A stretch of 64,000 nucleotides of DNA, taken from Diplonema japonicum (taxonomy: Eukaryota > Protista > Euglenozoa: Diplonemea). Each line of letters opens with the position of its first letter. Position 1 is the stretch's first letter. Below the pieces are notes generated by a model. The model saw nothing but the letters and a program-made list of their open reading frames with translations, had not been told where the DNA came from and ran no database searches. The translations under genes were made by a program, and so were the position numbers. Below, piece by piece: positions 1-64,000 of this stretch. The DNA lies in contig OZ025696.1 in the NCBI GenBank assembly GCA_964019335.1, forward strand, positions 1 to 64,000, written 5' to 3'.

Positions 1-72
1 GGGTTTGCGGGTTTGCGGGTTTGCGGGTTTGCGGGTTTGCGGGTTTGCGGGTTTGCGGGTTTGCGGGTTTGC
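1..72 (+). repeat. (GGGTTTGC)9 tandem octamer, running off the window start
   Basis: Nine perfect copies read directly from the sequence. Confidence 0.97.
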
Positions 73-178
73 AAAATAAATAAAAAGGGGGACTTGAGAA
101 AATAAATAAAAAGGGGGACTTGAGAAAATAAATAAAAAGGGGGACTTGAGAAAATAAATAAAAAGGGGGACTTGAGAA
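73..178. repeat. ~27-bp tandem repeat (AAAATAAATAAAAAGGGGGACTTGAGA) x~4
   Basis: Direct reading; the unit recurs at ~513-557 and ~890-933. Confidence 0.9.
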
Positions 179-466
179 TGTTTTTTTTTTTTTTTTTTTT
201 TTTCTTCAAAAGACACACAAGGCACGATAAATCTTAAGAGAAAATAAAAATGAGGGAGAATCAAAAAAGGGGAAAGGGGCAGAGTGACCAATGTCCATGC
301 GAAAAAGCATAGAGCGGGGGAAGAAGAAAATCAAAAACAGGAAAAACACATCACCACAAAAGAAAAAAGAAAAAAGAAAAAAAAAAAAAAAACGTCGACC
401 GAGATGGTTCCACTTCAAAAAGAAAAAGAAAAACAGTAAAAAGGGGTCACCTCCTCCTGCGAGTCG

Positions 467-519
<53 letters not shown>

Positions 520-845
520 GGGACTTGAGAAAATAAATAAAAAGGGGGACTTGAGAATGTTTTTTTTTTTTTTTTTTTTTTCTTCAAAAGACACACAAGG
601 CACGATAAATCTTAAGAGAAAATAAAAATGAGGGAGAATCAAAAAAGGGGAAAGGGGCAGAGTGACCAATGTCCATGCGAAAAAGCATAGAGCGGGGGAA
701 GAAGAAAATCAAAAACAGGAAAAACACATCACCACAAAAGAAAAAAGAAAAAAGAAAAAAAAAAAAAAAAACGTCGACCGAGATGGTTCCACTTCAAAAA
801 GAAAAAGAAAAACAGTAAAAAGGGGTCACCTCCTCCTGCGAGTCG

Positions 846-896
<51 letters not shown>

Positions 897-1005
897 GGGA
901 CTTGAGAAAATAAATAAAAAGGGGGACTTGAGAATGTTTTTTTTTTTTTTTTTTTTTCTTCAAAAGACACACAAGGCACGATAAATCTTAAGAGAAAATA
1001 AAAAT
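151..1005. repeat. ~375-bp tandem duplication (two full copies plus a partial third) containing 44-T and 42-T runs
   Basis: Near-identical blocks (CTTCAAAAGACACACAAGGCACG at ~204, ~582, ~958; CGTCGACCGAGATGGTTCCAC at ~393, ~772). A sub-block recurs at 1200-1362. Confidence 0.9.
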
Positions 1006-1362
1006 ATTCCAAAACAGACAATCAAGTTCCAACCTGGGAGGAAGGCATGGGTTTCTCTTTTTCTTTATGGGAGGGAGAGGGGAAGAAGAAAAATTCAAAA
1101 TTAAAAATCTCAAAAAAGGCTTAAAAGAAGAAGAGGCAAATTCAAAAACATACTAGGGAGGAATGAGTGGGGCAGGGGGTAAAATTTAGGAGGGGGAAAG
1201 AGGGAGAATCAAAAAAGGGGAAAGGGGCAGAGTGGCCAATGTCCATGCGAAAAAGCATAGAGCGGGGGAAGAAGAAAATCAAAAACAGGAAAAACACATC
1301 ACCACAAAAGAAAAAAGAAAAAAAAAAAAAAAAACGTCGACCGAGATGGTTCCACTTCAAAA

Positions 1363-1991
1363 TCTTGGATCCATTTTTTTTTTTTTTTTTTGTTTATAGT
1401 GTGTGTTGGGGGGGAGGGGATCCTTTCGTTGAGCGGCGGGCAGGCCGACGGGCAAAACAACCCCCCCGGACGACGGCGACGACGGAAGACGGACGCAGCG
1501 GCAAACCCAGGCAGAGGCACAGGAGTATTAGAATCGTTGGTTGTGTCGGTCGTGGCTGCGGCAGGGGCGGCTGCAGCGGTCTCGGTTGCGGCAGGGGCGG
1601 CGGCGTTTGGGGCGGCAGGGTCGGCTGCGGCGTTCAGGGCGGCTGGGGCTGCTGCAGCAGTCGTGCGGCTGGGGCGGCCGTGGCTGTAGCAGGGGCGGCT
1701 GTTGCTCCTTGGTTGCGGCGGCCAAAACCGCGGTCTCTACTTGTGATTTTTTTATTTTATTATTTTTTTTTTCTAAAGGGGGGTGGGGGGATCTAGGGGC
1801 TGGGGGTGGGGATTCATACTGCCCAACCAGATAGTCTGGTTGGGTCGGCCCTGGCGTCGTGTGCAGCCTGGCGGCCTGTCGGGGTTCCTTCTCCCTGCGG
1901 TTTGCGCGGTCACCTCCTCTTGTGTTCCGTCTTGGATCCATTTTTTATTTTTTTTATTTTTTTTTAAAGTGTGTGTTGGGGGGAGGGGATC
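1363..1991 (-). repeat. GC-rich unit bounded by ~60-bp direct repeats (1363-1422 and 1930-1991)
   Basis: Both repeats read GATCCCCTCCCCCC-AACACACAC-(A-rich)-ATGGATCCAAGA on the minus strand. Confidence 0.85.
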
Positions 1992-2014
1992 CAATAAAGT
2001 ACAGAAACTGTAGC
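1992..2014 (-). other. Spliced-leader (mini-exon) relic, 3' 23 nt
   Basis: Minus strand reads GCTACAGTTTCTGTACTTTATTG, the 3' part of the euglenozoan SL (Diplonema-type, as I recall it). It is followed by GATCC rather than a GT donor, so it is not an SL RNA gene. Confidence 0.9.
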
Positions 2015-2126
2015 CACTTTCAACCTCCATCAAAAGCGATAGTATTTTGTCGTTCTCGAACTTTCGCCGTGTCACCGCAATGAGACTGCAAACCAGGAGC
2101 ATCATGATGGCAGCCTGAGACTTCAT
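2015..2126 (-). pseudogene. Possible truncated 5' end of a secreted-protein gene (MKSQAAIMMLLVCSLIAV...)
   Basis: ATG at 2126 with a signal-peptide-like hydrophobic stretch and coding-like composition; cut off after ~37 codons at the SL relic. Confidence 0.4.
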
Positions 2127-2408
2127 TCTTAAACTTCTTTTAATCTGAATGGTGGATCTTATTATGAGTTGCAAAAAAACAGGTGAAACAAAGATTATCG
2201 TTTACCGTAGAAAAAAAGAAAACATGGTAAGGTGCCAAGTCAAACGGCGGTGCACGACCACCACAGTCGGCTCTATCAAGTAGTGGGTTCTGTAGTCAAA
2301 CTTTTCGATATGTTGATCCCGTATCATTCGGGGTTCCTATTTTGCTCAAGCGATGACTTAAACTACGCTAGAAGCAACCATGTGCTCCCAACAACAACAG
2401 AAAGATAA

Positions 2409-2870
2409 TCACGTGTTCTTGTGGTAGTACTCAGCCATGCTGTTTCCGACTTGCTGAATTTTATGAGCGATGATCCTGCGCAGGAGGGGGTCAATGAGGC
2501 TTCCAGCACAACCACAAGGTGGTGTATAAGACATGGTGAGAGTCACATCAGTTCGTGTTGGGGTTTGGGCATCGATGCGGTAGGTGAAGAAAGAGTCTTT
2601 GAAAGGAGATGGCTGATCTCCTTTGTGGAGCCTCAGAACAATTTTCGATTTCTCCTCCCATTCTGTCACTGTCTCCTGCAAAGGGTCATTGTCCTTAGCC
2701 CCTTGGAACACCAACCTGCTTGCTCCTACTCCCATCTTCTTCTCACTCACAAATTGAACTTTTGTCACGTTCGGCACGTACTTATCAGCAAGACTCAAAT
2801 CCTGCAGCCGCCCCCACACTTTGTCGACGCTCTGATCAATCACTACCTTCGCTACTGCATTGCTAGGCAT
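2409..2870 (-). CDS. SRPBCC/START (polyketide cyclase-like) domain protein
   Basis: IDQSVDKVWGRLQDLS..YVPNV, GVGASR, ETVTEWE pattern; likely start MPSNAV at 2870. Confidence 0.8.
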   Translation of the reverse strand: MPSNAVAKVVIDQSVDKVWGRLQDLSLADKYVPNVTKVQFVSEKKMGVGASRLVFQGAKDNDPLQETVTEWEEKSKIVLRLHKGDQPSPFKDSFFTYRIDAQTPTRTDVTLTMSYTPPCGCAGSLIDPLLRRIIAHKIQQVGNSMAEYYHKNT

Positions 2871-3853
2871 GGGTATGGGTATGGTATGGGTTGAGGTCTT
2901 AAGTTTTGACAGTTTTTGTTTCCACAGCGGCAGATTTAAATAAAGAATTAAAGAATACAACTTAAAAAAAGCAAGAAAAAGCAAGAGGACAATAAGTTAT
3001 AGGTCTTTAAAAAAAAAGATCGGTAATTTGCACAGTAAAGTGGGAAAACGTTGCCTTTAAGAACACCCCGGACAGAAAATGGTCCGGCTCGACAAGCTCA
3101 GTCGCCGAAAAACTCCGACATTCCGGTTCTTTCATTTACGGTGAAAAGAAATTCAATAGTGTGTAGGACGAGGGGCTTGTGATACTCACTGGATATTAAA
3201 AAAACCGCCTTCTGGACAACTTCCTCTCCCGTAGGCCACTACAATGAAGTAATTCTTATTGAGCCGCGACAGTTGAGGGGTCGAAAAAAAAAAGATCCCG
3301 GATTTAATATTGATATTTACACTGCATCTTCTGCTTGGTCGGTCTCTCAACCATATCGACAGGGTAGTGTAGAAAAGTGCTTAGAAATATAAATAAAAAA
3401 TAAAAAATAAAAAATAAAAAAAAAGGAGAAAAAAAAAGAGAAAGCAAGGCCAGCTGAAGAGTCTCAATCTATTGATCGAACCTTTCTGCTGTGGTGGCCT
3501 TCGGCCCCTTGTTCACCCTCCTCGGTTGAACCTAGGTATAAAACCCTCAAAATAAACTCATATTAACATGCAGACTCCTAAAGCGAAAGCCGCATGCCCT
3601 AAAAGGGAGGGGGTATGGTCAGTACTAGGCATCTCTCAGTTTTGATCTAATCTTGCGAGATCTCTTCAGGCAAGTAGCACCCTTCATTGGCTCCCACTAG
3701 TGTCCCAGCAGGTATGGAGAGTACTTTTCCCGACCACGGTCTCCGCATTTGCTCTGTGGACAAGGTTATTCTGTTAAAAGCGAAGACTCACACTTCTTCT
3801 TTCTTCTTCCCTTTACTGCCTTCTCACACGATGAAATGTGATGTCACGTGCGC

Positions 3854-4987
3854 TTATTCTTCCTCAGCACCATGCCCACGTAGCATGTCTGAGATCTCCT
3901 TGTAGCCCTCACGCACGGCCAGACGCAGGGGGCGGAGCCCACGGGAGTCTTTGATATTAGGATCAGCACCATGACTGAGGAGGAGCTGCACAATGGCAGG
4001 ATGATTGAGACGAACAGCAAGGCAGAGCGCACTGTCCCGGTTGCTGTCCCAAAGGTTGACGTCTGCCTTCAGGTCAAGAAGAACCTGCACTATCTCCACG
4101 CGAGTGTGCGTAGTAGCCGAGTGCAGGAGTGAGTCGCCGTAGCAGTTGAGGAAGTCAGGGTTGTCCACGTGATACAGAAATAATCTTACTATGGCAGTGT
4201 ACCCTTTGCTCACAGCAACGAATAAGGGCGATAGACCTATTCTGTTCCTCACGGTAATGTCAGCATTCTTCTGAAGCATGATCTGCACTACGTCGTGTAA
4301 GCCTTTGTCCACAGCGTCGTGCAGGGGGTACCCCCACATTGGGTCTTTATAGCTCATGTTTGCTCCGAGTTCGATCAACATTTTTGCTATCTCTGGGTGA
4401 CCTTTATTCACTGCCTGGCCGAGTGGCATGTGCTTATGATCATCGTCACTTGTAGTCGTCGACACACGTTCTGCGATTGTCCACTGAAGCGTACCGAGGT
4501 CGCTCTTTAACAAGAACTCTGCACAACCTATAAGCCCGAACTCTACTGCTTTACAAAAGGCTTTCTGCACGCCTTCCATGGATCTGATCGCATCAGCGTC
4601 GCACAACAGCTTCAGTATCTCCATATACTTACAGTCAAGGCTAGCTGGATCTCGTTGGCCACCGCCAAACCTTATAGTCAAGGCTTGCTTGATCTCGGTG
4701 GCCATTACCGCCAAATCGCCATGACTCCAATTAAGCTCCTTCAACTGCATCTCAGCCCTCGGCTTCCTTCCCATCTCCACCGTCACTTCGCTTTGGTCCT
4801 CAAAGGGATACGCGTCCACCCTTGCTTCGTCATCAAGTTCCACGCCGTCAAAGGTTAGCATTAACTGCTCTGTGGCAAGTTTGGAAGCTGCTGCAGCGGC
4901 TGCCTTCACATCTCGAATAGATTCGGAGGCCATAGCATCGACGGCGATGGTCCGCGAGGGGAACTTCACCTGCAAAGTGACTGACAT
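3854..4987 (-). CDS. Ubiquitin-like N-terminal domain + ankyrin repeat protein
   Basis: Ubl-like first ~75 aa (ESIRDVK..LTFDGVELDDE); several GxxPLHxA/IVxLLL ankyrin repeats. Confidence 0.88.
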   Translation of the reverse strand: MSVTLQVKFPSRTIAVDAMASESIRDVKAAAAAASKLATEQLMLTFDGVELDDEARVDAYPFEDQSEVTVEMGRKPRAEMQLKELNWSHGDLAVMATEIKQALTIRFGGGQRDPASLDCKYMEILKLLCDADAIRSMEGVQKAFCKAVEFGLIGCAEFLLKSDLGTLQWTIAERVSTTTSDDDHKHMPLGQAVNKGHPEIAKMLIELGANMSYKDPMWGYPLHDAVDKGLHDVVQIMLQKNADITVRNRIGLSPLFVAVSKGYTAIVRLFLYHVDNPDFLNCYGDSLLHSATTHTRVEIVQVLLDLKADVNLWDSNRDSALCLAVRLNHPAIVQLLLSHGADPNIKDSRGLRPLRLAVREGYKEISDMLRGHGAEEE

Positions 4988-5065
4988 AAAGCTCCTGGCA
5001 TGGTATTAAAACATGCACGAAAAACTAATATCGAAAGATAAAATAGTTGAGGTCTGTGAACAGCA

Positions 5066-5911
5066 TCAATCAAGATTCTGCGCAGGCGCCCTACCTTCTT
5101 TGTTCTTTGCGGATTGGTCAGCACCTTGTTCGACGAGATAATTATAGACGTCAGTGAACGGGTATTGGTGATGTAGGGGGGTGTCTCCGTGGACATCGGC
5201 TGCGTTGACGTCGGCGCCTTCTGTGACCAGTACCATGGCGACCTCGATGCAAGTGACAGTATGGAGGGGAGTGCTCCCATTGTTGTCACAAGTGGACACA
5301 TCGGCACCTACTGAGATGAGGTACTCAGTCTTCTTCACCATCATGGGATAGGCGGCAATTCCTACGAGCGGCGTTATTCCCATGGAGTTCCTTGCATTAA
5401 TGTCAGCTCCATACTTCACAAGCAAAGCTGTCACTGCTGTTGAAGCGAAAGTGCAGTTGTGTAACATGGTATTTCCATCCGCGTCGCTGAGTTTGAGAAT
5501 GTCAGGCTCTACGGTTAGGAACAGCAGCAGTCCCTTCTCGATCGCCTCAATTTCTTCATCAAAATCAACAGAATCGATCTCATCATCACTATCAACCTCA
5601 AAACCGTTTAAGAACAACTCGAGCCCTTGGAAATCTGCTGTTTTCCCCATCGCCTGTATTTTCTTCCGCGCCTGCGCTGCCTTGTCCACTATCAGCACCA
5701 CCTCGCAACCATCGGAAAAACAATAATCTTGCATCTTCATGTTCATGTCCCGCAGCACAATTCCGTCATATAACATCTCAAACATCCCTTCCTCAACTTC
5801 GCACACACGGGCGGCTGTTGCACGAAGCTCTTTTGCAGTCCCTTTCCCCTCCATCTCTACAGGGACCGTTGCATACTTGCCCTCTACACGCAAAAAAAGC
5901 TCTATCGACAT
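5066..5911 (-). CDS. Ubiquitin-like N-terminal domain + ankyrin repeat protein
   Basis: MLYDGIVLRD..MQDY Ubl motif; GNTMLH, GITPL, GSTPLH, GDTPLH ankyrins; likely start MSIELF at 5911. Confidence 0.88.
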   Translation of the reverse strand: MSIELFLRVEGKYATVPVEMEGKGTAKELRATAARVCEVEEGMFEMLYDGIVLRDMNMKMQDYCFSDGCEVVLIVDKAAQARKKIQAMGKTADFQGLELFLNGFEVDSDDEIDSVDFDEEIEAIEKGLLLFLTVEPDILKLSDADGNTMLHNCTFASTAVTALLVKYGADINARNSMGITPLVGIAAYPMMVKKTEYLISVGADVSTCDNNGSTPLHTVTCIEVAMVLVTEGADVNAADVHGDTPLHHQYPFTDVYNYLVEQGADQSAKNKEGRAPAQNLD

Positions 5912-6022
5912 TCTTGTGATAAGCTGTGAGTGAATGATAAGGTGCTTTGAATACAAAACCATCAAAGAAGAATTAATAAAATAATTAGCGAAGAATGCCT
6001 TTAATTAAAAATGTGTAAATGC

Positions 6023-8224
6023 TCAAAAACCCCAGCAGCCAAGCTTACTCACATGTTCTCCTGCTGAAGGATTACTGATCATGTGGGTAGAGGAAAGGTT
6101 ACTTCGAGTGCGATAAGCGTTAAGAAATCCAGAAAAGCTACTATCCGAGTTGACTGCGATGTGATGAGAAGCTGTACGGGAGACCTCCCAATCAACGGCA
6201 GCACGAACCTCAAACGGCCAGCCTGACTCCTCTGGATGGGCTTGGCTCTTGTGGATTAAAATAAATGTGCTGTTGAGATCCGCCAAAACAGGGTCATCCA
6301 TGTTTATGTCAGAAGCCAAATACACGTGCGTTGCATCAGGGGCGGCAGCAAGAACTGCCTGTCTGAACACTGCTACTTGATCCTCAGTAATACTGCACTG
6401 CCATCTGCGTAAGTGAATAGACACCCAGTACTTCGGTTTTGGGAGAAGCTTCACTACTTCGTTCACCCTTCTTCTAATCAACCAGTTTGGCCTCAATGCC
6501 GCCATTGCCATGTTGCACCCGTCCTCTCCGAATTCTTGGCACACTTCTAGGCGTCTGCTGTAAACCACTGTGCATAAACTTAGCATCCTAGTCTTGTCCA
6601 GTTCAATTAGCTTAGTATCGGGTGAATCATCTATGTCTGACGGATACGCCTCCATCACTTCCCCTACGCTCATCCCACGCAACCGCTTGAGCGAGTCGGT
6701 CCGCAGTCGTATCTTCAGATCCTCCCTTTCTGTACTCATAAAGTTCGTTACGTTGGACACATTTGCTGCGACGCCCATACCGAAGTCCGGCCTCCTCACA
6801 CACAAGCCGTACCCGTGGACAGTGTCGTAGAAGTGGTCCTTGTCCCATAAGGCCCATATTCCGTAGTTCCTTCCCTTAACCATACCCGAGTGGTAGTCAT
6901 CCGCCATCATGTGCCATTTAGTCATTCCAGCATACGACTGAGGGATCGCAGGCGGTTCCTCTAAGTCGGTGCCCCACAGCAGAGAGAATAGGATTGCGTT
7001 GACTATGTGCTCGCGTTGATTGTTCAGACCGCCTCTGATGTCGGTGGTGGAGCGGAAGACGACGCTGCTGCTGTTGCATGCAATGTCCGTGTCTAATATC
7101 TGCTTCGACGGGCGCACAACACGCTTCGGAACGTCCAGAAGGTTGGACACACGACATTGCTTCAAAAGCCTCTCCGGGAAAAGCCTCGCTGCATCCAAAT
7201 ATCGCTCCGTTTCCAGCGTGAAGCTGTCAGCCAGAAGCTTCGTTGGAGGATACACTAAGCCCATTATCTCAGCAGACCGCTTGCTCTGGCAGGAACCCCT
7301 CACTATTTGTGCCATGTACCATGACCGAGAAAACAGCGCTGGCAGGTGGCTCCACCCTGTTTGTAGGTAGTCAGGGCACTCAATGTCACTCGAAGATTCA
7401 TTCTGCGGCATAAAGGAAACATGGATAGGGTGCGTCAGCTGGGCCTCTATGCTGCTGAAGATCTGTGCGAACGTTGCATTTGGGAGGGGTGGTGTGTTTA
7501 AGGACGACACAAACACAAGTGGCATTCCAGTTAAAGACACAGCGTGGTGCTTCTCTCCTTGCGGGGACATGCCAGACGAGTTCGTGATCTTCACAAGGCC
7601 TTTGATATCGTTCTCAAAGAGCAGCTTTCGGACATCTTCGCTCTCCACTTCAAAACTCAGTACGACGTCGAAGAGCCAACGGTGCTTCAGCACACTCAGC
7701 CATTTCGCCAAGGCAGCAATGTTGCTACTGTTGCTTGTGCTTTCGCCTGACAGTCCCCGTGCCAGCACCAGAGAAAACCATGGGTGTCCTGCTGCGGAGA
7801 GACGATGTTTCCTCGCATTTTGGAATGCATGGAGGCAGATGTCTTCCCACGATGTTGGGCAGTTGCGAACTTTGAGCACCTTTAATCGACGTTTCCTCAA
7901 GACACGCGGACTGCGCTGCAAACCCAGAACAGGAAGATTGGGTGTCCGCAATTTGTGGGGGGGCAAAGGGATAAGAGCTGCACGCAGCAGATTTGGAATC
8001 TTCTTTGGAGATAGTTTTGGCTTCAACATTTGTGGTGCCTTCTGGAGGGCTCTTGGAGGAGGCAGTAGCGGCGGCGACGGAGACGGCGATGGTGTGGTAT
8101 CATTATGGAGTAAAGCGGCAACAGGCACATACTCTGTTTCATAATTCCTAAAAACCAGTAGCAACATGCTTGCTAGGCACGAACTCAACAGCACATTCCT
8201 AATTAACACCAAAGGGGGTGACAT
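6023..8224 (-). CDS. Type II membrane O-fucosyltransferase-like glycosyltransferase
   Basis: N-terminal TM and Pro-rich stem; GGLNNQRE, SIHLR, VYLASD and AAVDWEV..SSFS motifs of the O-FucT family; likely start at 8224. Confidence 0.75.
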   Translation of the reverse strand: MSPPLVLIRNVLLSSCLASMLLLVFRNYETEYVPVAALLHNDTTPSPSPSPPLLPPPRALQKAPQMLKPKLSPKKIPNLLRAALIPLPPHKLRTPNLPVLGLQRSPRVLRKRRLKVLKVRNCPTSWEDICLHAFQNARKHRLSAAGHPWFSLVLARGLSGESTSNSSNIAALAKWLSVLKHRWLFDVVLSFEVESEDVRKLLFENDIKGLVKITNSSGMSPQGEKHHAVSLTGMPLVFVSSLNTPPLPNATFAQIFSSIEAQLTHPIHVSFMPQNESSSDIECPDYLQTGWSHLPALFSRSWYMAQIVRGSCQSKRSAEIMGLVYPPTKLLADSFTLETERYLDAARLFPERLLKQCRVSNLLDVPKRVVRPSKQILDTDIACNSSSVVFRSTTDIRGGLNNQREHIVNAILFSLLWGTDLEEPPAIPQSYAGMTKWHMMADDYHSGMVKGRNYGIWALWDKDHFYDTVHGYGLCVRRPDFGMGVAANVSNVTNFMSTEREDLKIRLRTDSLKRLRGMSVGEVMEAYPSDIDDSPDTKLIELDKTRMLSLCTVVYSRRLEVCQEFGEDGCNMAMAALRPNWLIRRRVNEVVKLLPKPKYWVSIHLRRWQCSITEDQVAVFRQAVLAAAPDATHVYLASDINMDDPVLADLNSTFILIHKSQAHPEESGWPFEVRAAVDWEVSRTASHHIAVNSDSSFSGFLNAYRTRSNLSSTHMISNPSAGEHVSKLGCWGF

Positions 8225-8518
8225 AGCTGTTTGTGATTTAACTTCTGCCTCGGTAATAAAACTAGTACGAACTAATAATGCTAGGGTGAAATTGAAAAGC
8301 CTTAATGCCCCTTTTAAGTCGAGCCTCCCCGAAAATCTTTTACATCCCTCGGAAGGGCTTGAGAAAAACCATCTCGCCAACCTTTGGAAAGATTTTCGAA
8401 ATCTTCCTAAAATTCCCTCTAAGCCCTTAGAGCAAGTTCAGGATTAACCAGACGGATCTTAGAGATATGGGGCGTAAAAAAAGCTGTTGTCACGGAGAGT
8501 GTTTAATCGGAATTGCTG

Positions 8519-9970
8519 CTAATTCACTAACGGCCGCTCTTCATCAACGTCTGTTTCTGAGTCGGTTTCACGGTCGGTTTTCTCGGCATTAATACACTCC
8601 GAGCGTTTCTTAGCCGCTATGACGAGCTTATCCCAGTCACTATACCATATTACAACCCAAGAGACGGTAGCACACACAGCATAACCGCACACACACACGA
8701 AGAGCATGCCGTTCAGCTTATAGCCTAACTTGTACACAGCCAGAGCTGAAAAAGGGATGTTCAAGAACCACGCAGAGGACCCGATGATCGCTGCCCCCAA
8801 GCCAGGCCGTCCTTGCCCGTCCATCACAAAAAGCGCTACGACTCCCGTGTTGAGCAGCGGGATGGCCAGAGCAAGCAGCCAACACATATCCCTCACGGTG
8901 CGTACTATGTCATCGTCACTGGTGAAGATGCGCCCCACGTAATCACGAAACAAGAATATACTCAAACCGCACACGCTTGAGATAGCGGATATCATGGTCG
9001 TCCCGTACTTGATTGCCTTGAAGTTCAAATCGAGATTCCCGGACCCAATGTGCTGTGCCACCCGAATATTAATGGCCTTGCAAAACCCCATAGATGCGCC
9101 TGCCAGCTGCATCCACAATGCGCCTGATGCAGACCACGCGGCGATGTCGGTGGTCCCCATGTGTGCTGTAAATATCGTCAAGAGCTGGAACTGCCCTTCT
9201 TCCACCAAAGCTCCTATGGCTGTTGGTATGCACAGCATAAGGTACTCCTTCATGCGCGACCATTTCACAGCAGCAGACCATGACAGACCGTCCCAGTAGT
9301 CAGCATGGTACTTCTTGTAATACATGAAACCCAAGAACATGGCAAGCTGGCCTATCATGGCCACAGCCGAACCTACCGCGGCACCGACGTACCCCATGCC
9401 ACCCCACGAAGTGCCCGGTATGCCATTGATGAACAAAACGTTAAAGCCCAAGGAGAGGAGAAGCGCAAGACCTGATGAGATCATAGCAGGCTTCGTAATC
9501 CCCAAAGCGCCGTAGTATTGTTCCATAGCATACTCCATACCAATCAGGTAGTACAGGGGAATAGAGTACCGTGCGTACCGCTGGCCGTCCTTTGACAGAT
9601 CATGGTCCATGCCCATTCCTTTTAGCACTGTGTCTGTGAGGAACCACCATGAAATGAAGACAGGCACAATAACCGCTGTGTACACAATAAAGCCTGCCTG
9701 AAGCCAAATACCGGCAAGTTTCTTATTCCCGGCTCCAATGGCCTGCGAACACACCGTGTTTAATGTGTTAAGTGTGCTGAGAGCCAATGTCTGCGTTAGT
9801 GACATGAATGCTTGCCCCAAGCTGACAGATGCCATGGCGTCCTTTCCGCATATCAGCCCAATGCACGCCACGTTGATGAGCGCAGACGACCCAACGAACA
9901 TGTCACTCAGTGCCATCGGCCATGCCAGACTCCAAAGAGTCTTCCACTCGTCATCTCGCCACCATTTCAT
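8519..9970 (-). CDS. MATE family transporter
   Basis: LWSLAWP, NTVCSQAIGAGN, IRVAQHIGSGN and DGQGRP motifs with ~12 TM helices; likely start at 9970. Confidence 0.93.
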   Translation of the reverse strand: MKWWRDDEWKTLWSLAWPMALSDMFVGSSALINVACIGLICGKDAMASVSLGQAFMSLTQTLALSTLNTLNTVCSQAIGAGNKKLAGIWLQAGFIVYTAVIVPVFISWWFLTDTVLKGMGMDHDLSKDGQRYARYSIPLYYLIGMEYAMEQYYGALGITKPAMISSGLALLLSLGFNVLFINGIPGTSWGGMGYVGAAVGSAVAMIGQLAMFLGFMYYKKYHADYWDGLSWSAAVKWSRMKEYLMLCIPTAIGALVEEGQFQLLTIFTAHMGTTDIAAWSASGALWMQLAGASMGFCKAINIRVAQHIGSGNLDLNFKAIKYGTTMISAISSVCGLSIFLFRDYVGRIFTSDDDIVRTVRDMCWLLALAIPLLNTGVVALFVMDGQGRPGLGAAIIGSSAWFLNIPFSALAVYKLGYKLNGMLFVCVCGYAVCATVSWVVIWYSDWDKLVIAAKKRSECINAEKTDRETDSETDVDEERPLVN

Positions 9971-10110
9971 ATTCCTATATTCTAAGACAGTAAGTACCAG
10001 TAGGGACAGCGAAATAGCAGTTTCTTTTATAATGGGTGAGAGACAAAAGAGCATACGACACTAATGAAAAAAGGGAAAAAGAAAAGCACTGGGCTAGTTT
10101 GGCTTTACAT

Positions 10111-11611
10111 TTACTTACGGTCAACGATCCACAGGATAGCGCCTGCAACCCATGTGAAGGCCATGCTATGTAAGTGTTGATTGAGGTGAACAAAGGGACA
10201 TACAAGAGCAGCATGATGGTAGCGGCGTTGAGCTCATAAGTCTGAGGTTCATTCTTCGCTTGGATCTTGTTCTCCTGAATTTGTGCCATCCTCTCAGCGA
10301 CCTCTTGCTCTTTACTCTCAGACTCAACTTTCTTCTCCTCTTGCTCCGCTGCTTGAAGTTCTGCAAGCTTCTTGTGCTCCTCTCTTGCCTGCTTCTTTCT
10401 GTTCACCATCTTCTTCTCGACATCAGGTGCGTAAGAGCTGGTGTCTCCAACAACGCGAGTCGCATTCTTCTGCGAATGAAGAAACAAAAAATGCTTTATT
10501 TATCCTTACCAATGTCACATACCGCCTTCTTGTCGTCCGTGAGGCCTTCCGTCGTGGCACCTGCGTTTTTCAACATCTCAACAATGTCAGCCTTGCCCTG
10601 GATCCATGCCAGTGAGATAGGAGTCTCGTCCTGTGCGTCGGTGGGGTCCACGTTGACACCCTCGAACGAGACCAGCTTCTTCACAATTGATGAGTGGCCG
10701 TTCATGGCGGCATAATGCAGGCAGGTGCTTCCGTCCTCGGCCTGGCAGTTGATGAGGTCGACAGGTTCCTTGTGGTCCAAGATGGCATTGACGAGCTCCA
10801 AGCATCCATCCATGCATGCTTCGTGTAGTGGCGTCACGCCCTCCTCGTCGCTAGAGGTGACGGAGGCACCAAGGGACAGGAGCTTCAAGGCGATGGGTGT
10901 GTTTCCCGTGGAGCAAGCCTGCATGAAAGGAGTCCCGCGTGCGGTTTTCATGTCGACGAGCTTCAGCATGTCGGACGACCCACCGAGGACAGTCTGCGCC
11001 TTGTCGATGATGAAGTCGGCAAGCTCACGGCAGTCTGCCTCACTGGCCGCGAGGTGGAGAACGGTGCTGTCGTTCTCGTCCTTCAGCCTCAGAGCGTTGA
11101 TAACATCTGTGTTGCTGACAGGCATCGAGACCTTGTGCCTGTGTGTCTCCTCCTCCTCGCCTGAGAGTGCCTCTTCCTCGTACTCCTCGGGGGTCATGAG
11201 GACGCATGCTATCTTCTGCGACCCTTCAGTGGCAAGCCTTGCCGCTAGATGGATGGCCGTCTCACCCTCTGCGTCCTGTGCGCTGAGCTTTCCACCGTAC
11301 TTCACAACATCCATAGCGGTGATGTCGTCCTCTTCCATGATGCAGTAGTGCAGCGCAGTCTTCCCGTCCCTGTCCTTTTGTGCGGCTTTGGCGCCTAATG
11401 ATAGCAGCATCTCGCTAATGTCGCTCATGCGCTCCTCTACAGAAAGCATCAGCACTGTCTGACCCTTCTTGTTGCAGGCGTTCACACAGCTTCCATTCAT
11501 TTGAAAGAAGTCCTCTGCCTTTCTGATGTCGCCCTTCTTCACGATCTTCACCGCCTCGGCATCCTTGTCACCGGCAGGGCTGCCACCACCACCACCTCCT
11601 TTCTTACCCAT
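10111..11611 (-). CDS. Ankyrin repeat protein with coiled coil and C-terminal tail anchor; exons 11611-10523, 10469-10204, 10165-10111
   Basis: Ankyrin repeats; removing two GT-AG introns keeps the frame and ends ...IMLLFMAFTWVAGAILWIVDRK*. Confidence 0.85.
10166..10203 (-). other. 38-nt intron (GTATGT...ATAG)
   Basis: Splicing yields a clean C-terminal TM helix and a stop at 10111-10113. Confidence 0.75.
10470..10522 (-). other. 53-nt intron (GTATGT...GCAG)
   Basis: Joins ORF 10496..11611 in frame to ORF 9975..10487 (DDKKA|KNATR). Confidence 0.85.
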
Positions 11612-13145
11612 TTCTTTCTTCTCGTCTGAGAAAAGTTACATGTAAGTAGGTAATAATATACAGGAAAGCAGAAACGGACCTGAATAAAACATATGGGAGG
11701 AAGGTGGACGGGGAGGTGGGAAGGGGAGAGGAAACACTGTCCTTCTTTAAATGTACTTTTCTATTCAAATGCGGGACGTGTCTCTTTTGGAATAGGGAGG
11801 GGGGGGGGGGGGTGGAGAGAGACTTTTTCTTTTCACTATTCTTCTTTTTTTTTTTACTATATGTTGTGATGGATAGAATTGAAAAAAAAATGGGGGGGGG
11901 AGGAAAAAAAAATGGATTCCTTTTCCCTTCAAGATAACATAGTACTTCGAAAGAGGGGAATGGAGAAAAGTAAGGGTAGAAAGAAGAAGACCTTTTTTTC
12001 TGGTCGTATCTTCTTGGCACGAAGTTACAAGAGAAAAAAAGAAGGTGGGCTTTGAAAGAAAAAGAAGTCGAAGACACGAAGGGAAGGCACCTTTGCCCAG
12101 AAGCTAGAATGTATGGGGAAAGTAACAAGAGGAACTGAGGAGGCGAAGAAAGAAGAAGGGGTCTGTAGGCTCGCATTCTTTTTCTTTTTTTTTTTCATTT
12201 CCTCTCCAGAAATGAACTAAACAGCACCAATAATGGGGATATTACATATCAAAGAGCTTGTCAGTAAAGTAAAAAAAAATGGTTAGATATATTCTTTCAA
12301 ACGTGCATACTGGCTCTTCCGACACCACTTTAAAAAGAAAAGGCAAAAGTAGGTAAACAAAAGTGTCCCTTTAGGGCGCACCGTTTTGCTACTTGTGCAT
12401 CATATGGTACCTCCTACTGTGCAAAAAAAGATGGGGAATAAGGCCCATCATACCGGTTCTCCTCGTGCCTGTGAGTTCCATTGTTCCTTGATGGAAAAAA
12501 AACAAAAAAAAAAAAAACAAATAGGACACAGTATTTCTTTTTCCTTTTTTTCACTTTAGGGGCGAAAAACAAAAAAAAATAAAGAAGGGCAGAGGAAAAA
12601 TGCAGTAGCATTTCCCGTTCCTTACCTCATGGGTGAAAGAAAAAAAAGGGCCTTTTTCTTCCGCGGGCGCCTATTCTTTTCTTTTTAAAACTTCTTCCGT
12701 TCTTCTCCTTGTTTTTCTTTTCTTAGCCAATGTTGCTGATATGTTGATATCTTTTCTTAAAAGAAAAAGAGAAAAAAAACCGTATTAATATAAAAGAAAT
12801 GTAACAAAAAAAAAACGAGGGGGGGAAGAGGGGGGATGCCTCACAAATATTCTGATGTTTTCTTTTTTCTTTCTTTCCCCCTTTCTTTTTGCTCTTTCTT
12901 CCCCTGAGAGGAAAAGAGACAAAAAAAAAGAAAGAAAGCCAGTTGCCATGCCGAAAGTTTTTCTTTTTATTTCTTTCATTTTTCTTTCTTTAAATATATT
13001 TTCTACCTCTTCCAGTGGAAGGTTCTCTTTTTGCCTTTTTCTTTTTGAAAAATCTGTATAAACATCGATACTTAATCTGGCATTCTCTGACGGGGGGCAA
13101 GGGGGGAATAAAAGCTAGAAAGAGAATAACAAATAACAAAAGAAA

Positions 13146-13676
13146 TCACAAGAAATCCTGAATGCTTATGGCGACGTCACCTGAGGACGAAGTCTCTGCA
13201 GTTGAGGTACCCGTAGGCTTGGGCGAAGGAAAGCCTTGCTGAGGTCTTGCGTGGGCGTGAAACAGCTCAGTAGCAGCGGTGGCGATCTCAGCCTTGCTGA
13301 GCTTCATGATGGAGGGCTGCTCAAGGTACCGGTAGACGGCTATCATGTTCGCGACGAAAAGCATACAAAAGTAGCACGCGTGGGTGTCGTAGAACTCAGC
13401 CCTCTCGTTGGGGAAGGTCTGCACGTACTTATGCACCCACATGCCTAGCCCGCTCACCCCAATGATGTGAGCGGCAATGATGGGGAGGTATAGGTCGATG
13501 TTCTGTCTGTGCAAGGCAGCGTTCACGAACGTCATAAACAGGATGCTGCTCGGCAGCACCACGCAGCTGTACCTCTCGCAGTTGTACAGGTTCATCACCT
13601 CCAAGTACGTAATCATCATCTGGCAGAAGCTCAGGAAAATGTGGAAGTAGAAGCTGTTTTTGTGATATGTCATCAT
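13146..13676 (-). CDS. Small multi-pass membrane protein of unknown function
   Basis: GC-rich coding island in AT-rich DNA, about 4 hydrophobic segments; likely start MMTYH at 13676. Confidence 0.7.
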   Translation of the reverse strand: MMTYHKNSFYFHIFLSFCQMMITYLEVMNLYNCERYSCVVLPSSILFMTFVNAALHRQNIDLYLPIIAAHIIGVSGLGMWVHKYVQTFPNERAEFYDTHACYFCMLFVANMIAVYRYLEQPSIMKLSKAEIATAATELFHAHARPQQGFPSPKPTGTSTAETSSSGDVAISIQDFL

Positions 13677-14452
13677 CTTGCGTTTTTTTTTTCTTTTTTT
13701 ATGCTGCATTTTTTAATTTTATTTTTCTTTTTGCACAACAAAATAATAGATACACTCGCAAGATTTTATCCTTGATTAGAAAAAAGAAACGGGAAAAGCA
13801 AACAACCCAGGGGGGGGGGGGGGGTAGGAGAAAAAGGGCACCCTTGCTTACTGGGAGGGAGAAACATCCGTTTTGTTCTTCTTAATCCCTTCTCTCCCCC
13901 AGCAGTTTTCTTTAATAAATCATTTTAAAGAAAAGGCTTCGTAGCAGAATTGACCAAAGTCCTCCTTTTGAGGTAAAAAAGAAAAGATTGTTAACCGTTT
14001 TGGTACTACACAAGAAAAAAATAAATAAACCATAGTCATCAAGAGTCACAGGCCTCAGGGGAAAAGAAAAAAAGAAACAGAACCGTTATCTACTTGGGCC
14101 GACGGAAGAGGCAAGTTCTTCATTTTGAGCTCAGCTGCACTTAGGGTACTAGCTGCGTACTACCCGTACGACTCGTGATGACCGATGGAAATATCAACAA
14201 GGAAAAGAGGGAAATACAAATAGAATACAAAAAGAAAACACTGTTAAAACCTAAGCAAAAGAAAAAACAAATTTCTGATCACAATAAAAAAAAGGGGGGG
14301 GGTTGGGGAAGTCGAACGGAAGGAACCAAAAAAGAAAAAAAACTCTCGATCTCATAACGTCTAGGTGACACAAGTCAAACGACCATCACTGTCAACCCCA
14401 AGCGTACAGGGGATGGGCACATTGGAGCGAGCTTCATGGCGTGCCTGGTCTG

Positions 14453-14620
14453 TCTGTGCCTGGGTGACAGTTGCTCAGCCGGTTGCAATAGCTGATGACA
14501 CCCGGCCAAGGTTTGCCTTATTCTTGTCTCTCTGTCGAGCACCAGTCACCCTGGCACGGACCTTCCTGAAATGATTCGCATAAGGGAAGGTGTCGTTGCG
14601 CACCAAAGGTCCTGCCTCAT
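14453..14620. repeat. Dispersed hairpin-forming repeat, copy 1
   Basis: TCTGTGCCTGGGTGACAGTTGCTC...GAGCACCAGTCACCCTGGCACGGA stem followed by CCTTCC..GGAAGG; homologous to ~34750-34890, ~37116-37258 and ~25748-25818. Confidence 0.8.
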
Positions 14621-15033
14621 TAATAAAAAATTTGATAAATTTCGGTGTGCGGGTGGGTGCTCACCGTTCAGGGAGAAATTCACACTAATCGGTCACCGTT
14701 CTGCGGAAAAAAAGAACAACGCAAGAAAGGAAGATGGGTGAAGCGTGCCGGAATTGCGCACCTCTAAGGAAGGAGGGAAAAAAAAGAACAGGAGGCTTAG
14801 GAGAATCTTGGAAGGAAAATCATGCAAGAAAAAAGCAAAACAAGAACAGGAATAACTATTCTTTGCTTGAGCATGACGGAGAAGAATTTGCGATACGCCC
14901 CACATGGGTAGAAAGCCACCCGGCGTATAAAGGGTTGAAGAAAAAAGAGAAATACAACCCTATAATCTAGATATCTCAAAAAAGAAAAGAGTCATTCAAC
15001 AAACTATAGAAAGATCTGTTAAAAAATAAACGT

Positions 15034-16797
15034 TTATGCTTCCCACCAAAGGAACGGCTCACCAAAAGGCCATCGAGGGATACCTTTAGGCTTTCGCTCA
15101 GGGGAGCGACGGTTCCAGCCCGGGTGGATGGATTGAATGAAATTTGTCTGAGAGGTGGTAGAGTCGATGGCAGCTATCTTATATCCAGAAATCTTGTTTT
15201 TGTAGATCTCATTGCATGAGCAGCCTGCGCGGATGTAGATGCCTCTCTCGTGCTGCCCGATGAGCTCATTGTAGGCAACTATGTTAAACTTCGATCCAGT
15301 GAAGTCCAGATCCTGTGCTCCGATATCGTCAGAAGGGTCCGAGAGCAGCATGACACCAGGGAAGGCGATGTGCTTGCTCAAACTTCGATCGTTCCCGTTC
15401 ACGACGTTGGCCAGCACTACGTTGTAGAAGCTTGTCCTCACCATCTTTATCCCACCCCCGTGGTTGCTCGCCACCATGTTCCCGCTCAGAATGTTGTACA
15501 CCCCATTGTCAATCGACACACCGGGAAGCTTGAAGATCGTCAGCCCGTCCGACCCCGTCCTGTTGTCCGGTACCTCCTGCTTCAGAACATGTGGTGCCTG
15601 ATTGCCTCTTCGACCGCAGTTGTGTATGAAATTACCATGCAGCACGTTAGATGCACTTCCCCCGTCAATGCAGAGCCCTTCCTTTTCCGAGGAGTCTATC
15701 TCGTTCCCAATCAATGCGTTTCCCACACACCCGTCCAAGTAGACACCCTGAGCACGGCTTCTCAATATCTTGTTTCTCAAGAGAACGTTGCCATGTGGGT
15801 ACCGCCGCCGTTTTAAAAGGGAGTAGTCTGGGTCGTGGTGAAGGTGCCGCGACAGGAGGAAGGACACACCTGTCAAGATGTCGATGTCGCGGTAGGTAAG
15901 CACGATCCCCGCATGCCAGTTCGCGATGCCTGTCCCGCCCACCACACGATTCTCCTGCAGCAAGGACCCTGAAACATTCCCATGCACAATAATTCCCCCG
16001 GCTCCTGAGTCCCTCACCACATTGTTGACAATCCATAGCCCTGACGAGTCAGATAGCGTCATGCCTGCTTGTTGAGAGTTCACCAGTGTCGATCCCTTTA
16101 TCGTTACATTGTGCGACCTGTGCACTAAAAGGTGTCCTGCCTTGAAGTCGCCGTCTTTTTGGTAGAAACCGACTGGTGGCGTTGCTTTGTAAACCAGCCG
16201 CATGTTCAGCAGTACTATATTCACGGAATTCTCGACGTGAAGCATGTACCGCTGTGTGGTCACTATGTCCATCACAACCTCCGCTCTACGGAAGTCTACC
16301 ACAAGGTTCTTTGTGTTGTTGATCAGCAGCGGTGTGTTTCCCTTGATACCATCAAGGGACATTATTGTCACTTTTCTACCTGATTCTATATACTCTTGTA
16401 GGTCTGAGAAACTGTTTACATTCGCGGACACTAACGTAGTGGGCTCCATCTCCAGCCGTCTCTTGAATTCCAGCTGCATATCATTCGCCTGTCCAAAGGT
16501 CACCGCCCCCGTCTCGAGCGTCGCTCCTATGTCAGCAGCACTCCGATACACCTGCGTCGGCTGCACCAGCTTTATAATCTCTTCTGCACACTTTTCCTCT
16601 GGGTGTGTCAGATTCCTGATTGGCGGAAGACGGTAGTTCGAGAGGAGAACCTGCAACCCAGTATAAGAAGTACGACTTCGATACAGGACCTTCTGTGTGC
16701 CCTTGAAGGCAGTTGTTCCGAGATACACATAATTCACCACCAATACTGCCGAAAGTACCAACAGGATGACGGCATACTGCTTGCGCACTTGCAGCAT
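15034..16797 (-). CDS. Membrane-anchored right-handed beta-helix (pectin lyase-like) protein, paralogue A
   Basis: N-terminal TM; repeated GI.L....N.I..N.I motifs; likely start MLQVRK at 16797. Confidence 0.85.
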   Translation of the reverse strand: MLQVRKQYAVILLVLSAVLVVNYVYLGTTAFKGTQKVLYRSRTSYTGLQVLLSNYRLPPIRNLTHPEEKCAEEIIKLVQPTQVYRSAADIGATLETGAVTFGQANDMQLEFKRRLEMEPTTLVSANVNSFSDLQEYIESGRKVTIMSLDGIKGNTPLLINNTKNLVVDFRRAEVVMDIVTTQRYMLHVENSVNIVLLNMRLVYKATPPVGFYQKDGDFKAGHLLVHRSHNVTIKGSTLVNSQQAGMTLSDSSGLWIVNNVVRDSGAGGIIVHGNVSGSLLQENRVVGGTGIANWHAGIVLTYRDIDILTGVSFLLSRHLHHDPDYSLLKRRRYPHGNVLLRNKILRSRAQGVYLDGCVGNALIGNEIDSSEKEGLCIDGGSASNVLHGNFIHNCGRRGNQAPHVLKQEVPDNRTGSDGLTIFKLPGVSIDNGVYNILSGNMVASNHGGGIKMVRTSFYNVVLANVVNGNDRSLSKHIAFPGVMLLSDPSDDIGAQDLDFTGSKFNIVAYNELIGQHERGIYIRAGCSCNEIYKNKISGYKIAAIDSTTSQTNFIQSIHPGWNRRSPERKPKGIPRWPFGEPFLWWEA

Positions 16798-16887
16798 TTC
16801 ATCTGTAATGGAAATAAGCAACAAACATGGTTTAAAAAGAAGAAAGGAGTGAGGGGAAAGCTATGCTATAAAGCAAGCTAGACAGTA

Positions 16888-18531
16888 TTACCACTGCAAC
16901 ACCATAGGAGCCATTTTCAGCATATCTACCATGTCGCGTCCTTCTTCTGTGAGACCTTTAGTAGAGTACTGCTTGCCTCGCAAGGCGGCCATCCCTACCT
17001 CATTATAACGAGCCCACTTCTGCCCGCATCCCATCTCGAGCTGGTACATCCACTCCGCATCCATGACAGCCACTTCCTGCACCAACATCACTTCATACAG
17101 GAAAGATGCCTCATCCTCATGCCCCTCCCTGATGAACAACACGTTATGAGGGATGAGCCGCAAGGCCTTCATTTGTTCCACGTCCTTGTACACTACCATA
17201 TCTGCCACGATGGGGTACTCTTCCTTGCGTCCAAGCCTCTCGATCACAGCCAGCCGCAGGGGTAGCTTCCCCACAATGCTGAACCGTCGCATCTCTTCGC
17301 ATCCGAGATCGCCGCACGTCACTGTTCCTGAGCCAACAGCAGCATTGACATCAATGCAAGTGCTGTCGATGTTTGCATTAATGACACGAGCACACAAGGA
17401 CAAGGCTGAGTCAACTGCGGCACAAGTATGCCTGATACAGGGACGTGCTGCGTTGAAGCTCATTTGGATGCGATCGCCAGAAAGGTCGTTGATGATACCT
17501 TTGAAAGAAGTGACGATGGTAAGCGCCTCAGAGACTAACCAAGAGTTCGAGTTCGCAAACCTCTCAACATCGAGCAAGGTGTCCTTCACATTCAAGAGGA
17601 GCATCGAGATACGTGCTTCTCTGATATCTTGATGGATCAGAGTAGCAAGGCAGCAGTCGAAGGTGTTAGACTGATATTCAGCAATCATGGCGTCATTGCT
17701 TTCTTCGTAATGCCGGCTGAAACACGACTGTGGAAGATACGGGCGATAAGCGTTAAGATTGGTGACGAGCATCGTGAAGGCTTTGCAGAGCTCAGGAGGT
17801 ACCTCAGCTCTGTCGAGGTGGTGCATGGCCGCTTCGAGGTTGTAGTCAGCCAGGGACTGCGCGACAAGCTCGGCAACGTTGATCGTTGTCTCCAGCTCTA
17901 CATTGAACTGCTGCATGTGGTCGGCGAAGTATTTGGTTAGTAAGAGGTCTACTACGAACACAGTTATCTGCATCAATGCACCACCCAAAAGACCACTAAA
18001 GCCGGTCTTGCATGGCGGTTTAGCACATGTATTCACAACGCGATCCTCACGGGGAGGGGAACCAGGGAGATCATAGAGACCAATTCGGTAGGCGTGCTCG
18101 AATGCTGTGGTGAAAAGCCACAAGATGCATATAGTGGTAACAAGGACTATGATGCGCTTCCTTGCTCTGAAGAGCAGCAAGCTGTCGATAAGCAGAACGA
18201 ACAACGGCCACGAACGGTTTGCACCTATGATCGCACGATGCAGATCGGCTATTATAATAGCAAAGCTAAACAAAACCCAGCTGACCTCCATGATGCTGTG
18301 AGGGTATGTCCTCTTCACTATCATATACACAATTCCGAAGAATGCCGTTGAAACCGCCAAGCCGGTGCCCACCTTCCCGTACGCAGAAGTGAAAGACAAT
18401 GTCGTCACACCAGAGGCAACGCACACGATGCAAAAACTTATAAATAGCATTTTCTTCCTCACCCGTTCGTCTCCCGTGTCATTGACATGCATGAGCATCT
18501 CGAAACATGGTGCACACAGATTGTTGAACAT
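16888..18531 (-). CDS. Multi-TM class III nucleotide cyclase-like protein (degenerate)
   Basis: About 6 TM helices, YDLPG..C..PPC loop, NLNAYRPYLPQS linker, SGDRI, GDLG, EWMYQL. Confidence 0.8.
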   Translation of the reverse strand: MFNNLCAPCFEMLMHVNDTGDERVRKKMLFISFCIVCVASGVTTLSFTSAYGKVGTGLAVSTAFFGIVYMIVKRTYPHSIMEVSWVLFSFAIIIADLHRAIIGANRSWPLFVLLIDSLLLFRARKRIIVLVTTICILWLFTTAFEHAYRIGLYDLPGSPPREDRVVNTCAKPPCKTGFSGLLGGALMQITVFVVDLLLTKYFADHMQQFNVELETTINVAELVAQSLADYNLEAAMHHLDRAEVPPELCKAFTMLVTNLNAYRPYLPQSCFSRHYEESNDAMIAEYQSNTFDCCLATLIHQDIREARISMLLLNVKDTLLDVERFANSNSWLVSEALTIVTSFKGIINDLSGDRIQMSFNAARPCIRHTCAAVDSALSLCARVINANIDSTCIDVNAAVGSGTVTCGDLGCEEMRRFSIVGKLPLRLAVIERLGRKEEYPIVADMVVYKDVEQMKALRLIPHNVLFIREGHEDEASFLYEVMLVQEVAVMDAEWMYQLEMGCGQKWARYNEVGMAALRGKQYSTKGLTEEGRDMVDMLKMAPMVLQW

Positions 18532-18608
18532 TGAACACCTAGTGTATTATGACCAATAACATTATAATAGGGAAGTATGCCTCGGATCAGATGCTGGAAA
18601 GCACCATA

Positions 18609-20240
18609 TCACCAATATAGCATCTTAAAGCCAATCTGTATGCCACGGACCATGTTGATCTCTTCTTCCGTGAGACCTTTAGTAGAGTACTGCTTGCCTC
18701 GCAAGGCGGCCATCCCTACCTCATTATAACGAGCCCACTTCTGCCCGCATCCCATCTCGAGCTGGTACATCCACTCCACATCCATGACAGCCACTTCCTG
18801 CACCAACATCACTTCATACAGGAAAGATGCCTCATCCTCATGCCCCTCCCTGATGAACAACACGTTATGAGGGATGAGCCGCAGGGCCTTCATTTGTTCC
18901 ACGTCCTTGTACACTACCATATCTGCCACGATGGGGTACTCTTCCTTGCGTCCAAGCCTCTCGATCACAGCCAGCCGCAGGGGTAGCTTCCCCACAATGC
19001 TGAACCGTCGCATCTCTTCGCATCCGAGATCGCCGCATGTCACTGTTCCTGAGCCAACAGCAATGTTGATCGTCATACCCCTGGCTTCATCCCCCTCGGA
19101 TCTTACCCGTCGGAACAGGGACAAAGCTGAGTCAACTGCGGCACAAGTATGGTTGATGCAGGAACGTGCTGCGTTGAAGCTGGCGTGTATGTGGTCACCC
19201 ATGAAAGTGTCAGTGAGCCCTTTGAAGGAAGCAGTGGTGCTGATGGTTGCTAATAGCAGCCAGGAGTGTGAATCGACAAAGCTCTCCACGAAGATGGTGT
19301 CATTCATGTTGACTACTAGTAGCGACACACGCTTCTGTATCATTGTCTTCATCTCGAAGATGCTTGGTGAGTCGTGAGAGGCAAAAAGGGGAGTGCGGAT
19401 GGAGGCGATCCATGCTTCATCGTCGTGCTGTGGTATGCACGACGGAGGGAGGTAGGGCCGGTATTTCTTCAGATTCGAAAGAATATCTGTGAAGGATTCA
19501 AGGAGCCCTTGGGGGAGCGGGTGCTCGTGAAGGATCGATTCAGCTAACTTCAGGTCGAATTCAGCCAGAGCCTGGGCAACGTGACGTGAGGTGGTTATTG
19601 AGATCTCAACGTTATAGCGTTCCTTCTCTGCCGACGCAGCGAAACCACGGGTGGCTACGAAATCGCACACGAAGACAGCCAGCGAAGAAATACCAACAAA
19701 GATGCTCGAGAGACCTCCTGCGCAGGGTGGCGCCTCACAGTCACAAAATGCAGTGCGTTGCGAATAGGACGGCGTGCCCTTGATGTCGTAAAGGCCGAAA
19801 CGGAAGCTGTCCTCTATGACAGAAATAACAAGCCAAACAAGCGCGGCAATCATTAAGATAAATGCATCCCGGTGAGGTAGCCGAATGATCAGAAAGAAAT
19901 CGATAAGCAATATGAACAACGGCCAGGACCTTGGGGTCTGTTCGGCAGCTCGTGCAAAATCACCAAGAACAACGGAGACGAACCAAAGCCAAGCCATGAC
20001 ACGCATCCAGAATGGGGGGAGGGACCGGAAGACGAAAAGCCGCACCAGAGCGATCACACTCGAGCACACACTCACAAGCCCGCCCAGCTTGCCATAAGGC
20101 GTGTGGTTGAGAACTGCTAAGATTCCAAGCAAGAGTCCACACAAGCTCAGAACCAAAACTACTTTGTGCTTTAATACATCAACCTCAGACATGCCATCGG
20201 TGACGAGTAGTCGAAGGAACCACTGCCTGTTCCATTCCAT
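18609..20240 (-). CDS. Multi-TM class III nucleotide cyclase-like protein (degenerate), tandem paralogue
   Basis: Same architecture; C-terminal region nearly identical to 16888..18531; likely start MEWNRQ at 20240. Confidence 0.8.
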   Translation of the reverse strand: MEWNRQWFLRLLVTDGMSEVDVLKHKVVLVLSLCGLLLGILAVLNHTPYGKLGGLVSVCSSVIALVRLFVFRSLPPFWMRVMAWLWFVSVVLGDFARAAEQTPRSWPLFILLIDFFLIIRLPHRDAFILMIAALVWLVISVIEDSFRFGLYDIKGTPSYSQRTAFCDCEAPPCAGGLSSIFVGISSLAVFVCDFVATRGFAASAEKERYNVEISITTSRHVAQALAEFDLKLAESILHEHPLPQGLLESFTDILSNLKKYRPYLPPSCIPQHDDEAWIASIRTPLFASHDSPSIFEMKTMIQKRVSLLVVNMNDTIFVESFVDSHSWLLLATISTTASFKGLTDTFMGDHIHASFNAARSCINHTCAAVDSALSLFRRVRSEGDEARGMTINIAVGSGTVTCGDLGCEEMRRFSIVGKLPLRLAVIERLGRKEEYPIVADMVVYKDVEQMKALRLIPHNVLFIREGHEDEASFLYEVMLVQEVAVMDVEWMYQLEMGCGQKWARYNEVGMAALRGKQYSTKGLTEEEINMVRGIQIGFKMLYW

Positions 20241-20481
20241 TGAGTCCCTACCAGCCTTTAAAACTGTTGTCAAAGAACTCTTTTCTAGGGGGAAACTGGT
20301 CAAAAGATAAAGCTTGAGCACGCCGTGGTTGAGCTGAGTAATGACATAGCGCCCTACTACAGAAAAAGAAGGAGTAAACACCGGGCGCAGGAAAGGTAAA
20401 AGTCAATGCCTAACCGCGAACACATTTGGAGATATTGCGTTTCATTGCTTGTGTATAAACACGAGAGTATCGTAGCAGAAG

Positions 20482-23400
20482 CTACAAACAATCTTCCACA
20501 TGGTCTACTACTAATTCTCTGAACTGTTCACTTGATGTGATGACACGCATGCGCACGAACATTATGGGGAACTTTGTTCTTGCATTGTTCTCTATGTTTT
20601 TCACTTCACTAGTAGTTGGGACAGCAACCCCGCCGAGGGAGCACCTAGCGTACTGCAAAACAATGCGCAGCCCATCACCCCACTCGTCGTAGATCTCGCG
20701 CAGCTGGTTGATGAAAAGAGACAGCCTTTCCAGATAAGATAATCCAGCGACCCTATCCTCTTCATCTGACAACCCCTTTTGCCAAATAGTGTCAATAAGC
20801 AAAATGAGCACAGGCACAACCAAAGGGTTCATCACATGATCTGGGAGGCTGTCGATGGCCTCCTGTAAAGGGTGCTCCAGGGACGAGTCACAGCTGGCCA
20901 CTGAATGTGACATGAACGTGATGACGCTGTCAGTGGACTCAGACCACTCAGGTTGTTTGATAAGACATAGTAGATCGTCAGTACTCGTGACCACCTGCGG
21001 GGCGTTAGGGTCAGCCCCGTTTGAGAATGTCAGTTTCACAACCCTGCCAAGTAGCATGGCGGTCATGAAGAAAGACTTGTCCCTCGTCTTTCTGCTGAGA
21101 TGCATGGCAGCATCTGCATACGACGCCGAGCAACCGCTCTTCCCGTCTAGGAATGCAAACACCACTCGCAACAGCAACATCATGCAGTCCGCCCTGTACG
21201 TACCTCGCGCGTCCGTGCTGATTATCTTCGGCGTGAACCTCTTGGTGTACATGTGGCCTTTCACAGCAAGCATCGCTAGCAGCGTCGATATGCTGACTTT
21301 GTTGTAAACGTCAACTTTTGTCCATGCAATCGCCGCGTGGCTGTGATTCCCCAGCAGGATGAGCTTGAAGGCAAGCGCAGCGTTGTATATACTGATGAGA
21401 GCAAGCGAGTTGCATTCCTCACGCCTTTTGCTTGCGGCCATTGCACCCACTGCTCCAATGTACAGATCTCTGTTGTTGATCAACACTGCTAGGTCAAGGA
21501 CAGGCAGGAATTCCTTGAGGGGCATGCTTTGCACTTTTGAGTACTTGTGACTCAATGCCCATGTCAGCCACGGAAGTGACCGCTCGTTGGTTCCCAGCTG
21601 CTGAAGCTCGCTAACAGACGTCTTGCACCACGACTCGACCAGACCCAAGACGCTTTTCTTCATGCCAAGCACAACGCTGAGATCTAAAAGCATGTGCAGC
21701 CATTCGTCTTGACAAGCTGTTTTTAATTCCGTGTCGTACTTTGTCCCAATTTTGTCATCCTGCTGGCTGCTGTTGTCACTTTCTAGTCGCTTTGCCCTAC
21801 TCAATTTCTGTTGCGACAACATTGGATCTGCCTCATTTTCTAACTCAATAAGTATGTTGAGCAATTTGTGTGCCCCAAAAAAGTCGTGCTCCGTCCATGC
21901 AAAATCAAGCGATCGCTCATACCACTCTTTCGCCTTTGAGTGCATGTCGGCCTGATGAAAGTGATTCGCTATAATGGTGTCGTCAAAGTGGAGCGTTTCA
22001 CGTAACCGCTCCATCACATTGGCGATGTGCATGTGTGCCTCTTTCTTCTCTGAGACGAGCATGTTGTTCTGCAGCACCTTCGGGAGGAGCATCGATGAAA
22101 AGCACAACTTCTGTCGTTCAGTCACTTTCAGTATTTTGCTTCCGATAAGCTGAGCGCACATCCTCTGTGATTTATCTGGTGTCATATCATTTTCAAAGAG
22201 CTCCGTAACAAGCCGGCTATCAATGAGGTGCTCCATCAAGCTGAGAACCTTTAAGAATCTGCTGGCGGATTCTCCCAGCTTATGCATGATGTGGTCTAGC
22301 TGTCTCGTCACAATGGATATGATCTGTGGCAGCTGCGCAAGGTAGCCGCCTATATTGTAGTTCTTGTCTACAAGCACCGTGACGCCAGCACTGTTTCCCA
22401 AGAGATCCTGCTCGATCAGGTGGTTGATGATGATTTCAGCTAGCAACGGGCTGCCCTCGCTGTTTGTGTAGATCACATCGCTGAGGTCCGCGTCTACCTT
22501 TCCTGTTTGAATGTAGTGTCTGTAGTGCAGAACAGCATCTGCCCTGGTCATGGGACCCAATTCAAGAACCTCACACTGCTGAGAGTCGAACCACTGCTGT
22601 ATTTTGCACCCATGCCCTACGCCGCCTGACAAGTCAGAGCACACGGTAGTCTGCGCGTCTGCAAACCCCGTGGTGTAGCTGCAAATAATCATGATCTTAT
22701 GAGAGATTCTCTTTATACTCTCCTGAATCAGGTTAAGTGATGTCCAGTCCAACCACTGAATGCCATCGATCACGATCGCCATCCCCTTAATGCCGAGATT
22801 CTTGCAATGGCTCTTGAGTGCAGCTTCTATAAGTAACACTACATCTTCTGTAGATTCTGGCTTGAGGCCAAGACCGCTCTGCAGATTGGTAACGAGGTAT
22901 TGAAGATTCGGAGGCGCAACTGTCTGCAGCCATCCAGCGGGGCACACCTCGCCTTGCTTTGTAGAGCAGTCGTCCTTCCTTGGAGAGCGGGAACTGTATT
23001 TAAAAGAGAGAGAAGTAAGTAGCGTCTCAATGCCGCCGTAAACACGCGTCTCTTGACTGAACGTGATGAACACAGATGGATGCTTAAAGTTATGTACGCA
23101 GTAAAGCAAAAAGGTTGTTTTGCCTACACCAGGATTTCCCTTTAGAACAAGGACTTTGAATGTACTTGACTTGTGCATCGAACACAAGCTCTCGTCAAGC
23201 TTCGCTATCTCCGACGAGCGGCCCACCAGTGAGTCAAGTTGCTTGGATCCCGTTCGCACGAGCTTGACTGTTTCCCCACCGATTGTCGAGCGTTTTCTGT
23301 TGCCGTTTTTGAACCACAGCTCGTTAGTGGCGGCGACGGTGCGCAAGTTCTTCGACATCGGGGCTAAGTTCTGAAACGGCCGCTCGGTATCTACGGTCAG

Positions 23401-24897
23401 CAATGAGGAGTTACCACCGTTGCTAGGGCCGGGTTCACCAACCGCATCAGCACCATCAACATCATGCCCACCGCTCCTGCGCACAAAGCTGCGCGGCGAA
23501 CTGGAATTAATGTCAGAAGGCACCAAGCACGTCGTATCGCAGATACCAATGTTCACCGGGTCACCTATGCCCTTCAAGCTCACGGTAGTCGTTTTAAAAC
23601 TGTAAACATTCTTGAGCTCGCGCATCATGACATCGTCCAGCACGAGGCTCGACTCACTCTGCGAGGAAGCCCCATATGTCATAAGCCGGGCAGCAAGGTT
23701 GACGGAGTCGCCAAGCAACGTGTACTCCGCCCTGGTGTTGTTCCCCAGAACACCGCAGAACACCCTACCGCTGGTGATCCCGATGCTTATCTTAAACGCA
23801 GGCTGGTTTCGTATTAGCTCTAAAGCAAGTGAAGCGCTCCTCGTAGCATCATCCGAGTGCACATGACCAGTGACGCCAAAGCAAATGAGCGCCAGAAGGC
23901 CCTTGTCATCGAAGAGCACCTTGTTCAGGCTCCCGTTGTGCTGAGAGGTGCACGTTTGCACAGCGTTGCAGATAGTGAACAGGTCGTTCACACTGTCGGA
24001 GGTAGGGGTCGGCAGATCGCAGAATTTCACGAACATCGTGTTGATCATGCGTGTCTCGGGTCTAAGCCTTTTGATCCCACGTGGTATGAAGCCGCGATAG
24101 AGGACCTGCTGCCTCTTCGACAACGCTACGGATCTCTTCTTTTCCGAGCTGATCGGGGCCACAAGATCGAAGGGTGGGCTCAGAAGAAGCGATCCATCGC
24201 CGTTCTTTGTACCGCCGTATGTGTTGGACACGTAGGGAAGGCAAGAGGAGTGGACCAACGCGTGATGCGCGGGGCAACCATCGCAGGCGGTGCAAGAATG
24301 ATTCCACACCTCGCCGCTGTGAAGCACCATCCACCTGTTCTTGTACCCACCCGTGACTACGTGCAATATCGTGCCGCAGGAGATGCCGAGCTTAATACCA
24401 AGATCGATGGTATGGCTCATGAATTGAACAACTGAGTTCTCGACACTCTTCAAAATGGCTATTGCGCAGTCGACGCAAAGCTGCGAGTTCTTCTCCAACG
24501 AAGAAGCGTCGCTGGTGGCCTGCGTGAAGATCGCCATGATGGCATCGCCCGAGAACTGTATGGTGTCCCCGCCGTACCCCTCGATCACGGCTATCATCTT
24601 GCCGAAGAAAATGTTCAGGATGTTCGAGATGTTCTCCCCTCCCTCTGCCGTGCTTGACGACCCCAGAAGCCCTGTCAGCCTTGTGAACCCCACAATGTCC
24701 AAGGACAAGACGGCCCCTTCCCTCTCAAACCTTTGCTGTGACAGAGCCTCCACATCAGCAAGGTACGGAAGTACCCATTTCGGTGTAAAGTTATGGTATT
24801 CTGCGCCCAGCGGTGACTCCTCCTTGCTTGACGCGTCGAAGACAAAATCCGAGCTGGTGCTCCGTGCGATCAGCTGCTGAATTGCCCTGCCGCTCAT
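20482..24897 (-). CDS. Soluble adenylyl cyclase (ADCY10-like): tandem cyclase domains + P-loop/STAND NTPase + helical tail
   Basis: LDIVGFT, FSGDA, FDDKG and GDSVNLAARLM motifs; Walker A GNPGVGKT; Walker B IVIDG. Confidence 0.88.
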   Translation of the reverse strand: MSGRAIQQLIARSTSSDFVFDASSKEESPLGAEYHNFTPKWVLPYLADVEALSQQRFEREGAVLSLDIVGFTRLTGLLGSSSTAEGGENISNILNIFFGKMIAVIEGYGGDTIQFSGDAIMAIFTQATSDASSLEKNSQLCVDCAIAILKSVENSVVQFMSHTIDLGIKLGISCGTILHVVTGGYKNRWMVLHSGEVWNHSCTACDGCPAHHALVHSSCLPYVSNTYGGTKNGDGSLLLSPPFDLVAPISSEKKRSVALSKRQQVLYRGFIPRGIKRLRPETRMINTMFVKFCDLPTPTSDSVNDLFTICNAVQTCTSQHNGSLNKVLFDDKGLLALICFGVTGHVHSDDATRSASLALELIRNQPAFKISIGITSGRVFCGVLGNNTRAEYTLLGDSVNLAARLMTYGASSQSESSLVLDDVMMRELKNVYSFKTTTVSLKGIGDPVNIGICDTTCLVPSDINSSSPRSFVRRSGGHDVDGADAVGEPGPSNGGNSSLLTVDTERPFQNLAPMSKNLRTVAATNELWFKNGNRKRSTIGGETVKLVRTGSKQLDSLVGRSSEIAKLDESLCSMHKSSTFKVLVLKGNPGVGKTTFLLYCVHNFKHPSVFITFSQETRVYGGIETLLTSLSFKYSSRSPRKDDCSTKQGEVCPAGWLQTVAPPNLQYLVTNLQSGLGLKPESTEDVVLLIEAALKSHCKNLGIKGMAIVIDGIQWLDWTSLNLIQESIKRISHKIMIICSYTTGFADAQTTVCSDLSGGVGHGCKIQQWFDSQQCEVLELGPMTRADAVLHYRHYIQTGKVDADLSDVIYTNSEGSPLLAEIIINHLIEQDLLGNSAGVTVLVDKNYNIGGYLAQLPQIISIVTRQLDHIMHKLGESASRFLKVLSLMEHLIDSRLVTELFENDMTPDKSQRMCAQLIGSKILKVTERQKLCFSSMLLPKVLQNNMLVSEKKEAHMHIANVMERLRETLHFDDTIIANHFHQADMHSKAKEWYERSLDFAWTEHDFFGAHKLLNILIELENEADPMLSQQKLSRAKRLESDNSSQQDDKIGTKYDTELKTACQDEWLHMLLDLSVVLGMKKSVLGLVESWCKTSVSELQQLGTNERSLPWLTWALSHKYSKVQSMPLKEFLPVLDLAVLINNRDLYIGAVGAMAASKRREECNSLALISIYNAALAFKLILLGNHSHAAIAWTKVDVYNKVSISTLLAMLAVKGHMYTKRFTPKIISTDARGTYRADCMMLLLRVVFAFLDGKSGCSASYADAAMHLSRKTRDKSFFMTAMLLGRVVKLTFSNGADPNAPQVVTSTDDLLCLIKQPEWSESTDSVITFMSHSVASCDSSLEHPLQEAIDSLPDHVMNPLVVPVLILLIDTIWQKGLSDEEDRVAGLSYLERLSLFINQLREIYDEWGDGLRIVLQYARCSLGGVAVPTTSEVKNIENNARTKFPIMFVRMRVITSSEQFRELVVDHVEDCL

Positions 24898-25367
24898 TGT
24901 TGCTTACCAATTCAAAATAGGAGAGGGGGAAAAAACAAAATTAAGAACTGTGATAGGGTTCGTTCAAATGCGTCGAAGTTCATTTCACTAAATAATCTTT
25001 CAAGAGAAGGGAGGAAAAAAAAAAGGTCAGACGAATTCCGGAAAACTCTTTTCTTGGACATTTTCTAGTGCAACCCCTGCCTGCTGGCACGCTGATAAAA
25101 ATGGCGACTTGAGCGTAAAGCCTTGCGATGGCTTCACAAACCGAATGCAGCCACGAAGAATGTGCAAAAGAAGAAAAGATATAAAAGAATACTATACCAA
25201 GAGGAAAAGAAATGAATGAAGAAACAAGAAAGAAAAAAAAAAGAAGCAACCTACCTAGTCAACTATTGGCAATGAATGGCCTTTTCTCACGAAGTGAGTT
25301 CTCTGCAGATCTACCAAAGAAAAGTGAAAAAATCAGGTGGTGGTATGCCATAAAGACAAGAACCATA

Positions 25368-25405
<38 letters not shown>

Positions 25406-25408
<3 letters not shown>

Positions 25409-25448
25409 AGACATTTAAGGGCACCTGCGGTATGTGACAGGACGCCTG
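25406..25448. repeat. ~42-bp dispersed repeat after a long A run, copy 1
   Basis: GAGACATTTAAGGGYACCTGCGGTATGTGRCAGGACGCCTG, also at ~59814-59854. Confidence 0.8.
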
Positions 25449-28007
25449 CAAAAAAAACTACATATGTGAATGGCGGGCTTCTGTAAGCCAGAACCTAGCC
25501 CACATTCCGTTTGCGCATGAGCGTTATATGCTACTAACTTCTAGTCAGAAAAATATAATTCACAATGTGGCGAGCCTACCTCATGACGCTGCTACCAACC
25601 GTACTACAGCCTAGCTGCAAATAAAAAAAAGATTATTGTTCTTCCCCACGCCATCACCTTCTGGTAGAATAAAAGACCCCCGAGGACAAAGCTGCGAGGT
25701 TCAATTGATCGTGCTAGGCATTCTTGAGGAGAAGAAGGTCACAGTTGCCTTTCACGTTGACTCGTGTAACGAGAAGTGCCGTCACGCACCTGAGGCCTAG
25801 GCCCGAACCTTGGCCCAAAAAAAAAAGAAAAAAAGAAAGAAAGGAAATCGGGAATGGCAGGAAATGTAAATTCAGCAAGCCTCTTTACCCACGGGCAGAG
25901 GTATGGCTACAGAAAGCGAGAGAAAAAAAAAGAAAAAAAGAAAGGAAAAAAAACTTTGCTCTTGCGCAACGAGTACAATGAGTAGAACCCCGGGTGAACG
26001 AGTTTGTTGTAACGCATATCTCTGCCCAAAAGAAAATTAAAAGCTCGCGCTTACTAGCTACCTCGTAGGCACCAGCCCAATGCGACAAAAAAAAAAAGAA
26101 AAAACATGGCATACACCATATGGCATTCTTTCGGCTCGAAGGTTCTGTAGCATTTAACATCTACTTGGACACCCGCAGCAGATCTGACGAATAACTGACC
26201 GTATGTATGTATACTTGTCTATAGAAAAAAAAGAAGAAAAAAAAAGAAAGTTGCGTAAATGAAATTTAAAAAAAAAGGGGGGTGAAGTACAGGATCATCC
26301 CATACTGTAGCCAGAAAAAAAAAAGCCCTCCCCTCTACAAAGAAAAGGTCACAACCTTGCACCCCCAGGTTTCGACAAATTACAAAAGGTGACCAACCTT
26401 TTTGAAAATTCATTTCAGCAAGTACAATTTCTTCAGATTTCAGAAATAGACGGAGATCCGGAAGCTAACTGTGAAGAGGGGGCTGCCTTTGGCAGCTTGC
26501 CCAGCCGTTTCTTGGGAGGAGGCAGGTGATTCTTTTTTTTTTTTACCGCGTGGAAGGGTGGGGTGAAGTTACACTTTATTGAAAATGAGGGAATGCAAAG
26601 GAATCTGGGGTCACTTTGCACATTCTAAGTACTTTATTCAAATTAAAAAAGAAATTCACTATGATAGGAACGTAGTGGTTAACGGCCCACAAAAAAAAGA
26701 AATAGTTGGGATGTGCAACAGCCTTACGGTTGGTCGCTTGATGGTTCTGCCACTCAAATGGCCGAAATGACTGACCCATATCGCGAAAGAGTCGAATAAG
26801 GAAAGAGTCGGCTGATTTTGTTGAAAACCGAAGAAAGAAAAGAAAAACTCCCCCCCCCCCCCCATGGTTCCACCAACGTGAGATAAACCAAAGTTTACAT
26901 ATATTATTCTTTTTTTTTTAATTCTTTTTTTTACTAATTTCCTTGTATCATATTCTCGACGATAGCAGGTGGAAAGGACGGAAGAAAACCTTTTTAAAAA
27001 ACTGGAGGGAAAGAATTCACTTATTTACGGGAAGGGGAGGAGGAGGAGGGGAGGAGGGAAAAAAAAAACCAGATACTACAAACCTCTGAAAAAAGAAGGA
27101 ATCTGTGGCGAACCACAGCAGAACTGTTTGCGTAGTCCCCTAGAATACTTTCTTTCTAATTGAAGAGGTTTACAGAACGAGTGCGTTCTCGCACCACCCC
27201 GCCTGTGGGCGTGTGGACTCGGCTCGAGAAGAAAGGAAGGGAAAAAAAGAAAAAGGGAAAAGAAAATTAGCCCGCGAAGCAGCGGCACCCCCACCCACAC
27301 TGCTTTACTTTTAATTGCACCAGGCAAAGAAGAAAGTAGAACAAAAGAGGGGAGTACATACCCGCTCGCCTTTTCGGCTTCACATTCTCATCCTTCTTCC
27401 AAGAGTCGTCGAGAATGGAAGTGCGACCTTGACAAGAAGAAGAAAAAGAAAATATCAAAATTACACTAATCGGTCACTGCTTCGTGATTGCTGACTGTCC
27501 GTGCGAAAAAGCTTGGTTACGAGCCCAGTGATCAACTTACCAGTATTTTCGCACAGAAGGCAATTCAAGACAGAGGAAGGGGAGGGGGGAGGGGCTTTTC
27601 GAGAGAAGAAAAAAGAAGAATTCACCTCCCTCTCTACAACAGGTTTCTAAAGGCTCTCAAACAAAAAGAAGAAGAAGAAAAAAAACATAGCAAGAGTTGA
27701 AAGAAATATTCACACTCTTTTATGACTTCGTCGAAAAAGTCGCGCTTTGCTGACTTCCCCTTAAGTCGCGTATCCTCTTTTTTGCCACATTCTTGATAAC
27801 TCGAAATAATAGCACAAAAGTAGCCGGGTCAGCCGAGAATAGGTAGTTCTACCCGCCTATTGGCGGGAGGGAGGGAGTGATAATATATTGGAAAACATTC
27901 TCTTGAGAAAGGGAAGAACATGACCGAAACAAAACTTAAAGCCTCTTTCATATTCTGCTCTTATTTCCATTATTCATTCTTTTTCTTTTTCTTTCCCCCT
28001 TTTCTAA

Positions 28008-30231
28008 TCAAGAAAACGGCTCAGTGTTCTTATTCCTGTCGTTGTGGGGGATGGTGGTGAAGTTCACCGTGTCTCCTGCCCCGTGCGGGGCGCTCTGGAA
28101 GTTCGCCGTGAATCTATTTTTTTTTTTTAATTTACTTTTTTTTTTTTCCTTTTTCAAATACCTAACACTGTCCTCAGGTGCATCGTGCGGTGAAAACTGC
28201 CCGCTAAATCTGTGTTGGAAATCTTAAAAAGTCACATCTAAACACATACGAAGGCTGCCCATCGGTGGCTGTGTTTAAGCTTTTTGATGTCCGCATTGTG
28301 CCAGTGGTCGTCGTCGGGAAAGAGGGGTTCACCGCAGTCTGCAAGGAGTTCGTTGGGTCAGTGCTGCCTCGTGCTGTGGCGGAGGCAGAGGGAGCAGCAG
28401 GCTGCCCTAAGTTGGATACGCTGGGTGAGAATGCCTTTCGTTTTATAAGCTCGTCCACGTTGCTATCCACCGATGGCACACTCTCATCTTCCGATAGCTC
28501 AGACTCCACATGCAGCCCCCTCCGAAGGAAGGCGTGCCCCAACATCAAATCGCACGATGGCCTCAACGTGGGATCCCTCTGCAGGCACTGCGAAACAAAG
28601 TCCTTACAATCATAAGACATCCATCCAGGGATGTCAGGGGTCGCGTCAGCCTTTCCAATATGATAGATCGCTGCCCAGTGGGTTTCGAATACGGGCCAAG
28701 GCGGCCTACCTTCGTCGAGGATTTCGACTGCGGTGCATCCAATAGACCATATATCTACCTTCGCAGAGTGCTCGGCTGTCCCTGCATTCGTGATCACCTC
28801 TGGCGCCATCCAGTTCGGTGTACCTGTCACCGTCTTGGCGACCGTTCTATCCAATGTGCCACCTAGCTGTTTGGCACTCCCGAAGTCAGATATCTTACAC
28901 ACACCCTCGTTGGTATCCACCAGAACGTTGTCTCCTTTGATGTCACGGTGGATGATACCTTTGGTGTGCAGGTACCCAATCCCGCTCACAATCTGTCTTA
29001 AGTAAACTGATGCCTGTTCTTCAGAAAGACGAGACCCCATGGAGCGCACCAGCTTCCCCAGCGAGCCGCCAGGGACGAACTCCATGAACAGTGTCATCAA
29101 GGCTTCTTTGCGGTTGTACGAGGCGTAGTAGTACTTCACGATGTTGGGGTGCTCTAGGTCCCGCATTGTTGTGATCTCTTTGACGTAGCTTTGCATCTCG
29201 AACTCCTTTACGTTCGATGTGTCGATCTGCTTGGCGGCGAGGCTCTTCCCTGTCGACAGCAGTACCAGGTACACACTTCCGAACTGTCCTCTTCCTAATA
29301 GCCTTCCCTTGCTCCAAGAGCCGTTCACAAGCGCAGACACGATGACAGGGGTTGCGTCTTTGCATGGAGGGGCAAGGGCTTTGTCCTCGTTGGCCCTTTT
29401 GTTTTTGAGCCAACGCAGTGCAACGAACACGAAAATCACGAAGCACGCTACGAAAGAACCGACGATGATGAGCGCGATAACAGCGGGCTGCAGAGAGTCG
29501 TCAGAACTGTCGAGGATACCACTGCAGAGGGGCAACAGGTTCTGACAGTCGAGATTCCCTTCAGGGCATTCGGCCCTGCACATAGACGTGAACGGCAGCG
29601 TTACGTTGCAGTCCCTCACAGTTTTTGATTGCCTGCAGTTAAAATTGTTCGCGCAGTCCATGTTGTGCTGCATGCACTCGTGCGTGCAACGTTCCTGCCC
29701 ATTGTCGTTGAAGCATTCAGCCTTGCTTTCCAGACATTCTTGAAGATTCTTGTGGCCTGTTGTGGCATTCGGAAAGGTATGGCAAGATCCAGCATCAGGA
29801 CAGTATAACTGCAACTCTTGCTTGCGAATCGCACGGAGGAAGGCTGAAGGACCGGTGAACTGCGCCAATGCATTCTCAACACCAACAGCACGACACTCAT
29901 CTACAATCTTGTGCAGGCACTCGCCGTATTCACAGAACTCCTTCGTGCTTCCAGTAACAAGGAAGTTCTCCTTATTCGGGAGGGTGATGTGGCGGTTTGT
30001 GAGTTCCCAGTTTAGCTCATCGAAGCAGTAGCAGTCCGTCGTGCGGTTGGCAGGGCAACACTCGCTCTCACAGTACTTCAGTCTCTCTTGCAACAACTTC
30101 CCCACTGACCTGTCTGTGCAGGCACCCGCGGTATCTAAAGGTTGGTCCTCAGCGTCATCCAAAACCGGCTGACAGCTTGCGCATACAGCCAACAACACCA
30201 CCACCACACTCCGTGATGCCGTCATCGACAT
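28008..30231 (-). CDS. Receptor-like STE11/MEKK (MAP3K) kinase; exons 30231-28250, 28209-28162, 28113-28008
   Basis: Signal peptide, Cys-rich ectodomain, TM helix; WSKGRLLGRGQFGSV, HRDIKGDN, DFG, GTPNWMAPE. Two 3' introns restore the frame to a TGA at 28008-28010. Confidence 0.9.
28114..28161 (-). other. 48-nt A-rich intron (GTATTT...ATAG)
   Basis: AT-rich gap between GC-rich exons; frame preserved on splicing. Confidence 0.7.
28210..28249 (-). other. 40-nt intron (GTATGT...ACAG)
   Basis: Splicing gives QPS|FSGQFSPHDAPEDSV. Confidence 0.75.
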
Positions 30232-30601
30232 ACCCTTCTTTTTTTATTTATTTCTACTGTCTGACATAGGAGTTCGGCATTCACTAAACCAAAAGAAAAA
30301 TGAGTAAAGATGAAAGAATGAATGAGTAAACACAAGAATGAGGGAAGGAAGAAAGGATGGGAATACATATCTTTTTCCTTTTTTTTTTTTGAAAAAAGAT
30401 TGGAAAAAAAAGGGTGGGGGGGGGGGGGGGACAGGATGGAGTATATAAAAAATATATAAAAAAAAAGATTCTACTTACAAGGGATATTGGAAAAAAAAAA
30501 AATGAAACCTACAAAAAAAAAAAAGAAAATCCTCAAAAAACTCTAAGGCCAACCCATGGGCTTAGCCAATGGATGCACATTGGGCGGCCAATGCCAATCG
30601 T

Positions 30602-31351
30602 TTAAGGCATTTCAATGCTCTTCCGTCTGTCGGGGCGGGCCTTGGATGACGAGGTACGAGTTGTCTTCCCTCTTCGCTTTGTAGAGGGACGCGCTTGTGC
30701 GTCTGCTCCTTTATGTGACTGTTGGTAGATCCAGTGGTTGTGCACGGCATAGACAGCTTTGGGGTATTCGGCACCGAGCTCAAGCCAAGCACCAAACGTA
30801 ATGTACCCTAGGTTATGAGGGTCGGCTAAGGAAAAGATCTTCTTGATCATGCTTGGCTTAGGGTTGGGGAAGGCTTCGGTCATGGTTTCTCTAGTAATGT
30901 TTGCGGTCTTTCTGGTGTCGAACTTGAAGAACAAAGCAGGGATTAGTTGTGACTCAGGGCCTTTGAAGCCGTACAACTCTACAAGCCGCCAGGATATCGT
31001 GCTTCTTGGAGGAGGAAGCGGTGAACAGGTGTCAAGCACACCAAGCTGATGGGCATGTATCTGCACCCCGTCCTCCATCTCTGCCAATAGCTCATCGTTG
31101 ACCCTCCTCCCACTGTAGTACACCCACTTCCCGCCCCGACTCTTCTCCTTTTCCATCAATGCTAAATACGAAACGTGGAAGTTCAAGTCACCACCAGTCA
31201 CGCCCTTCGGTTTCCACTTGTCAGCCTCGTACTCAAATGCGCTCTCCACTAGCTCCACAAGCGTTTTGCAATCAGGCTTCTTTGGTGCCTCCACGGATAA
31301 GTTCCACTTGCTGCCATATACATCTGCAGCGCAAAACACAGTGAACACCAT
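30602..31351 (-). CDS. BILBO1 N-terminal-domain-like protein with EF-hand-like pair
   Basis: FTVFCAADVYGSKWNL...P....L...VESAF resembles the kinetoplastid BILBO1 N-terminus; FDTRKTANITRE and ADPHNLGYITFGAW are EF-like loops. Confidence 0.7.
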   Translation of the reverse strand: MVFTVFCAADVYGSKWNLSVEAPKKPDCKTLVELVESAFEYEADKWKPKGVTGGDLNFHVSYLALMEKEKSRGGKWVYYSGRRVNDELLAEMEDGVQIHAHQLGVLDTCSPLPPPRSTISWRLVELYGFKGPESQLIPALFFKFDTRKTANITRETMTEAFPNPKPSMIKKIFSLADPHNLGYITFGAWLELGAEYPKAVYAVHNHWIYQQSHKGADAQARPSTKRRGKTTRTSSSKARPDRRKSIEMP

Positions 31352-32778
31352 TATTTTATTTTATTTTATTTTATTTTATTTTCTTCTTCTCCCCCCACAC
31401 TCCCTGATTTCATTCTATTTTATTTTTTCGACATTGTACAAATACTAAATCTTAAAAAAAAAGGGGGGGGGGATGGGTAGACAGCTTTTCCGAATAGATA
31501 TTCTTCTGGGAGGGGAGGTTAAAACGTTGCGAAAAAAAGGGGGGGGTGTGGGGGGGGAGGAAAGGTAATGAAAGTAAGAATATCAAACCAACATTATTCA
31601 TTTTTTATCTTTTTTCTTCTTCTGTTTTTGCTTTAACAATATCTTATTGTCTCGTGCCTACAAACTAGTTATGGCAGCGTAAGGAGCTATTTTAGTTTTT
31701 AAATAAAATAACCGCTCGTGCGTATAAATAAATGAAAGCGCCAAACTAGGTCTTTTTAAAAAAAAGAGAGGACGACACGCTTTAATTGTCTTTTTTTGAG
31801 TATTTTCGAGAATCGATCTTTTTTCTGTCAAGCTTAAAAAAATAAGAATGAGTAAGGAGACGGTGTCCTTAACGCGTAGGGATAAAAGAAACAAAAAAGG
31901 ACGAAAAAAAAGAAAAAAGCGCGGATCGAGCTGAAATAGGGGGGAGGGGGGGATTAAGCAGGGTTTTACTTGTAAGAAAAAGCCCTGAAAACAAAATAAT
32001 TATTTACTCATATATAGAAATTACGGGGGTAATTCACATAATACACAACAAACGTGCCAAAGTTCGCTTTTGGTACCCTAAAAAAAAAAACTCAAAAATT
32101 CCATTTAATAACAAGATTGGTTTTTTTGGCCCATCAAGCTAGGCTGTATTTACAGGAAGTTGTTGTATACAGCCCCTAAAGCAAAAAAACCCATTTTTGG
32201 GTATTGAGTGAATTTTCGATCTTCTTTGGGTACCGCAACTACTTGAAATTTATTTTCTATTTTCATTTTTTGGCTTAGGCACCGGGCTACGGGGCCGAAT
32301 AAATATGGTTAATAATCTGAATTGGAACTCTTTCTGTTCCATATTTAAGTACAAATACGGCTATAAGTGAATATTCGACTTTTCCTTCCTTTGGGTAACA
32401 AGTGAATATCAGTACGTTCTGGGCACTACCCCTATCTTAAAAAATAAAAAAAAATAAGAGGCCAGTGTAAGTGGCGCCCTGTTGAAAAAAAAAAACAGAG
32501 AGGGGGGGTGTCCTAAAAAAGTAAAGCTATGGTTTTTCCTTCCTTTTTTTTCATTCTTTTTTTTTTTTTCTTTTTCTTCAAAAAGACTGCACTACACACA
32601 GTCTAACTAACCCCCGGGGAAAATAAAGAAAAGAACGGGAAAAAAAAAAAAAAAAAAAAAAAACCAGAAATAGATCTTATTTAAAAAAGAAAACCGCATA
32701 GAAATATAGGAAGAAAAAGGGGGGGAAAGGAGATTTCTTTTTCTTTTAAATTTTCTTCTTTTTCCTGTCATAATAACC

Positions 32779-34482
32779 CTACGCGTCCATTGCGCGGATC
32801 TTTTTAGCACCTATGTCGCCAACCATCATAGTAGGAGCATTCGTGTTGCCCCCGATCAGAGTCGGATAGATAGAAGCGTCCACGACGGAGAGGTTCTGCA
32901 GGCCGTGCACAGAGAGGTTCGAGTCAACAACTGCCTCATCGTCGTTGCCCATCTTGCAGGTCCCCACAGGGTGGTACAGGGTTTCGACCTTTTCTGTCAC
33001 GTACTCCCTCAGCCGTGCTTCATCTGCAGCGATCGCACGCATATCACAGTCGCTCTTCCTAATATGGTCAAACGTGCTGGATGTCGTCATCTTAACAGCA
33101 GCACGGACCCCTTCCATCATCACCTGCATGTCCTCCTCTTCTTTCAGGAAGTTCATACGTATCCTCGGTGCCTCTGTAGGGTCCTTCGAGTACAGCTTTG
33201 TGTACCCCTCCGACTTCGGGTACAACAAGCACGACTTCATGTTCCACCCTGGTATCTTCATGGGCGTCCTGCCGTGGCTGGAGCTCAGAAGTGGGACGAA
33301 GTGGCCCTGTATGTCGGGTTTCCCATCTCCCTTCGTGCTGTAGAAATACCCCGTCTCGCACGCGATCTTCGAGAACACAGATGTCTTCCAGTCTCCCATC
33401 CTCCACTGAAGGTATTGCTTTAAGGTGTTCGGCAGCCTGCTAGGGAGTGAGGTCCCATCAGGTACACCCTTTGTCACATCGATTTCCTGCGGCACTGCGA
33501 CGTCGGGATGATCCAGCAAGTGCGCGCCCACTCCGGGTAAGTGGTGTTTCACCTCTATGTCGTGTTCTGAGAGGTCCGCTTTGGAGCCGATACCTGAGAG
33601 CTGAAGGATCTGCGGAGTCTGCAGAGCGCCTGCCGACAAGATGACACGCCTGTTTGCAGTGATGGTGCCCGTTGTGGAAGTAGCCTTTCCAGACCCTGTC
33701 ACCCGGTACCAGTCCACACCCGTTGCTGTCTTGTTGTCTAGGTTCACCTTGGCCACCTGTGTGTTCGTCAAGACGGTGAGGTTCTTGCGTGTCTCGCGCA
33801 CTGGCTTCACAAAGGCACGCGCTGCGCTGAACCTCTTCCCCTCGAAACTTGTGCGTTGATAAGTGAAGTACCCCTCCGTGTCACCGGAGTTGTAATCAGG
33901 GTTAGCCTTCAGACCAAGCTCATTGCCGGATGCTTCAAAGAACATTCTCTCCAGCTCTGTGAAGGGGTTGAAGACCGATTGCTCTTCGACAACCAGCTCG
34001 CCGCTGCTGCCGTGCGCAGGCAGCACGCCAGATGACAAGCTGGGGATGAACTTCTCGAAGCTCTTAAAAGATTCCAGGCACTCTTCCCAAGACCACCCTT
34101 CGTTCCCGAGTGCGGCCCAGTTATCGTAGTCATCCTTATGCCCCCTCGCGTACAGCAAGGCGTTGATGCACGACGAGCCTCCCAGGCATCGACCCCTTGG
34201 CTGGTATGGTCGTTTCCCGTTCTCTTCCTCTGCTTCGAAGCCCCAGTTCAGCTTGTCTCGGGTCAGGCGGTACTTCGCATTTTTACCCCATGCGGGTACC
34301 AGAATACCTATGCCGAGGGGCGTGTGGATAGCAGGTGACACGTCCTCAGGGCCGGCCTCCAACAAACACACGGTGACCTCAGGGTCTGCAGATAACCTGT
34401 TTGCGAGTACGCACCCGGCACTCCCACCACCTACAATGACATAGTCATAAGCCTTGCACAGCACTGCTCTAGAGCTTCTCAT
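32779..34482 (-). CDS. GMC oxidoreductase (choline/alcohol dehydrogenase-like)
   Basis: YDYVIVGGGSAGCVLANRLS, GRCLGGSSCIN, YHPVGTCKMG, GNTNAPT; likely start at 34482. Confidence 0.95.
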   Translation of the reverse strand: MRSSRAVLCKAYDYVIVGGGSAGCVLANRLSADPEVTVCLLEAGPEDVSPAIHTPLGIGILVPAWGKNAKYRLTRDKLNWGFEAEEENGKRPYQPRGRCLGGSSCINALLYARGHKDDYDNWAALGNEGWSWEECLESFKSFEKFIPSLSSGVLPAHGSSGELVVEEQSVFNPFTELERMFFEASGNELGLKANPDYNSGDTEGYFTYQRTSFEGKRFSAARAFVKPVRETRKNLTVLTNTQVAKVNLDNKTATGVDWYRVTGSGKATSTTGTITANRRVILSAGALQTPQILQLSGIGSKADLSEHDIEVKHHLPGVGAHLLDHPDVAVPQEIDVTKGVPDGTSLPSRLPNTLKQYLQWRMGDWKTSVFSKIACETGYFYSTKGDGKPDIQGHFVPLLSSSHGRTPMKIPGWNMKSCLLYPKSEGYTKLYSKDPTEAPRIRMNFLKEEEDMQVMMEGVRAAVKMTTSSTFDHIRKSDCDMRAIAADEARLREYVTEKVETLYHPVGTCKMGNDDEAVVDSNLSVHGLQNLSVVDASIYPTLIGGNTNAPTMMVGDIGAKKIRAMDA

Positions 34483-34749
34483 GTTGCTTAAGTACGTAGC
34501 TTCCTGAGGTGAAACTTTCAACTAAGAATTATAGCAAGAATTATATTGATGTGAAACTATAACAGCCCATTAAAAACAAAGGGCTTTAACCATCAGTGCC
34601 GAAAAGAAAAAGGTACTAAAAAACTATGCATATCTGGATACGACATTAGGCACAGTCGGCTCCAAGTGTACCATAAAGTACATGGGGCGGGGTGGGTGTT
34701 TAAAAACAAATGACACATTGGAGTGAGCTTCTAACCTGTGCGGTGAAAG

Positions 34750-34890
34750 TGACAGCCGCTTGGTAGTGCAATAGCGATGACAGCCGCCATGGTTTCTATG
34801 CCGAGCACCCTGGCACAGACCTTCCTGATGACTCGCCAAGGGAAGGTGTCGTTACGCACCTAGACCCGGCCAAAGGTCTTGCTGCCCTAT
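34750..34890. repeat. Dispersed hairpin repeat, copy 2 (internally deleted)
   Basis: Shares GCAATAGC.GATGACA, CCCTGGCACAGACCTTCCTGA and AAGGGAAGGTGTCGTT.CGCACC with copy 1. Confidence 0.75.
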
Positions 34891-34935
34891 TTAAAATAAA
34901 ATAAAAGATAGCTGTAAAGCTATCGAAAAGAAAAT

Positions 34936-36621
34936 TCACAGGTCGAGCCCTTCGATGGGCATTGAGCTTAGCAGGGCTTCTCGATGTTCAATTGTCAAGA
35001 GGCCAAGGTCAGTCGACCGGCTGAGGGTATCTGTCAGGCTAGCACCCTTAAGGAGGCGGAGGCCCGCAGCATTGTAGGTAGCCCAATCGTTGGTAGAAGA
35101 AGCGGTGCTGATCCCATACATCCATTCGCTGTCGTCGGCCTCTGGACATGCGTCGATGTTCAGGAGTTCGTAAGTGTAGATTGTGGAGTTCTTCTTCTTT
35201 AGTATCTTGAGGACCAGTTTGAAATCGTACATGTATTGTGTTTCCATGTAGATGCTTTTGTTGACAAGTATCTTGTGGGATGCCTTCGCACAGTACCTTT
35301 CAATGCCAGTTGCGATGCACATGTTCTCGCTGACAATGCTGTACTGCTTCGCATCCGGACTCCCCAGGTCCCCCGCCAGCAGCGATCCTGACACCACCGC
35401 TACGGAGAGGCACTCGTTCAGACCCACCGCCCAGCGTTGCACAGCCACTGCAGCGTTGACACTCGCCTTGCAATATGCCAAGCAGCGCTGCGACACATTG
35501 AAGGAGCAGAGCAAATGATCGCCGAAAATAAGATGCAACACCCCACGGAATTGTTCAACCTTTCCGAGCACGTTCGTGGTGTACAGGCTGTGCCGCTCTT
35601 GCAAGTTCTTACCGTTGCTCTCCGTGTGTGTTCCCTTCATGTTCGTCACGATGACCGCTCCCCTCTTCTGTTCCACGACGTGGCTCACGGAATAGCACGG
35701 CTCCTTCCGACGGGTCTTGTTCTTCCCGCTGAGACTCTCCATCTCGAGAACCTCGTCGACGCTATCCTCTTGATCGCTCTCCTCTGCAGGCAGGCATGCC
35801 CTCGGTAGATAGGGCTTGAAAACCTTAAGGTTATGCAGCAACTGCAACAGCGCACATCGTGTCTCCTGGGGGAGAGAAGGGATCTCCAAGAGACATTGCT
35901 CGGCGGTCTGAAGATCGAAACTCTCCAGATGCGTTGCCACCACGTTCACGCCTTCCACGGAAACTTCCATCAAACGCTTCTCGTCAAAGATCTCGACAGC
36001 AAAACTGCGCGTGAAGTAGTAATCGACGAGCAACACAACAGCTTTAAAGAGCATGTTTATAATAGAATCGTTGGCGTCCCTTGAGCAAGGCGGAGTGCTG
36101 CAAGTGAGGGGCAAACGCTCAGTCAGTGAAGACGTCCCCGCCACATCGTATAGTCCCATCCTGTAATGGTCCTCGAAACCTGTAATCACGACCCACATGG
36201 CGCAGGCCATCATGAGGTACATATCCAGACGGTACTCCCCCCTGCAGACGAGGAGGACATCGATCATGATGATGAAGACGGGCCATTGTCGGCTGCTGAG
36301 TGGACCACGCGACGCTTGCCACCAGTCCTGAAGGAAGAGCCCAACAGAGAAGACAATGCTTGTGGTGTACACAAAGTTGTTTGAAGCAGAACGCGTCGTC
36401 AGCACCCACAGCACGGAAAGAATGGCTGTTATAAAGTTCGAAAGCGCCCCCACGAGATGCATCGACATCTCCTGTAGCTGTACGTCTGTGAAGAGTGTGG
36501 TTCCAAAGGTCACGCATGATGCACCACATGTGAGCACAACGATGCGCTTCTTCCTTACCGTTGCCAACGTGTCGCCTGACTGCTTCAGATATTCGTCAAC
36601 TGCTTTCACAAGGCGCCTCAT
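34936..36621 (-). CDS. Multi-TM class III nucleotide cyclase-like protein (degenerate)
   Basis: WPVFIIMID, YDVAG..C.TPPC, NLKVFKPYLP, FGDHL, GDLG, EWMYG. Confidence 0.8.
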   Translation of the reverse strand: MRRLVKAVDEYLKQSGDTLATVRKKRIVVLTCGASCVTFGTTLFTDVQLQEMSMHLVGALSNFITAILSVLWVLTTRSASNNFVYTTSIVFSVGLFLQDWWQASRGPLSSRQWPVFIIMIDVLLVCRGEYRLDMYLMMACAMWVVITGFEDHYRMGLYDVAGTSSLTERLPLTCSTPPCSRDANDSIINMLFKAVVLLVDYYFTRSFAVEIFDEKRLMEVSVEGVNVVATHLESFDLQTAEQCLLEIPSLPQETRCALLQLLHNLKVFKPYLPRACLPAEESDQEDSVDEVLEMESLSGKNKTRRKEPCYSVSHVVEQKRGAVIVTNMKGTHTESNGKNLQERHSLYTTNVLGKVEQFRGVLHLIFGDHLLCSFNVSQRCLAYCKASVNAAVAVQRWAVGLNECLSVAVVSGSLLAGDLGSPDAKQYSIVSENMCIATGIERYCAKASHKILVNKSIYMETQYMYDFKLVLKILKKKNSTIYTYELLNIDACPEADDSEWMYGISTASSTNDWATYNAAGLRLLKGASLTDTLSRSTDLGLLTIEHREALLSSMPIEGLDL

Positions 36622-37115
36622 GTTCACCTGTTTGGTATAGGTGGAAAGAAGATATGGTAAAAATAGAAAAAAAACGTGGGGGGGGGAATAGCTATTTATC
36701 CATAGCTGATAATGAATTCTTTTTGGGGTTTGAATCGGGATATCTGGTGGCTTTTTCGAGCAGCTTCTTCTCTAACGTCTGTTGCTTCCCTTTGCCATCT
36801 CCACATTGTGCCGCTGGAATCGTGCCTCTGGGACACTATGAGCGCCTTCTTGAATTCTTGGCGATCGCATTGCCTTCCAGCACTTTTAAATTGTGTAAAT
36901 TCGCCATCTTTACTCTGGAGAATGGTATTTCTTTCTCTGTTTTAGAAAAAAATAAAAAAAAAAGACGAAAAAGGGGGTATTTTTTTAATTTTCTTTCCTC
37001 TTTTTTTTTTTTTTTTTTTGTGTTTTTGTTCTTTTTCAAGAGTGAAAAGCCATAGAAGAAACAAAGAAGGAAAAAAATTCGATCTTTTAACGTCAAGGTA
37101 ACCACCATAAGCTTA

Positions 37116-37258
37116 TCTGTGCCTGGGTGACAGTTGCTCTGTTGCTGTTGGTAGTGGAATAGCTGATGACAGCCGGAAGGTTAGCTTATACCGTCGTGTA
37201 TATCTGCCGAGCCCCAGTCACCAGGCACAGACTTCCTTGAAATGACTCGCTTAAGGAG
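37116..37258. repeat. Dispersed hairpin repeat, copy 3
   Basis: TCTGTGCCTGGGTGACAGTTGCTC...GAGCCCCAGTCACCAGGCACAGA. Confidence 0.8.
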
Positions 37259-38397
37259 AGGAGAAGACACGCTTTTTTGAGCCCAAGACTCGTTCTTGCA
37301 AAAAGATTCATTTTGGCACGAATAAGGGCTGGTTTCTATTCTTTTTTACTCACCTTCAAGTTTTCCTTTTTTTTTCACTTCACTCAGTAACCGTAATAGG
37401 AAAACAAAAAAAAATTCAGTGCCCCCACCAATCTGACAGCCTAAAAGAAAAATCTGTGGTTTTTTTCGAGTGAAGGAAGTTAAAGAGATGTATGAAACTT
37501 CCTTTCGTAGAAAGAAGAAGGAGATAAAAAAAAAAACATTTCCCCTAATCTCGGTTAGGGGGTCAGCTCTTTTCGGTGAAAAAACTCGAAGGGCAGTTTT
37601 GCATACTGGGGTATCACCTCCCTTAGGCTGATGTTGACCCCCAAAACTAAAGAAACCCATCTTATCGTAACTACTGCGCAAAGCAATGGAGGTGAATTAA
37701 AAAGACAACCTAATTGATATAAAAAAAACCCCAAAAAGAAAGACGCGGCCCATCATTAAGGATGGTAAAAAGAAAAGGACGAAACAAATAGTTGTTTGAA
37801 GAAGAAAAAAAAGGAGAATTCTTAAAAAAAAAACGGGGGGGAAAAAATAAAGAACCCCCCCCCCCCCCCCCCCCCCTCCCACATATTGTCAAATAGTTAG
37901 TTCGATGACTATCTTACACTGCCCTAAAGGAAAATAATCAATAACCTAATACCATGTTTTTGACAAAAAGAATATGGGGACGTAAGAAAAAAACATTTTA
38001 AAATAAAAAAAAGACAGCGTTCTTCCACCATGAGTAGGCATATTGGTCTGGATCTGGATGCACCACGTGGGAGTCGGCGGGCTTAAGAGCTGCTTGCCCC
38101 ATCTAAGCGTGCACACAGCTACTAGGAGGGTGACGCTACTCATCTGTACCACCACTACACTACGCAGCTTGCCTACGCAGCTTGCCTACGCAGCATTCGG
38201 CAGCGCTGAACAGAGCGGCTGTCGGACTGCTGTAGAAGTCCATCCCTTGTGGTGGTTGGGAACCATCTTTCAAACCCCCACGACCCCCAAATAAAAAAAA
38301 CAAATGTGAGCTGAGATTGTTCTTCGTAGGACCCCCGTTTTCCCCTTCTTTCCTTTTGCCAATTGTTTCGGCCAAGCAGGTCTCTGGTTTTGAGATT

Positions 38398-39366
38398 CAT
38401 AGTATCCAGGGTTAACCGATCACCCGCGGGTTTTTAATTACAATCGGGTTTTAAATTGACGTCAAATGAAAGGCGAGCATGCAACCATGCTTAAAACCCT
38501 TATATTCGTATCCCGGGGCCCCCAGATACACAAAGCCGACCCCAGGGAGTATCAAAACGACATGCACGCACACAGCGATGAACGCCCAATTTCTTACCTC
38601 CCTGCTTGCAACCCGGCGTGCCTGAGAACGTGGTGCCTGTCAGACGAAGACAGAGCACCGCTGATGTCCTGGTTCAGGTACAAGAACAACAGCTGCCTTC
38701 GTACGTCTGGTGTGAGGCGGACGCGACGCATCTCTCCGAACTTGGCGTCGATCGAGGAGAACACCGCGTCCACGGCTGTTACCACAGGCTGCGTGTACAG
38801 CAGCGACAAGGCCCTGGCATGGAAAACAGGGAGAGCAGCTTTCTGAGCCAGCCACCACGCTTCGATATCGAATGAGGTCGTCTCAAGGCTGTGGTCCATT
38901 TGGGCTATGGCCGAGTAGGACAGCCATTCCCCCTCAGACACGTCTTTCAGAGGTAGGCTGTCGCGTACCGTTGCGAAGCCGCGCTAGAAAAACTAGTTGA
39001 TGGCAGCGTAATGAGCTATTTTATTAGGTAAAATTCCGCTCGTGCGCATAAACAGACCCTGACCCGGTATATAATAACAAGTCTGAAAACCAGTTTTTTC
39101 AAAACTGCATTTAAAGCCTTAAATAAGGCTCTATTTTGGGTTTTGATAGCTGGAATGGGCTCAGATCGTCAAAATAGGGTTTCTGAAAAAAAAAAAAAAA
39201 TGAGCATGGCCTTGGTATTTTTTGCCAGAAATATGAGTTTTGGATCGATCAAACCGATCCGAAATTAAAAAAAAACCGATCATTAACCCGACAGTGATCG
39301 AAAATCTAAAATTGCTCGGGTCGGGTTTTAAAACCCGAAGGTGATCGGTTAACCCTGGATACTATG
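38398..39366 (-). mobile_element. Non-autonomous hAT DNA transposon with 27-bp TIRs
   Basis: CATAGTATCCAGGGTTAACCGATCACC (38398-38424) is perfectly inverted at 39340-39366; subterminal CCGATC repeats; internal hAT dimerisation-domain fragment. No clean 8-bp TSD seen. Confidence 0.88.
38594..38941 (-). pseudogene. hAT transposase C-terminal dimerisation domain fragment
   Basis: AWWLAQKAALPVFHARALSLLYTQP...VFS...RRVRLT...LLFLYLN pattern. Confidence 0.8.
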
Positions 39367-40328
39367 AAAGATTTATTCAAAAAAAAAAAGAAAAAAGATT
39401 TAAGATAAAAATTGCTGTTGTTCAGTGTGCGGATGCGGATGAAGAAAGGGAAAAAAAGAAGAAGGGAGGGGGGGGGGGGGGGGGGGGGAACGAGGAACAG
39501 GGAGATTTCTCTTCTGCCAAAAAAAAATAGAAAGACTTCGATAAAAAGACTTCTTCCACCCACAGTGGGTTGTGTTCAGTGCCTAGTACCTGACTGCTGT
39601 TACTACCTGCTGATATATACTAAGAGGAAATAAAGGGAGAACGAACACCTCCCTCCAGCAAGGCATAACAGGGTCGGGGCAAGGGGAACCGAAAATGACA
39701 CTTCTTCCACTTCCTTCTTCTTGGGTATTGCTTCCCCTCTTTTTTTCTTCCTTTTCTTTTCTTATACTTCTGTTGTTCTTCTTGCTTCACCAAACCCTAT
39801 CTTTCTTTTAAAAAAACCCCCCCTCAGATGCACCACAATATACTTTTTCCTTCTTCTCGTTTTCTAAAAAAGATGGATGCTAAACACTCTGCCCAGATCG
39901 ATAGCACCCCTGCCCGTGAAAGCAAAGCCTTGAGCTTGCTGGCACGAAAGCAGAAAAACTGTGGAATTCTGAAAAAAAAAACCCCCGAGATCAGGGTTTC
40001 TTTCTCTTTTTCCCCTCCTCGTTTTTCCCCTCCAAAAAAAAAAAAGAATCGGTGTTTTTTTAGTTCTTCGTTTCGTTTCTTTTTATTTCTTTTTTTCTTT
40101 TTCTGTTCACGATCTGCGCCCTTCTCCAAGTTCCCTGCATTTCAGATTCTAGGCAGCAAAAAGAAGAAGAAAGCCGGTTTTTAGCACTGTTTCGTGCACA
40201 CGGGGGTTTAAGTACTCTATTCTTTCTTTTTTTTTTTTGCTTCCAAGAAAACGAGCAGTACTTGCTAAATTCAGGATAATTCAGATCACACCTAGCGCCA
40301 CAGATTACCACATTGTTCCCGATTGTTC

Positions 40329-42125
40329 TTACGACCTTCGCATGCTTTCAACAGCCACCTGGTAGATCGGCCAGGTGGGCTCATTCTTAGGAGAGAGCTC
40401 TTTGGTTTTGAGATTCCTCCCGGGGTGCACGCTCTTCACGAAGTTCATCTGCTCAGTAATGGACTCTATGTTGAAGTACAACGCATCATCGATGCGGTTG
40501 TTGAAAACCTCGTTGCAAATGCTGCCCGTGGCGAAGAGGATGCCTTGAGCATGAGGTGCTTCCAAGCCCCTTAGGTGGTTGTACGCAATGATGTTCCCCA
40601 TGGAGGGCGAATAGTTTAGGTCCTGAGCGCCAAGATCATCGCTTTCATCTGCCATCAGCAGCATCGCGGGGAAGTTGAAAGCCCTGCTATACCTTGCAGC
40701 CATGTTGTTCGACTCGAAGACGTTGTCCACAACAATGTTGTAGAAGCTTGTACGCACCGTCTTGAGCCCGCTCCCGTAGTTCATAGTAAATTCGTTCCGC
40801 ACGATAATGTTGTACACCCCATTGTCAATCGACACACCAGGAAGCTTGAAGATCGTCAGCCCGTCCGACCCCGTCCTGTTGTCCGGTACCTCCTGCTTCA
40901 GAACATGTGGTGCCTGATTGCCTCTTCGACCGCAGTTGCGTACTATATTTCTATACAGGACATTTGATGTGCTCCCTCCGTCAATGCAGAGCCCTTCCTT
41001 TTCCGAGGAGTCTATCTCGTTCCCAATCAATGCGTTTCCCACACACCCGTCCAAGTAGACACCCTGAGCACGGCTTCTCAATATCTTGTTTCTCAAGAGA
41101 ACGTTGCCATGTGGGTACCGCCGCCGTTTTAAAAGGGAGTAGTCTGGGTCGTGGTGAAGGTGCCGCGACAGGAGGAAGGACACACCTGTCAAGATGTCGA
41201 TGTCGCGGTAGGTAAGCACGATCCCCGCATGCCAGTTCGCGATGCCTGTCCCGCCCACCACACGATTCTCCTGCAGCAAGGACCCTGAAACATTCCCATG
41301 CACAATAATTCCCCCGGCTCCTGAGTCCTCCACAGTGTTATTGACAATCCATAGCCCTGATGAATCGGACAAGGTCATGCCTGCTTGTGGGGAGTTCACC
41401 AGCGTGGACCTCCTCACTGTCACGTTGTGCGACCTGTGCACTAAAAGGTGTCCTGCCTTGAAGTCGCCGTCTTGTTGGTAGAAACCGACTGGTGGTTGTT
41501 CCGCATAGCGCAGCCGCATGTTCAGCAGTACTATGTTCACAGAGTTCTCGACGCGCAGCATGTACCGCTGTGTGGTCACTATGTCCATCACAACCTCCGC
41601 TCCACGGAAGTCTACCACAAGGTTCTTTGTGTTGTTGATCAGCAGCGGTGTGTTTCCCACGATAGGGGGCCCAGGTGGTACTGTCACTTCTCGCCCTGAC
41701 TCGATGTACCTCTGTAAGTCGGAAAACGTGTGAATCCCCATCGCGGTGACCCGTCTTTCTGGCACACCTGTCTTTAGCCGCCTCGTGAATGCCATCTCCA
41801 TTTCGTGCGTCCGAACAAAGACCTCTGCCCCTGTTTCGATAGTGGCCTTCAGGTTCGCGGCCCCCTGATACACCTGCGTCGGCCGTACCAACCTCTTTAT
41901 CTCTGTCGCGCACCTTTCCTCCGGATGTGTTAGATTCCTGATGGGCGGAAGACGATATTTACCAAGGAGGACCTGCATTGCTGTCCGTCCAGTACTCCGC
42001 TCCACGACCTTTTGAACTGGCGCCACCTGCGCCACGGAGCCTGTCATATGGGGCAACAGCACATACACATAATCTAGAAGTATGAAGAGAAAAATGCTAG
42101 TAGTGATGTTGCGCAATTTAGACAT
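40329..42125 (-). CDS. Membrane-anchored right-handed beta-helix protein, paralogue B
   Basis: Collinear with 15034..16797 and identical over long stretches. Confidence 0.85.
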   Translation of the reverse strand: MSKLRNITTSIFLFILLDYVYVLLPHMTGSVAQVAPVQKVVERSTGRTAMQVLLGKYRLPPIRNLTHPEERCATEIKRLVRPTQVYQGAANLKATIETGAEVFVRTHEMEMAFTRRLKTGVPERRVTAMGIHTFSDLQRYIESGREVTVPPGPPIVGNTPLLINNTKNLVVDFRGAEVVMDIVTTQRYMLRVENSVNIVLLNMRLRYAEQPPVGFYQQDGDFKAGHLLVHRSHNVTVRRSTLVNSPQAGMTLSDSSGLWIVNNTVEDSGAGGIIVHGNVSGSLLQENRVVGGTGIANWHAGIVLTYRDIDILTGVSFLLSRHLHHDPDYSLLKRRRYPHGNVLLRNKILRSRAQGVYLDGCVGNALIGNEIDSSEKEGLCIDGGSTSNVLYRNIVRNCGRRGNQAPHVLKQEVPDNRTGSDGLTIFKLPGVSIDNGVYNIIVRNEFTMNYGSGLKTVRTSFYNIVVDNVFESNNMAARYSRAFNFPAMLLMADESDDLGAQDLNYSPSMGNIIAYNHLRGLEAPHAQGILFATGSICNEVFNNRIDDALYFNIESITEQMNFVKSVHPGRNLKTKELSPKNEPTWPIYQVAVESMRRS

Positions 42126-42237
42126 CGCCACTTGCCCCCTACCTGTGCGGTGGTTTGAATGGAATGATGAATAAAAGTTTTGTCAAAAAGCAGAATAGTG
42201 TGAAAATATGCGAGCATGGGGAGTAGGGAGTATGAAA

Positions 42238-43932
42238 CTACAATATAATCTCTTCGGCGGCAGTGGCCAACTGCAGCAGCCCGTTGATTTCAGGGACCTT
42301 CTTTGCCTCGCTGCGCTGGCTAATCGCCTGTGCCTTGTCAAAGTTTCCGAGTAGGCAGTGCCGTCCCGCTTCGTTGTAGTCCTGCCACTCATCATTCAAT
42401 TCGTACATCCACTCCATGTTGCTGGTGGCACGTGACATGTCGTTGGAAGACAAGAGAAGCTCGTACAGCAGCTCAGGCTTCGTAGGCTGCAAGCTGTCTG
42501 CACTAAAGAGAACCCTCTTAGGGATGATGCGAAAAGGAAAGCTGAACGTGGCGTCGTTGTACACAACACCTGACGTGACCACCTTGAAGCCGCGGCTGCA
42601 GCAGAACTCCTCAATCTTCGCTGCTAGCGTGCTGAACGAACTTATATAGGTGTACGTCAGCAGCTCGGGGCATCCCAGTGACCCGTAGTACGCAGCTCCA
42701 GAAGCGATCCCCATGGAGGCTTTGAAGCCCTTTGCAACACTCATTTGTTCTATAGCCGCGCATGCGGTCACCGCCTTCAGGCAATGTGAGTGGCATCGTT
42801 TCGTGGCGTTGAAAGTACAATGCACATGATCACCCACCACGACAGACACCACCCCGCTGCACGGGAGTAATGCCTCAAGCACAGTAGACATATATGTCGA
42901 ATATGTCTGCTGATAGGATGACTTGTCGGTACTAACGAGCTGCTTGCTGCCGCTCATGTTCACCACGCTGAACGTAATATTCTTCTTTTCGATGCCCACC
43001 GGTGAGGATAGAGAACTGCCGCTGCGTGCCACTGATGCCCGATTCCCCCCCAACATGGTCTCGTCCTCATCGGAGTCCACCTCACCGTACAGGCATCCTT
43101 GCGGAAGGTACGGCTTGTAGACATGCAAGTTTTCTAGGATATCAGTAAAGGCTGCATGAAGAGGCCCTGACATGTTGCTCTTACTGATGGCGGCATCGGC
43201 AGACTCAAGGTCAAAGACCGAGAGGGCCGTTGCCACCTCCTCTGCGGCCTTGATCACTGAGAGCATCTTCATGTGCTCATTATAATATCCAGTGGCAAAC
43301 CCAGACGTCATGTAGTAGTCAAGTAAGAAGACAACTATCTGCCCCATAACGGTGATGACGGCCTTCCCCCCTCTTGCGCAAGGTGGGTTATCGCAGGAAA
43401 AGGCTGCTGTCTTGTGAGAGTCGTCGCCGAACAAGGGCAGGTCGTAGAATCCAAAACGGAAGCCGTCCTCTAAGGAGATCACGATGAGCCACAAGCATAC
43501 GGCACGCACAAACGCTTTGCTGTAAGAAGGCCGCACCCTGAGCAGCAGGCAAATATCGATGATGATAATGAAATAAGACCACGACCGCAGGGAGGGGCGC
43601 GCCACTGAAGCAACGAGGTCAAGGTACAGGAAGGATACGCTGAGACCCGCCATCGACAACATTATGAAGTGTTCAGTTGCCGTCTTTGTTAGTAGAAGAT
43701 AAGGAATACCCACTAAGGAGGTGGCCAAGGCGGGCATGGCATACCACCCATAAAAGGTGCTCGTGTTGAGCGTGCGGTCAGAATTGCTAGCAGTGTAAAG
43801 CATTGCAAAAAATGAAACCAAAGCAACGGTTAGATGTGTTAGGAGCATGAACTTCTTTCGTTGAACTGTAAGCTCAGAATCGTCATCGCGCCTGACGTGC
43901 TGGTACAAGTAGGTGAGAAGCCTCTCCAGCAT
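42238..43932 (-). CDS. Multi-TM class III nucleotide cyclase-like protein (degenerate)
   Basis: WSYFIIIID, YDLP..C.NPPC, NLHVYKPYLPQ, VGDHV, EWMYEL. Confidence 0.8.
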   Translation of the reverse strand: MLERLLTYLYQHVRRDDDSELTVQRKKFMLLTHLTVALVSFFAMLYTASNSDRTLNTSTFYGWYAMPALATSLVGIPYLLLTKTATEHFIMLSMAGLSVSFLYLDLVASVARPSLRSWSYFIIIIDICLLLRVRPSYSKAFVRAVCLWLIVISLEDGFRFGFYDLPLFGDDSHKTAAFSCDNPPCARGGKAVITVMGQIVVFLLDYYMTSGFATGYYNEHMKMLSVIKAAEEVATALSVFDLESADAAISKSNMSGPLHAAFTDILENLHVYKPYLPQGCLYGEVDSDEDETMLGGNRASVARSGSSLSSPVGIEKKNITFSVVNMSGSKQLVSTDKSSYQQTYSTYMSTVLEALLPCSGVVSVVVGDHVHCTFNATKRCHSHCLKAVTACAAIEQMSVAKGFKASMGIASGAAYYGSLGCPELLTYTYISSFSTLAAKIEEFCCSRGFKVVTSGVVYNDATFSFPFRIIPKRVLFSADSLQPTKPELLYELLLSSNDMSRATSNMEWMYELNDEWQDYNEAGRHCLLGNFDKAQAISQRSEAKKVPEINGLLQLATAAEEIIL

Positions 43933-44150
43933 GGCAACCCTTTCCTACGTGTGGTATTGAGCATTTCGTTAAAAAAAAAAACAAAAAAAAAATAAAAGTC
44001 CGTATTTCTTTTTGTACGTATGCCGTGGGTAGAAACCCTCTTATGGCAAGAGGGTTAAGATACAGAAGAAAAAAAAAAAAAACACACTTTTTTCTTTTTC
44101 TTTTTCCTTTTCTCTCCTTTTTTTCTGCACAGAAAAAAAAGAATCTCACC

Positions 44151-44585
44151 TCAAGACTTCTCCTTCTCTTCTTCCTGCTCCTCTTTCCAATCCGCCACCA
44201 GGCTTATGAAAGCTTCGTAGCTGGCTGCAGCAAGAATGGCTGCAAGGATTTGTTTGTTCGTCTGGTAGTATAATTGTAGGGGGCAGAAGGAAGAAAAAAG
44301 GGAAAAAAAAGGGAGGAAAAGCTTGCATACCGCGTTTTCTTGGTATTCTTCTTCACACCTTTTGTAAAATTCGAGGTCAGTGATTCCTTCTTTTTTGCAG
44401 AAGATCTTCAAGCAGCTTTCTAACACGTTGCTGAACATGTCAAAAAGCTCCTTGTTTCGGTGTGTTTGTTCACCATCGCCCACAACCACCTCTTTTCCAT
44501 ATGTTTCCAGAAAGGAGTCCAAGTCATCCTGCAGCGTTCCCTCCATGTACCAAGCTGCCACTCGTTCCATGAACCCTTCAGCCAT
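44151..44585 (-). CDS. BART (ARL2-binding/CFAP36-like) domain protein; exons 44585-44331, 44261-44151
   Basis: GEQTHRNKELFDMF...LE..L..F...GI...F and ILAAASYEAF motifs. Confidence 0.75.
   Translation of the reverse strand: MAEGFMERVAAWYMEGTLQDDLDSFLETYGKEVVVGDGEQTHRNKELFDMFSNVLESCLKIFCKKEGITDLEFYKRCEEEYQENAVCKLFLPFFSLFSSFCPLQLYYQTNKQILAAILAAASYEAFISLVADWKEEQEEEKEKS
44262..44330 (-). other. 69-nt stop-free, in-frame intron (GTATGC...CCAG)
   Basis: Pyrimidine-rich insert that adds an implausible FLPFFSLFSSF peptide inside the BART domain. Confidence 0.8.
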
Positions 44586-45374
44586 TTTCTGCTATCCTCG
44601 CCCCCCCTCCTTGGTGTGGTAACCATAAAAAGAAAAAAAAACAGTAGCCATAATACACAGAGAATCAAACGTTTGCACCAGAAAACAAAATAAGAAAAAA
44701 AAAAACAAGATGTACACAAGGCTTAGAAGGGAAGATATAAAAAAGAAAATGAGCAAAAAGAGGAGACTATTCCGCGACATAATGTTCACCCCCCTCCCCT
44801 CCCTCCCCTTTTTTTTGATCTGCGAATCTTGCAAAGCCTATCGGGGGAGGGGGGGGGGGGGGGGGGGATTTGGTTCTGCCAATTTCTTTTCCAGTGTTTT
44901 TTTTTTTTTTCTTCTTTGCACACAAAAAGAAGAATGCACTACGTAAGATTCCCTTAAAGCGGATTCTTCAATCGTTGCCAACAAAAGGCAGACCCAGCAG
45001 ACCCAGGGGGATAAATGCGTGCCGTGTCGGGTGTCGAAAACCCGGAAACATGTTGCAAAGGAAAAGAAAAATATATTTAAGTAAAAGGAAGTCTTGGTGA
45101 GACGCCCGTCGCGTTCCCCCACCACAGCCAGCATGTATTGATGGGTCTTCTCGAGCCGGTCCTCGACCTCCTTGGCTGCTTGAAAAAAGAATTCTAAAAT
45201 GAAAAAAAAAACCCCTTTAAAAAGAAATCTGATGTTAAAAAAAAAAAACCACCCTGTCTTAAAACCAAAAGAAAAGAGATGAGATAAAGGTTCCTGTTTT
45301 GGAACGTCCCCCTTGTCTCGACTTATCTACCCCTTTCTAAAAAAAAAAAACAAATTCGCTATGATGGTTTCCTT

Positions 45375-48161
45375 TTACACATCTTTGAACAGCAAGAAGG
45401 CCGACTCATGTGCTTGCAGACTGTGTGCAGTATAGGAACCTGTTGCGGCAGGGATATCGGAGTGAGACCACAAATCACGCATCTGAACAGCACGCGAGGG
45501 AGGAATGCCCAGGGTGGACCATGAGACTGTGATGCTCTGCGTGGTGTTAGCGTTGTTCAGCAGCAGGACCGCTGTGTCGTTGGTGCTAAGGGGCTTTGTC
45601 CAGATGAGTAAAGTATCATTAGAGGGGGTAACCTGCGAACTCACCAAGGTCCCTTGCACCGCTTCGCCACGGCCTAGGTCCTGATTGACTGCGAGCACTT
45701 CACTGTTGCTCAAAATTTCCATTGTGACAGCCGATGCATGTAAAAGATCGGTCCCTACCATAATGGGGGACGTCATCACCGCCCACAGCGACATCTGTGA
45801 CTTTGCCTCTACAACGGACACACCGTAGTTCCCCACTTCTAGCATATCGGCGTTGTTGTAGTGTCCCGGTCTGGCCACGGTCGCATATTGGTTGTTGTGA
45901 AGGGCCTTGAAGATTATCTGCTGCCAGTTGGCTTGTATGTCCCCGCCCCCGTTGGTCCAGATGTCTGTCACGTTCCTGATCCACTCTGCAAACGTCGGCT
46001 CCGACTCTGCGCTCATGTCGACACTCTGCACGATGTACTGCCCGCCGTCCGCGTAGCACTTCTGGAACCCTTCATGGAACAACTCCCATGTGGCGTTTGC
46101 TTCTTTTGCTTTCTTCCCCCAACACACATCGATCTTCAGGTAGTCGATGCCCCAGTCGCAGTATGTCTGTGCGTCCAGCGTCTCGTACCCGTACCCTCCA
46201 GGGCGCATTTGGCATGTATATTCTGACCTTGCTGTGTACACACCGAACTTCATCCCCTTCGAGTGTGCGTAGTCGGCGAGGTACCGCAGCCCGCTGGGGA
46301 ACCTTGCTGGGTCCGGGACGATGGTGCCGCTTGCGTCGCGCGACGCCTGCCAACAGTCGTCGATGTTGACGTACTCGTACCCCGCAGCGTGCAGGCCGCT
46401 GTCCACCATGGCATCGATCACGTCCTTGATCACAACCTCATCAATGTTGCAGTGGTAGTAGTTCCAACTGTTCCACCCCAAGGGCGGCAAAAGGGGCTTC
46501 TCAGCTCGCTGGCGCTTCGGTTTCGCCACCAGAGGCTTCAGAGGTATTTCGGCAGTTAGATTATCCAGGAATGGACTCGCAGGAAGCCCGTCGCTGTTCG
46601 CGAGCTTGCACCCTACAAAGTTCGACCAAGCGTATCGAACAGCAGTGCTCGCGGGGGCCTGCAAAAGGGTCACGGTGTTGTTTGTGATCAGTGTGCTCCC
46701 CTTGGCCACACGCATCCAAGCACCGTTCGCAAACACTTCAAACGGTGCTTCCTTCTCGCAGCACATTGTGCAGTTTGTGACGCTCCCATTGCTGTTCAAG
46801 GACTGCACATCAACAAGAGACATCGCGACAGCGCTGTTGGCGTCAAAGGTCAGCTTCACATTGGAGCCCAACAGCTCGCTCTTCAAGAAAACAGGCCCCG
46901 TGAAGTAAGAATCCCAGGCGTAAGGCACAGGACCGCCGTTCATGTTGTTCATCCTACCCTGCACACCGTAGGCCACATGCACTGCCTGCATGGCCATCCT
47001 CCTTGCGGCCTCGTTTTTGTTGGGTGGCTCGTTGTACCCCAACGTGCTGTTGCCACCAAGATCGATCCCAACAGCAAGGCCTGTGATTGCGATGCTGCCG
47101 TTCACATGCGGCAACGTCTCCAGCTGCGCAGCACGCACATCTGGCGTTCCTGTACTTGCATCGGAACCGGCAGGTGCCGACGGTGGGAGTTGCATGGTGA
47201 TGAAGGGAAAATCCCCTGTGCCCTTCGACACCCTCCACGCACCGATCATAGCCTTCAAGTAGCACGCGTACGAGTCCGTCTTTGAATACGGCAGCTCCTG
47301 CTCTGCGTTGAGCGCCCCTTGGTACCACAGGGCAGCTCTTAAGGTGATGTGCCTAAAAGGGTGGATCATGGCATTGTAAGCTGCAGAGGGCTGCATCGAA
47401 GGCCCAACAGCAGGGACGGGGGGGTACTGCGGGCAATCGGAAAAGGCACCCGATGGCATCCAAGACTCGATGCGTGAGCTGCTAGAGGCGCTAAGAATGA
47501 TACCGACGGGCTTGGATGGCACGGAAGGGTTGAGGTTGTGGATCTGAGTGATATCACGTGAGGTGAGGTAGCACACAGCGCTGAACTCCTGTATGAAACT
47601 AGGGTAGGCCTGGGCGACAGTGAGCCACTGGAGGCATCTTCCCTTCGGGTCTGGGCAATTGCCGCCTTTTTTGAAGTCAAAGAGCGGTGTGTCAGAGTAG
47701 GCTTGGGGGGTCATGAAAAACCGGAAGTTTGCGAAGTCGACACCTGTGAGGGAGGAGGCCTCCTGGGTGCTGTTGAACGCCAGCTTCAAGGGGTACAGCA
47801 TGTCGGCTCCGCCACTGCAGAAAAACACATCACCGTACAGCATGTCGTTGGCCACGGCTGGAGGGCCGGACTCGCCCTTCACTGTGATGGTGCTGGGTGG
47901 CTTGTTCATGCCTTCAGGGTTCAGAGTTACGGCCCATTCCCCCTTCTCGTCGGCTGTCACCGTGTACGTAGAATTCGCCGTCTCGATGACAACCTTCTCG
48001 TTGGGATCCGCCATCCCGTTCAAGTATGATAGATACCCGCTCTCCCTGTTGGACTGCAGCACCATGTTGTCCTGGAACCATGTAGGCATGCTGACAGCAG
48101 CATCGCTCGGCACCACTCCGCACCCGCAGAGAAGCACCGCACAGATCACCTTCGAAGACAT
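45375..48161 (-). CDS. Secreted sialate O-acetylesterase-like domain fused to GH27 alpha-galactosidase/NAGA
   Basis: Signal peptide; FQDNMVLQ, GDVFFCSG, LWYQG, VRYAW, LPASPF; then PPLGWNSW, NIDDCW, YLKID, NADMLEVGN. Confidence 0.9.
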   Translation of the reverse strand: MSSKVICAVLLCGCGVVPSDAAVSMPTWFQDNMVLQSNRESGYLSYLNGMADPNEKVVIETANSTYTVTADEKGEWAVTLNPEGMNKPPSTITVKGESGPPAVANDMLYGDVFFCSGGADMLYPLKLAFNSTQEASSLTGVDFANFRFFMTPQAYSDTPLFDFKKGGNCPDPKGRCLQWLTVAQAYPSFIQEFSAVCYLTSRDITQIHNLNPSVPSKPVGIILSASSSSRIESWMPSGAFSDCPQYPPVPAVGPSMQPSAAYNAMIHPFRHITLRAALWYQGALNAEQELPYSKTDSYACYLKAMIGAWRVSKGTGDFPFITMQLPPSAPAGSDASTGTPDVRAAQLETLPHVNGSIAITGLAVGIDLGGNSTLGYNEPPNKNEAARRMAMQAVHVAYGVQGRMNNMNGGPVPYAWDSYFTGPVFLKSELLGSNVKLTFDANSAVAMSLVDVQSLNSNGSVTNCTMCCEKEAPFEVFANGAWMRVAKGSTLITNNTVTLLQAPASTAVRYAWSNFVGCKLANSDGLPASPFLDNLTAEIPLKPLVAKPKRQRAEKPLLPPLGWNSWNYYHCNIDEVVIKDVIDAMVDSGLHAAGYEYVNIDDCWQASRDASGTIVPDPARFPSGLRYLADYAHSKGMKFGVYTARSEYTCQMRPGGYGYETLDAQTYCDWGIDYLKIDVCWGKKAKEANATWELFHEGFQKCYADGGQYIVQSVDMSAESEPTFAEWIRNVTDIWTNGGGDIQANWQQIIFKALHNNQYATVARPGHYNNADMLEVGNYGVSVVEAKSQMSLWAVMTSPIMVGTDLLHASAVTMEILSNSEVLAVNQDLGRGEAVQGTLVSSQVTPSNDTLLIWTKPLSTNDTAVLLLNNANTTQSITVSWSTLGIPPSRAVQMRDLWSHSDIPAATGSYTAHSLQAHESAFLLFKDV

Positions 48162-48245
48162 CTTGCTTCTTACTGGACTTGATGGTAAAGCGAGCAAACA
48201 AAAAAAAAAGAAAACATCAAAAAGATATATATAGGAAAGCTCTAA

Positions 48246-49190
48246 TTAACGTGAAGGAGACGGAGAGCCCGACGGCGGTGGCGAAGGTACAGACGATGTA
48301 GGTGAAAATGGCGGTGGCTCTACTGTGGAAGTAGGGGAAGCAGACGGGGGCGGAGGAGGTACCGACGAAGTAGTTGGCGAGGCTGCAGTCTCCGGAGATG
48401 GTGCTGGAAGTGAAGGAGATGGAGACATCGTGGGCGCGTCACCCTCTGAATGTGCCTCGCTCTCCTGGAAGGTGACTGCTTTGTAGGGTACCCTTCTGCA
48501 CACTGCACTGTATATTACGAGAAGGCCCGCAGCATAACTGCTATGAAAAGTGTTGTACTTCTTTACCATCTCTGACATGACAGCTGCCTCTTTGCCCTTC
48601 GCAAGGTTGAGGACAATGTTCAATGTGGCGAGCTTCTCCGGGTTGTTCTCCTCGTAAAAGGAGCGGAACCTCTCCTCCCATATGGGGTTCGGGCGGGTAG
48701 GGCCTTCGAACTTGTGGAGAATGCTGCTGAACAACTCGTTCTCTCTGCCGTTATGAGACAGCAGTAGAGCTTCAACAGAACCAAGTTGATGAGGTGCATA
48801 ACGTCGTAGCAGGGCCCGTAGGGTGGCCCTGTGGTGGTTTGCTCTGGAAGAGGACATCACCTGCAGCCGTTCCTTCTCGGCTTTTACCTGTTCCATGCCT
48901 TCGTCGAGCTTTGCAAGCGACCTTTTTATTTCCTCCCCTCCACTGAGGCCCTTTCCTCGTTCAGGAGACCAAGCTTTTTCTTGAAACCTCGTTGTTGTTC
49001 CTGTTCTCGCCTGCTGGAGTGCCTCATAGTACCGCTTCTCTGCTCCTGCGGTGGCATGGCCCGATTGTACACGTGGCTGTAGATGGTGTTGTTGTCTACT
49101 GACCTCCACCCTCCAGTTGTCAACTTCTTGTGGAGTCAGCATTCGTATATTTTCTTCCCTCTCTATGTGTTTTTGAAACGGGTGGTTCAT
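48246..49190 (-). CDS. Hypothetical protein with two helical repeats (FY...NP.KL....L....G.E..L...+..KY) and Pro/Ser-rich tail
   Basis: 314-aa ORF with coding composition and an internal repeat. Confidence 0.65.
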   Translation of the reverse strand: MNHPFQKHIEREENIRMLTPQEVDNWRVEVSRQQHHLQPRVQSGHATAGAEKRYYEALQQARTGTTTRFQEKAWSPERGKGLSGGEEIKRSLAKLDEGMEQVKAEKERLQVMSSSRANHHRATLRALLRRYAPHQLGSVEALLLSHNGRENELFSSILHKFEGPTRPNPIWEERFRSFYEENNPEKLATLNIVLNLAKGKEAAVMSEMVKKYNTFHSSYAAGLLVIYSAVCRRVPYKAVTFQESEAHSEGDAPTMSPSPSLPAPSPETAASPTTSSVPPPPPSASPTSTVEPPPFSPTSSVPSPPPSGSPSPSR

Positions 49191-49864
49191 GAAAATCTTT
49201 ACTTAAAAAAAAGAATAGGAGGTGCGATCGAGATAGTAGATTAGAAAGCAAAAAGGTTACAGTGCGCGAGAGGTTGCAGAACCGATCATCGTCATAAATA
49301 ATAACATGGCATAGACATATTCTTTTCTTGTTAGTTTCTTAGTTCGCTATTGAAGGTGAGGGGAGTTGAAAGGGAAAGAGAATCCCAAGTTCCCGCTAGT
49401 TTGCCTTTCCTTTGCCGCGATGCACAACGTCTGCAAAGCCACAAAACTAAAGTAAGGAAAAAGAAGCAAAAAAAAACCCAAACCATAAAAAACAGAGTTT
49501 TTCATGATCCGCTTCTTATCGAGAACTGTAAAAAAAAGGAACAAATATATAAATGTAGAAAAAGAAAAGAAAGGTCTATGCATAGAAAACTTACCGCACC
49601 CGAAAAGCCAGGGGCTAAGGGGCTTCAAAAATAAATAAACGAATAGAGCGGTGGTAAAAAAAGAAAAAAAGAAAAAAAGAAATGAGTCACGAATCCTGGC
49701 ACTGGAAAAAAAAAAAAAAAGCTCAAAGTGCAGGACAAACCCCCTCATGGAGGGCCGCCCTTTAATCCTGGCACTGGAAAAAAAAAAAAAAAGAAGGGAG
49801 AATAGACAAGTTAGTATTCCTTGTTCGTTCGCTGCCCCTCAAAAAAATCGCATATTGATTTAAA

Positions 49865-50377
49865 TTAAAGCGACTCCACTTCCTGAGGCCGGGGGCATAA
49901 TACAGGGGCGTCTTGTTTACAGGACAAGACACAGCAGAAGCACCCCATGACAAACCCAGACAGGCAAAGCACACCTGTGGCACAAATAGTGTATACACCC
50001 TTGCTCATGTTGTTCCAAAGGTGATCGTCGTCGTCACTGTGCTCATAGGTGGTGTGCAAGACGACAATGAAAGGGATGATGAGCACTACGCCAAGAACAC
50101 CAAACCCAAACATCACCCGCTTGCATATGGTGTCCTGATGGTAGCTAATGACAGCAAACAGGACAGCACACCCTGCAACGCACGTTACCATTCCTGCCAG
50201 CATGAACCACCCTCCTGTGCTGTTCTGCACACCACCTGCCCATAGATACAAAGCTGTCCAGATGAGTACGTACCCCACAGTCACAACACCCAACGCTATT
50301 TTAAACCATCGATGATTGGGTCTTGTGGCCTGCGGCAGTGCATTCTTATCTACGTCGCTGGCAGGGGTTGCATCCAT
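49865..50377 (-). CDS. Four-TM membrane protein with Cys-rich C-terminus
   Basis: Four hydrophobic segments; ATG preceded by a pyrimidine-poor leader; coding GC content. Confidence 0.7.
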   Translation of the reverse strand: MDATPASDVDKNALPQATRPNHRWFKIALGVVTVGYVLIWTALYLWAGGVQNSTGGWFMLAGMVTCVAGCAVLFAVISYHQDTICKRVMFGFGVLGVVLIIPFIVVLHTTYEHSDDDDHLWNNMSKGVYTICATGVLCLSGFVMGCFCCVLSCKQDAPVLCPRPQEVESL

Positions 50378-50421
50378 GTGGCGCTTTTCCTTTTTTTTTA
50401 AAATTTATTTTTTTATATTTA

Positions 50422-51672
50422 CCGGATTTGTATTTATATTGTTATGTGAAAAGTCCCAAATTGGGCAAGAAATTCGAAAAAGGTACATAATATCTACAGA
50501 ACACCATTAAAACAGAACATAAAATTTACAAAAATAAAAAAAATCCCAGAAAATATCCCTAAAAATATATAATCCCAAGACAAAAACAAACCGGTGAGGG
50601 GGGGTGGTATTACCGCAATTCTAGTTCACTATTGCCCAGTCCTGCACGTAGCACACCACATAGTCGCAGGACGGGCAGACCCTCCCGCGGGTGCTCATGT
50701 CATGCTCACCAGAGCATTCCGTGCACTTCCTGGTCTCTCCTTTCTAACCTGCTTGAGGGTTGCGTTGCAGTTGGGACAGGGCACCCTCGTCACGTTGTTC
50801 GCTGGCTTGGGGTCACCTGGCTTGGTCTTGGGGCTGGGCTTCTTGGTCAGGCATTTCTTCTTCTTCTTCTGCTTCTTCGTCAGAAGAAGGCGCATCAGAA
50901 ATGGCCAGCCTGCTGAACATCCGGGTCTTCGGTGCTGGTTCCGGGTCGACTGACAGTCCCAATGGCTCCAATGGATCAATCTCCATCGGGTCAACTCCTG
51001 CATCTGCATCCAGCACTTCTGCCCGACCTCGGAAGGCGGGGGCAGAGGGCCAGGCGAGGGTGCAGGAACGTCCTCAGTGGGCGGGGGCACGGATGCAGAC
51101 CCGGGTGGGGGATCGTTAAAAAGGTAAGCGAACCCTGCCCGGATTGTGGCTTCTGTTAGCTTGCGGTAAGCCTCAACACTCCAGGCAGGAATAAAAGGAC
51201 GCATAATCTTTGTCCTTTTGTCAACCTCTAGCATTGCTGATTTTGCAATCTGTGAAAGTTTCGGGGCAGCAGGCTGGCAACAGAAGCAACGGGACCGGCA
51301 ACAGAAACCACAGGACCGGCAACAACAGAAGCACCAGGCGCGGCTACAGGACTAACGGGAACAGAAGCCGGACCAGTAGAAGTAAGAAGGGCTTCTCTTC
51401 TGTGTCTTTTCCGCCCTTTCTTTATCTGGGCCTTCAGGGCGTCCGCGTACCTTGTTTTGAAAATGGAAACCAAAAAGTAGATCTTGTATACCAAACGTGA
51501 CTTTGATTTTAGTGGGGCCTGTCCGGGGATCAGGCCAAAAATAATAAAAATAGTTTTTTGTATTGTTAAAAGTCCCAAGTTGGGTCCAAAATCCGAAAAA
51601 GGTACATAATTTATACAGTACACTAAATTCCCAGACCATTATTAAAACTGAACAATATAAATACAAATCCGG
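50422..51672 (-). mobile_element. Non-autonomous Tc1/mariner-pogo-like element (22-bp TIRs, TA flanks)
   Basis: TA|CCGGATTTGTATTTATATTGTT ... AACAATATAAATACAAATCCGG|TA; internal frameshifted ORF (AW...TIRAGF, acidic tract, CxxC pairs). Confidence 0.85.
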
Positions 51673-51956
51673 TATTGAAAAGAGAAAAAAAAAAAACTGG
51701 AAAAAAAAAAAAAAAGGTGTAATCGGAATGAAATAAATACAAAAAAAAAAAGAGTCGGTCGATTGTTTGTGCGGGGGCCGTTTTCACCTACACCAGCTGC
51801 CCATTGAGACAAAGCAGTCGAGATCGGCACATACCCCACACAGCTTGTTACCACCGGATCACCGCAAATGGTGGCTGCACATCGACATGTGGGATCGAAC
51901 CCTAATTCCCCTGGGGTGTATCACTCAGAAATCAGTGAGTCAAAGAAAAGATAGCA

Positions 51957-52547
51957 CTATCTACGCAATCCAACAACATGCAAGATGTAGTTAAACCACA
52001 CCTGGTACACAGGCATCGTGCTCACCTTGTTCTGCTCATCTTGTACACCTTGTTCTGTAAGGTAGTGCTGCAAGTCGTTCGGGGATGTGAAATGCCGTGT
52101 CTTGCCCCTGTATGGCTCGATGCAGGCGCTGAGCTGCGTGGCGTAGTCCCCCCTGCCCTCGTAAAGAAGCCATCTCGTAAATTCCCAATTGAGGTTCTCA
52201 ACACACCCCTGGGGCACATCTGGCCGTGCGACCCCACGGTATCTCAACCAACGCCGCCCAGCTCTGTACAGGCACAAGAATCTATTAAAGTCAAGAAACA
52301 GCACGACGTCCGCCTGCTCCAACCGGGCACACATATGGAACGTCATGTAGTTCCCCTCGATCACCCAGCTGTCATTCTTCAAGAAGTCCGCAACGAGCTG
52401 ATTCGCCTCATCCCTGTCTCGGTATTCCCAGCCAGCAGTGAACTGTACGGAGTCGAGGTGCAAGAACGGGATGCCGTGGTGGCCCGCAAGCTGCCTAGCT
52501 AAAGTTGACTTCCCACATCCAGAGTGCCCCAGTATAGTGATTTTCAT
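51957..52547 (-). CDS. flaR: FlaR-like (topology modulation/adenylate kinase-like) P-loop protein
   Basis: MKITILGHSGCGKSTLARQL, LHLD, WVIEGNY, RLEQADVVLFLD, RPD...GC.E; 3' end uncertain. Confidence 0.8.
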   Translation of the reverse strand: MKITILGHSGCGKSTLARQLAGHHGIPFLHLDSVQFTAGWEYRDRDEANQLVADFLKNDSWVIEGNYMTFHMCARLEQADVVLFLDFNRFLCLYRAGRRWLRYRGVARPDVPQGCVENLNWEFTRWLLYEGRGDYATQLSACIEPYRGKTRHFTSPNDLQHYLTEQGVQDEQNKVSTMPVYQVWFNYILHVVGLRR

Positions 52548-53144
52548 TCTCTTTTTGATACCAACCAGAAGTCTTTTTTTTTCCCCTTTTTTTCCAAACC
52601 TCCACTGTTTTGTGTGATATTAAAAAGGTCACATCAGGTGGCATAGTTGGCTTGCTTTGCCTCTTTTTTCTGGTGTTGCAAGCTGCAGTACATCATCTAA
52701 GAGAAGGCAGCTGCACGCTGCTGAACTGACTGAAGTCTTCTAGAAGTGATGCTCAGTTGTGGATCTTGCGCAACAATCTTTGCGATTGCAAAAATGGAAA
52801 CGCCAGGTGTTTCAAGGGCTTGGCATGGCACAGTCAGGTACAAGGAGGAAGGGAAGTACAGTGACAGTAAAGTTACCTGTCTACCCATCTTGACCAGAAG
52901 GTAGGGACATGTGCCTACCAGAAACTAGGGGAACCTGGAGGAGAAATTCTACAGCTTCAGGAGCAGCTGAAGAACAAGAACAAGGAGATAGAACTTGAAG
53001 GGGCAGAAGGAAGAGCCTTACCCTTACCAAGTTCACCTTCCCAAACCCTCTCACAAGATGAAGCTGCCTAGCATTTGCAACCGGTGGACAACAAAAAGAA
53101 AACGAATCAGAAGGTGAAAAATACCGTTAAAATCATCTAACCTT

Positions 53145-55193
53145 CTAGGATAGTCGGGAAGGCGACGAAGAGCTCACATGTGCCTCGATGGCATTCACAA
53201 CCGTTTTAGAAGTAAAGTACCCAATGATGTCTCTCAACATCTCTCCACCGCAGTACACCCACTCCGTATAGTCGGCTCGCTCTAAAAGAAGCTTCACACA
53301 ACCCAGACGCGAGTTAGCGACAGCAATGCACAACGGGTCCTTCCTCTTGTCTTTAGAGCGCAGAGGGTTACCGTGCAGCACAAGGTGCCTCAGTAGCACC
53401 TGCTCCAAAAAATCCGCGCTGCCCACCCTGCACAGGTGCTTTGCTAATGCAAACAACACATCTTCCGTGAGATACTCTTGAATGTCCTCCTCTTCCAAGA
53501 CAAGTTCTGCGTCTAGGTGTTTGTACGCCTTGACCAGACGTTCGATTGCCGTAGAAACTACCCTTTGCTTCTCGTCCGGTTTTGCGCATTGCAAAACTAT
53601 CATTAACTGCTCGTATGTACTGATCTTCCAACCGACACGCTCAGGCACACCGTCCCACAGCAGCTTCCGTAACAGTGTTTCAGAAGCAAGCTCTTGCTGC
53701 AGTAATGTCCCTGCAAGCTTTGCCGCGCCATGCGTCTTAACAGCAACATGCTCCAGCAGACTGTCGAGGTACTTCATTCCGCGTTCCGTGAAATTCCTGT
53801 GCTTCGATAGGTCCACAGGCACGATGGATGGCTTGGTGCAGCATCTTATGATCTCGTCCGCCCAGCTCCAACAGGATAGGTTCACAGCCGTAATAAAGGC
53901 AGCGGGGGGAAAGTTCGGAGTCACTCCAATAGCTTCCATCACAACAGCATTCAGCTCCGGCTTGTTGTAAAGGTGCTGCATGGCAACGCAGAGCACATGA
54001 GCAGCGTCTCGGCAATGCAAGCACGTTATGTAGTACTTGATGAAGTCTCGCAACGGTGCAACGCTATTGAGATTCCGTAGAACAAACACAGTGCTTGGGA
54101 TACACCGACCGCCAATGTAGGAGAGAAAGCGTTTGAAAAAAGAAAGGCTGCCTGCCCGAACGCTGCAGAACATTCCCTTCTGAGCATTGTCGAACATGTA
54201 TTCCCTGCCCCACGGCTGCGACGCGATGTACTCGAAAACCTTGGGTGCCCTCAGTAGACGGTCGTTCACCGCTAGGGAATACCTGTAGAACCTCCCCGCT
54301 TTGTTGTACAGGTCAAGCAATGCAACGTTGTCGTCATGCAATATGGCGTGCAAATTGGCTCGCAAAGAATATTGACCCACCGTCCTAAGTTCCTCTTGGG
54401 CTTCTCGCCTCACCCTCCTCGCGATTACTTCCTCGCCGAGCACAACGTCGATCACTTCACCAGATATTATACCGTAATCGGAAACCTGACGCTCGTCGGC
54501 GAGCCTCTCGTTCTCATATTGTAAATCGAAGTTCTCTCGTTTCATTCCTGTGAGGCGTTCCACCCTTTTCTTTAAGTCGCTTGTAGTCCACTTGTAGCCG
54601 AAGCCTACCACGTGGGTCTTCCCGTCAAGCAAGGAAATCACGATGTCTGTTAGTTCTTCATCAGAGAGCACATGTATTTCAAAAAGCTGCTCTTTGAGGT
54701 AACGTGCGACAATAGCTTCCGTCAGGTTGCCCGTTTTCACCATTTGCTGACGCACAGCTTCCAGGCAGTCGACAGCGTGGGTGTAGTACGAAGTACTTGC
54801 AACATACTCGAACAAGGGTAGCAATTGCAGCTGCACGTTCGTAGCACGCCCGAACAGAACCTCCTGCCTGTAGCGTCCTGTCTCGTAATTCATAAGTACT
54901 CTGAAGTATGTTTCCCCGATGTGGAGGATGCTTCTATCTTTTATGGCTTCGAATATGTGGAACAAACACGAGCTTCGATACTGTTCCTCCGATGCAGGTA
55001 CAGCCGCCCTGCGCGAGGGCAACCGGCAGTACTCGTTCTGAAAGTTATCGCGGTCTGAAAAGAGGCACAGCGTGTTTTTAGAACACAGAAAATGCTGCTC
55101 GATGCTCTCCCTCATCGCACTTGCGCGGCCGCTGCAATTTAGTATCTGCTGCGCAGTCTCAAATGTAGGGCATTTTCTTGTGTAACCATCCAT
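53145..55193 (-). CDS. Protein with internal ubiquitin-like domain and degenerate ankyrin-like helical repeats
   Basis: LLDGKTH...TTSDLKKRVERLTG...LQYENERLADERQVSDYGI; C-terminal DPLCIAV...GCVKLLL. Confidence 0.75.
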   Translation of the reverse strand: MDGYTRKCPTFETAQQILNCSGRASAMRESIEQHFLCSKNTLCLFSDRDNFQNEYCRLPSRRAAVPASEEQYRSSCLFHIFEAIKDRSILHIGETYFRVLMNYETGRYRQEVLFGRATNVQLQLLPLFEYVASTSYYTHAVDCLEAVRQQMVKTGNLTEAIVARYLKEQLFEIHVLSDEELTDIVISLLDGKTHVVGFGYKWTTSDLKKRVERLTGMKRENFDLQYENERLADERQVSDYGIISGEVIDVVLGEEVIARRVRREAQEELRTVGQYSLRANLHAILHDDNVALLDLYNKAGRFYRYSLAVNDRLLRAPKVFEYIASQPWGREYMFDNAQKGMFCSVRAGSLSFFKRFLSYIGGRCIPSTVFVLRNLNSVAPLRDFIKYYITCLHCRDAAHVLCVAMQHLYNKPELNAVVMEAIGVTPNFPPAAFITAVNLSCWSWADEIIRCCTKPSIVPVDLSKHRNFTERGMKYLDSLLEHVAVKTHGAAKLAGTLLQQELASETLLRKLLWDGVPERVGWKISTYEQLMIVLQCAKPDEKQRVVSTAIERLVKAYKHLDAELVLEEEDIQEYLTEDVLFALAKHLCRVGSADFLEQVLLRHLVLHGNPLRSKDKRKDPLCIAVANSRLGCVKLLLERADYTEWVYCGGEMLRDIIGYFTSKTVVNAIEAHVSSSSPSRLS

Positions 55194-55430
55194 TTCTGTG
55201 TCGGAGTGGATAAAAACAGGGCAAGCCACACCGTCTAAACCTCCCTCCTTACGAGATACTTCTGGTGCAAGAAGAATTATTCGGTTAAGCAGTCTGTACC
55301 GCGTGACGAAACTGAAAACTGAGGCTCAACGCAGAGGCTCTATAGCTGCAGCACAATAATCCCGTAAAACACAGTATCGAAGAAAAAAAAAAAGATTCTA
55401 CTTACTCTAATCTACAAAGGTTACATGTAA

Positions 55431-58400
55431 TCAACCAAGAGCTTCGGGCGTGAGAACGTTCCAGTGGAACCACCTCCCAATCTTCTCCTGAAGCATGCCC
55501 TGCAAGGTGACGAGGGAGTCAGTGGAGGTGAGCGGGATACTAACAGACGTGTGGCTGTGGTGAAGTATATATAACTTGCGTGCTTGATGCATACCTTCGT
55601 GACACCAGACCGTGGTCACCAAACGTAATGAGCTCCTTCTCATAATCTACACCGCAGTTCATTTTTTTGAGGTTTGTTCGCAGCACAGCGGGGGTTACCT
55701 CTCCTTGGATCTTGCGCTGCAGGACAGCTAGAACCCACAATGCAACCTGCTGTTTCTTTGGCGCAGAAGGGATGATCTTTTCGAAAGACTGAAGATTGAG
55801 GAGATCGGTCTGCTTTGCTGGCCTTGCTTCACCGCCCTTCTTCGTTTTATTGTTTCGCACAACGGTGTCCATCATGTAGGTAGGCATGGAAATCCCCTCA
55901 AAGACTAGTGACGGAACCATGGATGACAGCAAGGTGTGCAGGTCAGAAGGTGCATCAGTTGTGCAGCAAACCTTCACCAAGCCATGGAACTCGCTGCACA
56001 ATTCTTCCAATGACTGTAGGAAGCCCCGCGTCACGCACTCCATGTCGTGGATGAACAGGACGATCCTCCCGTTGCCGCCAGGCGGAGGGTGGGGAGCTGC
56101 CCAGTGCTGCATGATAGGATTGAGAATCTTGTTGTTCTCCCTTTCCATCTGAAAATAATTTAAACAAGACTCCAGCCGTGTGACCTCAGTAACAGGCATG
56201 CTCGCTGGAGGCACCTGGTCAGTTTCAGGAGGCATCGTTCCCTTCTCGCTTTGCTCCCACTCCCAATAATTTGCAAACTCCTGCATCGAGAGGAACAGGG
56301 GCTTCTTTTGAAGCGTTTCGATCTTTTCAAGGTTCTCCTTCGGAAGCCCTTCGATGTTCTGATTCAACGCACCGAGTATTTCTTTTTTCCGGCGATTCGC
56401 GTTGCTTTTTGCTTCATGCGTGCATCGTTCTTTCGCAGGAGACAGTTTCTTCACCACCACCTCCTCTTCCGTGGGTGGGATGTTGTGCCTTGGAGGGTTG
56501 GGTATTCCAACTGACTGCCAGATACGTTGCTTCCGTGCTGCCTTGGCCGCTGTTTGAACTGGCCGTCTTGGCACTTCCATCTCTGTGAAGACGCATTCCG
56601 AAGCCCTAGCCACTCGGTCCAGTGCTGCAGGGGAATGTTCTATCCGCATGGATCTGAGCTTTGCTTTCAAGGCTTTCAAAGGGGATACTTTGTGTGTCTC
56701 TCCGAACATTGCTGTGAGCACCCTGCCCCACAGGCCGGCAAGGTCCGGCAGCAGCGTCCCCTCCACCATAAAGACGTAGTCGTGTTGAAACTCCCTCAAC
56801 GCTGATATCTCATACAGCACAGACCGTTTTGACCCTAGTCCCTCGATGAATAGTGCGGCTCTTTGTAGTTTGGCAGCCACCTTGCGGTACATATAACGGT
56901 ATGACAGGACAACAGCCCTTTCGGCAGGGGATAGTTGTCTAAGCAGCAAAGGGCCCTCCATCATGTCAGCCAGTGTGTCGGCCTGCCGTATCGTTTCATT
57001 GCCCTTTCCAAGATCGCACAACTTCACCACATGTGCAGCGGCCAAAAAAGACTTCTGCAGCAAGTGGAGCGGCGGGGCTTGCGGTCTGAAGGACTTCACC
57101 ACTGCAATCTCGACGACAGTAGGAGGGAACCCTGCGAGACTCACCTGCAGCTGTATCATCCTCGTCAGGGCGGGGATAGGTTCGAAAAATGAAAACCTGC
57201 CTTCGAAATGTGCTGCCACGATGTCCGAATCGCAGCTCGCAAGCGTCATCGGGAACGACGCATCATTGAGCTCCTCCGTAAAGAGGTGGCTCTCTCCATC
57301 TAGTGCTTGCGGCTTGGTCACAGTGCCGTTGTAGTCGCCTTCAGGGCCGTTCCACTTCTCGTAATAGGCGGTCAGCGTGAGGTGCTCGAGACAACTGAGA
57401 TTCTTGAATCGCAAATCAAAGCTCACGTATATCATGAATGTAAATGAGTTGAATTGGTCTTCTGTCAGCCGCAGGTTGGCCTTCTGTGGCGGGCTGATCT
57501 CCGTTTCACCGTCGTGGGTGATGAAAAGACGCGACCTCAGAGCAGAGCGGAGCTTTGCGGCAGCTGCTAAAGGAGCCGAACTGTGCTGCGAACAGAATGG
57601 AAGCACGACAGGCGTTTTGCCTGTGGACATGACACGCCAGTCATTGGAGAGCTCGGCGGACAGCATTGCACAGAACAAGTGTGCCGCCTTGCCGCACTTG
57701 TCACCACCAATACCACACGACAGGACGCCGCCACTGACGTCACAAATAGAGCAAGGGACGTCGGCCCTCTTGTTGGTCATAAGTGCCTCGCGGCAGGCGT
57801 GGTGGAAGTACGACCCTGACGACTCGTCAGCACGCCAGATATCCCCTTCAGCCGCATGGGCACCGTTCACGAGCACCCTTCGCAGCGCTTCGTTAAAAGC
57901 TTTAAGACTAGACTGTTTTACCATGGACCGCCATACTGCAGGCTGCACCCGTCGGTCCATGAAAGCAGTCATGTCATCTGGTGTCATGTCTACATATGAC
58001 TCGGTGGACTCGTCCCACAACAGGTTTGACTTGTCCATCCTAAGCACGCACTTGCAGTGCTTGTTCCTTGCTGTGATTTTCGTTCTGCTGAACCCCAGCG
58101 ACATGATACGCTTGTTCGCCAAGTGCTGCACGTCCTGCACGGCCGACAGGTACCGCTTCGCCTCCACCCAACCCTCCCTTGACGTGTTCCTGTTCCGGAC
58201 TAGATACCACTCCGACACGTGCCCCGCCTCGACTAGGGACACCACCCCGTTGATCTCCTCCTTTGTGAGGTTCCTTTCCAGCACGCAGATACTGGTTTTG
58301 ATGCATTTTTCGCTTTTAGTCTTGCGGACCAACGGGTATCCTAGCACCCATGACTTCGGGTATATCAAAGGCACCACTTGTAAGTTGTTGTAGCACACCA

Positions 58401-59196
58401 AGCTCTTGTCGTCGGCCATCCACGTTGCGGGGTTCACCTCATGCTGCAACACCTTTGAGGAGCTGGCGAACTTGGGTCGGAGGCCTTCAACTGGCCATTC
58501 GGGCGTGGCGGTCCAGGTTCCGTCTTCATTGTAAGCATAACATGGGGCGCCATGCGAGGGCCCATGGACAACGGAGAGCGCGTAAGTACGGCTTCGGTCG
58601 TTGGTGAGCCATCCACGGGGTTCCGGTGTGAAACTGAGCACATCGTCGACCCAGGATGCAGGGGACTGTTCCTGTCCTTCCGGGACAGCATGGTGTTCCT
58701 TCGGGTTGGCGTCTGATGCGTACTTCCACCGCATGCTGGGGATCTCTTCTTTGTGGTCGTAAAACAGCATGCCTCTTGCCCCTGTTGCGTCCATGAACGG
58801 GACCTGCACTGAGTACTGGTGCTTGTCATGGTACATCTGAACACCTTCCATTCGAACAAGTGCGGAGAGGGAGGGCTTCACAGCTGGGAACACGTTTCGT
58901 TTAGGGACCCTGACTTCCATCCACGTGCACTGCGTGTTCAGGTAAACGGGTGCCACAACACAGACCGTGTTGTCGTTCATGTCGTCGTCCTCCTTGTTCT
59001 TCTTCTTCCCCAACCACATATCCGTGTAGTGCACACCTTCGTACGTGTAGCAGCACACGTAATCCCTTCGCCTTGCGGAACCAACATCGATAAGTGCGAT
59101 ACCCCAGTCATTGCCCACCTCCTTCCGCCTACAGTACCTTTGTGCCGTCTTCACAATTTCTGTTGGGACCCATCTCGGGGGTGCTTTTCTGTCCAT
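55431..59196 (-). CDS. ORC2: Large protein with extended PHD-like finger and C-terminal ORC2-like domain; exons 59196-55595, 55554-55431
   Basis: H..C...CSIC..GG...C....C...AH..CA...FC.QH; C-terminal IVLFIHD, VCCTTD, ELITFGDHGLV and, after splicing, SIPL. Confidence 0.6.
55555..55594 (-). other. 40-nt intron (GTATGC...ACAG)
   Basis: Joins ORF 55540..59196 in frame to ORF 55431..55643. Confidence 0.8.
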
Positions 59197-59755
59197 TTAT
59201 TTTTGCCTGTTTCCTTTTTCTTTTTTGCGGGGGAATAAGTAATAAGATCAAGAAGAAATATTTTTTAAAAAAAATAATGAAACCTTTCGTTCGTAAGGGT
59301 ACCTCCGACGACGCATTCTTAATGTGTAACAATAATAAAAAAAAAGGGGGGGAAGGAGGAAGAGAAGAAAGAGCTTATAGGAGCTTGACCGGATTAAAAT
59401 GTCTACACTTTCTATGGGTGTTTCGAAAATCTCTTGTTTTGATTATTTGAGCAAAAAAAAAGGGCAGCATGCAATCTTGTTGCCGTTCTTTCAATTGCGA
59501 TGCTTTTTACTTTTTTTTTTTGCCATGAGCGCAAAGAACCATTCAAAAAAAGAATGTCTTTGCACGCGCTTTAGAACTAAAACAGACGGCGCGCATTGTG
59601 ACCTATATGGTGCACACACTCCCGCAATTCTGCACACAAAGTGGTGTCGGACCAAATTTAACGGGGTTTTGCTGCAGTGGTAGGTCGTTTGTTGACATTC
59701 TTCTCCCGGGCAAGCTCATGTTTATATTTATATGTGTACGTGCAGTAACCGATTA

Positions 59756-59791
<36 letters not shown>

Positions 59792-59813
59792 AAAAAGAAA
59801 AAAAAAAAAAAAA

Positions 59814-59854
59814 GAGACATTTAAGGGTACCTGCGGTATGTGGCAGGACGCCTG
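59814..59854. repeat. ~42-bp dispersed repeat after a long A run, copy 2
   Basis: Two mismatches relative to the copy at ~25408-25448. Confidence 0.8.
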
Positions 59855-59996
59855 AGAAAAAAAAAGAAAAATGGCGCGAGAGCAAAGCAACAAGAAAAAA
59901 AAAAGTGTGATCTTTTTGCAATAACAATTCGAGGCTTTGTTCTTGTTCCAGCAAAAAAAAAAAAAAGAAAAAAAAAAAAGAAAATAAAGGGCTTAA

Positions 59997-61443
59997 AGGG
60001 GGGGTCCGAATAATCCCTTTATTTGGGCAGTGGAGGGAGGGGGTTTGGGCTCCAAAAAAAAGAATTATTTGGAATACACTTAATTGGGAAGTACTTATTT
60101 GGGCTGGAGGGCCTGCCACATGGAAAGGAGGGAGCGGCTTAGAGCACTTCGGAAATCTTAACATGCCGAATCGTGCGAAGATTCTTTTCATGCTTTTTTT
60201 TTTTCGTAAAAAAATTTTAACAGTTTTTCTCCCAGGCTGTGGAGAACCCACAAACGTTGCAGACAAACCGCCTGGTTTTGGCGGGCATCTGTGAGGCTTG
60301 AGAATCTGTCGGGGCTTGAGAGCTTGGGAGGCTGCTGGAGTCTCGTCAGGTGCAGTGTCCATTGTAACACCCGCAACAACGTTCTGTGCTGCACTGTCTA
60401 AAGGGTCCGACCCCTTCAAAGTGCTTACTTCTCTCTTCGGAACTAGCGAGACGCATACAGCTAAAGGTACCGAGCAGTTGCATGACCTTTCTCATGTGCC
60501 TGCCCTATCCACAGTGCCACGTTAATTCGGCGCTCTGCTGCAGTCATCAACCAACGTCCCGCCTCGGCTGCTTGGGGCATGCCACAGCCCCCCTAACCTC
60601 AAAATGGCGGGAGGTCTGAATCGCCGGTGCCACACAGAAGCAGCCTCACAATACGTACTTTTCCTTTTCAATCGATTGTTATATGTACTTATAAAATATA
60701 GCGCGCATTCGACGACACTGATCAAGCGACTGGCACCTTCCGAAGAAGGGCCTCCCACGTCCGCCGGGTTGAGCAGAAGATGCCCAGGGGCGGCCGTTCC
60801 AGTCTGATCATGTCGCACTTTAACATATTTCTGCCCTCGTAGCTCGCCGGGCCAGCACTCTTACTTGCGTAGCAGCCTCACAATACCGCCAGTGGGCTAC
60901 GGCACAGCTTTGATCTTGCTCAGGAATGGAACATTGACATTGCGGGCCATGAAAGAAAGCAAATACTAGATAAGCTGTCAACACATGAATCCACGTGCCC
61001 TTCCGGCAACGCATAAGCACCCGGGCCCGCAAAGCGCCTTCGAACAAAGTAGTTCCGTGAAATTTTGAACCGTTCATCACGAACCATCTAGCTTCTTGCG
61101 TTAAGAAAATTAGGGTCCCTCACAATAACCCCCAGGTGCCAAACCCCGTGGTCCCTGTTCAAAAATGCAAAAGAATTGCCCATGCCCAAAACCAGGCGGA
61201 AATCGACTTTTTGGTCAAAAAAGGGGTGTATACATGGGTTAGGTAGGCTAGTACCCTGCACAGGCGTGACTGAGAAAAACCCGTTACTACCATGTGACCC
61301 CCACCCCCCGGTCCCCCTAAAAAAAAAAAAGAAAGGGGGTCGGGAATTATTTGGGAAATTTGGAGCGGAAAAATCTCCGGAAAAAAAAAGAATTATTTGG
61401 GAAAAAACACATTATTTGGGAGGGAATTATTCGGACCCCCCCT
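59997..61443. mobile_element. Non-autonomous TIR element flanked by TTAA (Kolobok-like termini)
   Basis: TTAA|AGGGGGGGTCCGAATAAT ... ATTATTCGGACCCCCCCT|TTAA (18-bp perfect TIR); TTATTTGG subterminal repeats; no intact ORF. Confidence 0.85.
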
Positions 61444-63220
61444 TTAATAGATACTGAGTGTTCTTTTCTTTTTTTTTCTTCTAGTTCTTTCTTAGCGAAA
61501 AAAGGTCAAAAAAAAAAAAGAAAGAAAGAAAAAGGAAGTCACGTCAATGTGCTACGCACAACTTCAGCGGTGACAAAAAAGAAAATAGTTCCAGTTCCAC
61601 ACAGTAGCTACGCCATTTCAATATCAGCTAGAGTATTTAAATATTGTGCAAACAGGTCCGACACAGGCCCCCAATGTTTGGATGGGTTAACCTGAGGAAA
61701 GCCGGTGAAATTCTGAATTTTGGAATCAACTAAGGGTACCCGTCATTAACACCAATACTATCTCCTCACAAAAAAAAACCCCCCCCTCCCCCCCTGCCAC
61801 TGTTTTTGTTTTTTTCGTGTAACATCCTTTTTTTTGCGATTGATTCTAATTTCTATAGTCTGTTGGCTCTTTCCTTGAGGGGGGAGATAGACCCTTCTTT
61901 TTCTTTTCTTTTCTCAAACTTTTTTGTTCATTTTGCTGGGGGGGTCAAAGTGGCAACGGGTTTCTTTTGAAGTTTTCGCCAGGGCCACACCCCCATGACA
62001 CATGGCTGCATCCCGAATTCCATGAGGAATGAGGTGAAAGCAATCGCACATCTTCTTTTCTTCTCTTTTTTCTTTTTCTTTTTTTCTGCTTCTTCATAAC
62101 AAGGAACAACTTCCGCACCCGCTCACAAAGAAACCACCATACCTCCCTTATTTGTCAAAACCAAATTGCACCAGTTGTCGGGAAAATAGTTTTTTGACTT
62201 AAGAGATATGGGTCGTTATAAAAAAGAAAAGAGAAAAAAAAAAAGGAGAAAATACTATATATAATCAGCATTTAGTAAAACATCTTCTGAGGGAGGGTGC
62301 GTGGGGGAGAAAGCACAGGCAAGCTATAACCGCGAAAACACTTCGCGAAGGAGGAAAGGGGGGGGGGGGGGGGTCATAAGGGTGCCGTTTTTTTTTCTTT
62401 TTTTTCCAGTTTTTTTGCTAAGGGTATTTTAGGCCCTTAAAAAGACTCTAACCACCCCCCAAAAGTGCCCACAAATCGTTCAAACCCCTGTTTCCCGACG
62501 GTTATGGACCCCAGAAGGGCCAGTATTGTGTTCTAATTTTTGGGGGCCCCCGTTTGGTACCAAAGGGTCCCAAAGGGGTGCCCCGTATATGTGTATTTCA
62601 AACTACCTTAGCAAGCACCGTGAAAAACACAAAAAAAATAGGGGACAGGCGTAAAAAAGAGTGTTTTGTGGTACTGGGGGTGACTGGGGATTACGAAGTG
62701 GGTGAACACTTGAAATCAGCAGCGTTTCCATAGGTATCTGAAAAATAAGGAAACGGAAACGTTTCCCCGTTTCTTGCCAGCATAGCCCTGGGGGGGGGGG
62801 GGGGGGTAAATAGGGGGATAAAGCCATTTTCTTTCCATATTTTCATATGGGGCCGGAAATTCGCCAGAAATGTTTGTAAAAAAGACATTCTATAAAAGGA
62901 CCCACGACTTCGTGAATGTTTGCGTTCCCACAAAAAAATATGGCATTTATTCCCCCGTAGGTAATCCACCCAATACGGATGCGAGAATCAGTAGCGGACC
63001 TGCACCCAGCAATGATTATTGATAAGGGGGGGGGGGGGGGGGGGGGCACCCTCTAAAAATCGTTAAAGGGTGGGGGGGAAAAAAAAAAGAAGAAGAAACA
63101 ACGTTGATTTAACCACCTGGTGGAAAGAAAAAAAAAGAGTCGGCTGCTTGTTGTTTGTCCACCGTTTTCACCTACAGTAGGGGAAACGAACAAGGCTGCC
63201 TCTACTCTAACATTCTTCGC

Positions 63221-64000
63221 TCACGCCAGCATCCCCATAACGCTGAGAGTGTACCCCATATCGAAGGTCACAGCGCGAACCATCGTGTTGTAGGTGGGAG
63301 GCCCACAGATAACGACATGGTTGAACTCAGAAGGTGATTCGAAGGCCTCCTCCATGTGAGCTGCTACAACACTGTTAGCCATGAACGGCTTTATAGAAGA
63401 AGGGAACTCAGCCGACCGAGTAAAAAGGTACTTCAACACAAACCTGTCACCACCGATATCAGAAAGCTCCTCAAACTCCTCATGGTAGGGCACATGGCTG
63501 AAAGTGTTAAAACACACAAACAATACAACTCGGCACCCGTCTCTCAAAGCAGCCCTAGCAATCGATATCAAAGGCGTACATCCGGTCCCCGCACCGCATA
63601 GATACAACTCCTGGTGAATACCCTTTCGGTACTGGTACTCAGACAACAGCAGACCCCTCCCTTCAACGTTGGAGGCAACTGTAAGACTTGATAACAGCGC
63701 GCTGCTTGTTCTGTCATTGTTTAATTTTATCATAAACGTGATCTCGTCGCCCTTGTGGTGAAGGATACTATAAGGCCGGGAGAGCCTGCTGTTGAACCGT
63801 ATGCTGACATGGCTGCCGGGGGGTACGTGCTGTTTTGAGATGTTGTCGGCCTTGAAGGTAAAAGCGTATGTCGATTTGGCGCGTTGTTCCTTCTTGACGA
63901 AGACGATCTTCCTGTACTCGCCCACGACGAGGGCGTCGGTGCTGTTGGCTGCGTCGTCGGTGGCCACGCCGTCCTTTGCGTGTTGGATGATCTTCCCTAT
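63221..64000 (-). CDS. Cytochrome b5 reductase/FNR-type FAD+NAD-binding oxidoreductase (5'-partial)
   Basis: RPYS, GAGTGCTP and ICGPP motifs; the frame stays open to the window edge. Confidence 0.88.
   Translation of the reverse strand: MGKIIQHAKDGVATDDAANSTDALVVGEYRKIVFVKKEQRAKSTYAFTFKADNISKQHVPPGSHVSIRFNSRLSRPYSILHHKGDEITFMIKLNNDRTSSALLSSLTVASNVEGRGLLLSEYQYRKGIHQELYLCGAGTGCTPLISIARAALRDGCRVVLFVCFNTFSHVPYHEEFEELSDIGGDRFVLKYLFTRSAEFPSSIKPFMANSVVAAHMEEAFESPSEFNHVVICGPPTYNTMVRAVTFDMGYTLSVMGMLA

What the first reader, a model, noticed from the sequence alone, without database searches (positions are those of the whole stretch)
1363..2014. Genomic spliced-leader relic joined exactly at the acceptor site shown by the unit's own downstream repeat
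Seen: the minus strand reads GCTACAGTTTCTGTACTTTATTG|GATCCCCTCCCCCC-AACACACAC-(A-rich)-ATGGATCCAAGA (2014 down to 1930). About 570 nt further on, the same ~60-nt segment recurs as ...CTCAACGAAAG|GATCCCCTCCCC...ATGGATCCAAGA (AG at 1424-1423). One copy therefore carries the SL and the other carries an AG at the identical nucleotide. Known: euglenozoan mRNAs receive the SL at AG acceptors, and SL joined to non-SL-gene sequence in DNA implies reverse transcription. Inference: this is a terminally redundant retroposon-like unit whose RNA 5' end is set by trans-splicing and which carries a fresh acceptor in its 3' repeat. Such a unit could regenerate a processable copy without its own promoter inside polycistronic transcription.
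Basis: partly seen in the sequence, partly recalled or inferred. Interest (0 to 1): 0.92.

Follow-up and report, generated by a model that had tools for sequence, protein, structure and literature searches.

The report
Spliced-leader-headed retrotransposon relics at chromosome end
The flagged stretch holds two broken front ends of a large mobile element that sits at chromosome ends of a diplonemid protist; every DNA copy starts with the host's spliced leader, and one fragment shows that a spliced form of the element's RNA was copied back into DNA.

Summary
A 23-nt spliced-leader (SL) 3' part at 2014-1992(-) is fused to GATCCCC. The same ~60-nt segment recurs at 1422-1363(-), preceded by AG at 1424-1423.

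The "terminally redundant unit" reading is not supported. The second 60-mer belongs to a separate neighbouring copy with its own SL remnant (1542-1528).

Both copies are truncated 5' ends of a family with more than 60 copies at chromosome ends. The genome is very probably Diplonema japonicum.

- Leader-bearing copies run: SL, then a 102-123-nt GT...AG leader, then the 60-mer, whose ATG opens the ORF.
- In full copies the frame is 2826-3005 aa with AlkB-like and OTU domains, and the tandem period is 10,659 bp. I did not test for RT.
- Thirty-eight leader-bearing copies keep AG exactly where the window copy carries the SL.
- The leaderless form arose at least twice and heads an intact 2826-aa frame on C31.
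- Seven loci carry a full SL followed by a relic SL that starts after the SL's internal AG.

So spliced, SL-headed element RNA is reverse-transcribed, as in dinoflagellate SL-tagged retrocopies. I found no description of this in Euglenozoa. The scan noted this system on many other windows of the genome. The window copies themselves are dead relics.

The parts
2015..2174 (-). Flank: fragment of a subtelomeric gene family (ORF starts MKSQAAIMML...), cut off at the junction with the SL
   Evidence: Paralogs at C69:479550-479894 (95-96%) and C85:420050-420408 (81-87%) align up to window 2015/2014 and stop there. SL-headed copies align only from 2014 onward.
1992..2014 (-). Unit 1: 5'-truncated spliced leader, SL nt 17-39
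   Evidence: Exact match to the 3' 23 nt of the genome's 39-nt SL. The three other SL|GATCCCC copies carry the SL from about nt 2-4, missing at most its first three bases.
1942..1991 (-). Unit 1: short (spliced) 5'UTR, GATCCCC... plus an A-rich tract, joined to the SL at the acceptor
1543..1941 (-). Unit 1: start codon (1941-1939) and N-terminal ORF fragment of the AlkB/OTU element. About 78 codons are in frame, then at least 2 frameshifts; it ends before the AlkB domain
   Evidence: Alignment to canonical ORFs and to the D. japonicum transcript ORF P0001. No Pfam hit on this fragment, whereas canonical copies hit PF13532 at about aa 166-340 depending on the copy.
1528..1542 (-). Unit 2: remnant of its own spliced leader, SL nt 1-15
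   Evidence: 15/15 match. Global alignment to a canonical copy shows about 41 nt deleted (SL nt 16-39 plus the start of the leader). The homologous tandem at C53 (L042) has a complete SL here.
1423..1527 (-). Unit 2: GT...AG-type leader (5' part deleted), A-poor and pyrimidine/G-rich, ending in the only AG (1424-1423)
1363..1422 (-). Unit 2: 60-mer, that is the end of the 5'UTR plus ATG (1374-1372) and 3 further codons
848..1362 (-). Unit 2: 3' module (GAAGTGGAACC..., T-run, A21, 26-nt units x2) ending in A42. With the parts above it forms an internally deleted mini-copy
   Evidence: The module recurs before A-run, 8-mer repeat and SL junctions at other chromosome ends, and follows the ORF repeats in L037.
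73..847 (-). Two further 378-bp units (ORF codons 4-12 fused to the same 3' module and A-runs), ending in 26-nt repeats x4
   Evidence: TRF finds period 378 x2.3 at 98% and period 26 x4.1 at 100%; motif map.
1..72 (+). Terminal 8-mer array (GGGTTTGC)9, the chromosome-end repeat of this genome
   Evidence: The same array lies at many contig ends. No TTAGGG arrays were found in the assembly.

Best explanation
Window 2014-1363(-) holds two adjacent, dead 5'-end fragments of a chromosome-end retrotransposon-like family of a diplonemid, very probably Diplonema japonicum. Leader-bearing DNA copies begin with the host's 39-nt SL. A 102-123-nt leader follows that starts with GT and ends with the only or last AG. 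Then comes a short 5'UTR and an ATG that opens a giant ORF: an AlkB-like dioxygenase domain, then an OTU protease domain, in a frame of up to 3005 aa with a tandem period of 10,659 bp. Unit 1 (2014-1543) descends from a spliced isoform of the element RNA in which the leader was removed. This happened either by trans-splicing of a fresh SL onto AG|GATCCCC or by cis-splicing from the element-encoded SL/GT donor. The RNA was reverse-transcribed, and the copy now carries only SL nt 17-39 joined inside a subtelomeric gene. It later lost everything past about codon 130. Unit 2 (1542 to about 848) is an unspliced-leader, internally deleted mini-copy whose SL has decayed. Shown: the anatomy, the family, the acceptor coincidence, recurrence of the spliced form, relic SLs, and the AlkB+OTU giant frame. 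Inferred: the RNA steps, the RT responsible, and how the copy was attached at this end.
For: 1. The SL is the 5' boundary of the family. 33 of 34 leader-bearing copies start with the SL, their upstream flanks are unrelated, and the SL starts at nt 1, 2 or 3 in 21, 50 and 19 copies.
2. The leader has one AG, its last two bases, and 38 copies keep AAAG|GATCCCC. The SL is fused at that nucleotide in 4 copies and one base off in 2 more.
3. Leaderless copies do not form one clade. Well-supported branches force at least 2 origins, and the nearest relative of unit 1 is a leader-bearing copy (L032, 96%).
4. The C31 leaderless copy heads one open frame of 2826 aa holding AlkB (8806-9207) and OTU (6562-6882). 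The C24 copies show SL, AlkB and OTU in frames of up to 3005 aa, repeated every 10,659 bp. PF13532 is confirmed on four copies.
5. A full SL followed by SL nt 24-39, which starts right after the internal CAG, occurs at 7 loci in at least 3 families.
6. The same SL-at-an-AG relation holds in unrelated repeats: L003 AG|GTGGTGGGG versus the SL-fused L002/L006/L094, and L070 ...CCAG|GTAGAGCGG versus the SL-fused L058.
7. SL 'stutters' look like template switching: SL plus 6, 16 or 46 nt followed by a new SL.
8. The family is transcribed in D. japonicum. A Trinity transcript ORF, P0001, is 95% identical to the ORF start.
9. Unit 2 aligns to a canonical SL+leader+60-mer with one internal deletion.
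Against: - I could not show an RT domain in this family. The RVT_1 scan scored only 150 of 625 candidates, none in C24 or C31. RT rests on an earlier follow-up note (s1-864444).
- I have no RNA read evidence for the SL|GATCCCC isoform. X11, which is only guessed to be RNA, shows depth on 1888-2109 and none on 1111-1887, which is suggestive at most.
- Some SL junctions in the family do not follow an AG in longer copies: L068, L009, L040, L060.
- Unit 1 is 3'-truncated, which plain target-primed reverse transcription does not produce.
- The window copy itself could have been acquired as DNA from another chromosome end.
- No SL-less master copy of the leader was found, so how the SL|GT-leader head itself arises is open.
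Confidence: 0.75

Rival explanations
1. DNA-level acquisition of this particular copy. A break inside the subtelomeric gene at 2015 was repaired by break-induced replication or end joining into a pre-existing SL|GATCCCC-type element on another chromosome end. On this view the 23-nt SL marks only the recombination breakpoint. The SL|GATCCCC junction would still be RNA-derived originally.
For: The flank paralogs stop exactly at the junction. Chromosome ends are mosaics, with the 8-mer repeat starting at many different points inside units. Unit 1 is also 3'-truncated. Close relatives exist at other ends: L032 at 96%, L049/L056 at 94-95%.
Against: The other leaderless copies each begin within SL nt 2-4 and have unrelated flanks, as cDNA ends would. 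5' truncation is also what incomplete reverse transcription gives. No donor copy with an identical junction and downstream sequence was identified.
Confidence: 0.2
2. One reading: a terminally redundant (LTR-like) retroposon whose 3' repeat carries a fresh acceptor so that it regenerates itself.
For: Two 60-mers flank about 570 nt in this window, one with the SL and one with AG.
Against: The second 60-mer has its own SL remnant and leader. The repeats are 90% alike, and the sequence following them places the two copies far apart in the family tree. Leader-bearing copies have one 60-mer only. The tandem layout is seen at one other locus, with a complete SL in between.
Confidence: 0.03
3. The leader was lost by a genomic deletion between short direct repeats (TTG|G ... 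AAG|G), not by RNA splicing.
For: One or two bases of microhomology exist at both ends. Other small deletions occur in leaders: L042, L073, L087.
Against: The end points coincide exactly with GT and the only AG of the leader. The loss recurs in at least 2 subfamilies. The same SL-at-AG pattern occurs in unrelated repeats, and relic SLs start after the internal AG.
Confidence: 0.05
4. Assembly artefact or cDNA contamination.
For: No bridging read-derived contig was displayed.
Against: Four identical junctions lie in different chromosome-end contexts. There are 227 SL copies with coherent family structure. Contigs of runs from three studies hold the region. The assembly is a HiFi plus Hi-C chromosome-scale assembly.
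Confidence: 0.02

Closest known systems
Dinoflagellate SL-tagged retrogenes / mRNA recycling (DinoSL relics; PMC6050394, PMC5585692, PMC12014239)
   Same: The SL is DNA-encoded at the 5' end of non-SL-gene sequence. The junction lies at a splice acceptor. Relic SLs truncated at the SL's internal AG sit behind a newer full SL, which implies repeated rounds of trans-splicing and reverse transcription.
   Different: This is a euglenozoan with a 39-nt SL. The carriers are mainly retroelements stacked at chromosome ends rather than thousands of cellular genes. Relics are rare: 7 loci.
SLACS / CZAR / CRE1-2, the SL-RNA-gene-specific non-LTR retrotransposons of trypanosomatids (from my own knowledge; SLACS-type RTs are mentioned for D. 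papillatum in PMC10161547)
   Same: Euglenozoan retroelements physically linked to SL sequence. Earlier scan notes, which I did not test, place the AlkB/OTU element in the CRE clade.
   Different: Those elements insert into SL RNA genes within the SL exon, so the SL pieces are target flanks. Here the whole SL is the element's own 5' terminus, upstream flanks are unrelated, and copies sit at chromosome ends, not in SL arrays.
Telomere-associated non-LTR retrotransposons (Drosophila HeT-A/TART/TAHRE, Bombyx SART1/TRAS1; from my own knowledge)
   Same: Uniformly oriented stacks of full-length and truncated copies at chromosome ends, interleaved with terminal repeats.
   Different: The sense strand runs 5'->3' towards the chromosome end, the opposite of HeT-A. 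The elements have SL heads and AlkB and OTU domains. The terminal 8-mer has unusual polarity.
U6/L1-type chimeric retrocopies made by RT template switching (from my own knowledge; related work 10.1101/2025.02.02.635956)
   Same: Other LINE families here are headed by the SL plus 14 to 46 nt of SL-RNA-intron-like sequence of varying length, and SL 'stutters' occur.
   Different: The window's SL|GATCCCC junction has no intron bases and lies at an AG, so it points to splicing rather than template switching.

Membership tests
SL-tagged retrocopy (dinoflagellate-type recycling of spliced RNA) | Host SL encoded in DNA directly upstream of non-SL-gene sequence | tested here: met
   2014-1992 is fused to GATCCCC. 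There are 4 identical junctions and 227 SL copies genome-wide.
SL-tagged retrocopy (dinoflagellate-type recycling of spliced RNA) | The junction coincides with an AG acceptor in unspliced relatives | tested here: met
   38 copies read AAAG|GATCCCC, and this is the only AG of the leader. Some other junction variants in the family do not follow an AG.
SL-tagged retrocopy (dinoflagellate-type recycling of spliced RNA) | Relic SL cut at the SL's internal AG, behind a newer SL | tested here: met
   Seven loci in the genome, three of them inspected. Not present in the window copy itself.
SL-tagged retrocopy (dinoflagellate-type recycling of spliced RNA) | Poly(A) tail and target-site duplication of the retrocopy | tested here: inconclusive
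   A-runs of 21-44 nt end the short modules. Unit 1 is 3'-truncated, so no tail or duplication can be read.
Non-LTR (LINE-like) retrotransposon | Encodes a reverse transcriptase | not tested
   My loci reach at most 630 codons. The RVT_1 scan scored 150 of 625 candidates, none in C24 or C31. RT is asserted only by the earlier follow-up s1-864444.
Non-LTR (LINE-like) retrotransposon | Many copies with unrelated flanks, a common 5' boundary and 5'-truncated members | tested here: met
   The window copy is truncated to SL nt 17-39.
Non-LTR (LINE-like) retrotransposon | Long ORF or polyprotein spanning most of the unit | tested here: met
   AlkB and OTU matches share open frames of 2826-3005 aa within a 10,659-bp tandem period.
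   Leader-bearing copies have a single 60-mer. The window's second 60-mer belongs to a neighbouring copy with its own SL remnant.
SLACS/CRE-type SL-gene-specific element | Insertion inside SL RNA genes, with SL fragments as target flanks | tested here: not met
   The complete SL is the element's 5' end, flanks are unrelated, and the location is chromosome ends.

The most novel reading that the evidence does not exclude
The AlkB/OTU elements have no promoter of their own. Read-through transcripts running towards the chromosome end would be given a capped 5' end by SL trans-splicing at the acceptor in each copy's leader. Such SL-capped RNAs would be reverse-transcribed and stacked at the ends. 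Together with the unusual (GCAAACCC)n repeat they would form a retroelement-based system that builds or maintains diplonemid chromosome ends.
Probability: 0.3. Interest if true: 0.85.

Novelty: new variant of a known kind. Interest (0 to 1): 0.6.

Why it matters
SL-tagged retrocopies are the classic proof of RNA recycling in dinoflagellates, and I found no report of them in Euglenozoa. This locus and its relatives show that in a diplonemid the spliced, SL-headed RNA of a large chromosome-end element returns to DNA repeatedly.

That gives a natural sequence tag for dating and counting retrotransposition events. It also offers a way to ask how a mobile element exploits trans-splicing in a genome with polycistronic transcription, and an entry point to how the unusual chromosome ends of this organism are built. 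The published genome note for D. japonicum mentions neither telomeres, SL nor transposons.

Tried and rejected
- Rfam scan of seven SL loci: only chance-level hits and no SL RNA family.
- Pfam on ORFs behind other SL heads (L023, L004, L007, L027): nothing.
- Read laying: Logan contigs are too fragmented in the repeats to display a bridging piece.
- RVT_1 scan of the genome: the list is saturated by other LINEs, so it is uninformative for this family.
- Search of 1.84 billion representative proteins with 630 aa of the ORF: only generic small AlkB proteins and one D. japonicum transcript ORF, and no giant relative.
- Searching the 8-mer repeat in papers: only primer noise.
I used a referenced DNA query instead.
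- I considered the SL+GT leader being a variant SL RNA gene and dropped it. It lacks the anti-SL hairpin seen in the other families.
- I considered a single origin for the leaderless form, and the tree rejected it.

Full report
**Observation.** On the minus strand the window reads the 3' 23 nt of a spliced leader at 2014-1992, followed at once by GATCCCCTCCCC at 1991-1980. An A-rich tract and ATGGATCCAAGA (1941-1930) follow. The same segment recurs at 1422-1363, preceded by CGAAAG with AG at 1424-1423. The two copies agree in 57 of 63 aligned columns. The SL core occurs once in the window and never in shuffles.

**Organism and SL.**
- The window is the left end of contig C49 of a 62.5-Mb, 132-contig assembly.
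- The full SL, read from some 100 copies, is a 39-mer that differs at two positions from the diplonemid-type SL listed in PMC3795323.
- A transcript ORF of Diplonema japonicum in EukProt (P0001) is 95% identical to the start of the family's ORF.
- The published D. japonicum YPF1604 assembly is 62.30 Mb with 118 pseudomolecules, from HiFi plus Hi-C.
- I take the genome to be that species or a very close relative.

**What the 60-mer belongs to.**
- A search of the genome with 2100-1363 gave 91 matches, almost all within about 10 kb of contig ends and all pointing towards the end.
- Leader-bearing copies read: SL, a leader of 123 nt (subfamily 1) or about 102 nt (subfamily 2), one 60-mer, then the body.
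- The ATG at the end of the 60-mer opens an ORF of 300 to more than 620 aa in my loci, with a PF13532 (AlkB-like 2OG-Fe(II) oxygenase) domain at about aa 166-340 depending on the copy.
- Genome-wide, the AlkB matches behind SL heads lie in open frames of up to 3005 aa, and the same frames hold an OTU match about 2 kb further on.
- On C24 the order is SL at 17837, AlkB at 16922-17314, OTU at 14900-15160. The SL recurs every 10,659 bp, and two of these units keep the 3005-aa frame.
- The 60-mer is therefore the end of the 5'UTR plus the start codon of a roughly 10.7-kb element.
- An earlier follow-up of this scan (s1-864444) states that the giant protein continues into a reverse transcriptase. 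I could not test that.

**The acceptor.**
- The 123-nt leader starts with GT, has 5 A in all, and contains a single AG, which is its last two bases.
- Thirty-eight distinct leader-bearing copies read AAAG|GATCCCC.
- Thirty-three of 34 leader-bearing copies start with the SL.
- The SL is fused exactly at that AG in four copies: C31, C49 and both ends of C57. It is fused one base off in two more, L049 and L056.
- In a tree of the 330 nt downstream, the leaderless copies are scattered among leader-bearing ones. Well-supported branches force at least two origins.
- The nearest relative of the window copy is a leader-bearing copy, L032, at 96%.
- The C31 leaderless copy heads an intact 2826-aa frame with AlkB and OTU.
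- Removal of a GT...AG segment, repeatedly and in copies that can be full-length, is the signature of splicing followed by reverse transcription.
- The sequence cannot say whether a new SL was trans-spliced onto the AG or the element-encoded SL/GT acted as a cis donor.

**Wider support for RNA-mediated copying.**
- SL heads have unrelated upstream flanks and begin at SL nt 1, 2 or 3 in 21, 50 and 19 copies, as cDNAs ending near a modified cap would.
- Seven loci carry a full SL followed by SL nt 24-39, which starts right after the SL's internal CAG. This is the dinoflagellate-type relic left by a second round of trans-splicing and retro-copying.
- In unrelated repeats the SL is again fused where SL-less paralogs have a pyrimidine tract plus AG: L003 versus L002/L006/L094, and L070 versus L058.
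- Short SL 'stutters' look like template switching.
- Not every junction fits. L068, L009, L040 and L060 have SL fusions not preceded by AG in longer copies.

**Why the LTR-like reading fails.**
- Window 1542-1528 is SL nt 1-15.
- A global alignment shows 1542-1363 to be a canonical SL+leader+60-mer with one internal deletion of about 41 nt.
- The downstream 60-mer is thus the 5'UTR of a second unit.
- That unit continues after four codons into a 3' module ending in A42 (to 848), which makes it an internally deleted mini-copy.
- Two more 378-bp units and a 26-nt repeat follow, down to the terminal 8-mer array at 72-1.
- Unit 1 keeps about 78 codons in frame, then shifts frame at least twice, and stops before the AlkB domain.
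- Only C53 (L042) shows the same body-then-SL-then-leader tandem, at 80% identity and with a complete SL.

**The proximal junction.** The flank 2015-2400 has paralogs on C69 and C85 whose alignments stop at 2015/2014, while SL-headed copies align only from 2014 on. The SL relic therefore marks a true breakpoint inside a subtelomeric gene-family member. Two routes could have produced it: a 5'-truncated cDNA attached there, or a broken end that copied a pre-existing element from another chromosome. I cannot tell which and give the second about 0.2.

**Reads.** Contigs of runs from three studies hold the region. Laid on 1000-4300 they are fragmented in the repeats, and none was displayed bridging the junction, though none contradicts it. 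One contig of a divergent sample matches 2144-2014 and then runs on unlike. This is expected from a paralog. A run guessed to be RNA has depth on 1888-2109 and none on 1111-1887, which is suggestive only.

**Literature.** SL-tagged retrogenes are well described in dinoflagellates (PMC6050394, PMC5585692, PMC12014239). I found nothing comparable for Euglenozoa. The D. papillatum genome paper, the D. japonicum genome note and the diplonemid intron paper do not mention genomic SL copies, telomeres or these elements. The library is incomplete, so this is absence of evidence only.

**Tools and limits.**
- The scan has many first-reader notes on this same system on other pieces of the genome. They served as leads and not as evidence.

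**Verdict.** The RNA-splicing-then-reverse-transcription inference is supported. The terminal redundancy and self-regeneration model is rejected. The locus itself is a pair of dead relics, and its value is as clean evidence for the life cycle of a family that appears undescribed.

Noticed in passing
window 1-72; the same at contig ends in L012, L024, L050, L051, L054, L056: Chromosome ends carry an 8-mer array that reads GGGTTTGC inward at left ends and GCAAACCC outward at right ends, so the strand running 5'->3' to the end is the C-rich one, the reverse of canonical telomeres. No TTAGGG arrays were found in the assembly. The array starts at many different points inside elements, even inside an SL, as de novo addition would.
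   Followed up: partly
L035, L039, L040, L046, L086, L103: Short interstitial tracts of the 8-mer (16-38 nt) lie between an A-run and the first bases of a full SL, often sharing AACC at the junction. This suggests SL-headed units are added onto repeat-capped ends.
   Followed up: partly
L016, L023, L027, L069, L070, L076-L078, L082, L083, L092, L096, L097; 43 genome-wide hits: Dispersed LINE-like families start with the SL plus 14-46 nt that look like an SL RNA intron: GT..., then CAATAAAGT complementary to the SL's ACTTTATTG, then a conserved CGGTTTGAAAAG. They are usually preceded by a run of 10-25 T. L016 is an internally deleted copy whose 3' end also ends in a T-run.
   Followed up: partly
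L084/L089, L085, L093, L007: Several apparently ordinary protein-coding genes have a DNA-encoded SL at the start of their 5'UTR, preceded by a T-run. They are candidate SL-tagged retrogenes.
   Followed up: no
window 1508-1501 (-): The subfamily-1 leader contains one exact G-strand unit of the terminal repeat (GGGTTTGC) in the sense orientation. It is absent from subfamily 2, so it may be chance.
   Followed up: no
window 2015-2174 (-); paralogs at C69:479550-479894 and C85:420050-420408, and a related motif at many ends including C24 every 10,659 bp: The gene fragment abutting the SL belongs to a subtelomeric family with a signal-peptide-like start. A related 19-mer recurs once per 10.7-kb unit on C24, so it may itself be part of element-associated sequence.
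   Followed up: partly
window 3442-3774: This stretch is covered at 40-100 times single-copy depth in all DNA runs, with several alternative joints, so it is a dispersed repeat in the intergenic region.
   Followed up: no
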